From assembly GCA_021794015.1 (NCBI GenBank), contig JAJYRQ010000015.1:8154-72153 (forward strand): 64,000 nt of DNA, read 5' to 3'. Shown one piece after another: positions 1 to 64,000 of the stretch. Within the stretch, counting starts at the first letter, position 1. The number at the start of each line of letters is the position of its first letter. The notes below the pieces were generated by a model. That model ran no database searches, was not told where the DNA came from, and saw only the letters and a program-made list of their open reading frames with translations. Position numbers and translations under genes: made by a program. The DNA is from Deltaproteobacteria bacterium (lineage in GTDB: Bacteria; Desulfobacterota; Binatia; Binatales; Binataceae).

Positions 1-908
1 CGGCCAGGCGGCCGCAGCGCGATGAGGCCGGCCGGCGCCCAAGTCACCACTGCAACGAACAGCAGGCCAAGCACAAGGGGATAGCTCTCGAACGTATTCA
101 GCACCTGTTTGAGCGTGACGAACAGCGCTGCACCCATGATTGGGCCAACCAGCGTCTGCGCGCCGCCCAGGAGCACCCAGATCACAACCTCCGTGGACAA
201 CCCGGGGCCGAGCAGGTCAGGCGCGAGCGCGCGCTCGACCAACGCGTAGAGGATGCCGGCAATGCCTGCAATACCGGCTGAAACAAGCGTGACCTGGAGC
301 TTGATCCGCTCGACGTTGTAACCAAGCGCCCGGCAGCGGCGCTCATTTGACTTGACCGCCGCGAGGGCCAAGCCGTAGCCCGAACGCGCTAACCTTCGGC
401 TGGCCCACAAGACCGCGCTCCCGAGCCCGGCCACGACGAGGTACTGCGCGCGAACCCGGAGAACTGCCAGCGAAGACGCCCGCGGCAGATAGAGGCCGTT
501 CTCGCCGCCCGTAAGCCCGGTCCACACAAGGGCGAGCTGAAAGAGGGAAAAGGACGCAAGCATGGTTACGACTATGTAGCCGACACCGCCGGTCTTCGTC
601 GCGAAGTAGCCGACCGCCATAGCAATCACCAGCAAGGCCGCAATGGCCGCGAGAATCGCCAGGGTCAACGGGCCGCCGCGGCTCACCACGATTCCAATCG
701 TGTAGGCAGGCACGCCGAAAAAGGCGGCTTGACCGAAACTGGGCAAACCAGCGTAGCCAAGCAGTACGTCGAGCGAAATCGCCAGCAGCGCCCAGATGAT
801 AAGGTCGGCCGCGGTGTACAGGTAAAAATCCGGCAGAGCCAGCGGACACAGCAGCGCCAGCACCACAACAGCCGTCGTGGCCCGCTCCCGACCGCCGGAC
901 CTCACCAT
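1..908 (-). CDS. Liv-type ABC transporter permease (LivM family), N-terminal ~300 aa; gene runs off the window start
   Basis: Own minus-strand translation from the ATG at 908-906 (ATGGTGA overlap with the stop of the adjacent permease at 904-902) stays open to position 1. It gives a polytopic membrane protein (MVRSGGRERATTAVVVLALL...GLPSFGQAAFFGVPAYTIGIVV...) typical of LivM. It is absent from the ORF track because it has no stop inside the window. The listed 343..849 ORF is an out-of-frame artefact. Confidence 0.75.
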   Translation of the reverse strand, partial: MVRSGGRERATTAVVVLALLCPLALPDFYLYTAADLIIWALLAISLDVLLGYAGLPSFGQAAFFGVPAYTIGIVVSRGGPLTLAILAAIAALLVIAMAVGYFATKTGGVGYIVVTMLASFSLFQLALVWTGLTGGENGLYLPRASSLAVLRVRAQYLVVAGLGSAVLWASRRLARSGYGLALAAVKSNERRCRALGYNVERIKLQVTLVSAGIAGIAGILYALVERALAPDLLGPGLSTEVVIWVLLGGAQTLVGPIMGAALFVTLKQVLNTFESYPLVLGLLFVAVVTWAPAGLIALRPPG

Positions 909-1747
909 AACCAGAGCGTCCCCTCGCGGCGGACGACGAGGACTGCCATGAACAGCGTCATCACCAGCAGGATTGCCAGGTTAGGTTGCAGCACCAGCGT
1001 CAGCAGCGCCTCGAGTTCCCCTGCCACCAAGCTCGCCACCAGCGCGCCCCGAATGTTCCCCATGCCGCCGACCACCACAACAGCGAAGGCCGCGACCATA
1101 ATCTCCAGCCCCATCGACGGGTAAGCGCTGGTCACCGGAAGCATAAGAGCGCCGGCGACGCCTGCCAGTCCCGCGCTGATCACCGACACCCAGCCATAGA
1201 CCGCCAACGGTGAAACGCCGGCAATGGCCGTGGCTTCGCGGTTGCCGGCCACGGCACGTATCAGAACACCGTAGCGGGTCCGATTCAGAAACCACATGGC
1301 GAACACAATCAGGGCGACGCTCAATCCCGCCACCACCAGTCGATAGATGCCTCCGATCCAGGGAAGGGTGCCCTTAAGCGGCGCATCAATCAGCTTGAAG
1401 TCGGTTCCGAAGATCAGTTGGACAACCTCTCGCAGAACGTAGCCGAGCCCCAGCGTCAGAAGCGCCCAGCGTAAAGGCCCCGCGTCGGCCAGCCTTCGCT
1501 GAAACGCCATAATTAGCAAACCGCCCAACAGCGCGCTACCGACCGCCGCAACCAGGACGCTGCCCCAGAAATTGTGAAGGACCTGATCGGCCGCCCACGC
1601 GCAGTAAGCGCCAATCATGAAAAACTCGCCGTGACTTAAGTTGACAATATGCATCACCCCAAAAATCAACGTTAAGCCCAGGGCGGTAAGAGCTATCGTC
1701 GTGCCGACGACCAAGCCGTAGGTGAGTTGAACTGTCACGTACTCCAT
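902..1747 (-). CDS. Liv-type ABC transporter permease (LivH family)
   Basis: ORF 902..1819. Hydrophobic polytopic sequence MEYVTVQLTYGLVVGTTIALTALGLTLIFGVMHIVNLSHGEFFMIGAY... matches the LivH N-terminal motif (IFGVM..N.AHGE). Likely start at MEY (1747). Confidence 0.85.
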   Translation of the reverse strand: MEYVTVQLTYGLVVGTTIALTALGLTLIFGVMHIVNLSHGEFFMIGAYCAWAADQVLHNFWGSVLVAAVGSALLGGLLIMAFQRRLADAGPLRWALLTLGLGYVLREVVQLIFGTDFKLIDAPLKGTLPWIGGIYRLVVAGLSVALIVFAMWFLNRTRYGVLIRAVAGNREATAIAGVSPLAVYGWVSVISAGLAGVAGALMLPVTSAYPSMGLEIMVAAFAVVVVGGMGNIRGALVASLVAGELEALLTLVLQPNLAILLVMTLFMAVLVVRREGTLWLW

Positions 1748-1751
1748 AAGC

Positions 1752-2435
1752 TCAGATTCCCAGAAACTGCGCCAGTTCACGCTGCCCGATCTCCCGCACG
1801 GACGCCTCGATCCGCCCACGGCTCATCAGATAAGCGCGATCGGCGGTCCTCCGGATGAGACCTACGTCCTGTTCTACGAGAAGCACCCCGGTCCCGCCGG
1901 CACAAAGCTGCCGTATGAGGCCGCCGACCTCCGCGACGACCGCCGGCATCAACCCCTCCACTGGTTCGTCGACCAGCAAAACAGCGGGATCGAGAAGCAG
2001 GATTCGCGCGAAGGCGAGCAGCTTGCGTTCCCCGCCGCTTAAGCTGCCGGCCTTCTGATTGCGCCGTTCCTTGAGGCGTGAAAAACGCTCGTAGATCGCG
2101 CCCAGCCGCTTGCGCGGCAGCCGCCGCGCGTAGATGGGCACCAACAGGTTCTCCTCAACCGACAGATTCGCACAGAGCTCGCGTTCCTGGGGAACGTAGC
2201 CGATGCCGTAAGAGGCCATCAGAGCAGTCGGCCTGCCGACCAATGACCTGCCGCCGACGCGGATACTCCCTGAAAAGACCTGCGCCAGGCCGACGATCGC
2301 CTTGAGCGTAGTACTCTTGCCCGCACCGTTGCGCCCTACAAGCGCCACTACCTCGCCGGGCCGCACGGTTAGACTTACGTCCCAGACAATCTGGATGGCC
2401 CCGTAGCCCGCGTTTAGGCCGACAAGCTCAAGCAT
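1752..2435 (-). CDS. ABC transporter ATP-binding protein (LivF family)
   Basis: ORF 1752..2507. Walker A GRNGAGKSTTLK, signature LSGGERKLLAFARIL, Walker B LLVDEP. Probable start MLELVGLNAGYG at 2435, with a short overlap onto the upstream ATPase. Confidence 0.85.
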   Translation of the reverse strand: MLELVGLNAGYGAIQIVWDVSLTVRPGEVVALVGRNGAGKSTTLKAIVGLAQVFSGSIRVGGRSLVGRPTALMASYGIGYVPQERELCANLSVEENLLVPIYARRLPRKRLGAIYERFSRLKERRNQKAGSLSGGERKLLAFARILLLDPAVLLVDEPVEGLMPAVVAEVGGLIRQLCAGGTGVLLVEQDVGLIRRTADRAYLMSRGRIEASVREIGQRELAQFLGI

Positions 2436-3195
2436 TGGCCGCCCCAAGATAAATTGCCTGCGCGATTCGACTGGCCCGAACCTCCGAGGGGCTACCCTCG
2501 ACCACAATCCGCCCGTTATGCATAACGGAGATCCTGTCGGCTATGCTCATCACCATCTCGATGTCGTGGTCGACCAACACGATGGTCTGTCGCGCCGCGA
2601 GCAATCGTATCCTGGCGCCAAGCTCGATGCGTTCGCTCGCGCTCATCCCGGCCATCGGCTCGTCGAGCAGCAGCAGACGCGGTTCGTTGGCGAGCGCCAG
2701 CACGATTTCAAGCTGTTTTTGCAACCCATGCGAAAGGCTGGTCGTCTCCTGATGCGCACATTGCGCCATCCCGGCGGTTTCCAGCATAGATAAGGCACGC
2801 TCGGCGAGCAGACGGCAACGGCCCCGCGAGAGCCAATCCCGGGCGGGGCTGTCGCGCTGTAAGGCCAATTGCAGCGCCTGTTGACAAGTCACCCCGGGGA
2901 AAAGACGGGCTATCTGGTAGGAACGGCCGAGCCCCAAGCGCGCCCGCCGGTACATCGGCACGAACGTTATGTCCTTCCCATCGAAGCGAATGCGGCCGGC
3001 GGACGGCAGAAGGTCTCCCGCAAGGACGTGGAGCAGCGTCGTCTTGCCGGCGCCATTGGGACCGATTATGGCGTGAACCTCTCCGGCTCGGACCTCGAGG
3101 TCCAACTCCGACAACACGGTGAAAGGGCCAAACCGCATCGTCAACTGTTCCGCTTGGATAATGGTCGTCACGGCGCCGAACCATTCTTCAGGCAA
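2428..3195 (-). CDS. ABC transporter ATP-binding protein (LivG family)
   Basis: Walker A GPNGAGKTTLLHVLAG, signature LSHGLQKQLEIVLALA, Walker B LLLDEPMAGM, and a LivG-specific C-terminal extension. Confidence 0.85.
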   Translation of the reverse strand: MPEEWFGAVTTIIQAEQLTMRFGPFTVLSELDLEVRAGEVHAIIGPNGAGKTTLLHVLAGDLLPSAGRIRFDGKDITFVPMYRRARLGLGRSYQIARLFPGVTCQQALQLALQRDSPARDWLSRGRCRLLAERALSMLETAGMAQCAHQETTSLSHGLQKQLEIVLALANEPRLLLLDEPMAGMSASERIELGARIRLLAARQTIVLVDHDIEMVMSIADRISVMHNGRIVVEGSPSEVRASRIAQAIYLGAANA

Positions 3196-3247
3196 GCTTT
3201 CAAGTCAAACAGTCGCCAACCATCCTGCGCATCACGCCGCCCGGCAG

Positions 3248-4462
3248 CTATCTGATCCCTCCGATCCCGGCGGCCGGGATGAGATCGAGCACGATTTCCC
3301 TGCCTGCCCTCACCTGGGCGACATAGAGCGGCGCCACTCCCTGGTGGTCTCGCCTGCGAATCGTCAACGGCCCCGCCGGAAACTCTCGGCCGGCTGGAAC
3401 CCTCAAGCCAGCCAGTACGGCAGCCAGCTTCTCGGTGTCCCTGCGGCCGCGAAAGCCCGACCGTTTGATACCCTCGAGCAACGCGTTCGCGGACTGGTAC
3501 GCCTCAAATGCATTCAGGCCGATGACGTCGCCCGGATACTTGGCGAAGTAGGCCGCACGAAACTCCCGGTTCGCGGGCGTCTCGAGCGGCCCATTGGCGT
3601 CACGCGGATAGTCGCCGATGAAGACGAGCCCCTCGGCGGCCTGCGGGAGCCTAGGGAAGTTTTCCGCCGACACCAGCGACTGCATCCCGGCAAACTTCAT
3701 CTTCTTCTGAAGGCCCTGCGCAAGCGCCTCCTGAAGGGCGAGGATGGCGTCGCGACCGGCAAGGACAAAATAGAGTGCTTCGGCCGAAGCATCCACCTTG
3801 CTGATATACGCCGCCACGTCGGTGGCGCCGAACGGAATGCCGATCGAGCCGACCACCCCGCCACCCGCCGCTTCCACCGCCTCCGTGAAGGCCTTGAGGC
3901 CGGATTGACCATAGGCGTAATCCGAGTAGACGACGTACCAGCGCCTGCCGAGGTGCCCGGTGAGCCACTGCGCAAACGAATAATTGCGCTGGCGGTTGTC
4001 CAGCGTCGACCGGAACGAATACCTGTTCACATTCTCCTGGCTGCTGAATTCATCGACCCAGCATCCGCTTGCCGGAACGTAGATGATCTTCTCTTCGCCC
4101 GCAAACTTTTCGAGCGACAGACACTCGGCGCTCGACAGCCCGCCCATCAGGACGTCTACGTTCTCGCGCCCGGTCAATTCGCGGGCGTATCGGATCGCTT
4201 GCGCGGCCTTGGCCTCCGAGTCGCGCTGCACCACTCGAAAGGCTACGTTTCCCAACGCCGGGTCCGTCTTGGCCTCGGCCAGCGCCAAGTCGAGTCCCTT
4301 GCGCGCGTACTTGCCCAGCGCGGCAAAGGGTCCCGTCGCCGGATTGATGAACCCTATCGTGACCGCAGGCGCATCGGTGGCTCTGCTGGTGGAGCGAGCG
4401 AACAGCGCAAGGACCAGTCCCACAACGACAATTACCTCTCGGCGCAAGAAAGCCTCCCTCAT
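3248..4462 (-). CDS. ABC transporter periplasmic substrate-binding protein (Leu/Ile/Val-binding protein family), secreted
   Basis: N-terminal signal peptide (VIVVVGLVLALFARSTS). Type I periplasmic binding fold sequence (IGFINPATGPFAALGKYARKGLDLA...). Heads the five-gene importer operon on the minus strand. Confidence 0.85.
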   Translation of the reverse strand: MREAFLRREVIVVVGLVLALFARSTSRATDAPAVTIGFINPATGPFAALGKYARKGLDLALAEAKTDPALGNVAFRVVQRDSEAKAAQAIRYARELTGRENVDVLMGGLSSAECLSLEKFAGEEKIIYVPASGCWVDEFSSQENVNRYSFRSTLDNRQRNYSFAQWLTGHLGRRWYVVYSDYAYGQSGLKAFTEAVEAAGGGVVGSIGIPFGATDVAAYISKVDASAEALYFVLAGRDAILALQEALAQGLQKKMKFAGMQSLVSAENFPRLPQAAEGLVFIGDYPRDANGPLETPANREFRAAYFAKYPGDVIGLNAFEAYQSANALLEGIKRSGFRGRRDTEKLAAVLAGLRVPAGREFPAGPLTIRRRDHQGVAPLYVAQVRAGREIVLDLIPAAGIGGIR

Positions 4463-4494
4463 GCTACGTCCTTCCCTTACGGTTGACCTGCCAG

Positions 4495-6585
4495 CTACAC
4501 ACTGGTCGCGGCCTGAACAGCCTCGAGCAGTGCTTCAGTTGCCTGCCGTGGCGCCAGCGCGTCGCCAACAATTTTAATCTCGGTGCCCGGCAGCTCGGAC
4601 CTCAGTCGGTGATAGAACCGGTCTTCCGGGATCATTCCGGTGGCGACCACGACGGTGTCGCAAGGTATAAGCTCTTGCGTTTTGTCGGCGGCGCTTACCA
4701 GAAGTTTGTTTCCTTCCACCGCTCGCACGACGCTGTTCAGTCGGACGGCAACCCCGGCTCGCTCGAGGGCCCTAAGCAGCGTCCAGCGCACGGATTTGTT
4801 CAGACTCTTGGCCAACCGCTCCGAACGCTGTACCAGAGTCACGTTTCTCTGAGGCCGTCCGATCATGGCCCGTTGGCGCAGTTCTTCAAGCGGCATAAGT
4901 TCGTGGACCAAAAGGAACTTCACTGTTTCTCCGTCGAGACTGCCGATCGCCCGCAAGTGAAGCGCCGTTTCGCAGCCCGTGGGACCGCCGCCGATGACCA
5001 CAACCTCGTCGCCGAGCGGCCCACTGCTGCCGGCCAGAATGTCGTGCGCGTGGTAAACGCGAATCGAGCTTCGCTCGAGGCCCGGCAACTCCGGCATTAC
5101 CGCTCGCGCGCCCGTCGCAATAATGACGGCATCGGGCCGGTCGGCTCTTAGCAGGTCCACGGTTGCCTCGCAGCCCAAACGTAACTCGATGCCGGGGTGA
5201 GCCCGCACCTGCTTCCTGAGGTCTTCGTACAGCCAGCGATACTCGCCCTTGCCGGGCGCGACATCTCCAATTGCGGCTACGCCTCCAAGCTCCGAACCGC
5301 GCTCATAAAGCGTCACAACGTGTCCTCGCGCAGCCGCGACCTTGGCCGCCATCATTCCGGCGGGGCCACCCCCGACAACCGTCACGCGGCGCACCGGTCC
5401 GGCCGGGCCAGTGCTCAGCTCCAGTTCACGCCCAGCGTAGGGGTTCACCAGGCAACGGGCGGGGCCGTCCCAGGCGGTGTCAAGGCAGACGTTGCAAGCG
5501 ATGCAGTGCACGAGATCTTGGAGCTGCCCCGCCATCAGCTTGCGAGGAAGATGCGGATCGGCCAGAAGCGGCCGCCCCATCGAAACGAAGTCTGCCATCT
5601 CGGCCCGCAAAATCCGCTCGGCCACAAAAGGATCGTTGATCCGGTTGGACGCCCCAACCGCAACCCGAACCGCCGCCCGTACAGCCTGCGCCAACCAGGC
5701 ATAGGCCCCGGTCGGAACCTCCCCCGTAATCTGCGGCACACGCGATTCATGCCAGCCACCGGTGACATTGAACGCCGCAGCCCCGGCACCCTCCAGGATG
5801 CGCGCAATCTCTATGGCCTCGCGATGCGTGTTGCCGCCGGGAACAAGGTCGTGGCCCGCCAGCCGCACCACAATGGGCGTACCTGATAGCCGCCGGCGTA
5901 TGCCACGCAGGATGTTGACCACGATCCGGGCGCGGTTCTGCAGCGTGCCACCGTACTCGTCGGACCGATCGTTGGTCGCCGGCGAGAGGAACTGATTCAG
6001 CAGGTGACCAACCCCGCAGAACAAATCGATGCAGTCGAATCCGGCTGCAACGGCCCGCGCCGCCGCATCGATATACTTCTGCTCGAGCTCGCGCACCTCT
6101 GTCGTGCTCAGGGCATGCACCGGCTCGGGATTGAATCGCGACCGCTTCGCCGACGCGCCCACCGGCTGAAGACCGGTCAGCTTCGATGGTGACACACGGC
6201 CGGTATGATACAATTGGCAGGCGATCTTTCCCTCCGGATACGCCGCCTTCATGGACTTTGTCAGGCGCTCCAGCGGCGGGACGTACTCATCCGACCAAAG
6301 CCCTAGAAGCAGGCTGTTAAAAACGCCGGCCCCGGCAAGCTCCACGGCAAATCCGCCAATAGAGATGAGCCCCGCCCGACCCCGAGCGCGCTCGGTGTAG
6401 AAGGCAATCAGCGTCTCGTCGGCGAAACCCAGACCGCGATGATAGTTGAGGTGCATCGCGGGCATCATTATCCGATTCGGCACAAGCATCGCCCCGATCT
6501 GAAACGGGCTCAGCAGCTTCCACTGCTCCGCGACGAGAACGTTTCGCAAACGAACGCACCTCCCGACAATATCGATATTGACCAA
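4495..6585 (-). CDS. 2,4-dienoyl-CoA reductase-like NADH:flavin oxidoreductase (OYE-type FMN domain, Fe-S motif, C-terminal FAD/NAD(P) domain), 696 aa
   Basis: N-terminal Old-Yellow-Enzyme TIM-barrel motifs (MPAMHLNYH, GFDCIDLF, SPATNDRSDEYGGTLQNRAR). Cys cluster motif CIACNVC. Two dinucleotide-binding GxGxxG motifs (VTVVGGGPAGMMAA; VVVIGGGPTGCETA). Size (~76 kDa) matches the FadH / dienoyl-CoA oxidoreductase class. Confidence 0.8.
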   Translation of the reverse strand: MVNIDIVGRCVRLRNVLVAEQWKLLSPFQIGAMLVPNRIMMPAMHLNYHRGLGFADETLIAFYTERARGRAGLISIGGFAVELAGAGVFNSLLLGLWSDEYVPPLERLTKSMKAAYPEGKIACQLYHTGRVSPSKLTGLQPVGASAKRSRFNPEPVHALSTTEVRELEQKYIDAAARAVAAGFDCIDLFCGVGHLLNQFLSPATNDRSDEYGGTLQNRARIVVNILRGIRRRLSGTPIVVRLAGHDLVPGGNTHREAIEIARILEGAGAAAFNVTGGWHESRVPQITGEVPTGAYAWLAQAVRAAVRVAVGASNRINDPFVAERILRAEMADFVSMGRPLLADPHLPRKLMAGQLQDLVHCIACNVCLDTAWDGPARCLVNPYAGRELELSTGPAGPVRRVTVVGGGPAGMMAAKVAAARGHVVTLYERGSELGGVAAIGDVAPGKGEYRWLYEDLRKQVRAHPGIELRLGCEATVDLLRADRPDAVIIATGARAVMPELPGLERSSIRVYHAHDILAGSSGPLGDEVVVIGGGPTGCETALHLRAIGSLDGETVKFLLVHELMPLEELRQRAMIGRPQRNVTLVQRSERLAKSLNKSVRWTLLRALERAGVAVRLNSVVRAVEGNKLLVSAADKTQELIPCDTVVVATGMIPEDRFYHRLRSELPGTEIKIVGDALAPRQATEALLEAVQAATSV

Positions 6586-7055
6586 GCGCTTGTTACATAT
6601 CGCACGGCGATCCGACCGTCAAGGGGCTCTACCGCTGCGCCGGATTGGCCTGGCATTGCCGGCGGTTGACTCGGCGCGGCCTGCAAAGGGCCGTTGAAAG
6701 GGCCGTTGAGCGGATGACCCATGGGCTTCCGCTTGCAGCCGCGGCTCCGAACCCTGCAACAAACAAGACGCGGCCTGCTCCCTGGCGCGCCGGTGAGCTG
6801 CAGACCGTCATGCACCCGGCATGCACATGGCCTGCCGACGGCCCGGACTGCCGACAGCCGTTGCGTTCGGTTGCCTCTGCCGGCATACGGACGCAGGGGC
6901 GTAGCCGGCTGACTCTGCCTTCTTCGGTCGCCGCGCGGCAGCGGCTTGAACCGGCCATCCAACGTGCTATTTACGGACAAGGGCATGGCGACCATCGTCC
7001 AAGGCAGCTTGCCGGGGTAAGTCGTCCCCTACGCAGCCTGCCGATTGGCCATACA

Positions 7056-8723
7056 ATGCATGAACTGGAATTTCGCCTGATGTCCGCCGGCGCCGCCGAA
7101 CCCGGCATCGAAACTGGCCCCAGCCAGCCTGAGGCGCGGGGCAGCGTCCCGGAGCTGCCGCGCCGGTTCAACGCCGCGGTCTACTTCGTCGATCGGCATC
7201 TGCGCGAGGGGCGCGGCGCCAAGGCCGCGCTTATCGACGACGCCGGCGCCCACCCCTACGCCGAACTGGCCGACCGGGTCAACCGCTTTGGCAACGTGCT
7301 TAAGCGGCTGGCCATCCTGGCCGAGCAGCGGGTGATGCTCTGTCTGCCCGACGGCATCGATTTTCCGGCGGCATTCTGGGGCACGATCAAGACGGGCGCA
7401 GTCGCGGTGCCGGCCAACCCGATGCTTTCGGCGGACGACTACGGCTACCTGCTGGCAAACACGCGGGCAAGGGCGCTGGTCGTTTCCAGGTCCTTGCTCG
7501 ATCGCTTGGCGCCGGCGCTAACCGGCGCGCAGTTTCTGCAAAGCGTCCTGGTTGTTGACTGGGAGCCGGACCTGGAAGCTTCGGTGGCACCCGAGCTTCG
7601 GGCCAAGCTGCTCGACCTGCGCCGGCTTAGCGAGCAGGCATCGCCCGAGCTGCAAGCGGCGGCCACTGTCGCCGACGACATTGCCTTTTGGCTCTACTCT
7701 TCGGGCTCAACCGGCCGGCCCAAGGCGGTGATGCACCGGCACGAGAGCCTCTTCTACACCGCGCTGCTTTCCGGGCAGCGGGCGCTTGGCATCGGCTCCG
7801 AGGACGTGATTTTTTCGGCGGCCAAGATGTTTTTTGCCTACGGGCTGGGCAACAGCGTCAGCATCCCGCTCGCCGCGGGCGCAACCGCCGTGGTGAGCGC
7901 CGAGCGGTCCACGCCCAAGCTCGTGGCGAGCGTAATGGAAAGGCATCAGCCGACGGTCTTCTTTGCCGTCCCGACGCTCTACTCGGCGCTGCTGGGCGAG
8001 GGCGGACTCGGCCCGGCGCAGATTTCGCGCCGGCTCAGGCTTTGCGCTTCGGCAGGAGAAGCGTTGCCGGCCGAGCTGGCAGAACGCTGGCAGGAGCGGT
8101 TCGGCGTCGAGATACTCGACGGGCTTGGCTCAACCGAGATGCTGCACAATTTCCTGTCGAATCGGCCGGGCCAGAACCGTCCCGGTGCCAGCGGCAGACC
8201 GGTCCCAGGTTACACCGTCATGGTCCTGAACGAGGAGGGCGAGCAACCGGCGCCGGGCGAGGTGGGAGACCTCTGGTGTCGGGGTCCGTCGGCTGCTTCC
8301 GGCTACTGGAACAACCGGCAGGCTTCAAAGCGCACCTTCCTCGGACCGTGGGTCAGGACCGGCGACAAGTACACCCGCGACGCCGACGGATACTTCCACT
8401 ACGTCGGCCGCTCGGACGAAATGCTCAAGGTAAGCGGAATGTGGGTCTCGCCCTTCGAGGTCGAGTCGGCGCTGGCAAGCCACCCCCAAGTCAGCGAAGC
8501 GGCGGTGGTCGGCCGGGCCGACGCCGACGGCCTGGTCAAGCCCAAGGCGTTCGTCGTGCCAAGGGCCGGCGCGGCGCCGTCGGCGGCGCTTGCGGAGGAG
8601 CTCAAGGCGTTCGTAAAGCAACGGCTTTTGCCGCACAAGTATCCACGCTGGATCGAGTTTCGCGAGCAGTTGCCGCGAACCGCCACCGGTAAGATTCAGC
8701 GCTTCAAGCTGCGGGAGCCGTAA
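7056..8723 (+). CDS. Aromatic acid-CoA ligase of the benzoate-CoA ligase family (candidate 4-hydroxybenzoate-CoA ligase)
   Basis: AMP-binding motif YSSGSTGRPKAV. Benzoate-CoA-ligase-like N-terminus FNAAVYFVDRHLREGRGAKAALID. C-terminal GKIQRFKLRE. The ORF-track N-terminal 137 aa extension (from 6645) is Arg/Pro-rich junk; start placed at MHELEF (7056) or MSAGAAEP (7083). Confidence 0.85.
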   Translation: MHELEFRLMSAGAAEPGIETGPSQPEARGSVPELPRRFNAAVYFVDRHLREGRGAKAALIDDAGAHPYAELADRVNRFGNVLKRLAILAEQRVMLCLPDGIDFPAAFWGTIKTGAVAVPANPMLSADDYGYLLANTRARALVVSRSLLDRLAPALTGAQFLQSVLVVDWEPDLEASVAPELRAKLLDLRRLSEQASPELQAAATVADDIAFWLYSSGSTGRPKAVMHRHESLFYTALLSGQRALGIGSEDVIFSAAKMFFAYGLGNSVSIPLAAGATAVVSAERSTPKLVASVMERHQPTVFFAVPTLYSALLGEGGLGPAQISRRLRLCASAGEALPAELAERWQERFGVEILDGLGSTEMLHNFLSNRPGQNRPGASGRPVPGYTVMVLNEEGEQPAPGEVGDLWCRGPSAASGYWNNRQASKRTFLGPWVRTGDKYTRDADGYFHYVGRSDEMLKVSGMWVSPFEVESALASHPQVSEAAVVGRADADGLVKPKAFVVPRAGAAPSAALAEELKAFVKQRLLPHKYPRWIEFREQLPRTATGKIQRFKLREP

Positions 8724-8947
8724 AACCGGGGCGCGCGGGGCGCCCGGCGGCAATCTCGCCCGTGGTAGCCGACCCGCCCTCCCTGCTATCATAGATAAGC
8801 CAAGCGAAGACCCGAACTCGCAGCTTTGCCGAGTGCAGTTGCAAAGCGAGGCCTGCCCTTGCGGCGCGCCCAGGCCGGCGGCTCGGGAACAAAGCCGGGC
8901 AACGTTGCGCGCTTTAGCCGGCAGGGAGGCCGGGGAGAAGCTAACAG

Positions 8948-9466
8948 GTGAAATCGCTTATCACGCTGCAGGTAAACGGCGAGACGCAGGAAGTGCTCGC
9001 CCCTGTCCACAAAACACTGCTCGAGGTCCTGCGTGAAGAACTTGGTCTCACCGGGACCAAGCACGGATGCGAGCTGGGCGAGTGCGGCACCTGCACCGTC
9101 TTGATTGACGGCACACCGGCGCTGAGCTGCCTTACGCTTGCGGTCGAAGCGCAGGGACGCGAGATTACCACCGTCGAGGGCCTGGCCGACGGTCCGGCGG
9201 CGCATCCGCTGCAGACTGCTTTCGCCGAACTGGGCGCTTCGCAATGCGGGTACTGTTCGCCCGGAATGCTGATGGCCGCCTCGGCCCTGCTGCGGCACAA
9301 TGCCTCACCCAGCCGCGAGGAGATAACCGGTTGGCTGGCCGGAAACCTCTGCCGCTGCACCGGATATCTCAAGATTATCGAGGCGGTCGAGCTGGCGGCG
9401 GCTCGCATGCGCCGGGCCGGTGCGCCCGCGCAGCGCACGCCCAATGCGGCGCAGGCGGCGCGATGA
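8948..9466 (+). CDS. hcrC: Molybdopterin hydroxylase small (2Fe-2S)2 subunit, 4-hydroxybenzoyl-CoA reductase gamma-like
   Basis: Plant-ferredoxin-like cluster HGCELGECGTCTV and a second cluster GASQCGYCSPG...NLCRCTGY; 172 aa. First gene of a small-large-medium subunit operon. Confidence 0.8.
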   Translation: MKSLITLQVNGETQEVLAPVHKTLLEVLREELGLTGTKHGCELGECGTCTVLIDGTPALSCLTLAVEAQGREITTVEGLADGPAAHPLQTAFAELGASQCGYCSPGMLMAASALLRHNASPSREEITGWLAGNLCRCTGYLKIIEAVELAAARMRRAGAPAQRTPNAAQAAR

Positions 9467-11988
9467 ACGCGCACGACGGCGCGGGCAGCCACGCCCGTTT
9501 CATCGGCCGGGACTGGACCAAGGTTGACGGCGCGGCCAAGGCGCGCGGCGAGGCGCGTTATGCCGACGACTTGGCGCTGCCGCGGATGCTCTACGGCAAG
9601 CTTTTGCGCAGCTCGGTCGCCCACGGCATCATCAAGCGCGTCGATGTCGGCCCGGCCTTAAGGCTTCCCGGCGTACATGCCGTCATCACCGCCGCCGATT
9701 TTGCCCCGGTCCGCTTCGGCATCATGCCGAGCAGCCAGGACGAGGAGCCGCTCTGCAAGGAGCGGGTCCGCTACGTCGGCGACCCGGTGGCCGCGGTCGC
9801 GGCGGCCGACGAGGAGACCGCCGAGCGTGCCTGCAACGCAATCGAGGTCGAATACGAGCCGCTCCCGGCGATCATGTCGATCGACGAGGCCCTGGCTGAA
9901 ACCACGGCGCGAATCCAGGACTACGGCGACGGCCCGCTGCCTAACGTTCACAAAAACGTCGCGCTCGAATTCGGAGACCTGGAGCGCGCATTCAGCCAGG
10001 CCGACCATGTGAGGGAAGACCTCTTTTTCTTCCAGGGCAACACCCACCTGCCGATGGAGCAACACTCGGCCGTGGCGCGCTACGAACCCGACCGGCGCAT
10101 CACCCTTTGGAGCTCGACGCAGACACCCCATTACGTCCACCGAGCGCTGGCCAAGGTGCTCGGGATGCCGATGGACCGCATCCGGGTGATTGCCACCCCC
10201 GTGGGCGGCGGTTTCGGCGGCAAGAGCGACCCGTTCAGCCACGAGATTTGCGCCGTACGCCTGGCCCAGCTAACCGGCCGGCCGGTCAAGATAACGCTCA
10301 CCCGCGAAGAGGTCTTTCTCGCCCACCGAGGACGCCATCCGGCGCTGATGTGGCTGCGCACCGGGGTGCGGCGCGACGGTACCATCACCGGCTCGCAAAT
10401 CCGTGTCCTGCTCGACGGCGGCGCTTACGGCTCCTACGGCATTGCAACCACGTATTACACCGGCGCGCTGCAAACGACCACCTACAAGATCCCCGCCTAC
10501 AAGGTGGAAAGCGGCCGGCTGTGGACCAACAAACCACCGTGCGGGCCTAAGCGCGGCCACGGAACTCCTCAGCCGCGCTTCGCGCTGGAAGCGCAACTGG
10601 ACAAGCTCGCCGAGGATCTGGGCATCGATCCCGTCACCCTGCGGCTTAAAAACCTCACTGAACCGTTCACCCGCACCGTTAACCATCTGCGCATCACCAG
10701 CAACGGTCTTAGGGAATGCCTCGAAGGGGTCGCCGAGGCCAGTGAGTTTAGGCGCAAATGGCGTCATCTCCCCTTCGGCCAGGGCGTGGGCATCGCCGTG
10801 AGCAGCTACCTGTGCGGAGCCGGGCTGCCCATCTACTGGAACGACCTGCCGCACAGCGCGGCCCAAATGCGCGCCGACCGCGGCGGCGTCACCCTGCAGT
10901 GCGGCGCCATCGATATCGGCCAAGGCAGCGACTCCGTCCTGGCAGGCGTCGCGGCCGAGGTGCTGGGTCTTAACCCGGACGAAATAAAGCTGGTAACCGC
11001 CGACACCGACCTGACGCCCGTAGACCTCGGCTCCTACAGCAGCCGCGTCACTTTCATGGCGGGCAACGCTGCTTTCGAGGCGGCCTCGAAGCTCTGCGAC
11101 TTCCTGCTCACGGCCGTCTCACGCCACCTCGAGGTAAGCCGCGCCTTGCTGGTGATGGGTGATCACCGGATTTACGACCGGGAGAACCCGGAGTGCGGCG
11201 TCTCCTTCGCCGAGGCGGTAACGCTGGCCGAGGCCCAGTTCGGCACGCTGGTCACCGCGGGCGGCTACAAGCCGCCCGCCTTAGCCGGGCCGTTCAAGGG
11301 CTCCGGCGTCGGCGTCTCGCCGGCTTACTCGTTCAGCGCCTGCGTCGCGCAGGTCAGCGTCGATCCCGGTATCGGCGCGGTGCGTGTCGAGCGCATCTGG
11401 ATCGCTCATGACATCGGCCGCTGCATCAACCGCACCCTGGTCCTCGGACAGGTCGAGGGCGGCGTCTACATGGCGCTGGGCGAGGTGCTGATGGAGGAGC
11501 AGGTCTTCCGTAAGAACCTGCACAAGATACCCTCGATGCTCGAGTACAAGAGCCCGACCTTTCTCGAGATGCCCCCGGTGGAAACCATCCTGGTCGAAAC
11601 CCATGACCCCGAAGGCCCCTTCGGCGCCAAGGAAGTCGGCCAGGGGCCGCTCCTGCCGGTCATCCCGGCAGTGGCCAACGCGGTCTACGACGCAATCGGC
11701 GTCCGCTTCGACGAAATTCCCATAACCCCGGACAAGGTGATCGCTGCCCTGGAGCGAAAGGCGGGCGACCGCCCGGTGCGGGTGGGGCCCAAGCAGTTTC
11801 CGTCCTTCGAGTTCCGCGCCGCGATCAAGGTAGACCCGCCGGACGGCTGGGAGCGGCCATGGTGGACCCCAACCGGCGCGGACGCTGCCGGGTACGCCGA
11901 GGCCAGCCGGGCCATCCAGCCGCCGCCGCGGGCGCCCAGGCCGGCAGCCGGCCGCAGCGAGCCGCGGGGGCGACCGCAGATGCGCTGA
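9463..11988 (+). CDS. hcrA: Molybdopterin hydroxylase large (Mo-cofactor) subunit, 4-hydroxybenzoyl-CoA reductase alpha-like
   Basis: Xanthine-dehydrogenase-family large subunit motifs (ARYADDL, GGGFGGK, GAKEVGQGPLLPVIPAVANAVYDAIG). Start ATG 9463 overlaps the hcrC stop (ATGA). The ORF track starts earlier (9244), but that part overlaps hcrC in another frame. C-terminal ~60 aa are low complexity. Confidence 0.8.
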   Translation: MNAHDGAGSHARFIGRDWTKVDGAAKARGEARYADDLALPRMLYGKLLRSSVAHGIIKRVDVGPALRLPGVHAVITAADFAPVRFGIMPSSQDEEPLCKERVRYVGDPVAAVAAADEETAERACNAIEVEYEPLPAIMSIDEALAETTARIQDYGDGPLPNVHKNVALEFGDLERAFSQADHVREDLFFFQGNTHLPMEQHSAVARYEPDRRITLWSSTQTPHYVHRALAKVLGMPMDRIRVIATPVGGGFGGKSDPFSHEICAVRLAQLTGRPVKITLTREEVFLAHRGRHPALMWLRTGVRRDGTITGSQIRVLLDGGAYGSYGIATTYYTGALQTTTYKIPAYKVESGRLWTNKPPCGPKRGHGTPQPRFALEAQLDKLAEDLGIDPVTLRLKNLTEPFTRTVNHLRITSNGLRECLEGVAEASEFRRKWRHLPFGQGVGIAVSSYLCGAGLPIYWNDLPHSAAQMRADRGGVTLQCGAIDIGQGSDSVLAGVAAEVLGLNPDEIKLVTADTDLTPVDLGSYSSRVTFMAGNAAFEAASKLCDFLLTAVSRHLEVSRALLVMGDHRIYDRENPECGVSFAEAVTLAEAQFGTLVTAGGYKPPALAGPFKGSGVGVSPAYSFSACVAQVSVDPGIGAVRVERIWIAHDIGRCINRTLVLGQVEGGVYMALGEVLMEEQVFRKNLHKIPSMLEYKSPTFLEMPPVETILVETHDPEGPFGAKEVGQGPLLPVIPAVANAVYDAIGVRFDEIPITPDKVIAALERKAGDRPVRVGPKQFPSFEFRAAIKVDPPDGWERPWWTPTGADAAGYAEASRAIQPPPRAPRPAAGRSEPRGRPQMR

Positions 11989-12050
11989 CCCTGGCTTGCC
12001 GGCACGCTTGCCGGCACGCCAATCGGCTGTGGTACTGAGGAGTTGGTCCG

Positions 12051-13073
12051 ATGCTTCGTTTGCCCGCCTTTGAGTACCTGGCGCCGCGCACGCTTGAGGA
12101 AGCCGCGCGGATGCTTGCCGAGGCCGGCGCCGCGGCTTTGCCGGTGGCCGGCGGCACCGATCTCTTTCCCAACATGAAGCGGCGCCAGATGGAGCCGCGC
12201 GTGCTGGTTGGTCTTCGCGGCGTAGCCGAAATGACGCAGCTAAGCGGCAGCGCCGCTCAAGGCTGGCGTCTGGGCGCCGGCATCACGCTTGCCCGGCTTG
12301 CGGCGCATCCGGAACTGCGGCAAAGCTACCCGGCCGTGGCGTTGGCCGCCGAAAGCGTCGCCACGCCCACGCTGCGCAACATGGGCACCGTGGGCGGCAA
12401 CCTCTGCGTCGACACCAGGTGTAACTACTACAACCAGAGCTACGAATGGCGGCGCGCGATCGGCTTCTGCATGAAGAGAGACGGCGATATTTGCCTGGTG
12501 GCTCCGTCCAGTCCGCGCTGCTGGGCGGTAAGCTCGTGCGACACGGCGCCGGCCCTGATGGCGCTGGGGGCGAGCGTGCGCCTGGTGAGCGCGCGGGAGG
12601 AACGCGTCATAGCGCTTCGAGAATTGTACCGCGACGACGGCATCGACTACCTCGCGCTCAAACCGGGAGAAATCCTGAGCGAGATCATGCTGCCGCCGGC
12701 CGACGGTTGGCGTTCCACTTACCGCAAGCTGCGCCGGCGCGGTTCCTTCGACTTCCCGATCCTCGGAGTGGCGGTTGCCCTGCGCATCGGCGCCGACGCC
12801 ATCGTCGAGCAGGCGCGGGTCTGCCTGGCTGCGGCAGCCTCCCATCCGCTCGAGGCCGTAAAGGCTGCCGAAATGCTGGCCGGGAAGAAGCTGCAACCCG
12901 ACGTTATCGCCGCCGTTGCCAACGAGATTTTTCGCGTCGCCAAGCCGGTCGACAACAGCGACCTTACCTTGAGCTACCGCAAGCGGATGGCGCGGGTGCT
13001 GGTCGAACGGGCGCTGCGCGACTTGGCCGAAGCGGCCGCATCCGGCCGAAACGGCCAGGCGCCGGGCGCCTGA
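12051..13073 (+). CDS. hcrB: Molybdopterin hydroxylase FAD-binding medium subunit with Cys-rich insertion, 4-hydroxybenzoyl-CoA reductase beta-like
   Basis: CoxM/XdhB-like FAD domain (LPVAGGTDLFPNMK). It carries a ~50-aa insertion NLCVDTRCNYYNQSYEWRRAIGFCMKRDGDICLVAPSSPRCWAVSSC with six Cys. Among family members, an extra [4Fe-4S] loop in this subunit is specific to 4-hydroxybenzoyl-CoA reductase. Confidence 0.75.
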   Translation: MLRLPAFEYLAPRTLEEAARMLAEAGAAALPVAGGTDLFPNMKRRQMEPRVLVGLRGVAEMTQLSGSAAQGWRLGAGITLARLAAHPELRQSYPAVALAAESVATPTLRNMGTVGGNLCVDTRCNYYNQSYEWRRAIGFCMKRDGDICLVAPSSPRCWAVSSCDTAPALMALGASVRLVSAREERVIALRELYRDDGIDYLALKPGEILSEIMLPPADGWRSTYRKLRRRGSFDFPILGVAVALRIGADAIVEQARVCLAAAASHPLEAVKAAEMLAGKKLQPDVIAAVANEIFRVAKPVDNSDLTLSYRKRMARVLVERALRDLAEAAASGRNGQAPGA

Positions 13074-13206
13074 ACCGCGGCCCGCACCGCGCGCGCGGCC
13101 GCCCGGCTCGCCAAGCCGGCCCCGCAAGGGACCGCCGCTCGGTGTGCAACGGCGGGCTTGGCGCCGGTGGCAAGCGGCGGTCAACGCGATTTTGAGGCTT
13201 TACCCG

Positions 13207-14211
13207 ATGCTGGTACTGGGGATTGAGTCCTCGTGCGACGACGCGTCGGCCGCCGTGCTCAACGTAACGGGGCCGGGGCACGCGGCGGTGCTTTCCAACA
13301 CGCTCGCCACGCAGGAAGACCTCCATCGTCCTTACGGCGGCGTGGTGCCGGAACTCGCCTCGCGCAACCACCTGCTCACGATAATCCCCGTAGTGGAACG
13401 GGCCCTGGCCCAGGCAGGAGCGCCGCTTGAAGCGCTCCAAGGCGTGGCCGTGACCTGCGGGCCGGGCTTGGTCGGCTCGCTGCTGGTCGGCCTGATGTTT
13501 GCCAAGGGACTGGCCCAGCAGCGCGGCCTCCCGCTGGTCGGCGTCAACCATATCGAGGGCCACCTGCTGGCCCCGTTGCTCGAGCACGAGCCAGAGTTCC
13601 CGTTCTTAAGCCTGGTGGTATCCGGCGGCCATACGGAGCTTTTCGTGGTCGAAGATCTGGGCCGCTACCGCCGGCTGGGCCGGACGCACGACGACGCCGC
13701 AGGAGAGGCCTTCGACAAGGTCGCAAAGCTCATGGGGCTTGGGTACCCCGGTGGCAGGGCGATCGACGAAATAGCCACGCGAGGCGACCGGCGCCGACTG
13801 CGCCTGCCGCGCGCCCGTGTGCGCGGCGAGCGCTTTGCCTTCAGTTTCAGCGGCCTTAAGACGGCCGTGGCTCAACTTCTGGCCACAGCCGAAGCGGCGC
13901 AGATCAAGGCCGAGGATCTGGCTGCCAGTTTCCAGGAGGCGGTGGTCGATGCGCTGGTGCGGCCGACGCTGGCGGCCGCCGCCGAGTTCGACCTTCGCAC
14001 GATCACGCTTACCGGCGGCGTGGCCGCCAACTCGCGGCTGCGGGCGCGGCTTAAAGAGCTGGCAGAGGAGCAGGGATGCCGGCTGGTGGCTCCGTCGCTC
14101 GGCTACTGCACCGACAATGCCGCGATGATAGCCCTGGCAGGAAGCTACCGGCTGCTGCGCGGACAAAGCCATGCGCTCGACCTCGACGCCCAGCCCAGCC
14201 TTGCGCTTTAG
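13207..14211 (+). CDS. tsaD: tRNA N6-adenosine threonylcarbamoyltransferase
   Basis: MLVLGIESSCDDASAAVL N-terminus. Kae1/Gcp motifs HIEGHLLAP, VVSGGHTEL, GLGYPGG. Confidence 0.9.
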   Translation: MLVLGIESSCDDASAAVLNVTGPGHAAVLSNTLATQEDLHRPYGGVVPELASRNHLLTIIPVVERALAQAGAPLEALQGVAVTCGPGLVGSLLVGLMFAKGLAQQRGLPLVGVNHIEGHLLAPLLEHEPEFPFLSLVVSGGHTELFVVEDLGRYRRLGRTHDDAAGEAFDKVAKLMGLGYPGGRAIDEIATRGDRRRLRLPRARVRGERFAFSFSGLKTAVAQLLATAEAAQIKAEDLAASFQEAVVDALVRPTLAAAAEFDLRTITLTGGVAANSRLRARLKELAEEQGCRLVAPSLGYCTDNAAMIALAGSYRLLRGQSHALDLDAQPSLAL

Positions 14212-14224
14212 GGGGCGCGCCGCG

Positions 14225-15073
14225 ATGTATCCTGCCGGTCGGCGCGCAACCGGGTCGAGCCCGCGGCAGACAAGGCAGAGCCGCGCCTGGGGGCAGAATT
14301 TTCTCGTGCAGCCGGCCGTGGCGGAGAAAATCGTGAGCGCCGCCACGCTTAAGCCGGGCGACGAAGTCGTCGAGATCGGCCCCGGTAAGGGCGCGCTCAC
14401 CGAATGTCTGACGCGGCGCGCTTTGAGCCGGCTGCTCCTGATCGAGATCGATCCCGAGCTTGCCGAGCTTGCGCGCCGGCGTTTCGGCGCCGGCCCCCGG
14501 GTCGAGGTCGCGGCGGCGGATTTTCTCCAGCTCGACCTCGCCTCCGTGCTCGGCCGCCCGCCGGTTAAGCTTGTGGGCAATCTGCCGTTTTCCAGCGCTG
14601 CGGCGATCCTGCGGCGGGTGAGCGCGCGGCCCGAGCTGATCACCCGGATGGTACTGATGTTTCAAAAAGAAGTCGCCGCCAGGGTGCGCGCCCGGCCCGG
14701 CGACGCCGGCTACGCAGCGCTCAGCGTCTTTTGCGCTTTATGGTGGCAGATCATCGACCACTTCGCGGTCGGGGCCGGAAACTTCTGGCCGCGACCGCGG
14801 GTCGACGCCGAGGTGCTGGTGATGGAACCGCGGCCGCCGGAGTCCTGGGCTGCCGGCCGGCGCGCGCTGATTGAAGGGGTCGTGAGCGGCGCGTTTTTTC
14901 TCCGTCGCAAGCTTTTGCGCAATTCGCTTGCCGCTTATTACGGTGCTGCTCCTGCGGCGGTGGAACGCGCGCTGGAGCTGGCCGAGTTGCCCGCACGCGG
15001 GCGCGCCCAGGAGCTGGCGCGCGCCGATTTCCTGCGCTTGGCCGCGGCGGTCGAGCGGGTTGGCCTGGCCTAA
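14225..15073 (+). CDS. rsmA: 16S rRNA (adenine1518/1519-N6)-dimethyltransferase
   Basis: Hallmark GQNFLVQPAVAEKIV and the SAM-binding EIGPGKGALT motif. Confidence 0.85.
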   Translation: MYPAGRRATGSSPRQTRQSRAWGQNFLVQPAVAEKIVSAATLKPGDEVVEIGPGKGALTECLTRRALSRLLLIEIDPELAELARRRFGAGPRVEVAAADFLQLDLASVLGRPPVKLVGNLPFSSAAAILRRVSARPELITRMVLMFQKEVAARVRARPGDAGYAALSVFCALWWQIIDHFAVGAGNFWPRPRVDAEVLVMEPRPPESWAAGRRALIEGVVSGAFFLRRKLLRNSLAAYYGAAPAAVERALELAELPARGRAQELARADFLRLAAAVERVGLA

Positions 15074-15090
15074 ATCCTTCGGCAAGCACC

Positions 15091-15924
15091 GTGCCCGAGC
15101 TGCCCGAGGTCGAATCGCTGCGCGCAAGCCTGGCGCGCACGCTCGTCGGCCGCACCTGCCTGAGTGTCGAGGTGCGCGAGCAACGGCTGCGCCGGCGCGT
15201 CGATCCCGTTGCGCTCGGCGCGCTGGTCGGGCGCAAATTCGTTGCCGTGGGCCGGCGCGGCAAGTACCTGCTAATCGAACTGAGCGGCCAACTCCTGCTC
15301 CTGGTTCACCTGGGCATGAGCGGAAGCCTCACCCGGCGCCAGAGCGACCTGACGCCTGCCGGACTAAGCGTGCGCCACGACCATCTGACGCTCGCCCTCG
15401 ACGACGGCAGCCGGCTGGTCTACAACGACCCCAGGCGCTTTGGCCTGGTGCGGCTTTTGTCGCTCGGCGAGCGGGATAGCGCGCCCGAACTGCGGATACT
15501 TGGGGCCGAGCCTCTGGAAGACCGGTTCAACGGCGGCTGGCTCTGGCGTCAGGCGCGGCGCCGGCGGGCGGCGCTGAAAAACCTGCTCATGGATCAGCGC
15601 ATCGTGGCCGGCATCGGAAACATCTACGCCGCCGAAATTCTCTTTTGCGCCGCGGTCCGCCCGACCCGGCGCAGCTCCCGGCTCACCCGTGAACAGGCCG
15701 CGCGCATCGTGGAAGCGACCAAGCAGGTGCTGCAACGCTCTATCGGGCGCGGCGGAACGACCTTCCGCAACTACCTCGACGGGCGGGGGGTGCCCGGCCG
15801 CTTTGCCGCCGAGCTGCAAGTATACGGGCGCGCCGGCAAGCCCTGCCGGCGCTGCCGAACGCCGATTGGCGTTGCGCGCCTGGGCCAGCGCGCCACTTTT
15901 TACTGCCCCAAATGCCAGCGCTAG
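15091..15924 (+). CDS. mutM: Formamidopyrimidine-DNA glycosylase
   Basis: N-terminal MPELPEVE (catalytic Pro2/Glu3) and a C-terminal zinc finger CRRCRTPIGVARLGQRATFYCPKCQ. Confidence 0.9.
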   Translation: MPELPEVESLRASLARTLVGRTCLSVEVREQRLRRRVDPVALGALVGRKFVAVGRRGKYLLIELSGQLLLLVHLGMSGSLTRRQSDLTPAGLSVRHDHLTLALDDGSRLVYNDPRRFGLVRLLSLGERDSAPELRILGAEPLEDRFNGGWLWRQARRRRAALKNLLMDQRIVAGIGNIYAAEILFCAAVRPTRRSSRLTREQAARIVEATKQVLQRSIGRGGTTFRNYLDGRGVPGRFAAELQVYGRAGKPCRRCRTPIGVARLGQRATFYCPKCQR

Positions 15925-16149
15925 GGCGCGCCGGCGCATGTTGCCCAGCCAAGGCCGAAAGTGCAAGTTCTTAAGCTGTGAGGCAGAAAAAGTGACAGCC
16001 GGGCCAACCTGTTCCTCTCGCCGCCGGCGCGTCGGGGTCAGTCTCGACCCGCCCCGAGCCGCACGCCAACGGCGGACCTTGGCAAAAGACGCCTCACCTC
16101 GGTTGTCCGCGCCGCCTTGCAGGGCCAAGCGGCCGCGGCTGGTGGCCGG

Positions 16150-16680
16150 ATGAAGCGCTTGTGGCGACGGAGCTGCGACGCCGTTTTGCGGCGCGCCTCC
16201 ATCTCGCAGGCGGCGGCTTGCGCCGCCTTGGCCCTGGCGCTGGCCGGCTGGGCGCTCCAGGGATGCTCGACGATGTCGAGCATCGGAGGCCCCACGCCGC
16301 AGCAGCGCAGGCAAAACGTCGAGACGCTGCTCGCCGCGGCCGGCTTTCGCTCCCTATCGGCTGAAACCTCGCAGCAGCGCCAGCACCTGGGCAACCTGCC
16401 TTCCGGTTCCCTCTACTACTACACCGACTCGCAGGGCGCCCAGCACTACTGGTTCGCCGACCCGACTTACTGTCAGTGCATGTTCTACGGCGACGAGGCC
16501 GCCTACCAGCGCTACGAGGACCTGCGCCTCCAGAACCGGCTGGTCGAGGAACAGCAACAGGCGCAGCAGGCAAACCTCGCCGCTCAACAAATGATGATGA
16601 TGGGACCGATGGGAATGGGAGTTGGACCGTTCATGCCTTTTGGGTTCGGATTTGGGCCGGGAATGGGGTTCGGCTTCTGA
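16150..16680 (+). CDS. Hypothetical lipoprotein with Gln-rich segment and C-terminal Gly/Met/Phe/Pro repeat tail
   Basis: Signal peptide with a lipobox-like ALQGC. Tyr/Trp-rich core YYYTDSQGAQHYWFADPTYCQCMFYGDEAAYQRYEDL. Q-rich stretch, then MMMMGPMGMGVGPFMPFGFGFGPGMGFGF. No recognisable family from sequence alone. Confidence 0.5.
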   Translation: MKRLWRRSCDAVLRRASISQAAACAALALALAGWALQGCSTMSSIGGPTPQQRRQNVETLLAAAGFRSLSAETSQQRQHLGNLPSGSLYYYTDSQGAQHYWFADPTYCQCMFYGDEAAYQRYEDLRLQNRLVEEQQQAQQANLAAQQMMMMGPMGMGVGPFMPFGFGFGPGMGFGF

Positions 16681-16888
16681 TCGCTTTGACAAGCGCGAAG
16701 CCTCGCCGCTATCTCCAAAGCAGAGATAAGCCCTTGCGCCGCGTAGCCAACCCGCAACGTCCGGTCGAAACGGCTACGCCTACCCGCGGGAAGAGTGCTC
16801 GGCGCCGCTGCAAGAACCGCAACCTCTCCGGCGTGGCGGCGGACCCGGCAAACTTGGCGACCGCCGGCAGCGGCCGCAACGGCCGAGG

Positions 16889-17845
16889 TTGATAACGTTG
16901 AACGAAAGCACGGCTCAGCGAACTGCTCGACAAGGCGGCACCAAGCGCGTGCTGGTGACCGGGGGAGCCGGATTTATCGGCTCGCACCTGGTTGCCGCGC
17001 TTGTCGGTCGGGGATTTGAGGTTCGGGTGCTCGACAACCTGAGTTCCGGCCGGCGGGATTACGTCGATGCCGGTGCCGAACTGGTTGAAGCCGATGTCGA
17101 GGACCTAAGCGGCTTTGAATCGGCGTTCGCGGGCGTCGATTGCGTTTTCCACCTGGCGGCTGCGGCGCGGGTCTTGCCCTCGGTGGAGGCGCCTTTGCGC
17201 ACCCACATGGCCAACGTGGTAGGCACGCTCAACACGCTGGTTGCCGCGCGAGAGGCCGGGGTACCTCGCTTTGTCTACGCAGGTTCGTCGTCGGTTTACG
17301 GAGCGCAGGCGCGGCTGCCGCTCAGCGAGGAGATGAGGCCCAACCCGCTCAGCCCCTACGCGGTGCAAAAGCTTGCCGCCGAGCATTACACTCGCCTTTT
17401 CCACCAGCTTTACCAGATGGAGACGCTGACTTTGCGCTACTTCAACGTTTACGGACCGCGCATGGCCGAAGAGGGGCGCTACGCCACGGTGCTCGGCTGC
17501 TTTGCCCGGGCAAAGCGACAAGGCCAGCCGCTGGTCGTCCACGGCGACGGCGAACAGACGCGCGACTTCGCCCACGTGCGCGACGTCGTACGGGCCAACC
17601 TCGCTGCAATGACGGCGCCGGTGGCCGACGGACGAGCGCTCAACGTCGGCTCCGCACGCTCCTTCAGCGTCAACCAAGTCGCCGCAATGGTCGGCGGGCC
17701 GACGCTGCGGATGCCGTCGCGGCCGGGCGACGTACGGCACACCCTTGCCGACCTGACCCGCACCAGGACATCCCTGGGCTGGCAGCCGGAGGTAGACCCA
17801 GAGAAAGGAATCGCCGAGTTCCTGCGCGAAGCGCTCAAGCCGTAG
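16889..17845 (+). CDS. NAD-dependent epimerase/dehydratase (extended SDR; UDP-sugar epimerase or decarboxylase family)
   Basis: Rossmann motif VLVTGGAGFIGSHL. Catalytic YxxxK (SPYAVQKLAAE). Typical NVYGPR motif. Confidence 0.8.
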   Translation: MITLNESTAQRTARQGGTKRVLVTGGAGFIGSHLVAALVGRGFEVRVLDNLSSGRRDYVDAGAELVEADVEDLSGFESAFAGVDCVFHLAAAARVLPSVEAPLRTHMANVVGTLNTLVAAREAGVPRFVYAGSSSVYGAQARLPLSEEMRPNPLSPYAVQKLAAEHYTRLFHQLYQMETLTLRYFNVYGPRMAEEGRYATVLGCFARAKRQGQPLVVHGDGEQTRDFAHVRDVVRANLAAMTAPVADGRALNVGSARSFSVNQVAAMVGGPTLRMPSRPGDVRHTLADLTRTRTSLGWQPEVDPEKGIAEFLREALKP

Positions 17846-17909
17846 CCGGCGCACAAGCCGGCGCTTGCCCGGCCCGCGCCGCTCAGAGCACAGCCGCTGC
17901 GCTTTGCGC

Positions 17910-18812
17910 CTAAACGGGATAGGATGCGCGCCCCAGCCCAAGCCGGCAGCGCGCGGCGTCGATCAGGTTCTGCATCAGGGCGGTCACGGTCATCGGGCCG
18001 GTACCGCCCGGGTTGGGCGTAAGCCAGCCGGCCACTTCTTTAACCCGATCGAAGTCGACATCGCCGCGAAAACGCCCCGGTGCAACCCTGCGGAAGCCGA
18101 CATCTATCACGCAGGCGCCCGGCTTTACCATCTCGGCGGTAATGAGGAAGTTTTCGCCCAGGTCGGCGCCGGCGCAGGCGGCGATTATGTCGGCTCCAAG
18201 GCAAAGCTCCTTCAGCTCGCGCGTGTGCCGATGGCACCAAGTGACCGTGGCGTTGCACATCCTTCCGCCGAGCAGAAAGGCCAGCGGCTTGCCGGCGATG
18301 TCGCTGCGGCCGATGACCACCGCTCGCGCCCCTTCGACCGGTACGCGGTAATAGCTTAGCAGCGCCGCCACGCCGCGCGGCGTGCACGGGAGGAAACCCT
18401 CCGATCTGCCGCGGTAAAGGGCCGTCACCGAAGCCTGGCCGACGCCGTCAATGTCCTTGGCCGGGTCGATGGTGTCGAACAGCCGATAAACGTCGAGCGC
18501 GGGCGGCAGCGGGAGTTGGAGGAGGATACCGTGGATGCGCGGATCGGCATTGAGCTGCGCCATCAGGCGCAACAACGATTCGGTGGACGCCTCGGCACGG
18601 TCGACACGGTGGATCTCCGCGAGAAATCCCAGCTCGGCGGCAGCCTTGCGCTTGTTCTTGACGTACTGCTCGGAGGCCGGCTGGTCGCCCACCAGGACAG
18701 CCGCCAAGCCGGGCACACAGCCGTGGCGCCGCGCCAACTCCTCCGCGTGGCGCTTAAGCTGGGGCCTAAGCCGCTCACTGAGCGCATGGCCGTCCATGAT
18801 CACGCAGCCCAT
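17910..18812 (-). CDS. folD: Bifunctional methylenetetrahydrofolate dehydrogenase / methenyl-THF cyclohydrolase
   Basis: FolD motifs YVKNKRKAAAELG, ILLQLPLP, TPRGVAALL, VIGRSDIAGKPLAFLL, PNPGGTGPMTVTALMQN. Start uncertain (18836, 18812 or 18797). Confidence 0.85.
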   Translation of the reverse strand: MGCVIMDGHALSERLRPQLKRHAEELARRHGCVPGLAAVLVGDQPASEQYVKNKRKAAAELGFLAEIHRVDRAEASTESLLRLMAQLNADPRIHGILLQLPLPPALDVYRLFDTIDPAKDIDGVGQASVTALYRGRSEGFLPCTPRGVAALLSYYRVPVEGARAVVIGRSDIAGKPLAFLLGGRMCNATVTWCHRHTRELKELCLGADIIAACAGADLGENFLITAEMVKPGACVIDVGFRRVAPGRFRGDVDFDRVKEVAGWLTPNPGGTGPMTVTALMQNLIDAARCRLGLGRASYPV

Positions 18813-19061
18813 AACGTCAGGGCCGCAGTATAACACGGCCGGCGCGGCCTAGGGCTATCGGCAACTGGTCGCTGACCAGCCTGTGCAGCAGCGGCTGGTC
18901 AAGACCGGCAGCCGCGTGATCAGACATGCCCGGCACCGCTGGCTCCTTCTGGCGCAAACTCACCTGACGCGACGGCTGCTTGCCGGCATGCTGGGGAGGA
19001 ACGCGGCCCTACTGGCATTCAGCTAATCACCCTGACCTGCACCCCAAGTTTCCCGCATTCA

Positions 19062-19222
19062 TCAGTAGAGTCGGTTGATGTCTTGCCCTTGGGGCGGTAG
19101 CGCAAGGGGCCGGGCCGCGCAGCCGCCAACCTGCTCAAGCGGCCCGGCCCCTTGCTGGTCTGCAAACTCTTTAGGCGTCAACGCGCCCAGGCTCCAATGC
19201 GGGGGGCGCCAGTTGTAATCTT
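19062..19222 (-). pseudogene. IS3-family transposase (rve integrase core) C-terminal remnant, ~50 aa
   Basis: Minus-strand translation ...RQDYNWRPPHWSLGALTPKEFADQQ...* matches the conserved C-terminal YN.ERPH..LGY.TP.EF motif of IS3/IS2 OrfB. No N-terminal part and no orfA. A possible element end begins TGACCTGCACC at ~19033. Coordinates follow the ORF track; my hand count of this region is ambiguous by 1 nt. Confidence 0.55.
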
Positions 19223-19388
19223 GGCGCCAAACCAGCGCGCCGTCGTTACGCTGCGCGATGTCGAAGGTTTCGCATCCGACGAAGTTTGCAACATTCCGGG
19301 GATCAACGAGACTAATCAGCGCGTCCTGCTGCATCGCGGAAGGTCGAAGGTCCGGCAGGCGCTCGAGGGGCCCCTGAGCCGGAAGTGA
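19221..19388 (+). pseudogene. ECF sigma factor C-terminal fragment (region 4 only), truncated at its 5' side by the IS remnant
   Basis: LAPNQRAVVTLRDVEGFASDEVCNIPGINETNQRVLLHRGRSKVRQAL is a sigma-70 region 4.2 HTH. The upstream in-frame stop at 19098-19100 and the opposite-strand transposase homology leave no room for region 2. GTGA overlap with the downstream anti-sigma gene. Confidence 0.55.
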
Positions 19389-19624
19389 ATCCGATGCTGA
19401 CCTGCAAAGAGCTAACCGAGGTGATCACCGATTATCTGGAGGGCCGCCTAACGCTGGGCAGGCGCCTGAGCTTTCGGTTGCACGTGATGATTTGCCGCCC
19501 CTGCCGCGCGTACTTGCGGCAGATGAGGCTGACAATCGGCGCGCTCGGGGCACCGCCGGCTGAGCCTGTGCCGCCAGAGGTCCTCGAGGAAATGCTGCGC
19601 CGCTTCAGGCACTGGCAGCGCTAA
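19385..19624 (+). CDS. Zinc-finger (zf-HC2, ChrR/RsrA-like) anti-sigma factor
   Basis: N-terminal CKELTEVITDYLEGRL...H.MICRPCRAYL has the H-x3-C-x2-C anti-sigma signature. 79 aa. Immediately 3' of, and coupled to, the sigma fragment. Confidence 0.6.
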   Translation: MNPMLTCKELTEVITDYLEGRLTLGRRLSFRLHVMICRPCRAYLRQMRLTIGALGAPPAEPVPPEVLEEMLRRFRHWQR

Positions 19625-19915
19625 CCGGCGCCCGCAGGCGGCCTCAAACGGCGCATGCGCGGTTCGCTGCCGCGGCAATCGGCCCAACTGACCGCATTTC
19701 CGGCAGCAGAGGGGATTGACCCGCGCGGGCAGGTCAGATAGGTTGGTTTGAGTCGCCGGTTGTTGTGCTCGGGAAAGTGCGTGTGGGTTGCGCTTTCCTG
19801 GCCCACTCGGCGCTGCGCGAAAAGGATGTCCGCACTCAGCCTCATCGTTGGTTCAGCCGGCGCGACCGTATGGTCGCAAGCTGGCGGTTTGGCCTTTGAG
19901 GCTTGCCTCTCCTGT

Positions 19916-19952
19916 TGTTGTTCTGCCCCTGGCAACATGCGGCAGAACAACA
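19916..19952. repeat. Perfect 12-bp inverted repeat TGTTGTTCTGCC-N13-GGCAGAACAACA in the cysH leader
   Basis: Read directly: 19916-19927 is the exact reverse complement of 19941-19952. The spacer is CCTGGCAACATGC. The repeat lies ~260 nt upstream of the cysH start. Confidence 0.6.
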
Positions 19953-20208
19953 TTCATTGATCGTCCCAAACAATTTGCAGTTTTCGTAATCTCGCGGCCT
20001 AGCCGGCACCGGCCGGCGCGCGGGCATCACAGTTCCTCGGCGACCCGCGCCCGGTAAAGCCAGACCCCCCGGCTGTTGCGTACGCGCCCCAAAGCGCCGG
20101 GGTGCAAATCGGCTCTGCCGCATACCACCGGAGCGCCAACGACCGATCGGACAACCGAATGGAAAAACAACAGCACCAGCGCCCGGCCGCCTCCAGTCGA
20201 GCCGGGCG

Positions 20209-21210
20209 ATGAACAGGGATTACAGCCCCATAATGCCCGCACCAAGGCCGGGCAAACCGCCGGCCGCCGTTGCCGCAACCGCCGGCACTGCCGCCTTGGC
20301 AAGGCAGACCCCCGCCGGGCAACTCATCCGGCCCGCGTCACAGGAGCGCCGGGGGAACTGGACGGCGCCGCAGACAAACGCAAAGGACCGTGTTGCCGCG
20401 TTCAACCAAGCAGAAGAGGCCGACACCTTGGCCGAGCTCGAGCACCGCAGCGCATCCGAAGTGCTGGCCTGGGCGGTCGAGCGCTTCGGCTCGCGGCTCG
20501 GCCTCTGTTCGAGCTTTCAGGCCGAGGGATGTGTGCTCATCGACCTGGCCGTCAGGCTCGATCCCAGCATCCGCGTTTTCACGATCGATACCGGCCGGCT
20601 GATGGCCGAGAGCTACGAGCTTATCGAGCGGATGCGCGAGCGCTACCGCGTCGAGATCGAGAGCTTCGCGCCCGACACGGAAGCGCTGGAGCGGATGGTC
20701 AGCCGTCACGGCCCCAATCTTTTCTACCGCGACGTGGAGTTGCGGCTGCTGTGCTGCCAGGTGCGCAAGGTGCTGCCGCTTAGACGCGCGCTTGGGAACT
20801 TCAGCGCCTGGGCCACCGGGCTCAGGCGCGAGCAGTGGGCGACCCGCGCACAGGTTCGCAAGGCCGCAATCGACCATCAGCACGGCGGCATCGTCAAGTT
20901 GGCTCCGCTGGCCGACTGGAGCGAGACGCAGGTGTGGGAGTACATCGCAGCGCACAACGTCCCCTACAACCCGCTCTACGACCGCGGCTTCAAGTCGATC
21001 GGATGCGCGCCGTGCACGCGCCCCGTAGCCCCTACGGACCACCCGCGCCAAGGGCGCTGGTGGTGGGAGAACAACGCCGCCAAGGAGTGCGGCATGCATC
21101 ACTGCGCGACCAGGACTGCAGCGCTCGACGACGACCTCGCCACGTTGCCGCGCAGCGACCGTCCCCAACCGCCGGCCGCGCATCGCGCCGGCACGGAGGC
21201 CCGCCGATGA
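20209..21210 (+). CDS. cysH: Phosphoadenosine phosphosulfate / adenylylsulfate reductase (thioredoxin-dependent, Fe-S type)
   Basis: PAPS-reductase fold (CSSFQAEGCVLIDL, VFTIDTGRL). Cys pairs LLCCQVRKV and SIGCAPCT plus C-terminal KECGMH, typical of cluster-containing assimilatory APS reductases. Long N-terminal extension; the true start may be internal. Confidence 0.85.
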   Translation: MNRDYSPIMPAPRPGKPPAAVAATAGTAALARQTPAGQLIRPASQERRGNWTAPQTNAKDRVAAFNQAEEADTLAELEHRSASEVLAWAVERFGSRLGLCSSFQAEGCVLIDLAVRLDPSIRVFTIDTGRLMAESYELIERMRERYRVEIESFAPDTEALERMVSRHGPNLFYRDVELRLLCCQVRKVLPLRRALGNFSAWATGLRREQWATRAQVRKAAIDHQHGGIVKLAPLADWSETQVWEYIAAHNVPYNPLYDRGFKSIGCAPCTRPVAPTDHPRQGRWWWENNAAKECGMHHCATRTAALDDDLATLPRSDRPQPPAAHRAGTEARR

Positions 21211-21623
21211 GCCGCAACCAGCTCGCGCCGGAACAACCCGCCGCCCTCGACGCGCCGCACCGGTCGCCGCCCGCTTCAGCCGGCCGTCTGGCCGCGGCGC
21301 AGGCAGCGCGCAGCGGGCCTCACCCCGGAGCTGGTTGCGGCCCAAGCTGCGCCGGTGGCCAGGCGACGCGCACGCGCCGCGGCACACTGCTCAAAGCGCT
21401 AACCTGGCGGGTGGTCGCAACCGCCGACACCTTCCTTTTGAGCTACCTCATCACCGGAAGCATCAGGTGGGCGGGCTCTATCGGCTTGGCCGAGTTTGCG
21501 ACCAAATTTCTCCTCTACTACCTGCACGAAAGAGCCTGGTCTGCCCGGCTCGGGTCGGCCCGCCAGGCGCATCCCGCGGCCTGCCTGGTTGCCGATAACG
21601 CACGACGGGAGGAAGCGGCATGA
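21207..21623 (+). CDS. DUF2061-family small membrane protein with Ala/Pro-rich N-terminal extension
   Basis: C-terminal LLKALTWRVVATADTFLLSYLITGSIRWAGSIGLAEFATKFLLYYLHERAW matches the DUF2061 two-helix signature. ATG 21207 overlaps the cysH stop (ATGA). The true start may be a later non-ATG codon. Confidence 0.6.
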   Translation: MSRNQLAPEQPAALDAPHRSPPASAGRLAAAQAARSGPHPGAGCGPSCAGGQATRTRRGTLLKALTWRVVATADTFLLSYLITGSIRWAGSIGLAEFATKFLLYYLHERAWSARLGSARQAHPAACLVADNARREEAA

Positions 21624-22371
21624 GGTACTTTCCACTGTTCCTCGATCTGCGCGGCCGGCGGGTTCTGGTCGTCGGCCGCGGCGCGGCTGCCGCGCAAAAA
21701 GCGAAGCTTGCCCAAGAGGCCGGCGCAACCGTGGTCCGGGTTGCAAGCGGCGTCGCCGCTTGCAACGGGGCGCGCGGCGCGCCGGGCCCGGCTTGGTCCG
21801 GCCGTTTCGCGGCCAAAGACCTGCAAGGATGCGCGCTCGTTTTCGTCTGCGGAGCCGACCCCGCCACGGCGCGCCGCGTATCGCGAGCCGCCAAGCAGCG
21901 CGGCGTTGCCGTCAACGTTCAGGACCGTGCCGAACTCTCGACCTTCGTTATGCCGGCCATCCTGGACCGCGACCCGGTCACGGTGGCCGTCTCGACCGGC
22001 GGCGCCTCTCCGATGCTTGCACGGGTGATCCGCGACCGCGTGGCCGCGGGGCTGCCGGCTGCCACTGGCCGTCTGGCCGCGGTCCTGGGTGAATTTCGGC
22101 CGCAAGTGGCAGCGCGGATCGGATCGTTTGAGGGACGCCGCCGGTTCTGGAAAAGGGCGGTCGCCCTTGGCCTTGGCGCCGGCTGGCCCGGCGACGCTCC
22201 GTTTGGTCACCGCCTCGCTCGGCTGCTCGATCGCTTTTCGTTAGCGGCCGGCGGCCCCTCCCCTGTTCTTTCCAGCAACGCTCGACCCGAGCGGTTGCCG
22301 GCGCCCTCCGTCTCTCTTGCGAGCGCAAAGAAGAGAGCGTCGGCCTTAAACCGCGATGAAGGAGTATCCCC

Positions 22372-22375
<4 letters not shown>
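21620..22375 (+). CDS. sirC: Precorrin-2 dehydrogenase / sirohydrochlorin ferrochelatase (siroheme synthase N-terminal domain type)
   Basis: MRYFPLFLDLRGRRVLVVGRGAAAAQKA is the classic CysG N-domain start. ATGA overlaps with both neighbours. Confidence 0.75.
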
Positions 22376-24255
<1,880 letters not shown>

Positions 24256-24322
24256 GCCGCACCGCTGGGCAGGCTCCGCCGATGGCCGGCGCAAGCGGCG
24301 GCTGCTAAAATCTTAACGCACC

Positions 24323-25459
24323 ATGGAGCCGCTCAAACGCACATCGCTTTACGATACCCACCGGCGTTTGGGCGCGCGCTTCACCGCATTTGCCGGCTTC
24401 GAGATGCCGGTGAGCTATGGCGGCATCGTCGAGGAGCATCTGGCGGTGCGCCGCGCGGCAGGGCTGTTCGACTTAAGCCACATGGGGGAATTCGAGCTTT
24501 CGGGGCCGCCGGGCCTGGCGCTTCTGGAACGCGCGCTCAGCAATTCCGCCGCGCATCTCGCGCCCGGGCGCGCACAGTACACCCTGATGTGCGCCGAGGA
24601 CGGCGGCACCATCGACGACCTTATCGTCTATCGGCTCGACCTTGAGCGCTACCTGGTGTGCGTCAACGCGGCCAATATCAAAGCCGACCGGGAGGAGTTC
24701 CTGAGCTTGGGCGGGGATCGCGTGGGCCTTAGCGACCGAAGCGCGGAGACCGGCCTGCTGGCGCTTCAGGGTCCCGCAGCCGAGCGCATCCTGGCCGAGC
24801 TGGCGCCGCCGGAGGTTTGTCGCCTGGCACGGTTCGCCGTGGCAGAAGCCGAGCTGGCTGGCTTGAGCTGCGTAATTGCGCGTACCGGCTACACCGGCGA
24901 GGACGGTTTTGAAATCTTCGTTCCCGCCGAGCAGGCGGCGTCGCTTTTCGAGGCCTTGCTCGAGCGCGGCGCGCGCTTTGGGCTTAAGCCCTGCGGCCTG
25001 GGCGCCCGCGACACGCTTCGGCTGGAGGCGGGGCTGCCGCTCTACGGCCACGAGCTTGACCGCGCGATTTCGCCGCTGGAGGCTGGGCTCGGCGCCTTCG
25101 TAAAACTTGAGCGCGATTTTGTCGGCGCATCGGCGCTTAGGCGGCAAGCCCAGCAGGGCACGGCCCGCCGCCTGGTCGGTCTTTTGACCGACGACGCTCG
25201 CACGCCCGCGCGCCAGGGCTATCCCGTGATGAGCGACGGGCGCCGGGTCGGGGCTGTAACCAGCGGCAGCTACGCGCCGGCGCTCAGGCGGCCGGTGGCG
25301 ATGGCCTACGTGGAAACGGCCTTCCTGGCCGGCAACGATATTGCCGCCTCTGCCCCGGTAACGGTTGAAGTGCGGGGGCGTCTTGTCGCGTCCCGACTTG
25401 CTTGCTTGCCGTTCTACCGCCGGCCGGCTAAGAAACAAGCGGAGGCCGCCGATGCTTAA
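24323..25459 (+). CDS. gcvT: Glycine cleavage system T protein (aminomethyltransferase)
   Basis: TSLYDTHRRLGARFTAFAGFEMPVSYGG..., ARTGYTGEDGFEI, ARDTLRLEAGLPLYGHEL. Confidence 0.9.
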   Translation: MEPLKRTSLYDTHRRLGARFTAFAGFEMPVSYGGIVEEHLAVRRAAGLFDLSHMGEFELSGPPGLALLERALSNSAAHLAPGRAQYTLMCAEDGGTIDDLIVYRLDLERYLVCVNAANIKADREEFLSLGGDRVGLSDRSAETGLLALQGPAAERILAELAPPEVCRLARFAVAEAELAGLSCVIARTGYTGEDGFEIFVPAEQAASLFEALLERGARFGLKPCGLGARDTLRLEAGLPLYGHELDRAISPLEAGLGAFVKLERDFVGASALRRQAQQGTARRLVGLLTDDARTPARQGYPVMSDGRRVGAVTSGSYAPALRRPVAMAYVETAFLAGNDIAASAPVTVEVRGRLVASRLACLPFYRRPAKKQAEAADA

Positions 25460-25525
25460 GCTTGCGCGCCCTGAGGGACAAAGCGCCCGCATTCAGCCGG
25501 GAAAGCCGCCAACCACCCGGTCCGG

Positions 25526-26896
25526 GTGAGTTTAGTCGCGATGCGATTTTTTCCTCATACTGCAGCCCAGGTGGGCGCGATGCTCGATGCGATCGGGGTC
25601 GCGCAACTCGACGACCTCGTCGCCTCGGTGCCGGCTGAGCTCCGGGCGCGCGCCCAACTCAGGCTTGAGGCCGGGCGCAGCGAAGCCGAGGTTGCGGCCG
25701 AAGCTTCAGCGCTTGCCGAGCTCAACCGCGGCGCGCGCGGCTTTGCCAGTTTTCTCGGCGGCGGCTTTTACCGCCACTACGTTCCGGCGGCGGTGAGCGC
25801 GGTCCTAAGCCGCGCCGAGTTTGCCACCGCATATACGCCGTACCAGCCCGAAGCAAGCCAGGGAACCACCCAGGCCATCTTCGAGTTTCAAACCCTGATA
25901 GCGCTGCTCACCGGACTGGACCTTGCCAACGCAAGCATGTACGACGGCGCCTCGGCCGTGGCCGAGGCCGTACTGATGGCGCGCCGGGTGACCGGCAAGA
26001 GGCGGCTGGTGGCGCTGGCCCGCTCGCTCTGGCCCGACTACCGCGAAACCGTACAGACCTACCTGAGCGCCTTTGGCGACTTGGAAACGGTGGAAATCCC
26101 CTACGACGACACAACCGGCCTGCTCCGCCTGGACCGCCTCGAAAGCCTCCCAGGCAAGGAGCTTCTGTGCGCGGTGGCCGGTTATCCAAACGGCTTCGGC
26201 ACGATCGAGCCCCTCGGCAAGATCGCCGAGATCGTCCACCGGCACGATGCGCTGCTCGTCAGCGCAACCGCCGAGGCGCTCGCGCTCGCGCTGCTTAAGC
26301 CGCCCGGCGAACTGGGCGCCGATATCGCCGTGGGCGAGGGACAAAGCTTCGGGCTTGGGCTGAATTTCGGCGGGCCCGGGCTCGGCTTCATGGCCTGCCG
26401 CAGCGAACATGTCCGGCAAATGCCCGGACGCCTGGTCGGTCAAACCCGCGACCGGCAGGGACGGCAAGCCTTCTGCCTGACTCTGGCCGCGCGCGAGCAG
26501 CATATCCGGCGCGAACGCGCGACGTCGAACATCTGCACGAATCATTCCCTGTGCGCGCTGGCGGCGACCGTCTACCTCTCGCTGCTCGGCAAGCACGGGC
26601 TAAGAGAGCTTGCCGAGCGCAACGTTCAGCTCGCCCACCAGGCGGCCACTCGGCTTGAACAGCGCGGAGTGCGCCGGCGTTTTAGCGGGCCGTTCTTCAA
26701 CGAATTCGCGCTCGCCCTTGACGACCCGGCCGGCCGGCAGACCATTGCCGAGCGCGCCGGCTTGCTATTCGGTCCGGCCCTTGGCGAAAGCTACCCCGAG
26801 CTTGCGCAAAGCGCACTGATAAGCGTGACCGAAACCAACGATTCGCAGCAGATCGAGCGCCTGTGCGCCGCGCTCGCAACCAGAGAGGCGCCGTGA
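25526..26896 (+). CDS. gcvPA: Glycine dehydrogenase (decarboxylating) subunit 1
   Basis: YTPYQPEASQGTTQAIFEFQTLIALLTGLD, and the family size and sequence. Confidence 0.9.
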   Translation: MSLVAMRFFPHTAAQVGAMLDAIGVAQLDDLVASVPAELRARAQLRLEAGRSEAEVAAEASALAELNRGARGFASFLGGGFYRHYVPAAVSAVLSRAEFATAYTPYQPEASQGTTQAIFEFQTLIALLTGLDLANASMYDGASAVAEAVLMARRVTGKRRLVALARSLWPDYRETVQTYLSAFGDLETVEIPYDDTTGLLRLDRLESLPGKELLCAVAGYPNGFGTIEPLGKIAEIVHRHDALLVSATAEALALALLKPPGELGADIAVGEGQSFGLGLNFGGPGLGFMACRSEHVRQMPGRLVGQTRDRQGRQAFCLTLAAREQHIRRERATSNICTNHSLCALAATVYLSLLGKHGLRELAERNVQLAHQAATRLEQRGVRRRFSGPFFNEFALALDDPAGRQTIAERAGLLFGPALGESYPELAQSALISVTETNDSQQIERLCAALATREAP

Positions 26897-28476
26897 GCGA
26901 CATCAGAAGCGGCTTGCAGGCGGGCGGCAGTTCCCAAGCCAAAACCACCGGCCCAGGCGCCGCACCGACGCAAGGCCCGGCCGCCGGTTGGCCGGCCATG
27001 CCGGCACTGCCCGGCGCGGTGCCTTTGCTTTTCGTCGAGTCGGTAGCCGGGCGCCGAGGCGCCGATCTGCGCGCGTGCGGCGCGCCGCAGCCGCGCGCCG
27101 CGGCACTGGTCGGAGAGGAGTTGTGCCGCGAGGAAATCGCCGGCTTCCCGGAGCTCAGCGAGCCGCAGGTGCTGCGCCACTTCTTGCGGCTTTCGCAACT
27201 CAATTTCGCCCAGGCGCTCCAGTTCTACCCGCTGGGTTCCTGCACGATGAAGTACAACCCGGTGGTGAACGATCAGATGGCGGCGCTGCCCGGCTTTGCC
27301 GCGCTGCATCCGCTGACTCCCGCCCACCTGGCGCAGGGAGCGCTCGAGCTGATGGCGCGCCTGGAAGGCGCGCTGGCGGAGATCACCGGAATGGACGCGG
27401 TTTCACTGCATCCCGCCGCCGGAGCGCAGGGAGAGCTGACCGGGCTTTTGGTGGCGCGCGCCTACCATCGCAAGCAGGGCCGGATGCGCAGCAAGGTAAT
27501 CGTCCCCGACAGCGCCCACGGCACCAACCCGGCCAGTTGTTCGCTGGCCGGCTTCAGCATGACGGTGGCCAAATCCAACCGGCGCGGCTTTCTCGAGGCC
27601 AGGGAAATCGCCCGCCTGCTTGACGACGACGTGGCCGCTCTGATGGTCACCAACCCCAACACGCTCGGCGTTTTCGAACCCGAGATTGTCGAGATCGCCG
27701 CGCTGCTGCACGAACGCGGCGCCCTGCTCTACCTCGACGGCGCCAACATGAACGCGCTCTTGGGCGTGGCCAAGCCGGGCGACCTCGGCGCCGACATCGT
27801 GCAGCTCAACCTGCACAAGACGTTTTCCACCCCGCACGGAGGCGGAGGACCGGGCGCCGGTCCAATCGCCGTAAAGGCGCCCCTCGATCCATTTCTGCCC
27901 GTGCCGCGCCTGAAACGGACCGAAGCCGGCTGGATGCTCGATTCCAAGCGCCCCGACTCGATCGGGCGGTTGAGGTCTTTTTACGGCAACTTCGCGATGC
28001 TGGTCAGGGGGTACTGCTACATCCGCGCGCTCGGGACGGACGGCCTTGCCCTGGCCAGCCGCCTGGCAATCTTGAATGCCAACTACTTGCGCAAGCGGCT
28101 CGAAGACCTATACCCCAGCGCCACGGCCGAGCCCTCGATGCACGAATGCGTGCTTACCCATGATCTCGAAAAGCGGGCCGGCGTAAGCACCTTCGAGGTT
28201 GCCAAGCGGCTGCTCGACTTTGGCTTTCATCCGCCGACGATCTATTTCCCGCTGATCGTTCACGGCGCCCTGATGGTCGAGCCGACCGAAACCGAGAGCA
28301 AGGAAACGCTGGACGCTTTTGTCGATGCGATGCGGCGGATTCATGCCGAAGCGCTGACCACGCCCGAACTCTTGAAAGAAGCGCCGCATACGCTGCCCTT
28401 TAGCCGGATCGACGAGGTCGAGGCGGCGCGCCATCCGATACTGCGCTGGCGCCCCGAGGGCGAACCGCAGCGCTAA
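26863..28476 (+). CDS. gcvPB: Glycine dehydrogenase (decarboxylating) subunit 2 (PLP-binding)
   Basis: FYPLGSCTMKYNP, PDSAHGTNPAS, NLHKTFSTPHGGGGPG (PLP lysine region). Start overlaps the gcvPA 3' end; a GTG at ~26893 is possible. Confidence 0.9.
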   Translation: MRRARNQRGAVSDIRSGLQAGGSSQAKTTGPGAAPTQGPAAGWPAMPALPGAVPLLFVESVAGRRGADLRACGAPQPRAAALVGEELCREEIAGFPELSEPQVLRHFLRLSQLNFAQALQFYPLGSCTMKYNPVVNDQMAALPGFAALHPLTPAHLAQGALELMARLEGALAEITGMDAVSLHPAAGAQGELTGLLVARAYHRKQGRMRSKVIVPDSAHGTNPASCSLAGFSMTVAKSNRRGFLEAREIARLLDDDVAALMVTNPNTLGVFEPEIVEIAALLHERGALLYLDGANMNALLGVAKPGDLGADIVQLNLHKTFSTPHGGGGPGAGPIAVKAPLDPFLPVPRLKRTEAGWMLDSKRPDSIGRLRSFYGNFAMLVRGYCYIRALGTDGLALASRLAILNANYLRKRLEDLYPSATAEPSMHECVLTHDLEKRAGVSTFEVAKRLLDFGFHPPTIYFPLIVHGALMVEPTETESKETLDAFVDAMRRIHAEALTTPELLKEAPHTLPFSRIDEVEAARHPILRWRPEGEPQR

Positions 28477-28502
28477 GAGGCAATCTCCCGGGAGGGTCGC
28501 CG

Positions 28503-28964
28503 ATGGCTGCACCAAGGCGCTCAACCGCATCAGACAAGCATCCCCGGGCAGGGAGGCCCAGGCAGGTCACGCGCCAAGCCGCGCGCCTGGCCGCGCTGCT
28601 CGAACGGCTGCCGGAGCTGGCCAACGGCGACCGGAGGCTGGTCTGGGAGGGCCGCTTCTTCAGCGCCGACCTGCTGCTCGGCATCGATGGCCTCCAGCGC
28701 CTGCTGAGCGTGCGCGAGGGACGAGTAACCGGATTCGAGCGCGGACCGCTGCTGATGCGTTCGTGGTGCTTCGCGATACGCGCCAGCGCGCAGGCGTGGA
28801 GCCGCTTCTGGCAGCCGGTGCCTGCGCCCGGCTGGCACGATCTGTTCGCGCTCACCAAGCGCGGCGCGGCCTCGGTCGAGGGCGAGCTTACACCGCTAAT
28901 GGCCAATCTTCAGTACGTAAAGGACCTGCTGGCGCTGCCGCGCCGCCTGGTTAAGAGCACCTAG
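28503..28964 (+). CDS. Hypothetical protein, possibly SCP2 sterol-carrier-like domain
   Basis: 153 aa; WEGRFFSADLLLGIDGLQ...GELTPLMANLQYVKDLL loosely resembles an SCP2 fold. Family assignment is weak. Confidence 0.4.
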   Translation: MAAPRRSTASDKHPRAGRPRQVTRQAARLAALLERLPELANGDRRLVWEGRFFSADLLLGIDGLQRLLSVREGRVTGFERGPLLMRSWCFAIRASAQAWSRFWQPVPAPGWHDLFALTKRGAASVEGELTPLMANLQYVKDLLALPRRLVKST

Positions 28965-28967
28965 CCG

Positions 28968-29882
28968 ATGGCCGCTGAGTTGGAACCGATCACCGGGCGC
29001 TATCTGCGCCTTGAGCTCCAGGGCAGGCCGCATCGGCTCTATTTCGAGGAAGCAGGAACGGGAATTCCGCTGCTCTGTCTACACACTGCAGGCGCCGACG
29101 GCCGGCAGTTTCGTCATTTGATGAATGACCCGGAGATTACCGGGCATTTCCGCGTGCTGGCCTTCGACATGCCCTGGCACGGCAAATCTTTGCCGCCCGC
29201 CGGCTGGCAGCGCACTGACTATCGACTCACTACCGCGGCTTACACGCAACTCATCCTGAAGTTCTGCCAGGCGCTCGAGCTGGCGCGGCCGGTGGCGCTT
29301 GGCTGCTCGATTGGCGGCCGGATGATACTACACCTGGCGATCGAACATGCCGGGCGCTTTCGCGCGCTAATCGGACTTGAGGCCGCCGATTTCCAGGACC
29401 CATGGTATGACACGCAGTGGTTGGACCGCGCCGGCGTGGACGGAGGGCGGGTGTCGGCAGCCCTGGTGTCGGGACTTATCGCGCCGCAGAGTCCGGCCGA
29501 GAGCCGCCACGAAACGCTTTGGATGTACCGCCAAAGCGGCGGCGCCGTCTTCAAAGGCGATCTCTACTTTTACCGGGTGGAGGCCGACCTTCGCCCCCGC
29601 ATCGGACGCATCGACACGCGCCGCTGCCCGCTTTTCCTGCTCACCGGGGAGTACGACTTCTCCTGCACGCCGGCCGACACCCGGCGCACGGCGAGCAGGA
29701 TTGCCGGCGCCCGCGTCACGATCATGAAACAACTCGGCCATTTCCCAATGAGCGAGAATCCGGCGCAGTTCAGGCGCTACTTGTTGCCGGTGCTGGAAGA
29801 AATACGGGGGCTTGGCCGCAACCGACGCACAGGGGCAGCCGGCGGGACAGACCGCCGGCGCAGGCAAGGAAAAGGAAGATGA
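28968..29882 (+). CDS. Alpha/beta-fold hydrolase
   Basis: Nucleophile elbow GCSIGG (GxSxG), upstream HTAGADGRQF oxyanion region, C-terminal His region (KQLGHFP). Confidence 0.7.
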   Translation: MAAELEPITGRYLRLELQGRPHRLYFEEAGTGIPLLCLHTAGADGRQFRHLMNDPEITGHFRVLAFDMPWHGKSLPPAGWQRTDYRLTTAAYTQLILKFCQALELARPVALGCSIGGRMILHLAIEHAGRFRALIGLEAADFQDPWYDTQWLDRAGVDGGRVSAALVSGLIAPQSPAESRHETLWMYRQSGGAVFKGDLYFYRVEADLRPRIGRIDTRRCPLFLLTGEYDFSCTPADTRRTASRIAGARVTIMKQLGHFPMSENPAQFRRYLLPVLEEIRGLGRNRRTGAAGGTDRRRRQGKGR

Positions 29883-31054
29883 ACAAGGGTGCCCGTGTCC
29901 TGTTTTTGACGTTGACTTTGATTGCGCTCAGCGTGCGGCCGGGAGCGGCCGAGCAAACGCTCAACCTGGGCGCGCTTTTGACGCTGTCGGGTCCCGGAGC
30001 GGCCTGGGGCCAGGGGATGCTGCACGCGGCAGAGTTGGCCGCAGAGGACGAAAATCGCCAGGGCGGCCTCCAGGTCGGCGCCGAACGCTACCGGGTAAAG
30101 ATTATTTCCTATGACGACCGCTACCGCGCCGACGAAGCGATCACGGCCGCCCATCGCTTGGTCTTCGAGGACCACGTGGGCTACGTCGTCGGTCCGGTCG
30201 GGTCAGCGCCTATTCTGGCCATTCAACCGCTCACCGAAAAGCAGCGGGTCATCCTGCTCACCCTGGCTTTTACCGCCAAGGCCCTTGGCCCGGACAAGCC
30301 GTTCACCTTCCGGCCGGCGATCACCACCGGCGAAATGGCGCAGCCTCAGATTAACTGGCTGGTTCGGCACAAGAGGGTCAAGAAGGTCGGCGGACTTTTC
30401 CCCAATGACGAGACCGGGCAGCAGATCGCCAAGGACGTTGCCGCCGCTTATGCCAAGGCAGGCGCGCAACTTTCGGCGCGGGAGTTTTTCGAGCGCGAGC
30501 GGGTTGACTTCACACCCCTGCTCACGCGCATAGCAGCCTCGGGCGTCGATGCTCTGGAGCTGGACGGCAACTCCCCGACCACCGCCGGCCTTATCGTCAA
30601 GCAGGCACGCGAGGTGGGTTTTAGCGGCCTTATCGTTCGCACCGGCGGTCCCGCCACCCAGGAAATAGTCAACGTTGCCGGCCGGCAGGCGGCCCAGGGG
30701 CTGCTGGTCCATACGACTATCGATCCCGGGCTGGCCAGTCTCAAGGCCTACCAGGTGCGCTACGAGAAAACGTTCAAGGAGCCGATGAACGGGTTTAGCC
30801 CGTTTTTCTACGACGGCACCCACATGCTGTTTGCGGCGATGCAGCGGGCGGGAAGCGTAACCGACACCGTCAAGGTGAAAGACGCGCTCCAGTCGATTCA
30901 CGATTACCACGGCGTGCTGGGCACGCTGAGCTGGATCGGCAAGCGCCGCTACGGCATCGCCCATCAGATCGACGCGCCGTTTTACATCGCGCAGGTCCAC
31001 CAGGGGACCGAACGAATCGTGGCGCGATGCACCGTAAGCGGCGGCTGCCGCTAG
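29879..31054 (+). CDS. ABC transporter periplasmic substrate-binding protein (Leu/Ile/Val-binding protein family)
   Basis: Start ATG 29879 preceded by AAGGAAG. Signal peptide MNKGARVLFLTLTLIALSVRPGAA. Type I periplasmic-binding-protein sequence. The ORF-track N-terminal extension (29417) is rejected. Confidence 0.8.
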   Translation: MNKGARVLFLTLTLIALSVRPGAAEQTLNLGALLTLSGPGAAWGQGMLHAAELAAEDENRQGGLQVGAERYRVKIISYDDRYRADEAITAAHRLVFEDHVGYVVGPVGSAPILAIQPLTEKQRVILLTLAFTAKALGPDKPFTFRPAITTGEMAQPQINWLVRHKRVKKVGGLFPNDETGQQIAKDVAAAYAKAGAQLSAREFFERERVDFTPLLTRIAASGVDALELDGNSPTTAGLIVKQAREVGFSGLIVRTGGPATQEIVNVAGRQAAQGLLVHTTIDPGLASLKAYQVRYEKTFKEPMNGFSPFFYDGTHMLFAAMQRAGSVTDTVKVKDALQSIHDYHGVLGTLSWIGKRRYGIAHQIDAPFYIAQVHQGTERIVARCTVSGGCR

Positions 31055-31066
31055 GCGGGCCTGCCG

Positions 31067-31933
31067 GTGGCGGGAAGCCTGGCAGCGCAGTCGCTTGTCA
31101 GCGGCCTGCTGGTGGGCATGCTTTATCTGCTGATGGCGCTGGGTTTTTCGCTGGTCTTCGGCGTCATGAAGGTGGTCAACTTCGCCCACGGCGAGTTCTA
31201 CATGCTGGGCGGCTTTGGCCTTTACCTTTGCTTTGCGTGGTTGGAGCTTCCGTTTGCAGTTTCGGTGGCGCTGGTGTTTGGCGCGGCGGTGGTGGTGGGC
31301 GCTGCGCTCGAGCATGCGGTGCTGCGGCCGTTTCGCGGCGATCCGCTCAACGGGATGGTTGTGACGATCGGTCTGGCGCTGGTGCTGCAGAACGGCGCGC
31401 TCTGGATTTTCGGCCCCAACCCGCTTTCGCTGCCCTCGGTTGTCTCCGGCGCATGGCGGCTCGGTCCGCTGGTGGTTGCGGCGTCGCGGCTTTACGCGGC
31501 GGCCTTTTCGCTCGTCGTGCTGGCGGGTTTTTTCTGCTTTCTACGCTACAGCGCCGCGGGACGCGCGCTTCGGGCGGTGGTTGAAGACGAGGAGATTGCG
31601 CGGCTCCAAGGTATCCGGGCGGGTCTGGCCTACCCCTGGGGTTTCGGACTCGGCACCGGGCTGGCCGCCATCGCGGGCGCGCTGATGGCGCCGCTGTTTT
31701 CGGTCTCGCCCTTTGTGGGAGACACCCCGCTGCTCAAGGCCTTCATCGTGGTGATCCTAGGCGGGTTCGGCAGCCTGCCGGGGGCGGTGTTGGGTAGTCT
31801 TATCTTGGGCGTCACCGACAGCGTTGCAGGCATCTACCTGAGCGCCAGCGTAGCCGACATTCTGCAGTTCGTAATGGTGATCCTGGTGCTGATTTTTCGT
31901 CCCACCGGCCTTTTGGGCGGGAGCGACATTTAG
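31067..31933 (+). CDS. Liv-type ABC transporter permease (LivH family)
   Basis: LVFGVMKVVNFAHGEFYMLGGF motif; polytopic. Confidence 0.85.
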   Translation: MAGSLAAQSLVSGLLVGMLYLLMALGFSLVFGVMKVVNFAHGEFYMLGGFGLYLCFAWLELPFAVSVALVFGAAVVVGAALEHAVLRPFRGDPLNGMVVTIGLALVLQNGALWIFGPNPLSLPSVVSGAWRLGPLVVAASRLYAAAFSLVVLAGFFCFLRYSAAGRALRAVVEDEEIARLQGIRAGLAYPWGFGLGTGLAAIAGALMAPLFSVSPFVGDTPLLKAFIVVILGGFGSLPGAVLGSLILGVTDSVAGIYLSASVADILQFVMVILVLIFRPTGLLGGSDI

Positions 31934-33027
31934 TGTCGAACGGGGTTGGGAGCCGGCCTGCGCCAGGTCGGGCGCGCCAGGTGGGGCGGGTTCTGGGAGT
32001 CGTGGCACTGGTGGTCCTGGCCGCGCTGCCTGGGCTTTCGAGCAACTCGTTTTACCTTCACTTGGCGATTCTTATCTGTCTCAACACGATTTTTGCCTGC
32101 GGGCTTGGGTTAATCGCGCGGGCGGGCCAACTTTCGCTGTGCCATGGCGCGTTTGTCGGCGTGGGCGCCTATGCGGGCGCAGTGCTGGGACTTAAGCTGG
32201 CAGCGCCGTTTTGGTTCGAGGTAGCAGCGGCCACGCTTTTATGCGCGGCGCTGGCGGCCTTGCTCGGCCGGGCGATTCTGGGATTGCGCGGGGTCTATTT
32301 CACGCTAGTCACTTTCGCCTTTGGCGAGGCGGTGCGCCTGTTGTTGCTCGACTGGTCGTGGTTTTCGGGCGGAGCGAACGGGCTTGCCGGGATCGGTCCG
32401 GTGCGACTGGGAGGATTCGTTTTCGCCAGCCGCTTTTCCTTTTACCTGGTGGCTTTGCTCGGCGCCGCGGGGATTGTACTGTTGCTTCGCACGCTGCTGC
32501 GTTCGCCGGTAGGGCGCGCCTTTGGCGCCGTGGCGGAGAACGCCGCGCTGGCCGAGGGCGTGGGTATCAGCGCGAGGCGGGTGCGGATGCTGGCCTTTGT
32601 CCTGGGCAGCGCCAGCGCCGGTGCGGGGGGTGTGCTGCTGGCTCACTATCTGGGTTATATTTCGCCCGAGGCGTTTGGCTTCCCGCTCTCAGTAACGCTG
32701 ATAACGATGGTTGTGCTGGGTGGGCGGACGAGCTGGGCGGGCCCGCTTTTGGGTGCGCTCTTTTTGACCCCTTTGCCTGAGCTGTTGCGCCGCACCGAGG
32801 AATTGCAGCATATCCTTCATGGCTTGATTCTCATTCTGATTCCGCGCCTGTTGCCCCAAGGCCTGGCAGGAGCGGTCGGCGCGGCAGCGGCGATCGCGAA
32901 CAAAGCCCTTGCCGGCGGCCCGGCTGAAAAAAAGCCGACAGCTCAGCAAGACGCCTGCTCCGCGTGCCGCGGCGTTGAAAAAACTGCCCTCGCTCCACCG
33001 GCAAAGCGCTCGCCGGCAATCGAGTAA
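31933..33027 (+). CDS. Liv-type ABC transporter permease (LivM family)
   Basis: Polytopic; GQLSLCHGAFVGVGAYA typical of LivM. Start overlaps the stop of the previous gene. Confidence 0.85.
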   Translation: MSNGVGSRPAPGRARQVGRVLGVVALVVLAALPGLSSNSFYLHLAILICLNTIFACGLGLIARAGQLSLCHGAFVGVGAYAGAVLGLKLAAPFWFEVAAATLLCAALAALLGRAILGLRGVYFTLVTFAFGEAVRLLLLDWSWFSGGANGLAGIGPVRLGGFVFASRFSFYLVALLGAAGIVLLLRTLLRSPVGRAFGAVAENAALAEGVGISARRVRMLAFVLGSASAGAGGVLLAHYLGYISPEAFGFPLSVTLITMVVLGGRTSWAGPLLGALFLTPLPELLRRTEELQHILHGLILILIPRLLPQGLAGAVGAAAAIANKALAGGPAEKKPTAQQDACSACRGVEKTALAPPAKRSPAIE

Positions 33028-33044
33028 GCGGGAGCAAGAGGTCG

Positions 33045-33824
33045 ATGGGAACGTTGCTCGAAGTCAGGCGGGTGAGCCGCTTTTTCGGCGGGCTGGCCGC
33101 GCTGGCCGAGGTATCGCTGAGCGTTGGCGAGGGCGAAGTCGTCGGGCTTATCGGGCCCAATGGGGCGGGCAAGACCACCGCGCTTAGCATCATCAGCGGC
33201 TTTCTGCGCCCTTCGGCCGGAAGCGTGCGCTACTGTGACAGGGAAATCGCGGGCCTGCCTGCCTGGCAAATAACGCGTCTGGGCGTGGCGCGCACCTTTC
33301 AGGCGACCACCGTCTTTGCCGGGGCGACCGTCTTCGATAACTTGGCGCGAGCCGCCCTGGTGCGCGCCTCCTATCCCTTGTTCGGCCAGCTCGTCGGCAG
33401 CCACGCCAGCCGCGCTGTGGAGAAGACAGTCAGAGCCAAAGTTGAGGCCCTGGCAGAAGAGTTCGCTCTTTCGTGCTGGCTTTCGCGACCGGCAGGCAGC
33501 CTCTCCTACGGCCATCAAAAACGCCTGGGAGTCGCGCTGGCGCTGGCCACCGAACCGCAGCTTTTGCTGCTCGATGAGCCGGTGGCAGGCCTCAATCCCC
33601 AGGAGTGCACCGAGTTCGCCACGCTGCTCAAACGCCTGCAGCAAAACCGCTCCCTCTCGCTCCTGCTGGTCGAACACCATATCCAGTTTGTCACCGGTCT
33701 TTGCCAGCGGGTGGTGGCGCTCGACCACGGACGCAAAATCGCCGACGCGCCGCCCGCCGAGCTGGTCAGCAACCCGGCCGTGGTCGAGGCATACCTGGGA
33801 AGCGAAGATGACGACTTTGCTTGA
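33045..33824 (+). CDS. ABC transporter ATP-binding protein (LivG family)
   Basis: Walker A GPNGAGKTTALSIISG, signature LSYGHQKRLGVALALA, Walker B LLLDEPVAGL. Confidence 0.85.
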   Translation: MGTLLEVRRVSRFFGGLAALAEVSLSVGEGEVVGLIGPNGAGKTTALSIISGFLRPSAGSVRYCDREIAGLPAWQITRLGVARTFQATTVFAGATVFDNLARAALVRASYPLFGQLVGSHASRAVEKTVRAKVEALAEEFALSCWLSRPAGSLSYGHQKRLGVALALATEPQLLLLDEPVAGLNPQECTEFATLLKRLQQNRSLSLLLVEHHIQFVTGLCQRVVALDHGRKIADAPPAELVSNPAVVEAYLGSEDDDFA

Positions 33825-34526
33825 GCTGAGCGAGCTGCGAGTTGCCTACGGCCCCATCGAGGTTGTTCGCGGCGTCTCATTGAGCGTCGAGCAGGGCTCG
33901 GTGTCAGCCCTGATTGGTTCCAACGGCGCCGGAAAGACCACCTCGCTGAGAGCCGTCGTCGGATTGGCCAGGCTTTGCGGCGGTGCGATTTGGTTGGACG
34001 GGGAACGAATCGACGGCCTGGAGACAGCCGAGCTGGCGCGGCGCGGGATTGCACTCTCACCCGAAGGGCGACGGCTGTTCGCCGCGATGACGGTGCGCGA
34101 AACCTACTCGTCGGCGCGCATGCGGTCCGGGATCGAGCCGCGGCCAGGCGGACCTTCGACTGGGTGATGGCCCGCTTCGCGCAACTCAAAACACGGCTGG
34201 CTCAGCCGGCCGGGTCGCTTTCCGGCGGCGAGCAGCAGATGGTCGCCATCGGCCGCGCGCTCATGGCTCAGCCGCGAGTGTTGCTGCTCGACGAGCCCTC
34301 GCTTGGGCTGGCGCCCCAGATGGTGCGCGAGGTGGCCCGGCTGATCCGCGAAATCAGCCGCGAGTTGCAGGTCACGATTGTCCTGGTCGAGCAGAATGCG
34401 CGCCTGGCGCTGCGCCTTTGCCGGCGCGCCTACGTGATGGAACAGGGGAGGATCGTCCTGTCCGGCTCCGGCTCGGAGCTCCTGCAAAGTCCCTTTGTTG
34501 CCGAGGCTTACCTCGGAATCCGCTAG
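33808..34526 (+). pseudogene. ABC transporter ATP-binding protein (LivF family) interrupted by a -1 frameshift near 34099-34104
   Basis: The N-terminal part (MTTLLELSELRVAYG...GSNGAGKTTSLRAV...MTVRE) is in one frame and stops at 34167. The C-terminal part (NLLVGAHAV...LSGGEQQMVAIGRAL...LLLDEPSLGLAP...) continues in the +1 frame to 34526. The join is at the run CGCGAAACC, where GAAAAC would restore the frame. Either a genuine pseudogene or a 1-nt homopolymer sequencing error. Confidence 0.6.
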
Positions 34527-34693
34527 CGAAAAACCGGCAGCCTCCCGCCGTTGAAACGGTTGCGCTTGTCCGGCGCGGGGATCAGACTTACCTCAAGAGC
34601 AATTGTCAGCCGAGCCGCGCACCTGTCGCCGGCACCGGTACGCCTTGTTGCCTGTGAGCCGGCCCACGGCGGCTCGCTGACACTTGCGGGTGG

Positions 34694-36142
34694 GTGATGA
34701 GCGCGCTTCCATTTCTAGTCGGGGATTCCTGGGTAGTCGGTTCGGGTGAGCCAATCAGGTCGGTCAATCCCGCCGACGCAACGCTCAACTACGAGGTCAG
34801 CACAGCCGACGCCAGTCAAGTTGACGCCGCGGTTCGTGCCGCGGTCAAGGCCCAGGCCAATCCCTGCTGGCGGCGCATGAAGCCGCACGAACGAGCGCGT
34901 CTGCTCTATCGGGTGGCCGAGCTCATCGCCGCCCGCGCCGAAGAACTGGCCGGCCGGCAGATGCGCGAGAACGGCAAACTGCGCGCCGAATGCCGCGGCC
35001 AGGCGGCCAGCGCTGCCGCCACGTTTCGCTATTACGCCGCGGTTTGCGAGAGCGCTTCATCCGAACTGACTGCGCCGCGCGGCTCCTACTACAGCATGAC
35101 CGTCTATGAACCGGTCGGGGTGGCGGCGGCGCTCACGCCATGGAATTCGCCGCTTACCATGGAGGCGCAAAAGGTCGCCCCGGCGCTGGCGGCGGGCAAT
35201 GCCGTGGTGCTCAAGCCGTCCGAGGTGACGCCTACCCTGGGGCTCGAGCTCGGTCGCCTTTGCCTTGAGGCAGGCGTGCCGCCGGGAATCGTCAACGTTG
35301 TGGCGGGTCGGGGTCAGCCGACCGGGCTGGCCCTCTTATGGCATCCGCAAGTCCGGATGTTCGCCTTTACCGGCGGGACCGCCACTGGGCGAGTAGTGGC
35401 ACGCGTTGCAGCCGAGCGGCTGGTGCCCACGCTTCTCGAGTTGGGCGGCAAGTCGCCGCAGATCGTTTTTGCCGACGCTGACCTGGACAAGGCCGTAGCC
35501 GGGGTAATCGACGGCATCTTCAGCTCGACCGGGCAGTCATGTGTTGCCGGCTCGCGGCTTTTCGTCGAGGCCTCGCTTTACGACCGCTTTCTTGAGCGGC
35601 TGGTTGAAGGCACGCGCAAGCTTAAGGTTGGCCTGCCCGACGCCGAGGGCTCACAGGTCGGTCCTCTGGCCTCGTTTGCCCATCGCGACCGCGTTGAGTC
35701 GTACATCGAGGCGGCGCGTAAGGAGCGTGGCGAGGTTCTTGTCGGAGGGCGCCGTCCGGACAGTCAGGAGCTCAAGAAGGGGGCGTTTTACCTGCCAACG
35801 GTCATCGTCGGACTTAGCAATCGGGCCAGGGTCTGCCAGGAGGAAATTTTCGGCCCGGTACTCTGCGTGCTGCCGTTCAAGGACGAGGACGAGCTTGTTG
35901 CCCAGGCCAACGACACCGTCTACGGCTTGGCCTGCGGCATCTGGACCGCAGACTACCGCAAAGCCTGGCGCGTTGCCCGGGCAATCGAAGCCGGCACGAT
36001 CTGGATTAACACCTACAAGCAACTGAGCATCTCGACTCCGTTCGGCGGCTTTAAGGAAAGCGGCCTCGGACGCGAAAAGGGAGTCGGCGGAATGCGCGCC
36101 TACCAGTTAGCCAAAAGCCTCTACTGGCAGGTGGATGCTTAG
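34694..36142 (+). CDS. NAD(P)-dependent aldehyde dehydrogenase
   Basis: ALDH motifs VLKPSEVTP, ELGGKSP, catalytic Cys region GQSCVAGSR, and EEIFGPV. Confidence 0.85.
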   Translation: MMSALPFLVGDSWVVGSGEPIRSVNPADATLNYEVSTADASQVDAAVRAAVKAQANPCWRRMKPHERARLLYRVAELIAARAEELAGRQMRENGKLRAECRGQAASAAATFRYYAAVCESASSELTAPRGSYYSMTVYEPVGVAAALTPWNSPLTMEAQKVAPALAAGNAVVLKPSEVTPTLGLELGRLCLEAGVPPGIVNVVAGRGQPTGLALLWHPQVRMFAFTGGTATGRVVARVAAERLVPTLLELGGKSPQIVFADADLDKAVAGVIDGIFSSTGQSCVAGSRLFVEASLYDRFLERLVEGTRKLKVGLPDAEGSQVGPLASFAHRDRVESYIEAARKERGEVLVGGRRPDSQELKKGAFYLPTVIVGLSNRARVCQEEIFGPVLCVLPFKDEDELVAQANDTVYGLACGIWTADYRKAWRVARAIEAGTIWINTYKQLSISTPFGGFKESGLGREKGVGGMRAYQLAKSLYWQVDA

Positions 36143-36225
36143 CGCCGCCCCGCGCTCCACCCGCCGTAAGCCGCCGGCCCGACGCTCAACCTGAAAAGAG
36201 CCCGATCCTCGGCGAGGCTAAGCCA

Positions 36226-37113
36226 ATGAGCGAACCAAGCAAGCTGGGATTCATCGGCCTGGGCGTGATGGGAGAGCCGATGTGCCGTCACCTGGGGCGC
36301 AAATCGGGCCTTCCGGTCATAGCGTACGACCTACGTCCCGAGCCGCTCGAGAGATTGCGCGACGACGGGGTTCGTCGCATGGCGTCGGTCCCCGAGCTGG
36401 CCGCCGAAGCAGATATCGTCTTCCTGTCGCTGCCCGGCGGCAAGGAGGTGCGCCAGCTTTGCGGCGGAGCTCGGGGATTAGTCGCGCTGGCGCGCAGCGG
36501 TCAGACGATCGTTGACCTCGGCACCTCGCCGGTGAGTCTGGCGCGCGAGCTGGCCAAGCGCCTTGGCGCCAAGGGCGCCGACTTTGCCGACGCGCCGGTT
36601 GCGCGCACGCGAGAGGCCGCCCAGCAGGGAACGTTAAGCGTGATGGTTGGCGCCAGCGAACCTGTCTTTCGCCGCATCGAGCCGCTGCTGCGCTGCTTTG
36701 CGGCGGAAATTACCCGGTGTGGCGAGGTCGGCGCCGGCCAAGTCGTGAAAATCATCAACAACATGGTGCTCTTTCAAACCGGGGTCGCTCTGGCCGAAGC
36801 GCTGACGCTTGCCCGCAAGAGCGGGGTGGACGGAGCGCTGCTGTTTCAAACGCTGGCCAAGGGCTCGGCTGACAGCTTTGCTCTGCGCAACCACGGCATG
36901 AAGGCGATGCTGCCCGGGGTCTTCCCTGAACCGGCCTTCTCGGCGGAGTACGCGCTCAAGGACCTAAGCTATGCACTGGAGATGGCGGGCGAAGTCGGAA
37001 CCCAGCTAAGGGGCGCAGAGCTGGCCGGCCAGATGCTTCGGGAAACCATCGCGCAAGGCAACGGCCGGCGTTACTGGCCGGTCCTGCTGGAAGCTATCGC
37101 GCGCTCACGCTGA
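36226..37113 (+). CDS. 3-hydroxyisobutyrate dehydrogenase-family beta-hydroxyacid dehydrogenase
   Basis: N-terminal KLGFIGLGVMGEPM Rossmann motif; family length (295 aa); VVKIINNMV. Confidence 0.8.
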   Translation: MSEPSKLGFIGLGVMGEPMCRHLGRKSGLPVIAYDLRPEPLERLRDDGVRRMASVPELAAEADIVFLSLPGGKEVRQLCGGARGLVALARSGQTIVDLGTSPVSLARELAKRLGAKGADFADAPVARTREAAQQGTLSVMVGASEPVFRRIEPLLRCFAAEITRCGEVGAGQVVKIINNMVLFQTGVALAEALTLARKSGVDGALLFQTLAKGSADSFALRNHGMKAMLPGVFPEPAFSAEYALKDLSYALEMAGEVGTQLRGAELAGQMLRETIAQGNGRRYWPVLLEAIARSR

Positions 37114-37196
37114 CGCGGCGCGCAGCCGCTTTACCCGGCGCTGGCGCGTGCCGCGGTCAGGACTGCATCGGCCATGCTCTGGGCGGTGAACCTCGC

Positions 37197-38153
37197 CTAC
37201 GCCGGGGCGGCAAAGACGAAGGGCAGCGGCGTGGCGCGCTGCATCCCTTGCTCGGCAAGCTTAAGGTCAAGCGCAATCGTGGCGAGATCGTCGGCCACCA
37301 GGTCCAGTTGCGGCTCTTTTTCCAGGTCGAGCACTTTTAGGTAGGTGCGGCAGTTGCCGCAGGTTTCGGCTCTTATGCCTCCCGCCTGCCCTTGAAGTCC
37401 GTAGTAAGTAATCCCTCCAGTGTCCAGGCAGTTGCTGCACTTGATCCGCGCCATGTACCATTCGGTGGCGCAAAGGCCGCAGAAGAGGTAGCGCGCGCGG
37501 TTGTAGCGCGGTTCGGCGTGCATCACAGCGACCGCCGGCGCATGACCGCAGCTCGGACACGCGCCTCGTTCTCGTGCGGGCGCGAGCCTGGCGGCCTCCA
37601 ACTTACTGGCCATCGCAACCCAGTGCACCTCGAGCGCCGCCTTGACGAACGGCGCCAGCACCGGGTCCACGGGATCGCTGACTTCGCCGAGCAGCGCCGC
37701 AGCCCAGGCGTTCAGCACGCGCCGGTCGATCGTCCGCAGCCGCTTAAGCGCCCGGCGCGCCGCCTCGGGCATCTCGATTCCCTCGATCCAAGCGGCAACT
37801 GCACCCAAGGTGTCGCCCCAGTCGGGGTTGAGCGCAAGCGCCTGCGGCCCCAACGGGGCGCTGGGCGCTTCGTCGCCGGTGACGGCCGACGCAATGCCGG
37901 GCAGCGTACGTTCGCCAAGCGCGCCGATCGCGTCTTCCTGCGCTCGGCACAAGGCCGCCGCGAAGCGCAGGAACGGACCGAGCGAATGTCCTTCAGAGAT
38001 TGCTCCGAGACGCTCTGCCCGGCGCCCGAAAAGGCCGCGCCTCGGGGCCAGGATAACCCGCGGCGCGTCGTCGGGGGAGGCCACTTCCTGGCGTTCCAGC
38101 AGAAACTCGCCGGTGGTGGTCTTCTGGCCGTTTCCTTGCATCAGTTCAGCCAT
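37197..38153 (-). CDS. fdhE: Formate dehydrogenase accessory protein FdhE
   Basis: Four CxxC pairs in the C-terminal half (CPSCGH, CGLCATEW, CSNCLD, CGNCRTY). Sits at the 3' end of the fdh operon. Confidence 0.8.
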   Translation of the reverse strand: MAELMQGNGQKTTTGEFLLERQEVASPDDAPRVILAPRRGLFGRRAERLGAISEGHSLGPFLRFAAALCRAQEDAIGALGERTLPGIASAVTGDEAPSAPLGPQALALNPDWGDTLGAVAAWIEGIEMPEAARRALKRLRTIDRRVLNAWAAALLGEVSDPVDPVLAPFVKAALEVHWVAMASKLEAARLAPARERGACPSCGHAPAVAVMHAEPRYNRARYLFCGLCATEWYMARIKCSNCLDTGGITYYGLQGQAGGIRAETCGNCRTYLKVLDLEKEPQLDLVADDLATIALDLKLAEQGMQRATPLPFVFAAPA

Positions 38154-38278
38154 TGCGGGCCTCAGGGCAACGCCGCCCGCTCTCCGCGCTACGGCGGGCC
38201 AACCGGCGAAGGCAGGCTAACCCGCCCGCCGCTTGAGCCATGGCGGTTGATCTTGTCGATCGCCAAAGCCGCCTCCTA

Positions 38279-38761
38279 TCAGTAGGGCCGGCCGTCCTTG
38301 TGGGTGAAAAGGCGTTTCCCGTCGCGGCTAACTGCGACCTGAAGGTCGTCATCGGGGTAGAAGACTTCGTCCTCAGGGCTCCTGTCGCCGACCTCCAGGT
38401 AGAGGATGTGTCGGTCGCTGCGGTTGACCAGATGGTGGGCTTCGCCTGCGGCGGGGAAACCGGCGCACATCCCCGGCCGAAGCGGCGTTTCCCGCCCGTG
38501 GCCGGTCACCAGCGTCGGTTCGCCCTCGAGGACGTAAATGAACTCATCCTGCCTGGTGTGGCGATGGTGCAGGGCGGAAATGGCGCCGGGTGCAAGCCGG
38601 GTCAGGTTCACGCCAAAGTTTTTAAGGCCAAACAGGTCTCCCAGCGGCCGCTTTTCCCGCCCTTTCACGCGCGCCGCAATCGGCTCAGGGTAAAGCGAGG
38701 CTTTGGCGCGCGGCGGCGCCGCTGCCGCATCGAGCGCCGCAGCTTGAGCCGACTCAGCCAT
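38279..38761 (-). CDS. Cupin-domain protein
   Basis: Cupin motifs G(x)5HxH...E (ALHHRHTRQDEFIYVLEGE) and a second His region (GEAHHLVN); 160 aa. Confidence 0.6.
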   Translation of the reverse strand: MAESAQAAALDAAAAPPRAKASLYPEPIAARVKGREKRPLGDLFGLKNFGVNLTRLAPGAISALHHRHTRQDEFIYVLEGEPTLVTGHGRETPLRPGMCAGFPAAGEAHHLVNRSDRHILYLEVGDRSPEDEVFYPDDDLQVAVSRDGKRLFTHKDGRPY

Positions 38762-38779
38762 ACCAAGCCCCCGGCGAGG

Positions 38780-39415
38780 CTAGGCCGCGCCGCCCTTGGA
38801 GATTTCGCGGTACCAGGCCGCGTGGTGTTGCTTCGCCCAGGCGGGCGTAACCGTGCCGCGCGTCATCGAACGCACCGAGCCTTTGACCCAGAACGAGGCG
38901 TAGATGTGCACGATGATCCCGATGATCAGCACGAAGGCGGAAATGGCATGCACGTCAGCGGCCAGCCGGCGCATCCCGAGCGAGAAATCCAGGGCGAAGT
39001 AACCGTACCACATCACCAATCCGCTCAGCAGCAGCAGCACCAGCGTTATCAGCATCACCCAGAAGAGCACTTTCTGCCCCGCGTTGTAGCGGCCGACCTC
39101 GGGCAATCGCTCCTCGTGGTTGGCAACCACGTCGCCGATCTGGGAGAGCCACTTGCGATCGCCGGCGGTAAGCTTGTTGTCCCGGCAAAAGCGGATCGCC
39201 AGCGCCGCAAAAAACACAAATACCACGAGCCCGATCCAGGGATGCGAAGCCCGCGTCCACGGTCCGCCGCCAAACAGCGCCGACAGCGGCACGAACATCG
39301 GATGGTACATCGCAAGGCCGCCGAGCCCCGCCAGAATGAAAGAGACGGCCACCACCCAGTGGATGAACCGATCGCCGGGCCGGTAACGTACGATCAGGTT
39401 GTTCTGCCGTTCCAT
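38780..39415 (-). CDS. fdnI: Formate dehydrogenase gamma subunit (cytochrome b556, FdnI/FdoI)
   Basis: Four TM helices with conserved His (FIHWVVAVSF; HPWIGL; HAISAFVLIIGIIVHIY). N-terminal MERQNNLIVRY. Confidence 0.8.
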   Translation of the reverse strand: MERQNNLIVRYRPGDRFIHWVVAVSFILAGLGGLAMYHPMFVPLSALFGGGPWTRASHPWIGLVVFVFFAALAIRFCRDNKLTAGDRKWLSQIGDVVANHEERLPEVGRYNAGQKVLFWVMLITLVLLLLSGLVMWYGYFALDFSLGMRRLAADVHAISAFVLIIGIIVHIYASFWVKGSVRSMTRGTVTPAWAKQHHAAWYREISKGGAA

Positions 39416-39428
39416 GGCAAATTTTCCT

Positions 39429-40334
39429 TTAGTTACGAGGCGCGCCCGGCTGGCCCGCCTTCTCTTCCTTGACTTCGTTGGGGCCGACGGTCACGTAGTG
39501 CAGAAAGCCGACGACCACCGCCAGGCCCATCAGGGCCACGCTGACCGGCTTGAAGATTCCCTTCCAGAGCTTGACCATGGGGCTCACCCTAGGATTGCGC
39601 GGCAGGCCTTGGTAGAGTTCCGCGTCCCCGTACTGCAGGACGTACATGACGTGCGTCCCGCCGACCCCTGAGGGATCGTAGACCGCAGCCGTGGCAAAGC
39701 CCCGTTCCTTCAGTTCGGCCACGCGGTCCTCGGCGTGGCGCTTCATGTCGTCCTTGGTCCCGAAAACCAGCGCCTGCGTCGGACAGGCCTTGATACAGGC
39801 CGGTTCGAGACCGACCGCCACGCGGTCCGAACAAAGGGTGCACTTGTAAGCCTTGCGGTCGCGCTTGGAGATGCGTGGAATGTTGAACGGACAGCCGGTA
39901 ATGCAATAGCCGCAGCCGATGCAGTTCTCTTCCTGAAAATCGACGATCCCGTTGGAGTACTGCACGATCGCACCCGGCGCGGGACAGGCCTCCAGGCATC
40001 CCGGTTCCGCGCAGTGCATGCAGCCGTCCTTGCGGATGAGCCAAGCCAGCTCCGGCTCCCCGGTACCGTCCCTGGGAACCTCGACCTCGCTAAAGCGCAT
40101 CAGGGTCCAGGACTCGGGCGTCAAATCGGGCGGATTCTGGTAGCTGCCGACGTTTATCCCGACCGCCTCGTGCAGGTCGTTCCACTCCAGACAGGCGGCC
40201 TGGCACGCCTTGCATCCGATGCACTTGGAAATGTCGATCAGCTTGGCGACATCGGCCGTCTTCCGGATGGAAGGCGGAGGCATCGTGGTCGCCGAGCGCC
40301 GCTTGATGTCGAGCGACTGAAGGGCCATAGCCAA
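39429..40334 (-). CDS. fdnH: Formate dehydrogenase beta (iron-sulfur) subunit (FdnH/FdoH)
   Basis: Four ferredoxin-like Cys clusters ([44 protein letters not shown]) and a C-terminal TM anchor. Confidence 0.85.
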
Positions 40335-40341
40335 TCCTCCC

Positions 40342-43300
40342 CTATGCCTTCCTCAGATTGACCAGGAACGCCTTGAATTCGGGAGTTCCGGCGTCGGCGT
40401 CGCCGACAAACGGCGTGAGCGCGTTGGCCGGGTAGCCCTTCTTGGCTACTCCGGTGAACCCCCAGTGAATCGGGATGCCGACGTGGTAGACGGTCCTGCC
40501 GTTGACCTTCAGGGGTTTAAGCCGCTTGGTCACCAGCGCCACCGCTTCGATCTGCCCGCGCCGGTTCCAGACCACCACCGGGTCGCCGTTGCCGATTCCC
40601 TTTTCGCGCGCCAGTTCTTCCGAAATCTCGACGAACTGCTGCGGCTGCAGCACCGCGTTGATGCGGCAGTGCTTGCCCCAGTAATGGAACAACTCGGTCA
40701 GCCGGTAGGTGGTGCCGACGTAAGGGAAGTCGGAGGTCTTGCCAAACAGCTCCATGCTCGCGGAGTAGAGTTTGGCCACCGGGTTGCTTATCACCTTGGG
40801 ATGGAGCGGGTTGGTCCCAAGCGGCGTTTCGAAGGGCTCGTAGTGCTCGGGGAAAGGGCCATCCTTCAGGAGCTGGCGGCCGAACAGGCGACCGACTCCT
40901 TCGGCGTTCATGATGAACGGTCCCATGTCCTGGCTGGGGGCCGCGTCCGGTTTGTAGTCGGGGACGTCGAACCCCACCCATTTGCTGCCGTTCCACCAGA
41001 TGAGCCGGCGGTTGAAGTCCCACGGCTTGCCCGCCGGGTCGCAGGAAGCGCGGTTGTACATGATGCGGCGGTTGGCCGGCCAGGACCACGCCCAGGAGGA
41101 ATAGAGCCCGCGTCCGCTAGGATCGCTGGTGTCACGCCGCGCCATCTGGTTGCCCTTGCTGGTCCAGGAGCCGGCAAACAGCCAGCAGCCGCAGGCCGTC
41201 TTCCCGTCGTCGCGCAGTTGGAAGAAGCCGTCGACCTGCTGCCCTTTGTGCAGCAGCGTCTGCTTGGTCTTGGGATCAACTATGTCCTCGAGCGCGCGGC
41301 CGTTGAGTTCCGTGGCCAACTCGGAGGGATGCGGCGAGTGCGGAATCACATAGGCCCAGTCGAGGTTGAGGATCGGGTCGGGGAAAGCGCCGCCCTCCTT
41401 GCGGTACTTGTCGCGAATCCGAATGAACAGATCGGCCATGATAACGATGTCGGTGCGCGACTCGCCCGGCCCGTCGGCGCCCTTGTAATGCCACTGCAGC
41501 CAGCGCGAGCTGTTGATGAGCGAGCCGTCCTCTTCGGCAAAACAGGTGGTCGGCAGCCGGAAGACCTCGGTATTGATATGGCGAGGATCGACGTCGTTGT
41601 ACTTGCCGTGGTTCTGCCAAAACTCCGAGGTCTCGGTCGCCAGCGGGTCCATCACCACCAGGAACTTGAGGTTGCTGAGCGCCCTGATGAGCTTGCTCTT
41701 GTACGGGAAGGCCTGCAGCGGATTGAAGCCCTGGCAGAAATAGCCGTTCATCTTGCCCTCGGCCATCAGGTCGAAGGTCCGCAGCATGTCGTATTCGACA
41801 TTCACCTTGGGCAGCCAGTCGTAGCAGTAGCCGTTGGCTGCGGTGGCCGCGCCGCCGTATACCGCCTTCATCAGGCTGGCGTAGAACTTCGAGTAGTTCG
41901 ACCAGTAGTTGAACTGGCCCGGCCGAAGCGGCTTGGGCGTGCGATGCGCCAGGTAGGTTGCCGCGTCCTGCTCCTCCTTGTGAGGCAGCGTCAGGTAGCC
42001 CGGCATTAGGTTGCTCATCAGCCCCAGGTCGGTTAGCCCCTGGATGTTCGAATGGCCGCGCAGCGCGTTCATCCCTCCGCCCGACAAGCCGATGTTGCCC
42101 AGCAGGAGCTGGATCATCGCCATGGTCCTGATGTTCTGCGTGCCGACGCTGTGGTGGGTCCAGCCCAGCGCGTACATCGAGGTCATGGTCCGGTCGGCCG
42201 GCGCCGTCGAGGCGATGATTTCGCACACCTTCAGGAACTTATCCTGAGGGATGCCGGTAAGGCTGGCGACCACCTCCGGCGTGTAACGCGCGTAGTGCTT
42301 CTTCATGAGCTGGAAGACGCAGCGCGGATCACGCAGGGTGGAGTCAACCATCACATAGCCGTCCGAACCCAGCTCGTAGTCCCAGCTGCTGGTATCGTAA
42401 GCGCGGGTCTCGGAACTGTAGCCGGTGAAAAGCCCGTCCGAGAAGTCGAAACCTTGCTTTACGATATAGGGCGCGTTGGTGTAGTTGACGACGTACTGGT
42501 GCTGAATCTTGTCGTGCGCCAGCAGGTAATTGATGACGCCGCCCAAAAACGCGATGTCGCTGCCGGCGCGAATCGGCAGGTAGTGGTCGGCCACCGCCGC
42601 AGTCCGGTTGAAGCGCGGATCCACCACGATAAGCGTCGCCTTGTTGCGCGCCTTGGCTTCAACCACCCATTTGAAGCCGACCGGATGGGCCTCGGCGGCG
42701 TTGCCGCCCATCACGACGATCACATTGGCATTTTTGATGTCGACCCAGTTGTTGGTCATCGCGCCACGGCCGAATGTCGGGGCAAGACTTGCCACCGTGG
42801 GGCCGTGTCAGAGGCGCGCCTGATTGTCGAAACTCACCATCCCCAGGCTGCGCACCACTTTCCAGGTCAGCCAGCCGGTCTCGTTGGTCGAGGCCGAAGC
42901 CGCCAGAAAACCCTGGGTCAGCAGCCGGTTGACCGTGCGGCCCTGCTCGTCCTTGGCGATGAAGTTCTTGTCCCGGTCCTGCTTGACCAGCGTCGCGATC
43001 CGGTCAAGCGCCCAGTCCCAGGAGACGCGCCGCCACGAGGTCTCGCCCGGCCCGCGATACTCGGGATAGGTGAGACGGCTCTTGCTATGGACGAAATCAA
43101 GCAGCCCGGCACCCTTGGGGCAAAGACTGCCGCGGCTTACCGGATGGTCCGGGTCGCCCTCGATATGCATGATGGACCGGCGCGCATTTTTCGCCCCGTC
43201 GCCCAGGCCGTACATGATGATCCCGCAGCCAACCGCGCAGTAGGGGCAGGTGTTGCGCGTCTGGGTCATCTTTTCCAGCTTGAATTCCCTCACCTCGGCC

Positions 43301-43395
43301 AGTGCCGGCTCGGGCGCAAAACCGAGCATCGCCAAACTGGATCCGCCCAAGCCTGCCGCGCCCAGTTTGAAAAACTGCCTTCTTGAGAGCTCCAT
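40342..43395 (-). CDS. fdnG: Formate dehydrogenase alpha subunit, periplasmic (Tat signal), selenocysteine-containing (UGA at 42810-42808 read through)
   Basis: Two consecutive in-frame ORFs (42808..43536 and 40342..42795) are separated only by a TGA. ...[36 protein letters not shown]... matches the FdnG selenocysteine context. Twin-arginine signal [23 protein letters not shown]. Molybdopterin oxidoreductase motifs throughout. ~1017 aa. Confidence 0.85.
42757..42807 (-). ncRNA. SECIS-like mRNA hairpin immediately 3' of the fdnG UGA
   Basis: In the mRNA after UGA, CACGGCC (nt 4-10) pairs with GGCCGUG (nt 40-46). The hairpin encloses an inner stem GGCAA/UUGCC with apical loop GUC. Position and size fit a bacterial selenocysteine insertion sequence. 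Confidence 0.4.
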
Positions 43396-43667
43396 AATCC
43401 CCTCCGCGGCCGTCAGATTATAAGCGGCTGAAGTGCCCCTTATATAGCCGACAACCAGGCCGATTGCAAACACCCCCCGAGGAGGCGAGGCCGTCCCTGT
43501 CTCCAGACGATACAGCGAGGCTCGCTCTGCCTCCAATTGCTACAGCCGGCCGGATGGACGGCGGCGCAAGCGCGGGGGTCAAAACCGCCGTCCGGCGAGC
43601 AACGTTCGGGCTTGAGCTTCGTTCTGCAGGCTGGGCGCCAGACTTCCCAGGGCTCTGCGCCTGAAAC

Positions 43668-46007
43668 CTACCCGTGGTCGAAATCGAGGCTGAGCGAGAC
43701 GCCTTTTTCGGGCACCGCCTCGAACGTCTCGGCAGGAGCAAGGTCGGGGTGTTCGGCGTAGGGCCGGAATTTGGCGTAAAGCTCGGCGAGCTTGGCCTCG
43801 TAGTAGTCGAGGTTTTCGTCCGGTTGCGAGGGGTCGTATTTGCTTGCCGGCTTGGCGAAAGCGCTCACTTTGAGCTTGGCGCCGCGGCCGGTCACGTAGT
43901 AGGAAATCTGGTCGCCGCTTTGGTACGGGCGTCCGCTTGCCAAGGCGATCTCGTAGGCGGCCGCAACGTTGCGCCGCCGCCCGGCCACCTTGTCGCGGTA
44001 GACGGCCGGAGAGTCCTGCAGCGTTTCGGTTTTCGCCAGCTCGGCGATCGAGAAGCCGTGGGCGCGAAGTCGGTCTCGGTACTCGGCGTAAAACGGCGCG
44101 GCTCGGTCGGCGTTGCCCTCCAGCAAAAGCCGAAAGAACGCGGTCAAAAAATTGCGCAGGTAGCGTTCCAGCCCCCGCGAGCGCAGCCCCGAGCCCCTAA
44201 CGACAAGCTCGCCCGACTCCTCGAGAAGAACGTAGTTCTTCATCTTATAGCTCAGCATCGCCGGATAGCGGCCGTCGACCTCGAGTTTCACTCCCGCCGG
44301 CATCGGCGCCGACACCCTCTCGAGCAGCCGCTGCACCGCCTCGTTGTCGGTCCAGGCAAACGGCGGGACGAAGTAGATGCCGTCGGTGTCGACCTCGATC
44401 ACCCGCGCGCCGGCCCGCTCGAGCTCGTCCACCACCTGCCGGATAAGCTCCCGGCCGCGGGCGGTGACGGCGTTGGCCGCCTCGAAATCGTTGAAATGGC
44501 CGAGCGCAAAGCCGAGGTAGCCGTAAAACGAATTGATGAGCACCTTGAAGGCTTGCTGCAGTGCTTCCATATGGCGGCGCTGGCGGCCCGCAAGCCGGCG
44601 CGCCGCCCCTTTGGCTTCCACCCTAAAGCGCGTCAGGTCCTTAAGCAGCCGGAGGAAAATCCCCAGCGCATCGTTGGCCGGCCGATAACCGCAGGCCAGC
44701 ATCAAGGAAGGGTAAAGCGAGGTGACGTCGCAGTGCAGCACGCCCCGAGCCACCCCGGCCAGACGCAGTTCGGTCAGCCCGCCGCCGACCTCACGGCCGG
44801 CATTGGGCAGCGGCACCGAATGGTCCTGCGCCAGGTAGCCGCGCAGCATCAGGCCGTCGATCTTGGTGGCGTTCCCGCGCAGCACGACGTTTTGGTAGGA
44901 GTAAGGGAAAATCTGCGCTTGGACGAAGTAAGTTGGCGCCAACAGGGCAGCCAGCGCTCCGGTCTCGCGCACATCGCCAAGGGCGTAGCCAAGCAGCTTG
45001 TCGGGCTCATGCTCGAAGTAGCGGTTCACCTGGGAGGGGTCTATCCTGACGCGGTTGGGGTCTGACAGGCCGAAATGGGCGGCGAGCTGCTTGAGCCCGA
45101 AACTCTCAAGCTCCCGGCTGGCAACGTCGTAGTGCTGCGCCAGTATCCAGGTGTCGATTATGCTGCGGCCGTAGATGTCGTAGCGGCGGTAGGCCAGGGT
45201 CCGCTCCGCGACCTGCAGGCGCGAGGCGTGCGAGCGCAGCTCGCTGCCGTCGCGCCCCAGGGCAAGCCGCACGCGGTGTCGGCGCGCCCGCGCCTCCAGG
45301 TACTCCAGGTCGAAGCGGAAAAGATTGTGTCCCTCGATAACGTCCGGGTCGCGCTCGGCCACCACTCGCGCCAGCTCCTCGAGCATCGCCCGCTCGTCCA
45401 TCTGGCGGCCGGAGAGCACCCGCTCGAAGCCGGCGTTGTCGGCCAGCGCAATGGCCGCCACGCGGTCGCCCTCGCGCGCGGCGCTGGGAAACTCGAAGCC
45501 GGGTGTGATGCAGGTCTCGATGTCGATCTGCATCCGCCTCAGATCGTCGAATTCAAGGCCGGTAAAGAAGGTCGCGCCGCCAAGGATCAGGTGCTGCTCC
45601 ACCGGGTCGCTAAGCGCCAGGTAGGGAGCCTCGACCGCTCCGGACGGATGGCCGGTTACTTGGCGCAGATGGCGGCGGGCCGCCTCCAGCGCACGCAGGC
45701 TCCTGAACTCGGCCAGGTAGCGCAGCGCAAGGCCGCCGCCAAGCGGCTTCAGTTCGTGGGGTGCGCGCAGCCCTTTTAATAGCTGCGGGGTCTCGACCAG
45801 CACGAACAGCCTAAGCGGCAGCCGCTCTCTGACCAGTGCACCGTTTAGGCGCCTGAAAAGCTCGATCTCAGCGTCGGTCGCAAGCTCGGCGCCGACAATG
45901 CCCCTCTGCTCGGGGTCGCCGAACAGCAAGCGGCTGGCATAGAGCCTCTGCAGGATAGCTTGATAGTCGCTCATCGCCTTGGAACCGCCGGGCGGCGCCC
46001 GCGCCAC
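43668..46007 (-). CDS. polB: DNA polymerase II (family B)
   Basis: Exo I IDIET, Exo II IEGHNLFRFDLEYL, Exo III YALGDVRET. Pol motif A HCDVTSLYPSLM, motif B KVLINSFYGYLGF, motif C VIEVDTDGIYF. ~779 aa, like E. coli Pol II. Start 46007 or 45974. Confidence 0.85.
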   Translation of the reverse strand: MARAPPGGSKAMSDYQAILQRLYASRLLFGDPEQRGIVGAELATDAEIELFRRLNGALVRERLPLRLFVLVETPQLLKGLRAPHELKPLGGGLALRYLAEFRSLRALEAARRHLRQVTGHPSGAVEAPYLALSDPVEQHLILGGATFFTGLEFDDLRRMQIDIETCITPGFEFPSAAREGDRVAAIALADNAGFERVLSGRQMDERAMLEELARVVAERDPDVIEGHNLFRFDLEYLEARARRHRVRLALGRDGSELRSHASRLQVAERTLAYRRYDIYGRSIIDTWILAQHYDVASRELESFGLKQLAAHFGLSDPNRVRIDPSQVNRYFEHEPDKLLGYALGDVRETGALAALLAPTYFVQAQIFPYSYQNVVLRGNATKIDGLMLRGYLAQDHSVPLPNAGREVGGGLTELRLAGVARGVLHCDVTSLYPSLMLACGYRPANDALGIFLRLLKDLTRFRVEAKGAARRLAGRQRRHMEALQQAFKVLINSFYGYLGFALGHFNDFEAANAVTARGRELIRQVVDELERAGARVIEVDTDGIYFVPPFAWTDNEAVQRLLERVSAPMPAGVKLEVDGRYPAMLSYKMKNYVLLEESGELVVRGSGLRSRGLERYLRNFLTAFFRLLLEGNADRAAPFYAEYRDRLRAHGFSIAELAKTETLQDSPAVYRDKVAGRRRNVAAAYEIALASGRPYQSGDQISYYVTGRGAKLKVSAFAKPASKYDPSQPDENLDYYEAKLAELYAKFRPYAEHPDLAPAETFEAVPEKGVSLSLDFDHG

Positions 46008-46055
46008 GGGCGGCCGATGAGCCTTATTGGTTGAGCCTTCACGGCTGCACCGTCC

Positions 46056-47114
46056 CTACACCACCATCCGCAGGCCCAGCAGGAAGACAACGTAGGCGCC
46101 GCCGCCGAACAGCAACTCCAGAAGGCCGAGCCGGTCGTCACCCAAGCGCCACCATAGCCAAGCCGCCGAGGCCACAATCACTGCGCCCGCCCAGAGCTCC
46201 GGCGCGCCAAGGCGCCACGGACTCCAGATCAGTCCCAGCGCCGCAGGCACACAGGTCTGGAAGACCATGCCTCCGGTGAGATTGGAGATCGCCAAGTAAT
46301 CCCTGCGCCGGCGCACCCAGATTATGGCGTTGAAATTCTCCGGCAACTCCGCCGCAAACGGGCTTAAGATGAGCGACAGCACATCCGCCCGCAAGGAAGA
46401 GGCCGCCGCCAGTCGGGCGAGCACCGCGACAAACTGGCGCGCCGCCAGCAGCATCAGCCCCAAACTAAATACCAACTGGACCAGCGTGAGGTGGGTCTTG
46501 GGCCTTGCCTCGCGATGACCCAAAAGGCGGCCCAGGCGCAAGCCTTGCGCAACGCCCGCCTGCGGATCGCGTGCCATCTGCAGCATGCCTCGGGCGTACG
46601 CGGCGTAAGCAAGCAGCAGGCCAACGGCCGCGCCCGCGCGTACCAGCCGCCCCGCGCTGCTCAAACCCAGACCCAGCACCACACCAAAGAGCGCCAGAAA
46701 CAAGCCCAGGTCCCAGCGCAAGCCGCCACGCGCGACCCTAAGCGCCGCCTCGCTCCCCCGCGACCGGCGAGCCAGCGCGGCCAGTCCCACGATGAACAGC
46801 GAGAGCGTTGAAAGCAAAAGCGGTGCCCCCACGATCGCCCCGATTCCAACCTCGCGGTAGAGCGCCGGGCCGCGATACCCGCCTATCATCCCAAAGGCTG
46901 AAATTAGGGTCTCGGGCAAGGCCGCGCCTACGCCGGCAAGCAAACTGCCTACGGCTGCCTCGGCCAGTCCGAAGCGCTCGCCGGTCCATTCCGCCGCGTT
47001 GGTGAAAAGCTCAGAGCTTACCAGCATCGCAACGGTGCAAACCAGCAACAAAAGCAAATGCTGCAACAAACCCGGCTTCCCTCTGTCCCCGGCCAGTAAA
47101 GCGGGCAGGGCCAT
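46056..47114 (-). CDS. Sodium/calcium exchanger family (CaCA) membrane protein
   Basis: Two alpha-repeat motifs GAALPETLISAF and AAELPENFNAII in a polytopic protein. Confidence 0.75.
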   Translation of the reverse strand: MALPALLAGDRGKPGLLQHLLLLLVCTVAMLVSSELFTNAAEWTGERFGLAEAAVGSLLAGVGAALPETLISAFGMIGGYRGPALYREVGIGAIVGAPLLLSTLSLFIVGLAALARRSRGSEAALRVARGGLRWDLGLFLALFGVVLGLGLSSAGRLVRAGAAVGLLLAYAAYARGMLQMARDPQAGVAQGLRLGRLLGHREARPKTHLTLVQLVFSLGLMLLAARQFVAVLARLAAASSLRADVLSLILSPFAAELPENFNAIIWVRRRRDYLAISNLTGGMVFQTCVPAALGLIWSPWRLGAPELWAGAVIVASAAWLWWRLGDDRLGLLELLFGGGAYVVFLLGLRMVV

Positions 47115-47274
47115 TGGCCTTTTGCCGGGCCTCGCCGTTGTACGCCCCAGCGCCAAAGGGAGACAAGCACCTAACTACCGCACCTTTGGTCCGGCCCGCC
47201 GCTTGCTTGCGAATTATAGCCCGGGAAGCGGATGTCCCGAAAAAGAAATAGACCGAGAAACGGGGTGCAGCGCT

Positions 47275-47303
47275 TTGACTTGGCTGGCGGGTATGGTTAA
47301 ATT
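47275..47303 (+). promoter_or_regulatory. Candidate sigma-70 promoter of rpoD (TTGACT-17 nt-TAAATT)
   Basis: -35 TTGACT 47275-47280, 17-nt spacer, -10 TAAATT 47298-47303, ~150 nt upstream of rpoD. AGGAAGG Shine-Dalgarno before the ATG at 47457. Confidence 0.35.
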
Positions 47304-47456
47304 AGCCCTGAGCAAGTAGGATGAGCTGTCCCCGTCTACCTTGACCCTTTTCCCTGGTTTTGCCAATCTTGCTGCCCCGCGCCCACGGGGCCGCAAATGG
47401 CTTAGCACCTTCGGTTTAACCGCCGGCAGCAAGCGGCGACGCCCCAGCAGGAAGGC

Positions 47457-49208
47457 ATGAAGCGCAAGCAAACCAGCAAGGAGCTTCAGAGTCTGGTCGA
47501 TCTCGGCCGTGAACAAGGCTATCTCACGTTCGATCAGGTAAACGAGCTTTTGCCGCAGGACCTTACCTCGCCCACCGACCTGCGGGCGGCTCTCGACAGC
47601 TTCCAGGACCTGGACATCAAGGTGCTCGAGGAAACCCCCGCCGAAACCAGCGAGTCCGAGCTTGAGCCGGAACTCAAGGAGGAAGCCGAAGAGGCGGCGG
47701 AAAAGACCTACACCGACACCGCCGACTCCTCCGACCCGGTCCGTCTTTACCTGAAAGAGATGGGCAACTTCCAGCTCCTCTCCCGCGAGCAGGAGGTCGA
47801 GATCGCCAAGCGTATCGAAGAAGGGGAAAAAGAAGTCGAGGCCGAGGTTTTGCGTTCTCCGGTTATGCTCGACCACGTCATCGCGCTTTGCGCGCGGGTC
47901 GAGGCCGGCGAAGCCAGCCTGCGCGAGGTCTTCGAGGAAAGCGAGGAGGGCGAGCCGGACGAGGAACGAGGCAGCGAGGCCGACGAAAAGCAGCGCAAGC
48001 GGCTGCTGAGCGCCGCCCAAAAGCTCGCCGACCTGCGTCACAGGATCAACGCCGGCGAAGAGCGGCTGCGGGCCCGGCCCGCGCCCCGGCGCAAAACCGC
48101 ACTCCAGACCCAACTGGCTCGGCTTCGGGGACAGGCCAAGTCGCTCCTTGCGGCCCTGCAGCTCTCGCGCCGCGTCTACGAGGCGGTAATCACCGAGCTG
48201 CGCCACCTGCTCAACGAGCACCGCGCCGCGCAGGCGCTAATCCACCGCTACGAAACCGCTACCGCGCGTTCGCGCACCCAGCTTTTGCGCGAGGCGGCCG
48301 GAGCCGAAGACCGCCGCCACATCCTCAAGGTCAACGGCACGCGGGAAAACCTCCTCGATATCGCCGCCCGCATCCGCGAAGCGCAGCGCACCATGCGCTC
48401 GGTCGAGCGCAAGGCGATGGCCGACGGCGAACAACTGGCCAACTCCCTGGCGGTCATCGGCGCCGGCCTGGGAAAAAGCCGCCGGGCCAAGAAGGAGCTG
48501 ACCGAGGCCAATTTGCGCCTGGTGGTGAGCCTGGCCAAGCGCTACACCAACCGCGGCCTGGGCTTTCTCGACCTCATCCAGGAAGGCAACATCGGGCTGA
48601 TGCGCGCGGTCGACAAGTTCGAGTACCAGCGCGGCTACAAATTCTCGACCTACGCCACCTGGTGGATTCGCCAGTCGATGTCGCGCGCCATCGCCGACCA
48701 GGGACGCACCATCCGCATCCCGGTGCACATGGTCGAGACGATCAACAAGCTCTTGCGGGTAACCCGGCTGCTGGTCCAGCGCCTGGGGCACGAGCCGAGC
48801 CCCGAAGAGATCGCCGAGCAGATGGAGATGCCGCTCGACAAGGTCCAGAAGGTGCTCAAGATCGTCAAGGAGCCCATCTCGCTCGAAACCCCGATCGGCG
48901 ACGAGGAGGAAAGCTCGCTGGGCGACTTCGTCGAGGACGAACTCGCACCCTCGCCGCTCGAGGCGGCCATCCAGGGCAACCTCGGCGAGCAGACGCGCAA
49001 GGTGCTCGCCACGCTCACCCCGCGCGAGGAGCAAATCCTCAGGATGCGCTTCGGCATCGGCCAGAAAAGCGACTTCACCCTCGAGGAAGTCGGCAAGCAA
49101 TTCGCCGTCACCCGCGAGCGTATCCGGCAGATCGAGGCCAAGGCGCTGCGCAAGCTTAGGCAGACCACCCGCGCCCGCAACCTGGAAGGCTTCGTCAGCC
49201 ACAATTAG
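47457..49208 (+). CDS. rpoD: RNA polymerase primary sigma factor
   Basis: Acidic region 1.1, region 2 ([35 protein letters not shown]), region 3, region 4 ([15 protein letters not shown]...[27 protein letters not shown]). Confidence 0.95.
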
Positions 49209-49352
49209 CCGGTCGCACCCGCCGGGTGCGGCGCCCGCCGGACGCCCTGCGGCCTGGCCGTTTCGGTTCGGCGCGCGGACGCCTCCCTGGTACCAGGAGC
49301 AACGCCGGGCTTTCGTTGGCGCCAGCCAACCCCCGCCGGCCCTACATGTTTT

Positions 49353-49470
49353 GATAATGCGGGCGACGACGACCGCTTCCGCGCCACCGGCATCGCCGCC
49401 TATCTCAAGAACGGCGGCACGCTCGAGAAGGCCGCCGCCATGGCCAACCACTCCAGCACCCGCACGTCGG
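49353..49470 (+). pseudogene. Tyrosine recombinase (phage-integrase family) C-terminal fragment
   Basis: A frame +2 translation ...RFRATGIAAYLKNGGTLEKAAAMANHSSTRT resembles the integrase C-terminal box II region (R-x-T..Y L.NGG.LE....MA.H.S..T). The frame then breaks before the catalytic Tyr. No N-terminal part is present (rpoD ends at 49208). Confidence 0.4.
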
Positions 49471-49484
49471 CCGGCGGGGCAGTT

Positions 49485-49614
49485 CGAGTTCGAGTTCCGC
49501 GACGGCGATCTGCGCGTCTTCTATCGCGTCCAGGACGACCAAGCGTTGGTTGACGCCATCGGCCGCAAACGCGGCAGCCGGCTTTTTATCGGCGGCAGGA
49601 GCTTGACTCTATGA
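49485..49614 (+). pseudogene. RelE/ParE-family toxin C-terminal fragment
   Basis: ...FRDGDLRVFYRVQDDQALVDAIGRKRGSRLF matches the RelE/ParE C-terminal YRIIYRV.D...V.VL.IGHR motif. The preceding 45 codons of the same ORF (49351..) are Pro/Ala/Arg-rich and not toxin-like. Confidence 0.45.
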
Positions 49615-49853
49615 AAATCGAGAATATCCGCGAGGTCAAAACCCGCTCGAGCCGCCACGTTAGGGAACTTCCTCGCAGCGGTTCAGTCGTGATCACTAAG
49701 AACGGCCGGCCGTGCGCCGCCCTGATACCGGTCACCGAGGACACCGACCTCGAAGCTTTGGCGTTGTCCCAGAACAAGCGCTTCTGGAAACTCATCGACG
49801 AGGCGATCGAACGCGGCAAAAAAGGGGGCTTTGTCGATCTGGCGGACCTCTAA
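49611..49853 (+). CDS. Phd/YefM-family type II antitoxin (intact, 80 aa)
   Basis: MKIENIREVKTRSSRHVRELPRSGSVVITKNGRPCAALIPVTEDTDLEAL fits the Phd/YefM fold (beta-strand ITK/R.GKP.AV..P). ~57% GC versus ~68% in flanking genes. Confidence 0.7.
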   Translation: MKIENIREVKTRSSRHVRELPRSGSVVITKNGRPCAALIPVTEDTDLEALALSQNKRFWKLIDEAIERGKKGGFVDLADL

Positions 49854-49884
49854 CAGGATGCTGAAAAACTACTTTCAGCCCTCA

Positions 49885-49914
49885 TTGCTCAGTTGTCGTA
49901 ACACATCGTAAGAT
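49885..49914 (+). promoter_or_regulatory. Candidate sigma-70 promoter for the PIN-like gene (TTGCTC-18 nt-TAAGAT)
   Basis: In the 146-nt AT-enriched spacer. GAGG sits 6 nt before the GTG start at 50000. Confidence 0.25.
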
Positions 49915-49999
49915 AGCGTGGGCCACGATGGCCTAAGCCTCAAGGCGGTCAAAAAGCCTTTTTCCGCAACCTGCTAAAGAGGCATTAACGAGGCTTCGC

Positions 50000-50920
50000 G
50001 TGAACCGTAACTCTACTGGCGCGCTTCTTTACTTCGACACAAACGTATTCGATCCAAGGGATGGTGTGCCTGAAGCGAAGGAGCCTCTTATTCTCAACGT
50101 TCTCCACTCCCAGCGCTTCCACCTGGTGTTCGACCTTGATTGCTTTTTGGAGCCGCTGCTCGCGTTCCAAGGGCCTGCGGATGACGCGACGCCAAGGAGG
50201 GCTGCGCGCCAACTCGAACGGATGTTGGAATGGTGCGATCACCGCAGAATCGTGACACCACCGCAATTGCTGCTGGTCCAATCGGTGCGTTGGTACTCGG
50301 GGCTGCAGCCTCGGGTAGAAGCGTTTCTCGATAGAGAGAAACTAAACGAGCAGGTTGGAAGGGAACTGGCAAACTGGGACCCGGTTCGCTCGCCGCGGAA
50401 AGCATTTTGGCAAGAAATTGCTTCCGACGCGCAACGCGAGCGACAAATCTCCCAAGACAGCTTCACGACTTTGCTTCAGGAGCTCGGTCCACGTGACGGT
50501 TTCGCGCCGGGCGCCCGAATCCCGGCCTTCGATGAGTTCTGGAACGAGCACAAGTACAGGGTGGCTCAGACCCTCGTGGAGAGCGTCAGCGAAGAGTTGC
50601 AGGAGCCGAGTCTTCGGCAGCGCCGTGGCGAGCGGAGCATCGACGGATTGCTCGCCGTCAGGTGCGTGAACCTGTATGTTCTCGCGACTATCGCACACAT
50701 GTACCCCCGCTTCTACAACGACGGTCGGCAAATTCCGAAGATCAGGCAAAGTGACGCTGCCGATCTGCGACACGCCGTCGCGGCGTCCGTAGCCGAGATT
50801 TTCGTTACAAACGATTCGCGCCTTTATAGGGGCCTTTCGGCTATTCCGATCAAGGACTTCAGGATCGTCGAGTTGAATGCGTTCCTGACGGAGTTGGGAA
50901 ACACGGCTACAGGGCAGTAA
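50000..50920 (+). CDS. PIN-like nuclease-fold protein with ~170-aa internal insertion (306 aa), candidate toxin/defence effector
   Basis: N-terminal LLYFDTNVFDP is PIN motif 1 (Asp in beta1). C-terminal SDAADLRHAVAASVAEIFVTNDSRL is the PIN D-x3-A-x-A...T-x-D motif. Between them lies a helical ~170-aa region with no counterpart in ~130-aa VapC proteins. GTG start with RBS. ~55% GC. Confidence 0.5.
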   Translation: MNRNSTGALLYFDTNVFDPRDGVPEAKEPLILNVLHSQRFHLVFDLDCFLEPLLAFQGPADDATPRRAARQLERMLEWCDHRRIVTPPQLLLVQSVRWYSGLQPRVEAFLDREKLNEQVGRELANWDPVRSPRKAFWQEIASDAQRERQISQDSFTTLLQELGPRDGFAPGARIPAFDEFWNEHKYRVAQTLVESVSEELQEPSLRQRRGERSIDGLLAVRCVNLYVLATIAHMYPRFYNDGRQIPKIRQSDAADLRHAVAASVAEIFVTNDSRLYRGLSAIPIKDFRIVELNAFLTELGNTATGQ

Positions 50921-51383
50921 TGCGAGATCGGATGCGAAAAAGGGAGGTTATCACCCGGAATTTGCGTTTTGGCTTCTCGCTTCTTGCGTTCATAGCTCAA
51001 TTCGGAGGCGTAATACAAGGCTCTGAGGGCCGCCGAGGACGGCGGCTGGCGCGCGAGGCCTGCCCCGCCTGCCCCGAGCTTTGTCGAGGGGAGCCCTGCC
51101 GCTTCGCTGCCCGCCAAGGCGCCCTGGTGCAACCGCCGCTGGATTCTTTTCGCGGTTCGGCGAACGAACGAGGCGCTGGAGAACGGTCCGCAATTCCACC
51201 TCCGGCTCCTTGCTTAAGCGCTCATGCATATCCGGAAGCGGCCGACAGGGAGCAAGCGTGCTTTGCAACGCCCGCCGTGACGGCCTGGCCAAACGTGGCT
51301 TGCGGGCCCAAAACAAAGGCGATGGCGCCAGGTATCGCGGGGACCAGAGCCTCCAGTCCGGAGCCTTTGCTGCGCCAACCAAA

Positions 51384-52661
51384 TCAGGGGATGACGCCCT
51401 GGGAGCGCAGCCGGGCTAGCTCGGCCCGGCTAAAGCCGGCCGCTTCGAGCACCGCGCCGGTGTGCTCGCCAAGAAGCGGCGGACGCCGGGGTCGCCCGCG
51501 GCTTGCGCTCAACTTTACCGGCAAGCCGGTGGCGAAAACCTCGCCGCGCTGCGGATGCGTAAGTTTGAGCAGCATCCGGCGCGCCGCTACCTGCGGATGG
51601 ACGAACAGCTCCTTCAGGTTAAGCACGGGCCCGGCCGGGATGCCATGCTTGGCGAACAGCCGCACCCACTGCACCGCGCGGCGCCCGGCCAGCGCCCGTT
51701 CGATCTCGGCGGTCAAGGCAGCGCGGTTCTCAACGCGCAGCCGCTCGCTCTCGAAACGGGGATCGGCGGCCAGTTCGGGGCGCCCGATGGCCCGCACGAA
51801 GCTCTGCCACATCCGCTCGCTGCCGACCGCGATGTTGAGCGGGCGATCGGCCGCCATGAAAAGGCCGTAGGGTGAGACGAGCGGGTGATGATTGCCCTGC
51901 GGCTTGGGGCTTTTGCCGGTCTCGAAAAAGCTGCCCGCTGACCAACTGAGAATCCCGACTGCGGCCTCGAGCAGCGAGGTTTCCACGCGCTGGCCGCGCC
52001 CCGTGTGCCGGCGCGCCAGGAGCGCCATCACGATGCCGTAAGCGGCAAACATCCCGGCCAAAAGGTCGCAGATCGCCACGCCCATCCGCATCGGCCCGCT
52101 CTGCGGCGTGCCGGTAACGCTCATCAGGCCGGAGAATCCCTGCACGACCTGGTCGAAGCCGGGCGCGTCTCGCAGCGGGCCGCTTGCGCCAAAGCCGCTG
52201 ACGTTGCAGGTGATGATCCGCGGGTTGAGCCTCGACAAGACTCTGTACCCCAAGCCCAACCGCTCCATCACGCGCGGACGAAAATTGTCGATCACCACGT
52301 CGGCGCCCCGAACAAGCTTAAGCAGCGCCGCGCGGCCGGCCGGCTGCCGGTAATCGAGCTGCAGACTCTTCTTCGAGCGATTTACGCTGAAAAAGAAATA
52401 GCCGTCCCGGCCGGGCGCGCTGCCGGGGTCCTGGCGCGCCCCGACAAGCGGCTCGACCTTGATGACTTCGGCGCCGTAGTCGCCAAGAAGCTGCGTGCAA
52501 AAAGGCCCGGCCACGTAGCGGGTTAGATCAATAACCCGCACGCCGGCCAGCGGACTGCGCCCGCCCCCGGCACGCCGCTGCCGAGCGCCCGCCGGCGCTT
52601 GCCGCAACGAAGCGGGGCTCACGGCAGCGCTTGGCGCGCCGGCCTGAGAGCGCCCAGGCAA
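51384..52661 (-). CDS. Family III CoA-transferase (CaiB/BaiF/Frc family)
   Basis: GVRVIDLTRYVAGPFCTQLLGDYGAEVIKVEP N-terminal motif; catalytic Asp region. The real start is probably an internal GTG (~52545), since the N-terminal 40 aa are low complexity. Confidence 0.8.
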   Translation of the reverse strand: MPGRSQAGAPSAAVSPASLRQAPAGARQRRAGGGRSPLAGVRVIDLTRYVAGPFCTQLLGDYGAEVIKVEPLVGARQDPGSAPGRDGYFFFSVNRSKKSLQLDYRQPAGRAALLKLVRGADVVIDNFRPRVMERLGLGYRVLSRLNPRIITCNVSGFGASGPLRDAPGFDQVVQGFSGLMSVTGTPQSGPMRMGVAICDLLAGMFAAYGIVMALLARRHTGRGQRVETSLLEAAVGILSWSAGSFFETGKSPKPQGNHHPLVSPYGLFMAADRPLNIAVGSERMWQSFVRAIGRPELAADPRFESERLRVENRAALTAEIERALAGRRAVQWVRLFAKHGIPAGPVLNLKELFVHPQVAARRMLLKLTHPQRGEVFATGLPVKLSASRGRPRRPPLLGEHTGAVLEAAGFSRAELARLRSQGVIP

Positions 52662-52689
52662 AAGCGCGCCCGCTGCCGGCTCGGAGACT

Positions 52690-54522
52690 TCATTCCACGG
52701 TCACCGACTTGGCAAGGTTGCGCGGCTGATCGACGTCGGTGCCGCGGTAAACCGCGATATGGTAGGCCAGAAGCTGAAGCGGCACGGTGGTCAGTACCGG
52801 GCTTAGCAAACGATGGGTGGAGGGTACTTCGATCACCTCGTAAGCCACCTGGCGAAGTTCCTCGGTTGGATGGTCGGTCACCGCGATGACGCGTCCTTCG
52901 CGCGACTCGACCTCCTTGAGATTCGACACCGTCTTGTCGAAAAGGTGGTCGTTGGGAATTATCACGACCACCGGCATCTCCTGGTCGATGAGCGCAATCG
53001 GCCCGTGTTTCATCTCGCCCGCCGAGTAGCCTTCGGCATGGATGTAGGAGATTTCCTTGAGCTTGAGCGCGCCCTCGAGCGCGACCGGGTAGCTGATGCC
53101 GCGGCCCAGGTAAAGAAAATCCCGGGCCTTGCCGTACTTGCGCGCGATCTTTACGATCTCGCGCTCGCGCCCGATGACCGCCTCGATCTGCTGCGGTATC
53201 GCCCTAAGCGGTTCGACCAGCGCCGCAGCTTCGGACTCGCTGAGCCGGCCAAGCGCGGCCGCGAAGTGGAGCGCAAAAAGGTAGAAGGCCTCGATCTGGG
53301 TGAGGAAGCACTTGGTGGTGGTGACGCTTATCTCGGGCCCGCACCGGGTGTAAAGCTGGGCGTCCGCCCGGCGCGCCAGCGAGGAGTCCACCGTGTTGGT
53401 GAGCGCGATGAGATGGCAGCCGCGCGCGCGGCCCTCTTCCATCGCCGCCAGCGTGTCGGCCGTCTCGCCCGACTGGGACACTCCGACCATCAGCGTGCGC
53501 CCGTTTAGCGGCGCGCGCCGGTAGCGAAACTCCGCCGCGTAGTCCACCTCCACCGGCACCTGGCAAAGCTCCTCGATGATGAACTTGCCGATGAGCGAGG
53601 CGATCCACGAGGCCCCGGCACCCACGATGACAATCCGTTCAAGCGCGGCCGCTGCGGCCTGCGGCCAAAGCTCGGTTTCAAAGCGCACTGCGCCCGAACC
53701 GGGGGCAATTCGGCCGCCCAGCGTATCGATCCAGGCTTGCGGCTGCTCGGCGATTTCCTTGCGCAGGTAGTGCTTGAAACCGCCTTTGCTGGCGGAGACC
53801 GGGTCCCACTCGACGACCCTGGCCGCGCGCTCGAGCGGCCGGCCGTCAAAGGACATAAAGCGCGCGCCCTGGCTGGTTAGCTCAACGATTTCGCCGTCCT
53901 CGAGCACCACCACTCGGCGGGTATGACCCAGCAGCGCGGGGATATCCGAGGCCACGAAGCTTTCGCCCTCGCCGAGCCCGACGATGAGCGGCGTCGCGCT
54001 CTTGGCCGCAACCAGCCGGTCGGGTTCGCTCTGCGACAGCACGACCACCGAGAACGAACCCCTGAGCTCGGCGACCGCGCGGCGAACCGCCTCGGCCAGC
54101 CCAAGCCCCGACTTCACGCCTTCTTCGACCAAGTGCGAGATGAGTTCGCTGTCAGTTTCGGAACGCAGCCGGTGGCGGCGCGCGCGGAGCTGATCGCGCA
54201 ACTCGACGTAGTTCTCGATGATCCCGTTATGGATTACCGCAACGGGGCCGGCCCGGTGCGGGTGCGCGTTTTCCTCGGAGGGGCGGCCGTGGGTCGCCCA
54301 GCGGGTGTGGCCGATACCGATCCGGCCGGCAAGCGGCGCCGCCTCAAGGGCCCGAGCCAGCGCGGACAGCTTGCCGACGGCGCGGCGCACCTCCAGGTGC
54401 CCCTGCGGGGTGACCGTGGCAACGCCGGCCGAGTCGTAGCCGCGGTATTCAAGCCGTCCCAGCCCTTCGAGCAGGATTGGAAGCGCCTCGCGTGGGCCGA
54501 CGTAGCCGATGATCCCACACAT
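52690..54522 (-). CDS. glmS: Glutamine--fructose-6-phosphate aminotransferase (isomerizing)
   Basis: MCGIIGYVG (Cys2 nucleophile) at 54522, two SIS domains, C-terminal ...AKSVTVE. The ORF-track 5' extension to 54999 is rejected (it overlaps glmU). Confidence 0.9.
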   Translation of the reverse strand: MCGIIGYVGPREALPILLEGLGRLEYRGYDSAGVATVTPQGHLEVRRAVGKLSALARALEAAPLAGRIGIGHTRWATHGRPSEENAHPHRAGPVAVIHNGIIENYVELRDQLRARRHRLRSETDSELISHLVEEGVKSGLGLAEAVRRAVAELRGSFSVVVLSQSEPDRLVAAKSATPLIVGLGEGESFVASDIPALLGHTRRVVVLEDGEIVELTSQGARFMSFDGRPLERAARVVEWDPVSASKGGFKHYLRKEIAEQPQAWIDTLGGRIAPGSGAVRFETELWPQAAAAALERIVIVGAGASWIASLIGKFIIEELCQVPVEVDYAAEFRYRRAPLNGRTLMVGVSQSGETADTLAAMEEGRARGCHLIALTNTVDSSLARRADAQLYTRCGPEISVTTTKCFLTQIEAFYLFALHFAAALGRLSESEAAALVEPLRAIPQQIEAVIGREREIVKIARKYGKARDFLYLGRGISYPVALEGALKLKEISYIHAEGYSAGEMKHGPIALIDQEMPVVVIIPNDHLFDKTVSNLKEVESREGRVIAVTDHPTEELRQVAYEVIEVPSTHRLLSPVLTTVPLQLLAYHIAVYRGTDVDQPRNLAKSVTVE

Positions 54523-54527
54523 CAGAC

Positions 54528-55991
54528 TCACTCCTGCGGCGCGTCGGCGCGGCCGGAGCCGGCCGGTGCTGGCGCGCCGTGGCGGCGGCGCCACTTCGCC
54601 GTCCAACCGGGCCGCTCGCGCTGCGCGTGCTCCGACATGACCAGCGAGCCGGCGCCAACGTCGCGCAGCACCGTGGTGCCGGAAGCGACGTAAACGTCGT
54701 CGCCAACCGTCACCGGCGCCACCAACTGGCTGTCGCAGCCCACCATGCAGCGCGCGCCGATCCGGGTGGGGTGCTTGGCAAAGCCGTCGAAATTGACCGT
54801 GATAACGCCGCAACCGATGTTGGTGTCGGGACCCACCACGACGTCGCCCAGGTAGCTCAAGTGGCTCGCCTTGGTGTTGCGCCCCAACCGGGCCATCTTG
54901 GTCTCGACGAAATTGCCGACCCGGTTGCGACCCTCGAGCACCGTGCCGGGGCGCAGATGCGCGAACGGGCCGATCTCGCAGCCTTCGCCCACGTTGCACT
55001 GCTCGGCCCTAAGGCCGAACTTCAGATGGCAGCGCGGGCCGACCTCGACGTCGCGCAAAAAAGCGGTCCCCTCGATCCTGGTCTCAGCGCCGATCCGGGT
55101 GCGTCCCAAGAGTTGAACGTTGGGCCCGATCTCGACGTCCGGGCCGATCTCGACCGTTTCGTCGATATAGGTCGTGGCAGGGTCATGCAGCGTGACGCCT
55201 GCAGCCATGAGTCTGCGGTTAATCTCCCGGCGAATTTGAGCCTCCATCTCCGTCAGTTCCTCCCGCGAGTTGACGCCGGCAAACAGCGCGGCGTCATCGA
55301 AGCGCATCGCCTCAACCGTGAAGCCGGCTGCCAGCGCGCTGGCCACAACGTCGGTCAGGTAGTACTCGCCCTGCGCGTTGTGGCACTGCAGCCCGGCCAG
55401 CGCCGGCGCCAGCACCTCGACGCGCCCCAGGTAGAGGCCGGCGTTGACCTCGCGCACCGCAAGCTCGGCCGCGCTGGCGTCCCGCGCCTCTACGATCGCC
55501 CGCACCCGCCCCTCGGCTCCGCGCAGCACCCTGCCGTAGGCGCCCGCAGCTTCGACCACGACGCTGGCAAACGAAAGGCCGGCCTGCGCAACTTGATGGC
55601 GCGCAACAAAGGCCCGCAGCGTGGCGGCCGAAAGCCGCGCCATGTCGCCGTAAACCAACAGCACATCGCCGCAAAAACCGGCGCCGAGCTGCTCAAGTCC
55701 GCAGCGCGCTGCGTCGCCCGTGCCCCGCGCCTCTTCTTGCAGCGCAAAGACCGGGCGGCAGACCCCCGCCAGCGCCGTACGCACCGCCGCTTCAACCCGC
55801 GGCGCTTGCCGCCCTACCACCACCACCAGCGGCTCGACGCCGAGCGCCGCAACGGCCCGCAGCACCCGGCCAATGACCGTAACGCCGGCCACCTCATGAA
55901 GCACCTTGGCCCGCGCCGAGCGCATCCGCCTGCTCTCGCCCGCCGCCAGGACGATCGCTGCAAGTTTCCCCGAATCAGCCGTCATAGGCAT
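54528..55991 (-). CDS. glmU: Bifunctional UDP-N-acetylglucosamine pyrophosphorylase / glucosamine-1-phosphate N-acetyltransferase
   Basis: LAAIVLAAGESRRMRS nucleotidyltransferase motif. C-terminal left-handed beta-helix hexapeptide repeats. Confidence 0.9.
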   Translation of the reverse strand: MPMTADSGKLAAIVLAAGESRRMRSARAKVLHEVAGVTVIGRVLRAVAALGVEPLVVVVGRQAPRVEAAVRTALAGVCRPVFALQEEARGTGDAARCGLEQLGAGFCGDVLLVYGDMARLSAATLRAFVARHQVAQAGLSFASVVVEAAGAYGRVLRGAEGRVRAIVEARDASAAELAVREVNAGLYLGRVEVLAPALAGLQCHNAQGEYYLTDVVASALAAGFTVEAMRFDDAALFAGVNSREELTEMEAQIRREINRRLMAAGVTLHDPATTYIDETVEIGPDVEIGPNVQLLGRTRIGAETRIEGTAFLRDVEVGPRCHLKFGLRAEQCNVGEGCEIGPFAHLRPGTVLEGRNRVGNFVETKMARLGRNTKASHLSYLGDVVVGPDTNIGCGVITVNFDGFAKHPTRIGARCMVGCDSQLVAPVTVGDDVYVASGTTVLRDVGAGSLVMSEHAQRERPGWTAKWRRRHGAPAPAGSGRADAPQE

Positions 55992-56069
55992 GGAACAGCA
56001 GCGTGCGAGCGGCCTGCCTCACAGAAGGCCGCAGGGTCGGCCCCGGGGCCGGCCGGGCAACCGCGGTAG

Positions 56070-56366
56070 CTATCCCGGCTTCTTGAAAAGCCCCTCCAGG
56101 GCTGCGCGGAGATCGGATGCACCCGACCGAGCCGGACCGAGAGGCTTCGCGGACGGCCGAAAGTAGTCGCAGAAGTTTTGTTCTTCTTTCTCCACGACGC
56201 GATCGGCTGCCGTCTCGCGGCAGGCGTTGTTGAAAGCCGGATCATAAAATTCGCAGTTGCGACAGGCATGGAGCGGGCTATCGCAGCCGGGGCATCGGTC
56301 GCGAATCCCGAGCGCGTCGGCAAGCTCGACCGCATGGCCGCATCTCCAGCAGCTCATCTGGCGCAT
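56070..56366 (-). CDS. Small Cys-rich zinc-ribbon protein (hypothetical)
   Basis: MRQMSCWRCGH...RCPGCDSPLHACRNCEFYDP...C...C carries three CxxC pairs plus two Cys. The ORF-track 5' extension to 56651 would overlap xerC, so it is rejected. Confidence 0.45.
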   Translation of the reverse strand: MRQMSCWRCGHAVELADALGIRDRCPGCDSPLHACRNCEFYDPAFNNACRETAADRVVEKEEQNFCDYFRPSAKPLGPARSGASDLRAALEGLFKKPG

Positions 56367-56453
56367 GGCATTGGCCCCGCTTCGGCGTGGCGGGCGGCCC
56401 GGCCTGCGATCCGGCGCCTTTTGCCGCCGGGCGCTGGCTGATAGCATAGCGCT

Positions 56454-57374
56454 TTGCGGGAAGCCGAGTCGATGCGCCAGGCAATCGAATCTTTCGCCAC
56501 AGCTTTGCTCACCGCCCTGGGCGGGGCGGCCAACACTGCTGCTGCCTACCGGCGCGACCTTTGCGACTTTCGCGCCTTTTTGCTGCGCCGTTTTCCCGCG
56601 CTTAGCACGGAGGGCGGTGAGGTTGACTTGGCGCGAATCGAGCCGGGCCACGCCAGGGCCTACCTAGCCGACCTTTTGCGCCGCGCCAGCCGCGCCACGG
56701 CGCAGCGGCGCCTGGCGGCGATCAAGGCCTTCTTCCGGCACTTGGAGGCGGTCGAGGGTCTGCCCAACCCGGCAGTCGCGCTCAAAACGCCCAAGGCCGA
56801 ACGCCGGCTGCCGCGCGTGCCGGCTGAGCGCGAGGTCCTGACACTCATCGAGGCAGACGCGGAAAAGCAGGCGCCGCTTGCCTTGCGCGACCGCGCCATC
56901 GTCGAACTGCTCTACTCCTCGGGATTGCGGGTCAGCGAGTTGGCCGCGCTCAACTGGCAGGAGATCGACGCGCGGGTGGGCGTTGTAATGGTGCGGTCGG
57001 CCAAGGGAAACAAGGACCGTGTGGTGCCGGTGGGAGAGCCCGCCCTGGCCGCGTTGCGCAACTGGCGGGCCGCGGCGCCGGCTCCCGTTGCGCCCGACGG
57101 CCCGGTGTTTGTCAGCCGGCGGGGACGCCGGCTGACGGCGCGCAGCGTCGAGAAACTGTTTGAGCGCCGGGCTGTGCGCGCCGGCTTGGAGGCCTCGGTC
57201 AATCCGCACGCGCTGCGCCACAGCTTTGCCACCCATCTGCTTGAGCGGGGCGCCGATCTGCGCTCGATCCAGCAGATGCTGGGCCATGCCAGCTTGAGCA
57301 GCACTCAGCGCTATACTCATGTCACGGTGAAGCATCTAAGGGAGGCCTATGCGCGCGCGCATCCGCGAGCCTGA
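56454..57374 (+). CDS. xerC: Tyrosine recombinase XerC/XerD family
   Basis: [18 protein letters not shown]-terminal motif. Catalytic R...[39 protein letters not shown] (R-H-R-Y). Confidence 0.85.
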
Positions 57375-57915
57375 GGCCGACTCGGCAATTCACGCCACCA
57401 CCGTCCTGACGGTCCGCCACCAGGGAGGCGTCGTCATGGCGGGTGACGGCCAGGTAAGCATCGGTCAGACCGTGCTCAAGCACGGGGCGCGCAAGGTGCG
57501 CCGGCTGCACGACGACGCGGTGCTGGCGGGATTTGCCGGAGCCACCGCCGACGCCTTCACGCTGTTCGAGCGGTTCGAGGGCAAGCTGCAGGAATTCGGC
57601 GGCAATCTGCGCCGGGCGGCGGTCGAGATGGCCAAGGACTGGCGCACCGACCGGGTGCTGCGCCGGCTCGAGGCGATGCTGGTGGTGGCCGACCGCGAGG
57701 CCTCGCTGCTGCTTTCCGGCAACGGCGACGTGATCGAGCCGGACGACGGCCTGCTTGCGGTCGGCAGCGGCGCCAACTTCGCCCTGGCCGCGGCGCGGGC
57801 GCTGGTACGGTACGGCCCGGCCCTGAGCGCGCGCCAGATTGCCGAGGCGGCCATGCAAATTGCCGCCGAAATCTGCGTTTATACCAATGACCGCTTGGTT
57901 ATCGAGGAGCTTTAG
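57349..57915 (+). CDS. hslV: ATP-dependent protease subunit HslV
   Basis: [21 protein letters not shown]...[14 protein letters not shown]. The ATG at 57349 gives a 16-aa extension before the Thr-Thr nucleophile region, so the start is uncertain. Overlaps the xerC stop. Confidence 0.85.
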
Positions 57916-57951
57916 CGTGCCGCCGTTTAGCGGCCCGGAGGCCGGGGGCTG

Positions 57952-59328
57952 ATGACCGTACGCCAGGTGATGACGCCGCGCGAGATCGTCTCGGAACTCG
58001 ACCGCTATATCGTCGGCCAGCACGATGCCAAGCGCGCCGTGGCAATTGCGCTGCGCAACCGCTGGCGCCGCCAGCAGGTCGCCGCCGAGCTGCGCGACGA
58101 AATTGTCCCGAAGAACATCCTCATGATCGGGCCCACCGGCGTGGGCAAGACCGAGATCGCCCGCCGCCTGGCCCGGCTTGCCCAGGCGCCGTTTGTCAAG
58201 GTCGAGGCTTCGCGCTACACCGAGGTCGGCTACGTGGGACGCGACGTCGAATCGATCATTCGCGACCTTACCGAGATTGCCGTAAAAATGGTCCGCGACG
58301 AGGAACGCGAACGGGTCGCGGTGAAGGCCCGGCAGGCGGCTGAAGAGCGGCTGCTCGACATTCTGTTCCCGCCGCCCGTGCGGACCACGCGCCGGGTCAG
58401 CGTCGCCCCCGAACGGCCTGCCGAGGCCGCCGACACCAACACCAGTTACGGCGAAACGCGCGAAAAGCTGCGCCGCCTGCTGCGCGCCGGACAGCTCGAC
58501 GCCCGCGAAGTCGAAATCGAGATCACCGCCCAGGCCATGCCGATGCTCGAAGTGCTCACCCCCCAGGGGATGGAGGAGATGGGCGTCAACATGCGCGAGC
58601 TGTTCGGCCAGCTCATGCCCAAACGGACCAAGCACCGCTCGGTCAAGGTGCCCGAAGCGCTCGAACTGCTCACCCAGGAAGAGGCCGCCCGGCTGGTCGA
58701 CATGGAAAACGTGGCCCGTGAGGCGGTCCAGCGCACCGAGCAGTCGGGAATCGTCTTCATCGACGAGATCGACAAAATCGCCGGGCGCGACGCCGCGCAC
58801 GGACCCGACGTCTCGCGCCAGGGCGTGCAGCGCGACCTGCTGCCGATCGTCGAAGGCTCGACCGTCAACACCAAGTACGGCGCGGTGCGCACCGACCACA
58901 TCCTGTTCGTCGCCTCGGGCGCCTTCCACACCGCCAAGCCGTCGGACCTGATTCCGGAGTTTCAGGGCCGGTTTCCGATTCGGGTCGAGTTGCAGGCGCT
59001 CACCCAGGACGACTTCGTGCGCATCCTGACCCAGCCGGAGAACGCGCTCACCAAGCAGTACACGGCGCTGTTGGCGACCGAGTCGCTCCATCTGCGCTTT
59101 GCCGATGACGCCGTGGCGGCGCTGGCCGAGATTGCCGCGCTGCTCAACGCCCGTTCCGAAAACATTGGGGCCCGCCGGCTGCACACCGTGATGGAGCGGC
59201 TGCTGGAGGATGTTTCGTTCAACGCGCCCGAGCTTTCCGCCCAGGAAATTGCCATCGACAGCGCTTTCGTCCACAAGCGGCTCGACCCGATTCTCAAGGA
59301 CGAGGACTTGTCGCGCTACATCCTGTAA
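57952..59328 (+). CDS. hslU: ATP-dependent protease ATPase subunit HslU
   Basis: [17 protein letters not shown], Walker [17 protein letters not shown]-domain, sensor-2 region, C-terminal ...EDLSRYIL. Confidence 0.9.
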
Positions 59329-59409
59329 GCGCGGGGCGGCAACGGCGCGGCAGACGGTGCCCCGCGCCGGCGCGGAGGGCTTGCGGCGAGGGACAGCGAT
59401 CCAAGCGGC

Positions 59410-60315
59410 ATGGTGGAGGATTCCGTAGCAAGGGCCAGGATTCTCGTCGAAGCGCTGCCTTACATCCAGCGCTTCAGCGGCACGACCTTTGTCATCAAGT
59501 TCGGCGGACGCGCGATGCAGACCCCCGAGCTCAGGGAAAGCTTTGCCCGCGACGTCGTCCTCCTCAAGGCGGTCGGGATAAACCCGGTCATCGTCCACGG
59601 AGGCGGTCCCCAGATAACCGAATTCATCACCCGCCTGGGCCTGCCCTCCCGCTTCGTGCGCGGGCTTAGGGTCACCGACCGCGAAAGCATCGAAGTCGTC
59701 GAAATGGTCCTGCAGAAGATAAACAAGGACCTGGTGAGTGACATCGCCCGCCAGGGCGGGCGCGCCGTCGGCCTCTCCGGCAAGGACGGCAGCCTGCTCA
59801 CGGCGCGCAAAATGCCGCTGCTTGCGGCCGACGAGGGCGGCGCCAACACCGAGGTGGACCTTGGCCTGGTGGGCGAGATCGAGCGGGTCAACCCCGAGCT
59901 GCTGCATTGCCTGGAAAAGGCCGCCTTTATCCCGGTGATCGCCCCGCTGGCCGCCGGGCGCGACGGCCAGACCTATAACATCAACGCCGATCCCGCCGCC
60001 GGCGCCGTGGCCGCCGCTTTGGGCGCCGAGAAGCTGGTGCTGCTTACCGACGTCGAAGGCGTGCTGGACGCCGGCAGCCGGCGCATTCCCACGCTCGAAG
60101 CCGCCGAGGCCGAACGGCTTATCGCCGGCGGCCTGGTAAACCAGGGAATGATTCCCAAGGTCGAATGCTGCCTGGCAGCACTGCGCGCCGGCGTCGGCAA
60201 GGCGCACATCCTGGACGGCAGGCTGGCCCATGCGGTGTTGCTCGAGATTTTCACCCGCCTAGGGGTCGGCACCGAGGTCGTCCGGGCCGGCGCCGCTTCG
60301 GCCGGCAGGGATTGA
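59410..60315 (+). CDS. argB: Acetylglutamate kinase
   Basis: FVIKFGGRAM, VIVHGGGPQI, amino-acid kinase fold. Confidence 0.9.
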   Translation: MVEDSVARARILVEALPYIQRFSGTTFVIKFGGRAMQTPELRESFARDVVLLKAVGINPVIVHGGGPQITEFITRLGLPSRFVRGLRVTDRESIEVVEMVLQKINKDLVSDIARQGGRAVGLSGKDGSLLTARKMPLLAADEGGANTEVDLGLVGEIERVNPELLHCLEKAAFIPVIAPLAAGRDGQTYNINADPAAGAVAAALGAEKLVLLTDVEGVLDAGSRRIPTLEAAEAERLIAGGLVNQGMIPKVECCLAALRAGVGKAHILDGRLAHAVLLEIFTRLGVGTEVVRAGAASAGRD

Positions 60316-60411
60316 GAACGATGGGCCGGGCCGCCGCCGGCCGGGGCGCCGGCGCGCGGGAACCCGCGACGGGGCGGGCCTTGGCGGTCGGCAAAGGCAG
60401 AGGAGACGCCG

Positions 60412-61602
60412 ATGGGTAACGCACAGGTTATCGAGCTTGCGCATCGCAGCCAGGTAAACGTTTACCGATGCCTGCCGGTCGCTTTTGTTCGCGGGCAGGG
60501 GCCGTATCTTTATGACGCCGACGGCAACCGCTACCTCGACTTTTTCAGCGGGCTGGCGGTTACCGGCCTGGGCCAGGGCCATCCGCGCCTGGTGGAAGCG
60601 ATTTGCGAGCAGGCCAAGCGGCTGCTTCACGTTTCCAACGTGTTCCATACCGAGCCGGCGGCGCGTCTGGCCGAGCGGCTGAGCGTTCTTTTCGGCGACG
60701 GCAAGGTTTTCCTGTCCAATTCGGGAGCGGAAGCCAACGAAGCCGCAATCAAGCTTGCCCGGCTTTGGGGGCATCGCGCGGGCGGCGGCCGCTTTGAAAT
60801 CGTGACCGCGGCCAACTCCTTCCACGGACGCACGCTGGCTACCCTCGCCGCCACCGGACAAGAGCAGTACCGCCGGGGTTTCGAGCCGGCGATGCCCGGC
60901 TTTCGCGTCGTCCCGTTCAACGACCTGCCGGCGCTGGCCGCAGCCGTCGGCCCACAGACGGTCGCCGTAATGCTCGAGCCGATCCAGGGCGAAGGCGGGG
61001 TCGTCGCTCCGCACCCCGACTACCTGCAGGAGGTGCGCGTACTGTGCGACCGGCAGGCTTTGCTGCTCATCCTCGACGAGATACAAACCGGGATGGGACG
61101 CACCGGCAAAATGTTCGCCTACCAGCACAGCGCCATCAACCCGGACATCGTCACCCTGGCCAAGTCGCTGGCCGGCGGCCTGCCGATCGGCGCCACCATC
61201 GCGCACAGCCGGATCGCCGCGGTCTTCGAGCCGGGCAGCCACGGCTCGACCTTCGGCGGCAACCCGGTCGCCTGCGCGGCAGCGCTTGCCGTGCTTGACG
61301 TGCTGAACGAAGAGGGCCTGGTCGACAACGCCGCGCGCTTGGGGGAGTACATGCTCGAACGGCTACGGCAGATCGCCCGCCAATGCCCGGCGGTGGTCGA
61401 GGTGCGCGGCAAGGGGCTGCTCATCGGGATTGCGCTCGACCGCCCGGCGCGGCCGGTGGTCGAGCACTGCCTTAAGGAGCGGCTGGTAACCAACGCCACG
61501 GCCGAGACGGTCCTAAGGCTGCTGCCGCCGCTTATCGTGGAGCGCGAGGAGGCCGACCTCGCGCTCAACATTATCGAGCGCGCGCTGCGCGGCCTCAACT
61601 GA
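60412..61602 (+). CDS. argD: Acetylornithine aminotransferase (class III PLP)
   Basis: LILDEIQTGMGRTGKMFA (PLP Lys region); GGGFP-type motif region SGAEANEAAIKLAR. Confidence 0.85.
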   Translation: MGNAQVIELAHRSQVNVYRCLPVAFVRGQGPYLYDADGNRYLDFFSGLAVTGLGQGHPRLVEAICEQAKRLLHVSNVFHTEPAARLAERLSVLFGDGKVFLSNSGAEANEAAIKLARLWGHRAGGGRFEIVTAANSFHGRTLATLAATGQEQYRRGFEPAMPGFRVVPFNDLPALAAAVGPQTVAVMLEPIQGEGGVVAPHPDYLQEVRVLCDRQALLLILDEIQTGMGRTGKMFAYQHSAINPDIVTLAKSLAGGLPIGATIAHSRIAAVFEPGSHGSTFGGNPVACAAALAVLDVLNEEGLVDNAARLGEYMLERLRQIARQCPAVVEVRGKGLLIGIALDRPARPVVEHCLKERLVTNATAETVLRLLPPLIVEREEADLALNIIERALRGLN

Positions 61603-61610
61603 ATCGGGCG

Positions 61611-62645
61611 GTGGAACCGTTCAGTCAACAGGCCCGCGCGGCAGCCAGGCGAAGACCGGCGAGCGTAACTCGTGGCGGCCGGCCGGGTGCGGCGAAACGC
61701 GACCTGATCGAGCTTTCGAGTCTCTCCCGGGAGGAACTCCACGGCCTCTTGCGGCTGGCCGAACGGCTCAAGGCTGAGTTGCGCGCGGGGGTCGAGCATC
61801 GCTACCTGCGGGGGCGGACGCTGGCGATGATTTTCGAAAAACCTTCGCTGCGCACGCGCCTTACGTTCGAGACCGGGATGGCCCAGCTCGGCGGCCACGC
61901 CATTTACCTCGGCCCCCAGGAAGTTGGACTGGGCACCCGCGAGGCGGTCAAGGACGTGGCCCGCAATCTCTCGCGCTGGGTGGACCTGATCATGGTTCGC
62001 ACCTTCGCCCACGCCACTTGCGTGGAACTGGCGCGGGAGGCCAGCGTGCCGGTCATCAACGGCCTTACCGACCTTCTCCACCCCTGCCAACTGTTGGCCG
62101 ACCTGCTTACCCTGCGCGAGCGCTTCGGGGCGCTTGAGCGGTTGCGGGTTGCCTTTGTCGGCGACGGCTTCAACGTGGCACAGAGCTGGATGGAAGCCGC
62201 GGCGCTCTTGGGCTTCGAGCTTCGCCTCGCCTGCCCGCAGGGCTACGAACCCAAGCGCCGCTTCGCGCAAAAGCTCGAGCGCGCCGGCCGGGGGTTTGTC
62301 ACCAACGACCCGGCACGCGCCGTAAGCGGCGCCGACGTGCTTTACACCGACGCCTGGACCTCGATGGGACAGGAGAAAGAAGCCGAGCAGCGCCGGCGCG
62401 TCTTCGCCGGCTTCCAGGTCAACCGCAAGCTTTTAAGCCGCGCCGGCAGCCGGGCGATCGTTATGCACTGCCTGCCCGCCCACCGGGGCGAGGAGATTAC
62501 CGACGAGGTGCTGGACGGGGCGCGCTCGGCGGTGCTCGAACAGGCCGAAAACCGGCTGCATGCGCAGAAGGCGGCGATGCTCTGGCTTTTGAAGCCCGAA
62601 CTACTTAATCTTGCGGCCGAGGGGACCTCCGACAAGGCGCGCTGA
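61611..62645 (+). CDS. argF: Ornithine carbamoyltransferase
   Basis: Carbamoyl-phosphate binding SLRTRLTFE (STRTR-type); HCLPA motif ([12 protein letters not shown]). The N-terminal ~25 aa may be an extension. Confidence 0.85.
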
Positions 62646-63880
62646 TGGCTTCTCAACCGGTAAAAAAGGTCGTGCTCGCTTACTCCGGCGGGCTGGACAC
62701 CTCGGTCATCCTGCGCTGGGTGCGCGACCGTTACGGCTGCGAGGTGGTGGCTTTCTGCGCCGACGTCGGCCAGGGCGAAGAGACGGCAGGCCTTGAGGCC
62801 AAGGCGCTGAGCACCGGCGCCAGCCGGCTGTATCTGGTTGACCTGCGCGAGGAGTTTGCCCGCGAGTTTGTCTTTCCGATGCTGCGCGCCAACGCCGTTT
62901 ACGAAGGCTATTACCTGCTGGGCACCTCGATCGCCCGCCCCGCCATCGCCAGGAAGCAGGTCGAGATCGCCCGCGCCGTGGGCGCCGACGCGCTGGCCCA
63001 TGGCGCCACCGGCAAGGGCAACGACCAAGTGCGCTTCGAGCTGGCCTTTGCCCGCTTGGCGCCGGAGTTGGCCGTTATCGCGCCGTGGCGCCATCCCGAC
63101 TGGCCGTTTAAGGGGCGAGCCGAGATGCTGGCCTACGCGCGCGCCAAGGGCATCCCGGTTTGCGCCGGCCCCGACGCCCCGCCTTACTCGACCGACCGCA
63201 ACCTGGTCCATATCAGCTACGAAGGCGGCACCCTCGAGGACCCCTGGCAGCCCCCGGATGACAACATGTTCCGGCTCACCACGGCGCCCGAAAAGGCGCC
63301 TGACGAGCCCGAAATCGTCGAGGTCGCATATGAACGCGGCAACCCGGTAAGCATCAACGGCGCCGCCCGCTCGCCGGCCGCACTCGTCGAGGAAGCCAAC
63401 CGCATCGCCGGCCGCCACGGCGTCGGACGGGTCGACCTGGTCGAGAACCGCTTCGTCGGCATCAAGTCGCGCGGCGTCTACGAAAGCCCGGGAGTGACGC
63501 TCTTGTGGCACGCCCATCGCGCCGTCGAGCAACTCACGCTCGACCGCGAGCTGGCCCATCTGCGCGATATGCTGACGTCGCGCTACGCCGAAATGGTTTA
63601 CAATGGCCAGTGGTTCTCCCCCGAGCGGGAGGCGCTCCAGGCGCTCATCGACCAGGCCCAGGCCAACGTCGAGGGCGTGGCGCGGCTCAAGCTTTTTAAA
63701 GGCGGCCTTTGGATCGTAGGGCGCAAGTCGTCCCGTTCACTCTACGACCGGCGCCTGGCCAGTTTCGAGGAAGCGGGCGGCTACCAGCCCTCGGACGCGG
63801 ACGGCTTCATCCGGCTTAACGCGCTTAGACTGCGCGCGCTGGCAGCCTTGGAGCGCACCGGCAAGGACGACCCGGCCTAA
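62645..63880 (+). CDS. argG: Argininosuccinate synthase
   Basis: [12 protein letters not shown]-loop; [15 protein letters not shown]; size 411 aa. Confidence 0.9.
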
Positions 63881-64000
63881 ACGGGGGACACCGGCTTGGG
63901 CAAGGTCATCGAGTTGCGGCGGCCCAAGCGGCCCAATGCCGCGGCGGCAAGCGGCACCGCCCCGGCCGAGAGCGATGCTGAACGCTGTCCCATATGCCAT

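Follow-up and report, generated by a model that had tools for sequence, protein, structure and literature searches.

Does the short low-GC segment between rpoD and a CoA-transferase gene in this genome of the Binataceae encode a new kind of toxin-antitoxin (TA) system, or is it the remainder of a mobile element in which two genes stayed intact? The window analyzed here, a 64-kb stretch of DNA, carries at this position a Phd/YefM antitoxin gene followed on the same strand by a gene for a 306-aa PIN-like protein (Table 1). In the original prediction these were the two genes left intact in a defence or addiction island of horizontal origin that had otherwise partly eroded, and they were put forward as an atypical TA pair. 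The island part of this view is supported by GC content, an integrase fragment and a toxin stump, and the island itself is an ordinary eroded integrative element. The best explanation, to which we assign a probability of about 0.7, is that the islet represents the stump of an integrating element, that its Phd/YefM antitoxin is orphaned and that the 306-aa PIN-like gene is separate and not the partner of Phd.

Table 1. Features between the rpoD stop codon and the CoA-transferase gene (positions in the window).
Feature	Position	Strand	Basis
GC-rich DNA (0.74) from rpoD stop to first island remnant, no assignable feature	49209-49376	.	no tRNA, no Rfam match
Tyrosine recombinase/integrase pseudogene fragment, 31 codons	49377-49469	+	tblastn against plasmids; alignment with L002 integrase
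ParE/RelE-like toxin, C-terminal 49 codons and stop	49465-49614	+	80% identity to 99-aa protein of L056
Intact Phd/YefM antitoxin gene, 80 aa	49611-49853	+	Pfam PF02604
AT-rich spacer, 146 nt, GC 0.50	49854-49999	.	no consensus sigma-70 promoter, repeat or known RNA
Intact gene for 306-aa predicted PIN-fold nuclease, unnamed family	50000-50920	+	conserved ORF
PIN core, N-terminal half, residues 1-58	D13, 50036-50038; E51, 50150-50152		
Helical insert, ~residues 59-244	50174-50731		
PIN core, C-terminal half, residues 245-306	D255, 50762-50764; D272, 50813-50815		
No assignable gene, 463 nt	50921-51383	.	no family match

The mean GC content of the window is 0.660. With windows of 1500 nt, the minimum of the entire 64 kb starts at position 49501 (GC 0.568, approximately 4 SD under the mean); at a window size of 300 nt the minimum begins at 49851 (GC 0.500). 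The segment is thus indeed the deepest GC trough of the window (~49.5-51.0 kb), although with ~1.5 kb (~49550-51000) it is shorter than the 2.2 kb originally proposed: positions 49209-49469 are GC-rich (0.70-0.74) and the host level is regained from ~51000. Third codon positions give the same picture: GC3 is 0.67 in the 306-aa ORF and 0.75 in Phd, versus 0.83-0.86 in rpoD and the CoA-transferase gene. The left boundary of the islet is not definable. Searches for att-like direct repeats, tRNAs, Rfam families, promoters and terminators around the islet yielded nothing beyond chance, and when contigs with an identical RpoD were searched for an empty rpoD/CoA-transferase site, all of them carried the islet. 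Downstream of the 306-aa ORF, the tail, predicted as 460 nt of non-coding DNA, measures 463 nt and contains no assignable gene. Sister contigs contain an additional 313 nt, which the window lacks at position 51099/51100; Pfam and plasmid searches with both the tail and these 313 nt gave no match. An ORF at 50920-51870(+) was rejected as a gene, as it has no family match and overlaps the CoA-transferase gene on the opposite strand.

The first recognizable remnant is, as predicted, a C-terminal piece of a tyrosine integrase. It matched 158 plasmid records in tblastn searches (81-90% identity), under annotated tyrosine recombinases, and aligns with positions 281-311 of the 331-aa integrase encoded at another locus (L002; 68% identity). 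The first ~280 and the last ~20 residues, including the region of the catalytic Tyr (LYDR), are absent, so that the fragment does not possess the complete catalytic domain with C-terminal Tyr of a functional tyrosine recombinase. Similar to integrative elements driven by such recombinases, the islet is of foreign composition, borders a conserved housekeeping gene and retains part of an integrase. Homologs of its cargo gene, the PIN-like gene, are moreover located directly behind integrases at two independent loci, L002 (3-nt gap) and L025 (41-nt gap), whose integrases are only 28% identical to each other. Unlike these elements, the islet contains neither an intact integrase nor att direct repeats nor a tRNA target.

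The integrase fragment overlaps the following toxin stump by 5 nt (49465-49469). This stump, also anticipated as a C-terminal fragment of a RelE/ParE toxin, is equivalent to residues 51-99 of an intact 99-aa ParE-like protein (L056), its 5' half being deleted. The intact protein shows a sub-threshold match to the Pfam family ParE_toxin over its full length (E 7.5e-4), and the stump ORF in the window matches the same family with an E value of 0.0068. The predicted antitoxin gene proved to be intact: its product passes the curated threshold of PF02604 (32.6 bits, cutoff 29.8) and is 100% identical to P0174. Its ATG overlaps the stop codon of the toxin stump by 4 nt (ATGA). At one conserved Binataceae chromosomal site, represented by eight sampled contigs (L056-L063), the gene for the 99-aa ParE-like protein extends 4 nt into the gene of a close Phd homolog, likewise with the toxin first. 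Because of this shared overlap, we interpret the Phd of the window as the orphan of a decayed toxin-first ParE-like/Phd module; as the toxin lacks residues 1-50, the module is defunct and the antitoxin has been orphaned. The usual order of type II systems is antitoxin first, with higBA as a toxin-first case. The locus resembles ParE/RelE-Phd/YefM modules in having a Phd above the Pfam threshold, a stump homologous to a ParE-like protein and an operon layout of overlapping cistrons, and differs from them in its toxin-first order, as in higBA, and in the toxin not being intact. Homologs of this Phd form at least 668 clusters; the 120 listed share 80-100% identity and are mostly 80 aa long, and several of the clusters carry the name Binataceae.

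The spacer behind Phd is AT-rich, as had been described. Promoter-like hexamers had also been noted there, yet a scan for the sigma-70 consensus gave 0 sites in 49100-51500; apart from these, all elements of the original prediction were recovered and its observations largely hold. A type III arrangement with an RNA antitoxin was considered and rejected, since the spacer contains no tandem or direct repeats. A Shine-Dalgarno sequence (GAGG, 49990-49993) is located 6 nt upstream of the GTG start codon of the 306-aa ORF.

As an undescribed member of the known PIN superfamily, the 306-aa protein belongs to an unnamed family without a curated model. That it is intact and PIN-like, as originally suggested, is supported by its conserved ORF, by the colinear mapping of the N- and C-terminal halves of its relatives onto Pfam PIN models, and by its acidic residues. 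The predicted structure shows the three-layer alpha/beta/alpha fold with a central parallel sheet that is typical of PIN-like proteins, split by a helical insert of ~190 residues between the helix bearing E51 and the helix bearing D255. Across 72 sequences with ~22% identity, E51 is invariant and D13, D255, H258 and D272 are conserved to at least 90%. In PIN-like proteins the catalytic positions are found after S1, after S2, at the N-terminus of H4 and after S4 (PMC5499597), and D13, E51, D255 and D272 fit these sites relative to the strands and helices of the model. The window protein yielded no PIN match in Pfam at E <= 1 and reaches no curated PIN threshold, while relatives give sub-threshold matches to PIN, PIN_12 and PIN_3, the best being PIN_12 (PF16289; 13 of 72 members, best E 3e-6). 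A Foldseek search against PDB and BFVD returned nothing significant, a sequence-profile search of the PDB only chance matches, and hhalign comparisons between the family profile and individual PIN proteins of L002 a weak match to the C-terminal motif only (E 0.003, 10% probability). Modelled alone, the insert reached a pLDDT of 65, a low confidence that is too weak for a fold search. No match to the protein was found in Pfam, NCBIfam, PADLOC or PHROGs, and the defence models of PADLOC-DB 2.0 assigned 0 families to it and 0 to Phd. The same applies to tblastn searches of plasmid and phage collections with this protein and a distant relative. These negative results weigh against a conflict role.

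VapBC toxins are typically compact single-domain PIN proteins of ~130-150 aa whose antitoxin is usually encoded upstream in the same operon. The 306-aa protein is not such a compact single-domain toxin, and no cognate upstream VapB-type antitoxin occurs across its family. In comparison to the VapC group of PIN domains (PF01850 and relatives; Matelska et al., 2017, PMC5499597) the protein has over twice the length, carries ~190 inserted helical residues and does not pass the curated PIN threshold. Similarities exist to DUF4935/PIN_12, described as proteins of ~350 aa whose residues 1-200 form the PIN domain, with a long helical insert following S2, and to which the C-terminal region adds an extra alpha/beta part; they are usually monocistronic and their function is not established. 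PIN_12 being the best sub-threshold match of the relatives, the long helical insert and the usually solitary occurrence are shared features. Nevertheless, the PIN core of the window protein closes at the extreme C-terminus without an extra domain, and the protein itself does not match PF16289 (gathering cutoff 32 bits).

Is this protein the toxin that Phd neutralizes? Phd-type antitoxins commonly pair with ordinary VapC/PIN toxins, one such pair being present at positions 4294-4949 of L002. In the window both genes are intact, adjacent and on the same strand, and this arrangement is kept in all 8+ contigs bearing the islet, as would be expected for a working atypical type II pair in which Phd is retained as neutralizer. 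However, these contigs represent a single near-identical population (flanks ~99.5% identical), and the conserved synteny in other genomes by which the original prediction proposed to judge the pair is absent outside the rpoD islet: at ~30 further independent loci, genes of the PIN-like family are not accompanied by Phd, and these loci have no neighbour whatsoever in common. An all-against-all BLAST of neighbouring ORFs revealed no shared flanking ORF, with DNA-level similarity between syntenic contigs only, and a conserved small ORF beside family members was sought and not found. As the adjacency is restricted to one islet and ~30 loci are without Phd, a Phd/PIN-like TA pair is unsupported. 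Further points against it are the close Phd homolog that pairs with the upstream 99-aa ParE-like toxin by the same 4-nt overlap, the 146-nt spacer and separate Shine-Dalgarno sequence that part the PIN-like gene from Phd, and the behaviour of the two genes within one population, where Phd is 100% conserved and the PIN-like gene hypervariable. We therefore consider this pairing highly improbable.

Alternatively, the 306-aa protein could act in RNA processing or DNA repair as an ordinary PIN nuclease that has no connection to genetic conflict and is present in the islet by chance. Many distant members of the family do sit between housekeeping genes (LeuRS, acyl-CoA synthetase, beta-lactamase/radical SAM, Lhr), three loci (L049, L050, and L054) show local synteny, and both the missing defence-model matches and the DUF4935-type PIN proteins, also monocistronic and without an established role, speak for such a function. 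On the other hand, the family is rare and patchy, comprising 346 clusters (50% identity) among 1.84 billion representatives. The close family has 26 clusters, compared to the at least 668 of the Phd family, and a pattern-limited scan of species genomes found 2 loci; the broad alignment (A2) was too divergent for locus scanning. Neighbours of the PIN-like genes include integrase, BrnTA, Fic/Doc, DUF4145, DUF2971, and ParB as well as RNase E/G, Lhr, LeuRS, beta-lactamase/radical SAM, and Rep_trans, with integrases, transposases and TA modules recurring. Many copies are disrupted or truncated (an IS interrupts the copy in L040, those of L019 and L028 are truncated, and that of L053 carries a frameshift). 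Together with the foreign GC3 of the ORF in the present genome and an allelic diversity ~7-fold that of the flanks, these observations argue against a housekeeping role, which appears improbable to us.

The population data also bear on the question whether the gene, like the integrase and the toxin, is drifting toward a pseudogene under relaxed selection in the present lineage. Values of pN/pS between population alleles range from 0.8 to 2.7 and are thus not generally below 1, indel polymorphisms occur, and in the window allele P236/R237 stand in place of the A/S-H of the family, all of which would fit such a drift. Yet all 7 alleles have open frames, the indels are 3 and 9 nt long, and 34 of the 37 variable codons are located in the insert (binomial p 2e-5), leaving the PIN core and the four acidic residues unchanged. 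Synonymous diversity, too, exceeds that of rpoD, an indication of allelic recombination rather than simple decay. Ongoing pseudogenization is accordingly quite improbable. The alleles are mosaic and their ~7-fold excess diversity, in one population, is confined to the insert; this suggests that the insert might be under diversifying or recombination-driven selection. One may speculate that the family constitutes a single-gene conflict module carried as integrase cargo, with the insert as sensor or auto-inhibitor instead of an antitoxin, a proposal we regard as rather unlikely in this full form.

Returning to the eroded-element explanation, the present arrangement arose by one deletion that fused approximately codon 311 of the tyrosine recombinase to approximately codon 51 of the ParE/RelE-like toxin, which destroyed both genes and spared the cognate Phd/YefM gene with its 4-nt overlap. 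The 306-aa gene, 146 nt past Phd, is a separate cistron with its own Shine-Dalgarno sequence, and the two genes are probably adjacent through an accident of island decay and not as partners. By analogy to the VapC group, the protein may be a Mg2+/Mn2+-dependent endonuclease, most likely an RNase. The insert might cover the active site or select the substrate, replacing a separate antitoxin as control. The gene of the protein probably moves as the cargo that small integrase-borne elements carry, and would serve conflict functions, either defence or addiction, rather than housekeeping.

Taken together, the proposed new TA family fails, as a decayed ParE-like/Phd module accounts for its antitoxin. 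The window cleanly illustrates how a TA module decays, with the toxin lost first and the antitoxin kept, and it indicates a ParE-like/Phd module with the toxin in first place, the Phd family of which is highly abundant in metagenomes. Of lasting value is the unnamed family of stand-alone, split, predicted PIN nucleases without a partner gene. Such proteins pose the question how toxicity is held in check when there is no antitoxin, and with its intact catalytic quartet and large variable insert the family offers a tractable case for addressing it.

The mean GC content of the window is 66.0%, and its lowest value over 1500 nt across all 64 kb (56.8%, about 4 SD below the mean) starts at position 49501, with the minimum over 300 nt (50.0%) starting at 49851. 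The low-GC islet that the original prediction had placed between rpoD and a CoA-transferase gene is present, but the trough extends from about 49550 to 51000 and hence covers ∼1.5 kb instead of the claimed 2.2 kb, since the first ∼260 nt directly 3′ of rpoD are GC-rich (70-74%). Third-position GC is 0.67 for the open reading frame (ORF) of the 306-aa PIN-like protein and 0.75 for the Phd antitoxin gene, whereas rpoD reaches 0.86 and the CoA-transferase gene 0.83. A milder second dip (0.58-0.61, positions 47100-47700) spans the region 5′ of rpoD and the part of the gene that encodes the acidic N-terminus; intergenic sequence or base composition probably explains it, not foreign DNA.

Features of the islet and of the compared loci (L numbers, contigs carrying homologs; P0022, a homolog protein record)
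Locus	Feature	Position	Strand	Remark
Window	rpoD	47457-49208	+	left neighbour of islet
Window	integrase fragment	from 49377		FRATGIAAYLKNGGTLEKAAAMANHSSTRTS
Window	toxin fragment	from 49465		RRPAGQFEFEFRDGDLRVFYRVQDDQALVDAIGRKRGSRLFIGGRSLTL
Window	Phd antitoxin	49611-49853	+	80 aa
Window	PIN-like gene	50000-50920	+	306 aa
Window	family III CoA-transferase	51384-52541	-	right neighbour of islet
Window	XerC/D-type tyrosine recombinase	56628-57314		synteny with L001 14774-16909
L001	segment missing from window	9089-9401		313 nt
L056-L063	toxin-first module	2205-2743		99-aa ParE-like, then 80-aa Phd, 4-nt overlap
L002	tyrosine integrase with PIN-like gene downstream	5003-6963	same strand	3-nt gap
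L025	tyrosine integrase with PIN-like gene downstream	543-1716	same strand	41-nt gap
L011	BrnT/BrnA upstream of PIN-like gene
L015	DUF4145 protein upstream of PIN-like gene	10-711
L017	DUF4145 protein upstream of PIN-like gene	190-906
L008	RNase E/G upstream of PIN-like gene
Contig of P0022	ParB upstream of PIN-like gene
L030	SpoVR-like upstream of PIN-like gene			by eye from ORF translation
L006	nothing upstream of PIN-like gene
L040	PIN-like copy split by transposase	3358-5369
PIN-like protein	D13	after strand 8-12		structure model
PIN-like protein	E51	in helix following strand 40-42		structure model
PIN-like protein	D255	within helix 250-262		structure model
PIN-like protein	D272	directly after strand 267-270		structure model

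Two gene fragments precede the antitoxin gene. The first matches annotated tyrosine-type recombinases, among them 158 plasmid records with 81-90% identity, and corresponds to residues 281-311 of the 331-aa integrase of L002 (68% identity), lacking residues 1-280 as well as the C-terminal LYDR region. The second, in another frame, shares 80% identity with residues 51-99 of a protein of 99 aa encoded in L056-L063, which itself matches the ParE_toxin model over its full length, albeit below threshold (E 7.5e-4). Both fragments abut with an overlap of 5 nt (49465-49469), which points to one deletion spanning both genes that would have taken out the integrase 3′ end, the first half of the toxin gene and whatever lay between them.

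The ORF downstream of these fragments scores above the Pfam Phd/YefM threshold and is full length as judged against at least 668 homolog clusters; the 120 clusters listed are all 80-100% identical to it, and several homologs carry the NCBI names Candidatus Binataceae or "Deltaproteobacteria" MAGs. Such conservation of the family is striking for an antitoxin. In the window, the start codon of Phd and the toxin-stump stop codon share bases (ATGA). The same arrangement, with an intact 99-aa ParE-like gene overlapping the start of a Phd gene 84% identical to that of the window, is kept in at least eight contigs at a single chromosomal location flanked by Ribonuc_L-PSP and DUF1330 genes (L056-L063), where the gene 3′ of Phd encodes the DUF1330 protein and not a PIN protein. 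The cognate toxin of Phd is therefore the upstream ParE-like gene of a toxin-first module, and the Phd of the window is an orphan antitoxin of a known kind.

The original prediction that Phd and the PIN-like protein form a novel toxin-antitoxin pair failed the synteny check that it had itself proposed, as both genes are adjacent only in contigs of the same rpoD islet, whose flanks share ∼99.5% identity with the window. Members of the close subfamily differ from locus to locus in the gene that lies upstream, and distant members adjoin Fic/Doc, DUF2971, Lhr, LeuRS, acyl-CoA synthetase, beta-lactamase/radical SAM genes, a GHKL-type ATPase-domain protein or Rep_trans. An all-against-all comparison of flanking ORFs, small ones included, revealed none in common except between syntenic contigs. 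With a varying upstream gene and no shared flanking ORF, the partnership was rejected. The DUF4145-domain proteins, which carry an N-terminal Cys-rich segment and lie immediately 5′ of the PIN-like homologs, occur in two related contigs (L015 and L017); DUF4145 domains commonly accompany genes for restriction or abortive infection.

Searches of the 306-aa protein against Pfam, NCBIfam, PADLOC and PHROGs as well as plasmid and phage collections yielded no match, and wherever sources name it, it is called "hypothetical protein". A word-indexed search returned 26 clusters with 48-99% identity. When 1.84 billion representatives were searched with a profile, 346 clusters scored at E ≤ 1e-3, for the most part full-length proteins of 270-300 aa. 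In an alignment of 72 sequences (∼22% identity) E51 is invariant, and Y11, D13, D255, H258, F268, V269 and D272 are each at least 90% conserved. The positions of D13, E51, D255 and D272 in the structure model are those of the PIN catalytic residues described by Matelska et al. (PMC5499597). Relatives repeatedly gave sub-threshold matches to Pfam PIN, PIN_12 and PIN_3, in which the first half of the PIN models was covered by their N-terminal ∼80 residues and the second by residues ∼218-265, so that the PIN core is interrupted by ∼190 mostly helical residues (about 59-244). Since this insert was modelled with low confidence when taken alone (pLDDT 65), the modelling suggests that it is packed against the core and does not form a domain that folds separately. 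The protein represents an undescribed family inside the known PIN superfamily; the nearest known group, DUF4935/PIN_12, differs in architecture. The PIN-like gene is monocistronic, which is also reported for the DUF4935 group (PMC5499597).

Contigs carrying an identical Phd (window and L064-L070) contain seven PIN-like alleles of 306, 305 or 302 aa. Between the window and L066, 30 substitutions and 12 nucleotides of indels were counted over the 921 nt of the gene, against 12 differences in 2543 nt of the left flank and 3 in the 1158 nt of the CoA-transferase gene (Fisher p 5e-10). Substitutions exceed those of the flanks ∼7-fold, and the gene is a hot spot of diversity in a single population. 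The alleles are built as mosaics from polymorphic blocks, and all indels (3 and 9 nt) are in frame; of the 37 variable codons, 34 fall into residues 59-241 of the insert and three into the PIN core (p 2e-5), and the catalytic residues are unchanged. pN/pS between alleles ranges from 0.8 to 2.7 and does not exceed 1 significantly (p 0.12). The pattern is compatible with divergent alleles recombining while the insert is under weak or diversifying constraint, a reading that is only a lead because the assemblies are metagenomic. The unassignable DNA 3′ of the gene varies as well: the 313-nt segment of L001, also found in L065, L066 and L069, is missing from the window at 51099/51100. Gene callers placed a 163-aa minus-strand ORF in it, the sequence of which is junk-like and gave no match in a family search.

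The integrases of L002 and L025 share only 28% identity, and the position of two unrelated integrases directly 5′ of PIN-like homologs suggests a two-gene cassette; the surroundings in L002 are rich in toxin-antitoxin genes, ParAB-bearing and plasmid-like. In L040 and L041 an IS-type transposase (HTH_38 and rve in L040) interrupts the PIN-like copy, the halves of which lie on either side, copies are truncated in L019 and L028 and frameshifted in L053, and integrase remnants lie near the gene in the window, L010 and L011 (2.7 kb away). The islet itself is what erosion has left of an ordinary integrative element. The XerC/D-type recombinase gene further downstream in the window, which adjoins hslV/hslU-like genes and whose product is 31% identical to the L002 integrase, is the host's own and unrelated to the islet fragment.

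The damaged copies, integrase links and integrase remnants mark the PIN-like gene as a dispensable, mobile accessory gene. Established for the family are the predicted PIN fold, the conserved acidic quartet, the large insert, the solitary gene organisation and the mobile contexts. A search of the PIN-like protein against defence models gave no match, and housekeeping genes surround many members of the family; both count against a function in conflict. Still, the protein would be a metal-dependent endonuclease, probably an RNase, whose insert may gate the active site or select the substrate in place of a separate antitoxin, and integrase-borne elements may carry its gene for a conflict function.

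Follow-up and report, generated by a model that had tools for sequence, protein, structure and literature searches.

The 306-residue protein encoded at positions 50000 to 50920 of the window, by which we mean the whole stretch of 64,000 nucleotides analysed, is very probably a PIN-type nuclease in which a conserved helical insert of about 150 residues splits the catalytic core. Our preferred reading, to which we assign a probability of roughly 0.68, is that of a stand-alone, putatively catalytic, metal-dependent endonuclease of the VapC-like group of PIN proteins, probably an RNase, which belongs to a family of proteins of approximately 280–310 amino acids distantly related to PIN_12 and has a role in conflict or defence. 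Few toxins and defence effectors of bacteria are as abundant as PIN nucleases, and to our knowledge nearly all the bacterial examples studied so far are VapC toxins of about 130 amino acids that are restrained by a separate antitoxin protein. The family described here comprises about 300 sequence clusters left unannotated by current domain databases, which combine a full catalytic set with an internal module of about 140 amino acids and have no partner gene. This raises the question of how a partnerless nuclease is kept harmless, and of what it recognises. The result adds to a known superfamily without introducing a new principle; the family occurs mainly in soil lineages that have been little studied (Binatia, Nitrospirales, Gemmatimonadota) and in which gene function is still largely unknown.

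The open reading frame at 50000..50920, on the forward strand with a GTG start and a TAA stop, is a real and conserved gene, as borne out by the open reading frame list, the sequence itself and its homologues, and it is present in one copy within the 64-kb window. Its start position is common to 26 close homologues (48–99% identity), all of them unnamed and devoid of a Pfam domain. An exhaustive HMMER search of metagenomes with the alignment of these close homologues extended the family to 323 cluster representatives at E≤1e-3, nearly all of 270–320 amino acids and most aligning over approximately residues 10–300. For the 306-residue protein itself, scans with Pfam, NCBIfam and PADLOC gave no model at threshold. 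The initial annotation had endowed the gene with its own ribosome binding site, and a Shine-Dalgarno-like GAGG (49990..49993, forward strand) is indeed found 6 nt 5′ of the GTG codon. The promoter-like hexamers reported along with it were not recovered, in that a consensus scan of positions 49300–51500 yielded no sigma-70-like promoter, and the same scan found terminators near the gene at chance level only. There are no tRNA genes in the window and no Rfam families in 49000–51600, and the repeats at the edges of the island are short and weak.

A stop/start overlap of the form TAATG is present at 50918–50922, as had been described. The short peptide frame said to follow from it is in fact a mechanical open reading frame of 316 amino acids (50920–51870), which runs antisense into a CoA-transferase gene. 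This frame is kept only in loci that are about 100% identical in DNA, and an indel of about 313 bp separates sister loci within the region; no divergent homologue has anything similar after its stop codon. We have rejected it as a gene, since it is antisense to the CoA-transferase gene and absent after divergent homologues.

The PIN fold is a three-layer alpha/beta/alpha arrangement in which a five-stranded parallel sheet gathers a set of acidic residues. The elements of the 306-residue protein that are predicted to correspond to it, all encoded on the forward strand, fall into two parts. The N-terminal part (residues 8–99, 50021..50296), delimited by AlphaFold2 (AF2) modelling, conservation and Pfam and hhalign matches, comprises strand 1 with D13 (codon 50036–50038), strand 2 (residues 40–45) followed by a helix with E51 (codon 50150–50152), and strand 3 (residues 80–85), followed in the AF2 model by a helix (residues 88–99). 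The C-terminal part (residues 250–303, 50747..50908), defined by conservation, hhalign and Pfam, begins with a helix carrying D255 (50762–50764) and H258 and continues with strand 4, the T270-N271-D272 motif (D272 at 50813–50815), strand 5 and a terminal helix. In an alignment of 84 diverse full-length members of the family with a mean identity of 26% (alignment A2), D13 and E51 are invariant (84/84 each), D255 is kept in 82 and H258 in 80 members, and position 272 is Asp in 80 members and Glu in the remaining 4. The four acidic residues, D13, E51, D255 and D272, which were still to be located when the protein was initially annotated, are thus all found in the alignment. The segment LLYFDTNVFDP (residues 9–19), originally taken for the first PIN strand with its catalytic Asp, contains D13, and the segment SDAADLRHAVAASVAEIFVTNDSRL, assigned to a C-terminal PIN motif, corresponds to residues 251–275 and carries both D255 and D272. 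Conservation of these four residues across 84 members that average so low an identity exceeds what chance would produce.

An AF2 model built with the homologue alignment (pLDDT 80.9, pTM 0.82) has the element order b1(8–12)-a-a-b2(40–45)-a(46–54)-a-b3(80–85)-a(88–99)-[helices 117–238]-a(250–262)-b4(267–270)-a-b5(287–291)-a. As modelled, the elements follow the PIN order, broken at one place by a large insertion. A Foldseek search with the full model gave no significant match in the PDB or in BFVD; the sole compact matches of low rmsd in the PDB were the PIN domains of SMG6/EST1A, which were non-significant (E ∼1.2). Searches of PDB sequences with two profiles of the family (A1 and A2) returned chance helical matches only.

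Membership in the PIN-like superfamily can be followed further by profile comparison, where similarity to established PIN families is apparent at the level of the family only, the 306-residue protein alone giving no match (none to PIN_12 at E≤1 in the Pfam scan). When the 84 members were scanned singly against Pfam, PIN_12 (PF16289) was matched by 24, PIN (PF01850) by 15 and PIN_3 by 7 of them, with a best E-value of 3e-6 (PIN_12). The N-termini of members match positions 1–71 of the 120 positions of the Pfam PIN model and their C-termini positions 65–117, so that the two parts are co-linear with it; with PIN_12 the N-termini match positions 1–115 of 172. In the ten members whose bit scores were inspected, all matches to Pfam PIN families lie under the gathering cut-offs, and for PIN_12 the members examined score 15.6–22 bits against a cut-off of 32 bits.

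Profile-profile comparisons were made with hhalign and a VapC profile (A3) built from a gene neighbouring one of the homologues. The C-terminal part of the family aligns with this profile at P=8.8e-5 to 6.8e-4, with D255 paired with VapC D108 and D272 with VapC D127. When the insert was deleted from the family profile (residues 105–239 removed), the alignment spanned 128 columns (9–147 against 2–137 of 142) with a score of 28.7 (P=4.4e-4), and D13 was paired with VapC D6 and E51 with VapC E41. Control comparisons scored 14.7 with the reversed VapC profile, 19.5 for the best of 30 column shuffles and 11.5 for the insert alone. The acidic tetrad that characterises the VapC-like group of the PIN-like superfamily (Pfam clan CL0280) is thus present, and the original proposal of a PIN protein split by a large helical insertion is upheld by the complete D-E-D-D set, the co-linear halves and the match to the VapC profile. 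By analogy with VapC (PMC5499597), the four carboxylates would bind Mg2+ or Mn2+ and cut RNA endonucleolytically.

The insertion itself, residues 100–249 (50297..50746, forward strand), is found throughout the family and consists of about six helices according to AF2 modelling and conservation. It sits between the helix that follows strand 3 and the one with the third acidic residue. It is large and helical as first described, with helices at residues 117–238 in the AF2 model and an all-helical structure also when modelled alone, although its length is about 150 rather than the 170 residues given previously. Its start had also been placed too early: the segment HLVFDLDCFLEP (residues 41–52), cited as the beginning of the insert, is strand 2 with the helix bearing the invariant E51, and thus part of the PIN core. 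An insert is present in 84/84 members, with lengths of 127–153 amino acids (median 137). Its second half (residues 171–249) has a mean identity of 30.5%, compared to 29–36% for the core, and the first half is more variable (16%); the net charge of the insert spreads widely across the family. Near-invariant positions are F177, G213 (a Ser in the 306-residue protein) and L218, and these lie within two conserved motifs, P-x-F-x-x-[YF]-W around F177 and RG-x-x-x-LL with the G213 of the family and L218. The AF2 model of the insert alone (pLDDT 71.8) has no analogue in the PDB as searched with Foldseek, and the insert displays no similarity to the VapC profile or to PDB sequences. To judge from its presence in all members and from a second half that equals the core in conservation, the insert is an old and integral module of the family.

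The same core-like conservation, together with the lack of a partner gene, suggests that the insert probably serves in substrate recognition, oligomerisation or regulation in cis. The helical module would then replace the partner of VapBC systems by selecting the substrate, by mediating oligomerisation or by gating the active site within the same polypeptide. It is tempting to go further and to speculate that the insert is a built-in regulator which, in the manner of an antitoxin or sensor fused to it covalently, occludes or gates the PIN active site in cis and frees it upon a trigger such as phage infection, so that a single polypeptide would act as a toxin-antitoxin or abortive-infection switch and found a new family of single-gene defence systems. 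If true, this would give Binatia, Nitrospirota and further soil phyla a new family of defence proteins, but we consider so specific a scenario unlikely.

The gene lies between rpoD and the CoA-transferase gene, in what is a small patch of mobile-element debris, as indicated by a fragment of an integrase, a broken parE gene and an orphan phd gene that accompany the intact PIN-like gene in a segment of low G+C content (51–62% from about 49600 to 51000, compared to 65–70% in the flanks). The integrase fragment (49377..49469, forward strand), detected by tblastn, is what remains of a tyrosine recombinase gene, 31 codons from the part for its C-terminal catalytic region, and shares 68% identity (E=5e-9 in a local search) with residues 281–311 of the integrase of locus L003, with 86% nucleotide identity over 51 nt, and this integrase adjoins a homologue of the PIN-like gene (P0004) directly upstream (loci L003–L006). 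A deviating base composition is also seen at several other loci: the G+C content of the gene is 5–16 points under that of its surroundings in the window and in L013, L024, L025, L027 and L028, and not below it in L015, L018, L019, L022 and L012.

The genomic context of the PIN-like gene differs in every lineage examined. A contig scan for the wider family, performed with a sub-alignment (A4), recovered 20 loci from metagenome-assembled genomes of Binataceae and other Binatia, Nitrospirales, Clostridia and Gemmatimonadota; some of these genomes have two copies, and some copies are apparently split by frameshifts. Among the close homologues, the gene in L003–L006 follows directly upon an integrase gene inside an island rich in toxin-antitoxin genes. 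Elsewhere it comes after the genes for RNase E/G (L008) or ParAB/GidAB (on another contig), a transposase/resolvase region (L010) or a BrnT-BrnA pair that is complete (L011), or has nothing recognisable nearby (L001). In the wider family, a ParE pair and a GHKL-type ATPase flank the gene of L017. Scans of IMG/VR viral contigs (two scans) and of PLSDB plasmids revealed no relatives. When all open reading frames within 1.6 kb of the gene were clustered for 24 loci, nothing recurred but shadow open reading frames and, in four Binataceae loci that are syntenic, GltD, a housekeeping gene and for that reason rejected as a partner. The PIN-like gene thus travels alone, often at the edge of islands bearing an integrase or rich in toxin-antitoxin genes.

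Such a context has to be weighed against a housekeeping function. The protein might be an RNA-processing nuclease comparable to the PIN proteins of rRNA and tRNA maturation, placed beside rpoD for functional reasons; the genes for RNase E/G in L008 and for ParAB/GidAB on another contig would be similar neighbours, and PIN proteins encoded by monocistronic genes can be housekeeping enzymes (PMC5499597). A housekeeping gene is nevertheless difficult to reconcile with so patchy a distribution, as a profile search with the close-family alignment found no member of the close family among 185,579 GTDB species representatives, and the wider family was recovered in the 20 loci only, with its duplicated and apparently frameshifted copies. 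The changing context, a G+C content below that of the flanks (in the window and at several other loci), and the integrase and toxin debris around the gene argue in the same direction, and we regard this explanation as quite improbable.

Proximity to integrase genes suggests a different role, that of an accessory factor of a tyrosine recombinase, with integrase and PIN-like protein forming a two-gene mobility module. The distance between the two genes is short, from 2 nt (between called genes) to about 95 nt, in L003–L006 and L023, the latter having the integrase about 95 bp upstream, and a fragment of the same type of integrase survives upstream of the gene in the window. Most loci, however, have no integrase within 4 kb, and in the window only a fragment of the integrase is left, while the PIN-like gene remains intact and is 92–99% conserved in sister loci. 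The cargo of islands is commonly found at their integrase-proximal end, and we see little chance that the PIN-like protein assists the recombinase instead of being a conflict nuclease.

The gene immediately upstream offers another candidate partner. It encodes a Phd/YefM antitoxin of 80 amino acids (49611..49853, forward strand; PF02604, E=6.9e-8), and the initial annotation had suggested an interaction test between it and the PIN-like protein, which would make the two the antitoxin and VapC toxin of a type II system. The phd gene is on the same strand, 146 bp upstream of the PIN-like gene and within the same stretch of low G+C content; the arrangement recurs in 8/8 places with an identical Phd, and Phd-VapC pairs do occur in related genomes, e.g. 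in L003. The eight places nevertheless amount to one near-identical syntenic locus, and the antitoxin has a partner of its own. An 84% identical Phd in other Binataceae forms a two-gene operon with a ParE/RelE-like toxin of 99 amino acids encoded upstream with a 4-bp overlap; the gene after it, of the DUF1330 type, is unrelated. Of just this toxin gene, only the 3′ half is left in the window (49465..49614, forward strand); this remnant lacks the N-terminal ∼50 codons, is 80% identical to residues 51–99 of the intact 99-residue protein of locus L032 and overlaps phd by the same 4 bp; matches of the toxin to the ParE model PF05016 are weak.

The boundaries of homology between these loci lead to the same conclusion. 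Positions 49465–49856 of the window are 82% identical in nucleotide sequence to the ParE-Phd module of L032, and this block ends at the Phd stop codon, whereas nucleotide homology to other PIN-like loci is confined to 50011–50919, inside the PIN-like coding sequence; the 146-bp spacer between the two genes matches neither. Phd proteins of this type are also far commoner, with 666 homologues (among the 120 matches listed, 80–100% identical and mostly from Binataceae) as compared to 26 close homologues of the PIN-like protein, and neither Phd nor a conserved small partner gene occurs at the other homologue contexts examined, 24 loci being clustered. Based on the abundance of Phd, its own ParE partner and the limits of the homology blocks, the upstream Phd does not pair with the PIN-like protein and is, by homology, the cognate antitoxin of a different, broken ParE-Phd module. 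The VapC proposal thus did not hold, and there is but a slim chance that Phd neutralises the PIN-like protein. Membership in the VapBC systems fails on two counts, since the gene has no adjacent cognate antitoxin gene (Phd being 146 bp away and no small neighbour conserved) and its product is not a compact toxin of about 130–145 amino acids made up of a PIN domain only, but a protein of 306 amino acids with an insert of about 150. For annotation in general, this locus illustrates that an antitoxin gene nearby says little about function, the antitoxin here belonging to a broken ParE module.

Finally, it is hardly credible that the protein is a degenerate, inactive PIN-like scaffold, or that its likeness to PIN proteins is a coincidence of two short motifs, as might be argued from the lack of a curated model at threshold for the 306-residue protein and from the non-significance of the Foldseek matches to PIN domains, given that the four acidic positions and H258 are kept in 80–84 of 84 members at 26% mean identity, that both halves are co-linear with PIN models and that the control comparisons gave much lower scores.

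A mobile, single-gene conflict or defence nuclease is, by analogy, most likely, with reference to the genomic context and to the precedents of DUF4935 and Cosus. Of the steps proposed, the biological role is the weakest; it would be one in conflict or defence, as for Cosus, rather than in housekeeping. The 306-residue protein has no match among the defence models of PADLOC-DB 2.0. Two models of the PADLOC candidate system PDC-M11A are weakly matched by 8/84 and 3/84 members of the family, with best E-values of 5e-4 to 1.2e-3.

The nearest known systems share some features with this family and differ in others. VapC genes are found immediately after, and usually overlapping, the gene for their cognate antitoxin. 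The family shares with VapC (PF01850) the acidic tetrad and the order of core elements, whereas VapC proteins have about 130–145 amino acids and no insert, compared to 306 amino acids here, and the PIN-like protein is encoded without a conserved partner gene. The FEN-like 5′ nucleases, with their helical arch, likewise have a PIN core into which substrate-handling helices are inserted (PMC5499597), but the arch is located elsewhere in the fold and these enzymes have an H3TH domain and extra acidic residues in addition; neither Foldseek nor PDB profile searches detected FEN-like sequence or fold similarity for the PIN-like protein.

PIN_12 (formerly DUF4935) is the best-matching model for the family (24/84 members, best E=3e-6) and shares with it the [YF]-[FL]-D-T-N motif region at the N-terminus. 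For PIN_12, extra helices following strands 2 and 3 have been described (Matelska et al. 2017, PMC5499597). DUF4935 genes are reportedly mostly monocistronic and of unknown function, and their products of about 350 amino acids contain a PIN domain in residues 1–200 followed by an alpha/beta C-terminal region (PMC5499597). The matches of the present family to PIN_12 are confined to the N-terminal part and, where bit scores were seen, lie under 32 bits, and the core is split, with the last two catalytic motifs placed after the all-helical insert of about 140 amino acids. With a score below the cut-off and a differing architecture, the family is not a member of PIN_12.

A functional precedent is Cosus (Brc24), a single-gene PIN_12 anti-phage system carried on mobile integron cassettes, which protects E. 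coli from T7 and in which the substitutions T12A, D14A and D96A reduce protection (bioRxiv 10.1101/2024.07.02.601719). Cosus resembles the present family in consisting of one gene, in its PIN_12-type domain with PIN residues analogous to T14 and D13 here, and in its carriage on mobile elements. It differs, by its published description only, in the position of its third critical Asp at residue 96, which implies a contiguous PIN core without a large insert. Its hosts are Gammaproteobacteria, compared to Binatia here. The present family is only distantly related to PIN_12, and we would class it as a new family, so far unannotated, in the VapC-like group of the PIN-like superfamily, with the helical module of about 140 amino acids before the third catalytic motif as its distinguishing mark.

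A tyrosine recombinase fragment of 31 codons, corresponding to the C-terminal catalytic region (FRATGIAAYLKNGGTLEKAAAMANHSSTRTS), lies on the forward strand at window 49377-49469. It shares 68% identity with the integrase whose gene immediately precedes the PIN-like homologue in loci L003-L006. This resemblance suggests that the PIN-like gene arrived as integrase-proximal cargo, on a carrier element that has decayed since. A second broken gene was noted within window 49465-49853 of the same strand, where an intact phd antitoxin gene (49611-49853) overlaps by 4 bp the 3′ half, all that is left, of a 99-aa ParE/RelE-like toxin gene (49465-49614). The toxin-antitoxin pair is unbroken in L032-L039, and identical copies of the phd gene of the window are found in at least 22 contigs.

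On the 3′ side of the PIN-like gene, sister loci L041, L042 and L044, otherwise ∼98-100% identical, feature ∼313 additional bases at the site matching window ∼51091-51101; in these loci the segment lies about 171-484 nt past the PIN-like stop codon. The junction has a shared stretch of 11 nt. Either the insertion of a small mobile element or a deletion between short repeats could account for this difference. A 163-aa minus-strand ORF without a Pfam domain is predicted by gene callers across the segment. Within the window itself, a 316-codon ORF (50920-51870, forward strand) is TAATG-coupled to the PIN-like stop codon; it runs antisense to part of the CoA-transferase gene on the minus strand (51384-52661), and divergent homologue loci lack a counterpart. 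It is probably not a gene.

In the wider PIN-like family, some of the Binataceae and “delta proteobacterium” MAGs (L024-L028) carry two copies per genome. Several of the copies in these loci are split into two ORFs each by apparent frameshifts, which may reflect either pseudogenes or errors in long-read assembly.

The neighbourhood (L017, 1754-5177) of a distant family member, with a small antitoxin-like ORF and a ParE toxin gene upstream and a gene for a 532-aa GHKL-type (HATPase_c_3) ATPase downstream, has a gene order reminiscent of a defence island. The surroundings of P0004, the PIN-like homologue in L003, form a dense toxin-antitoxin cluster (2300-6700) of three PIN/VapC genes, one Phd gene, a HicB-like gene and an integrase gene. 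Phd-VapC pairs whose genes overlap are thus shown to occur in this lineage, whereas in the window the phd and PIN-like genes are separated by a 146-bp gap.
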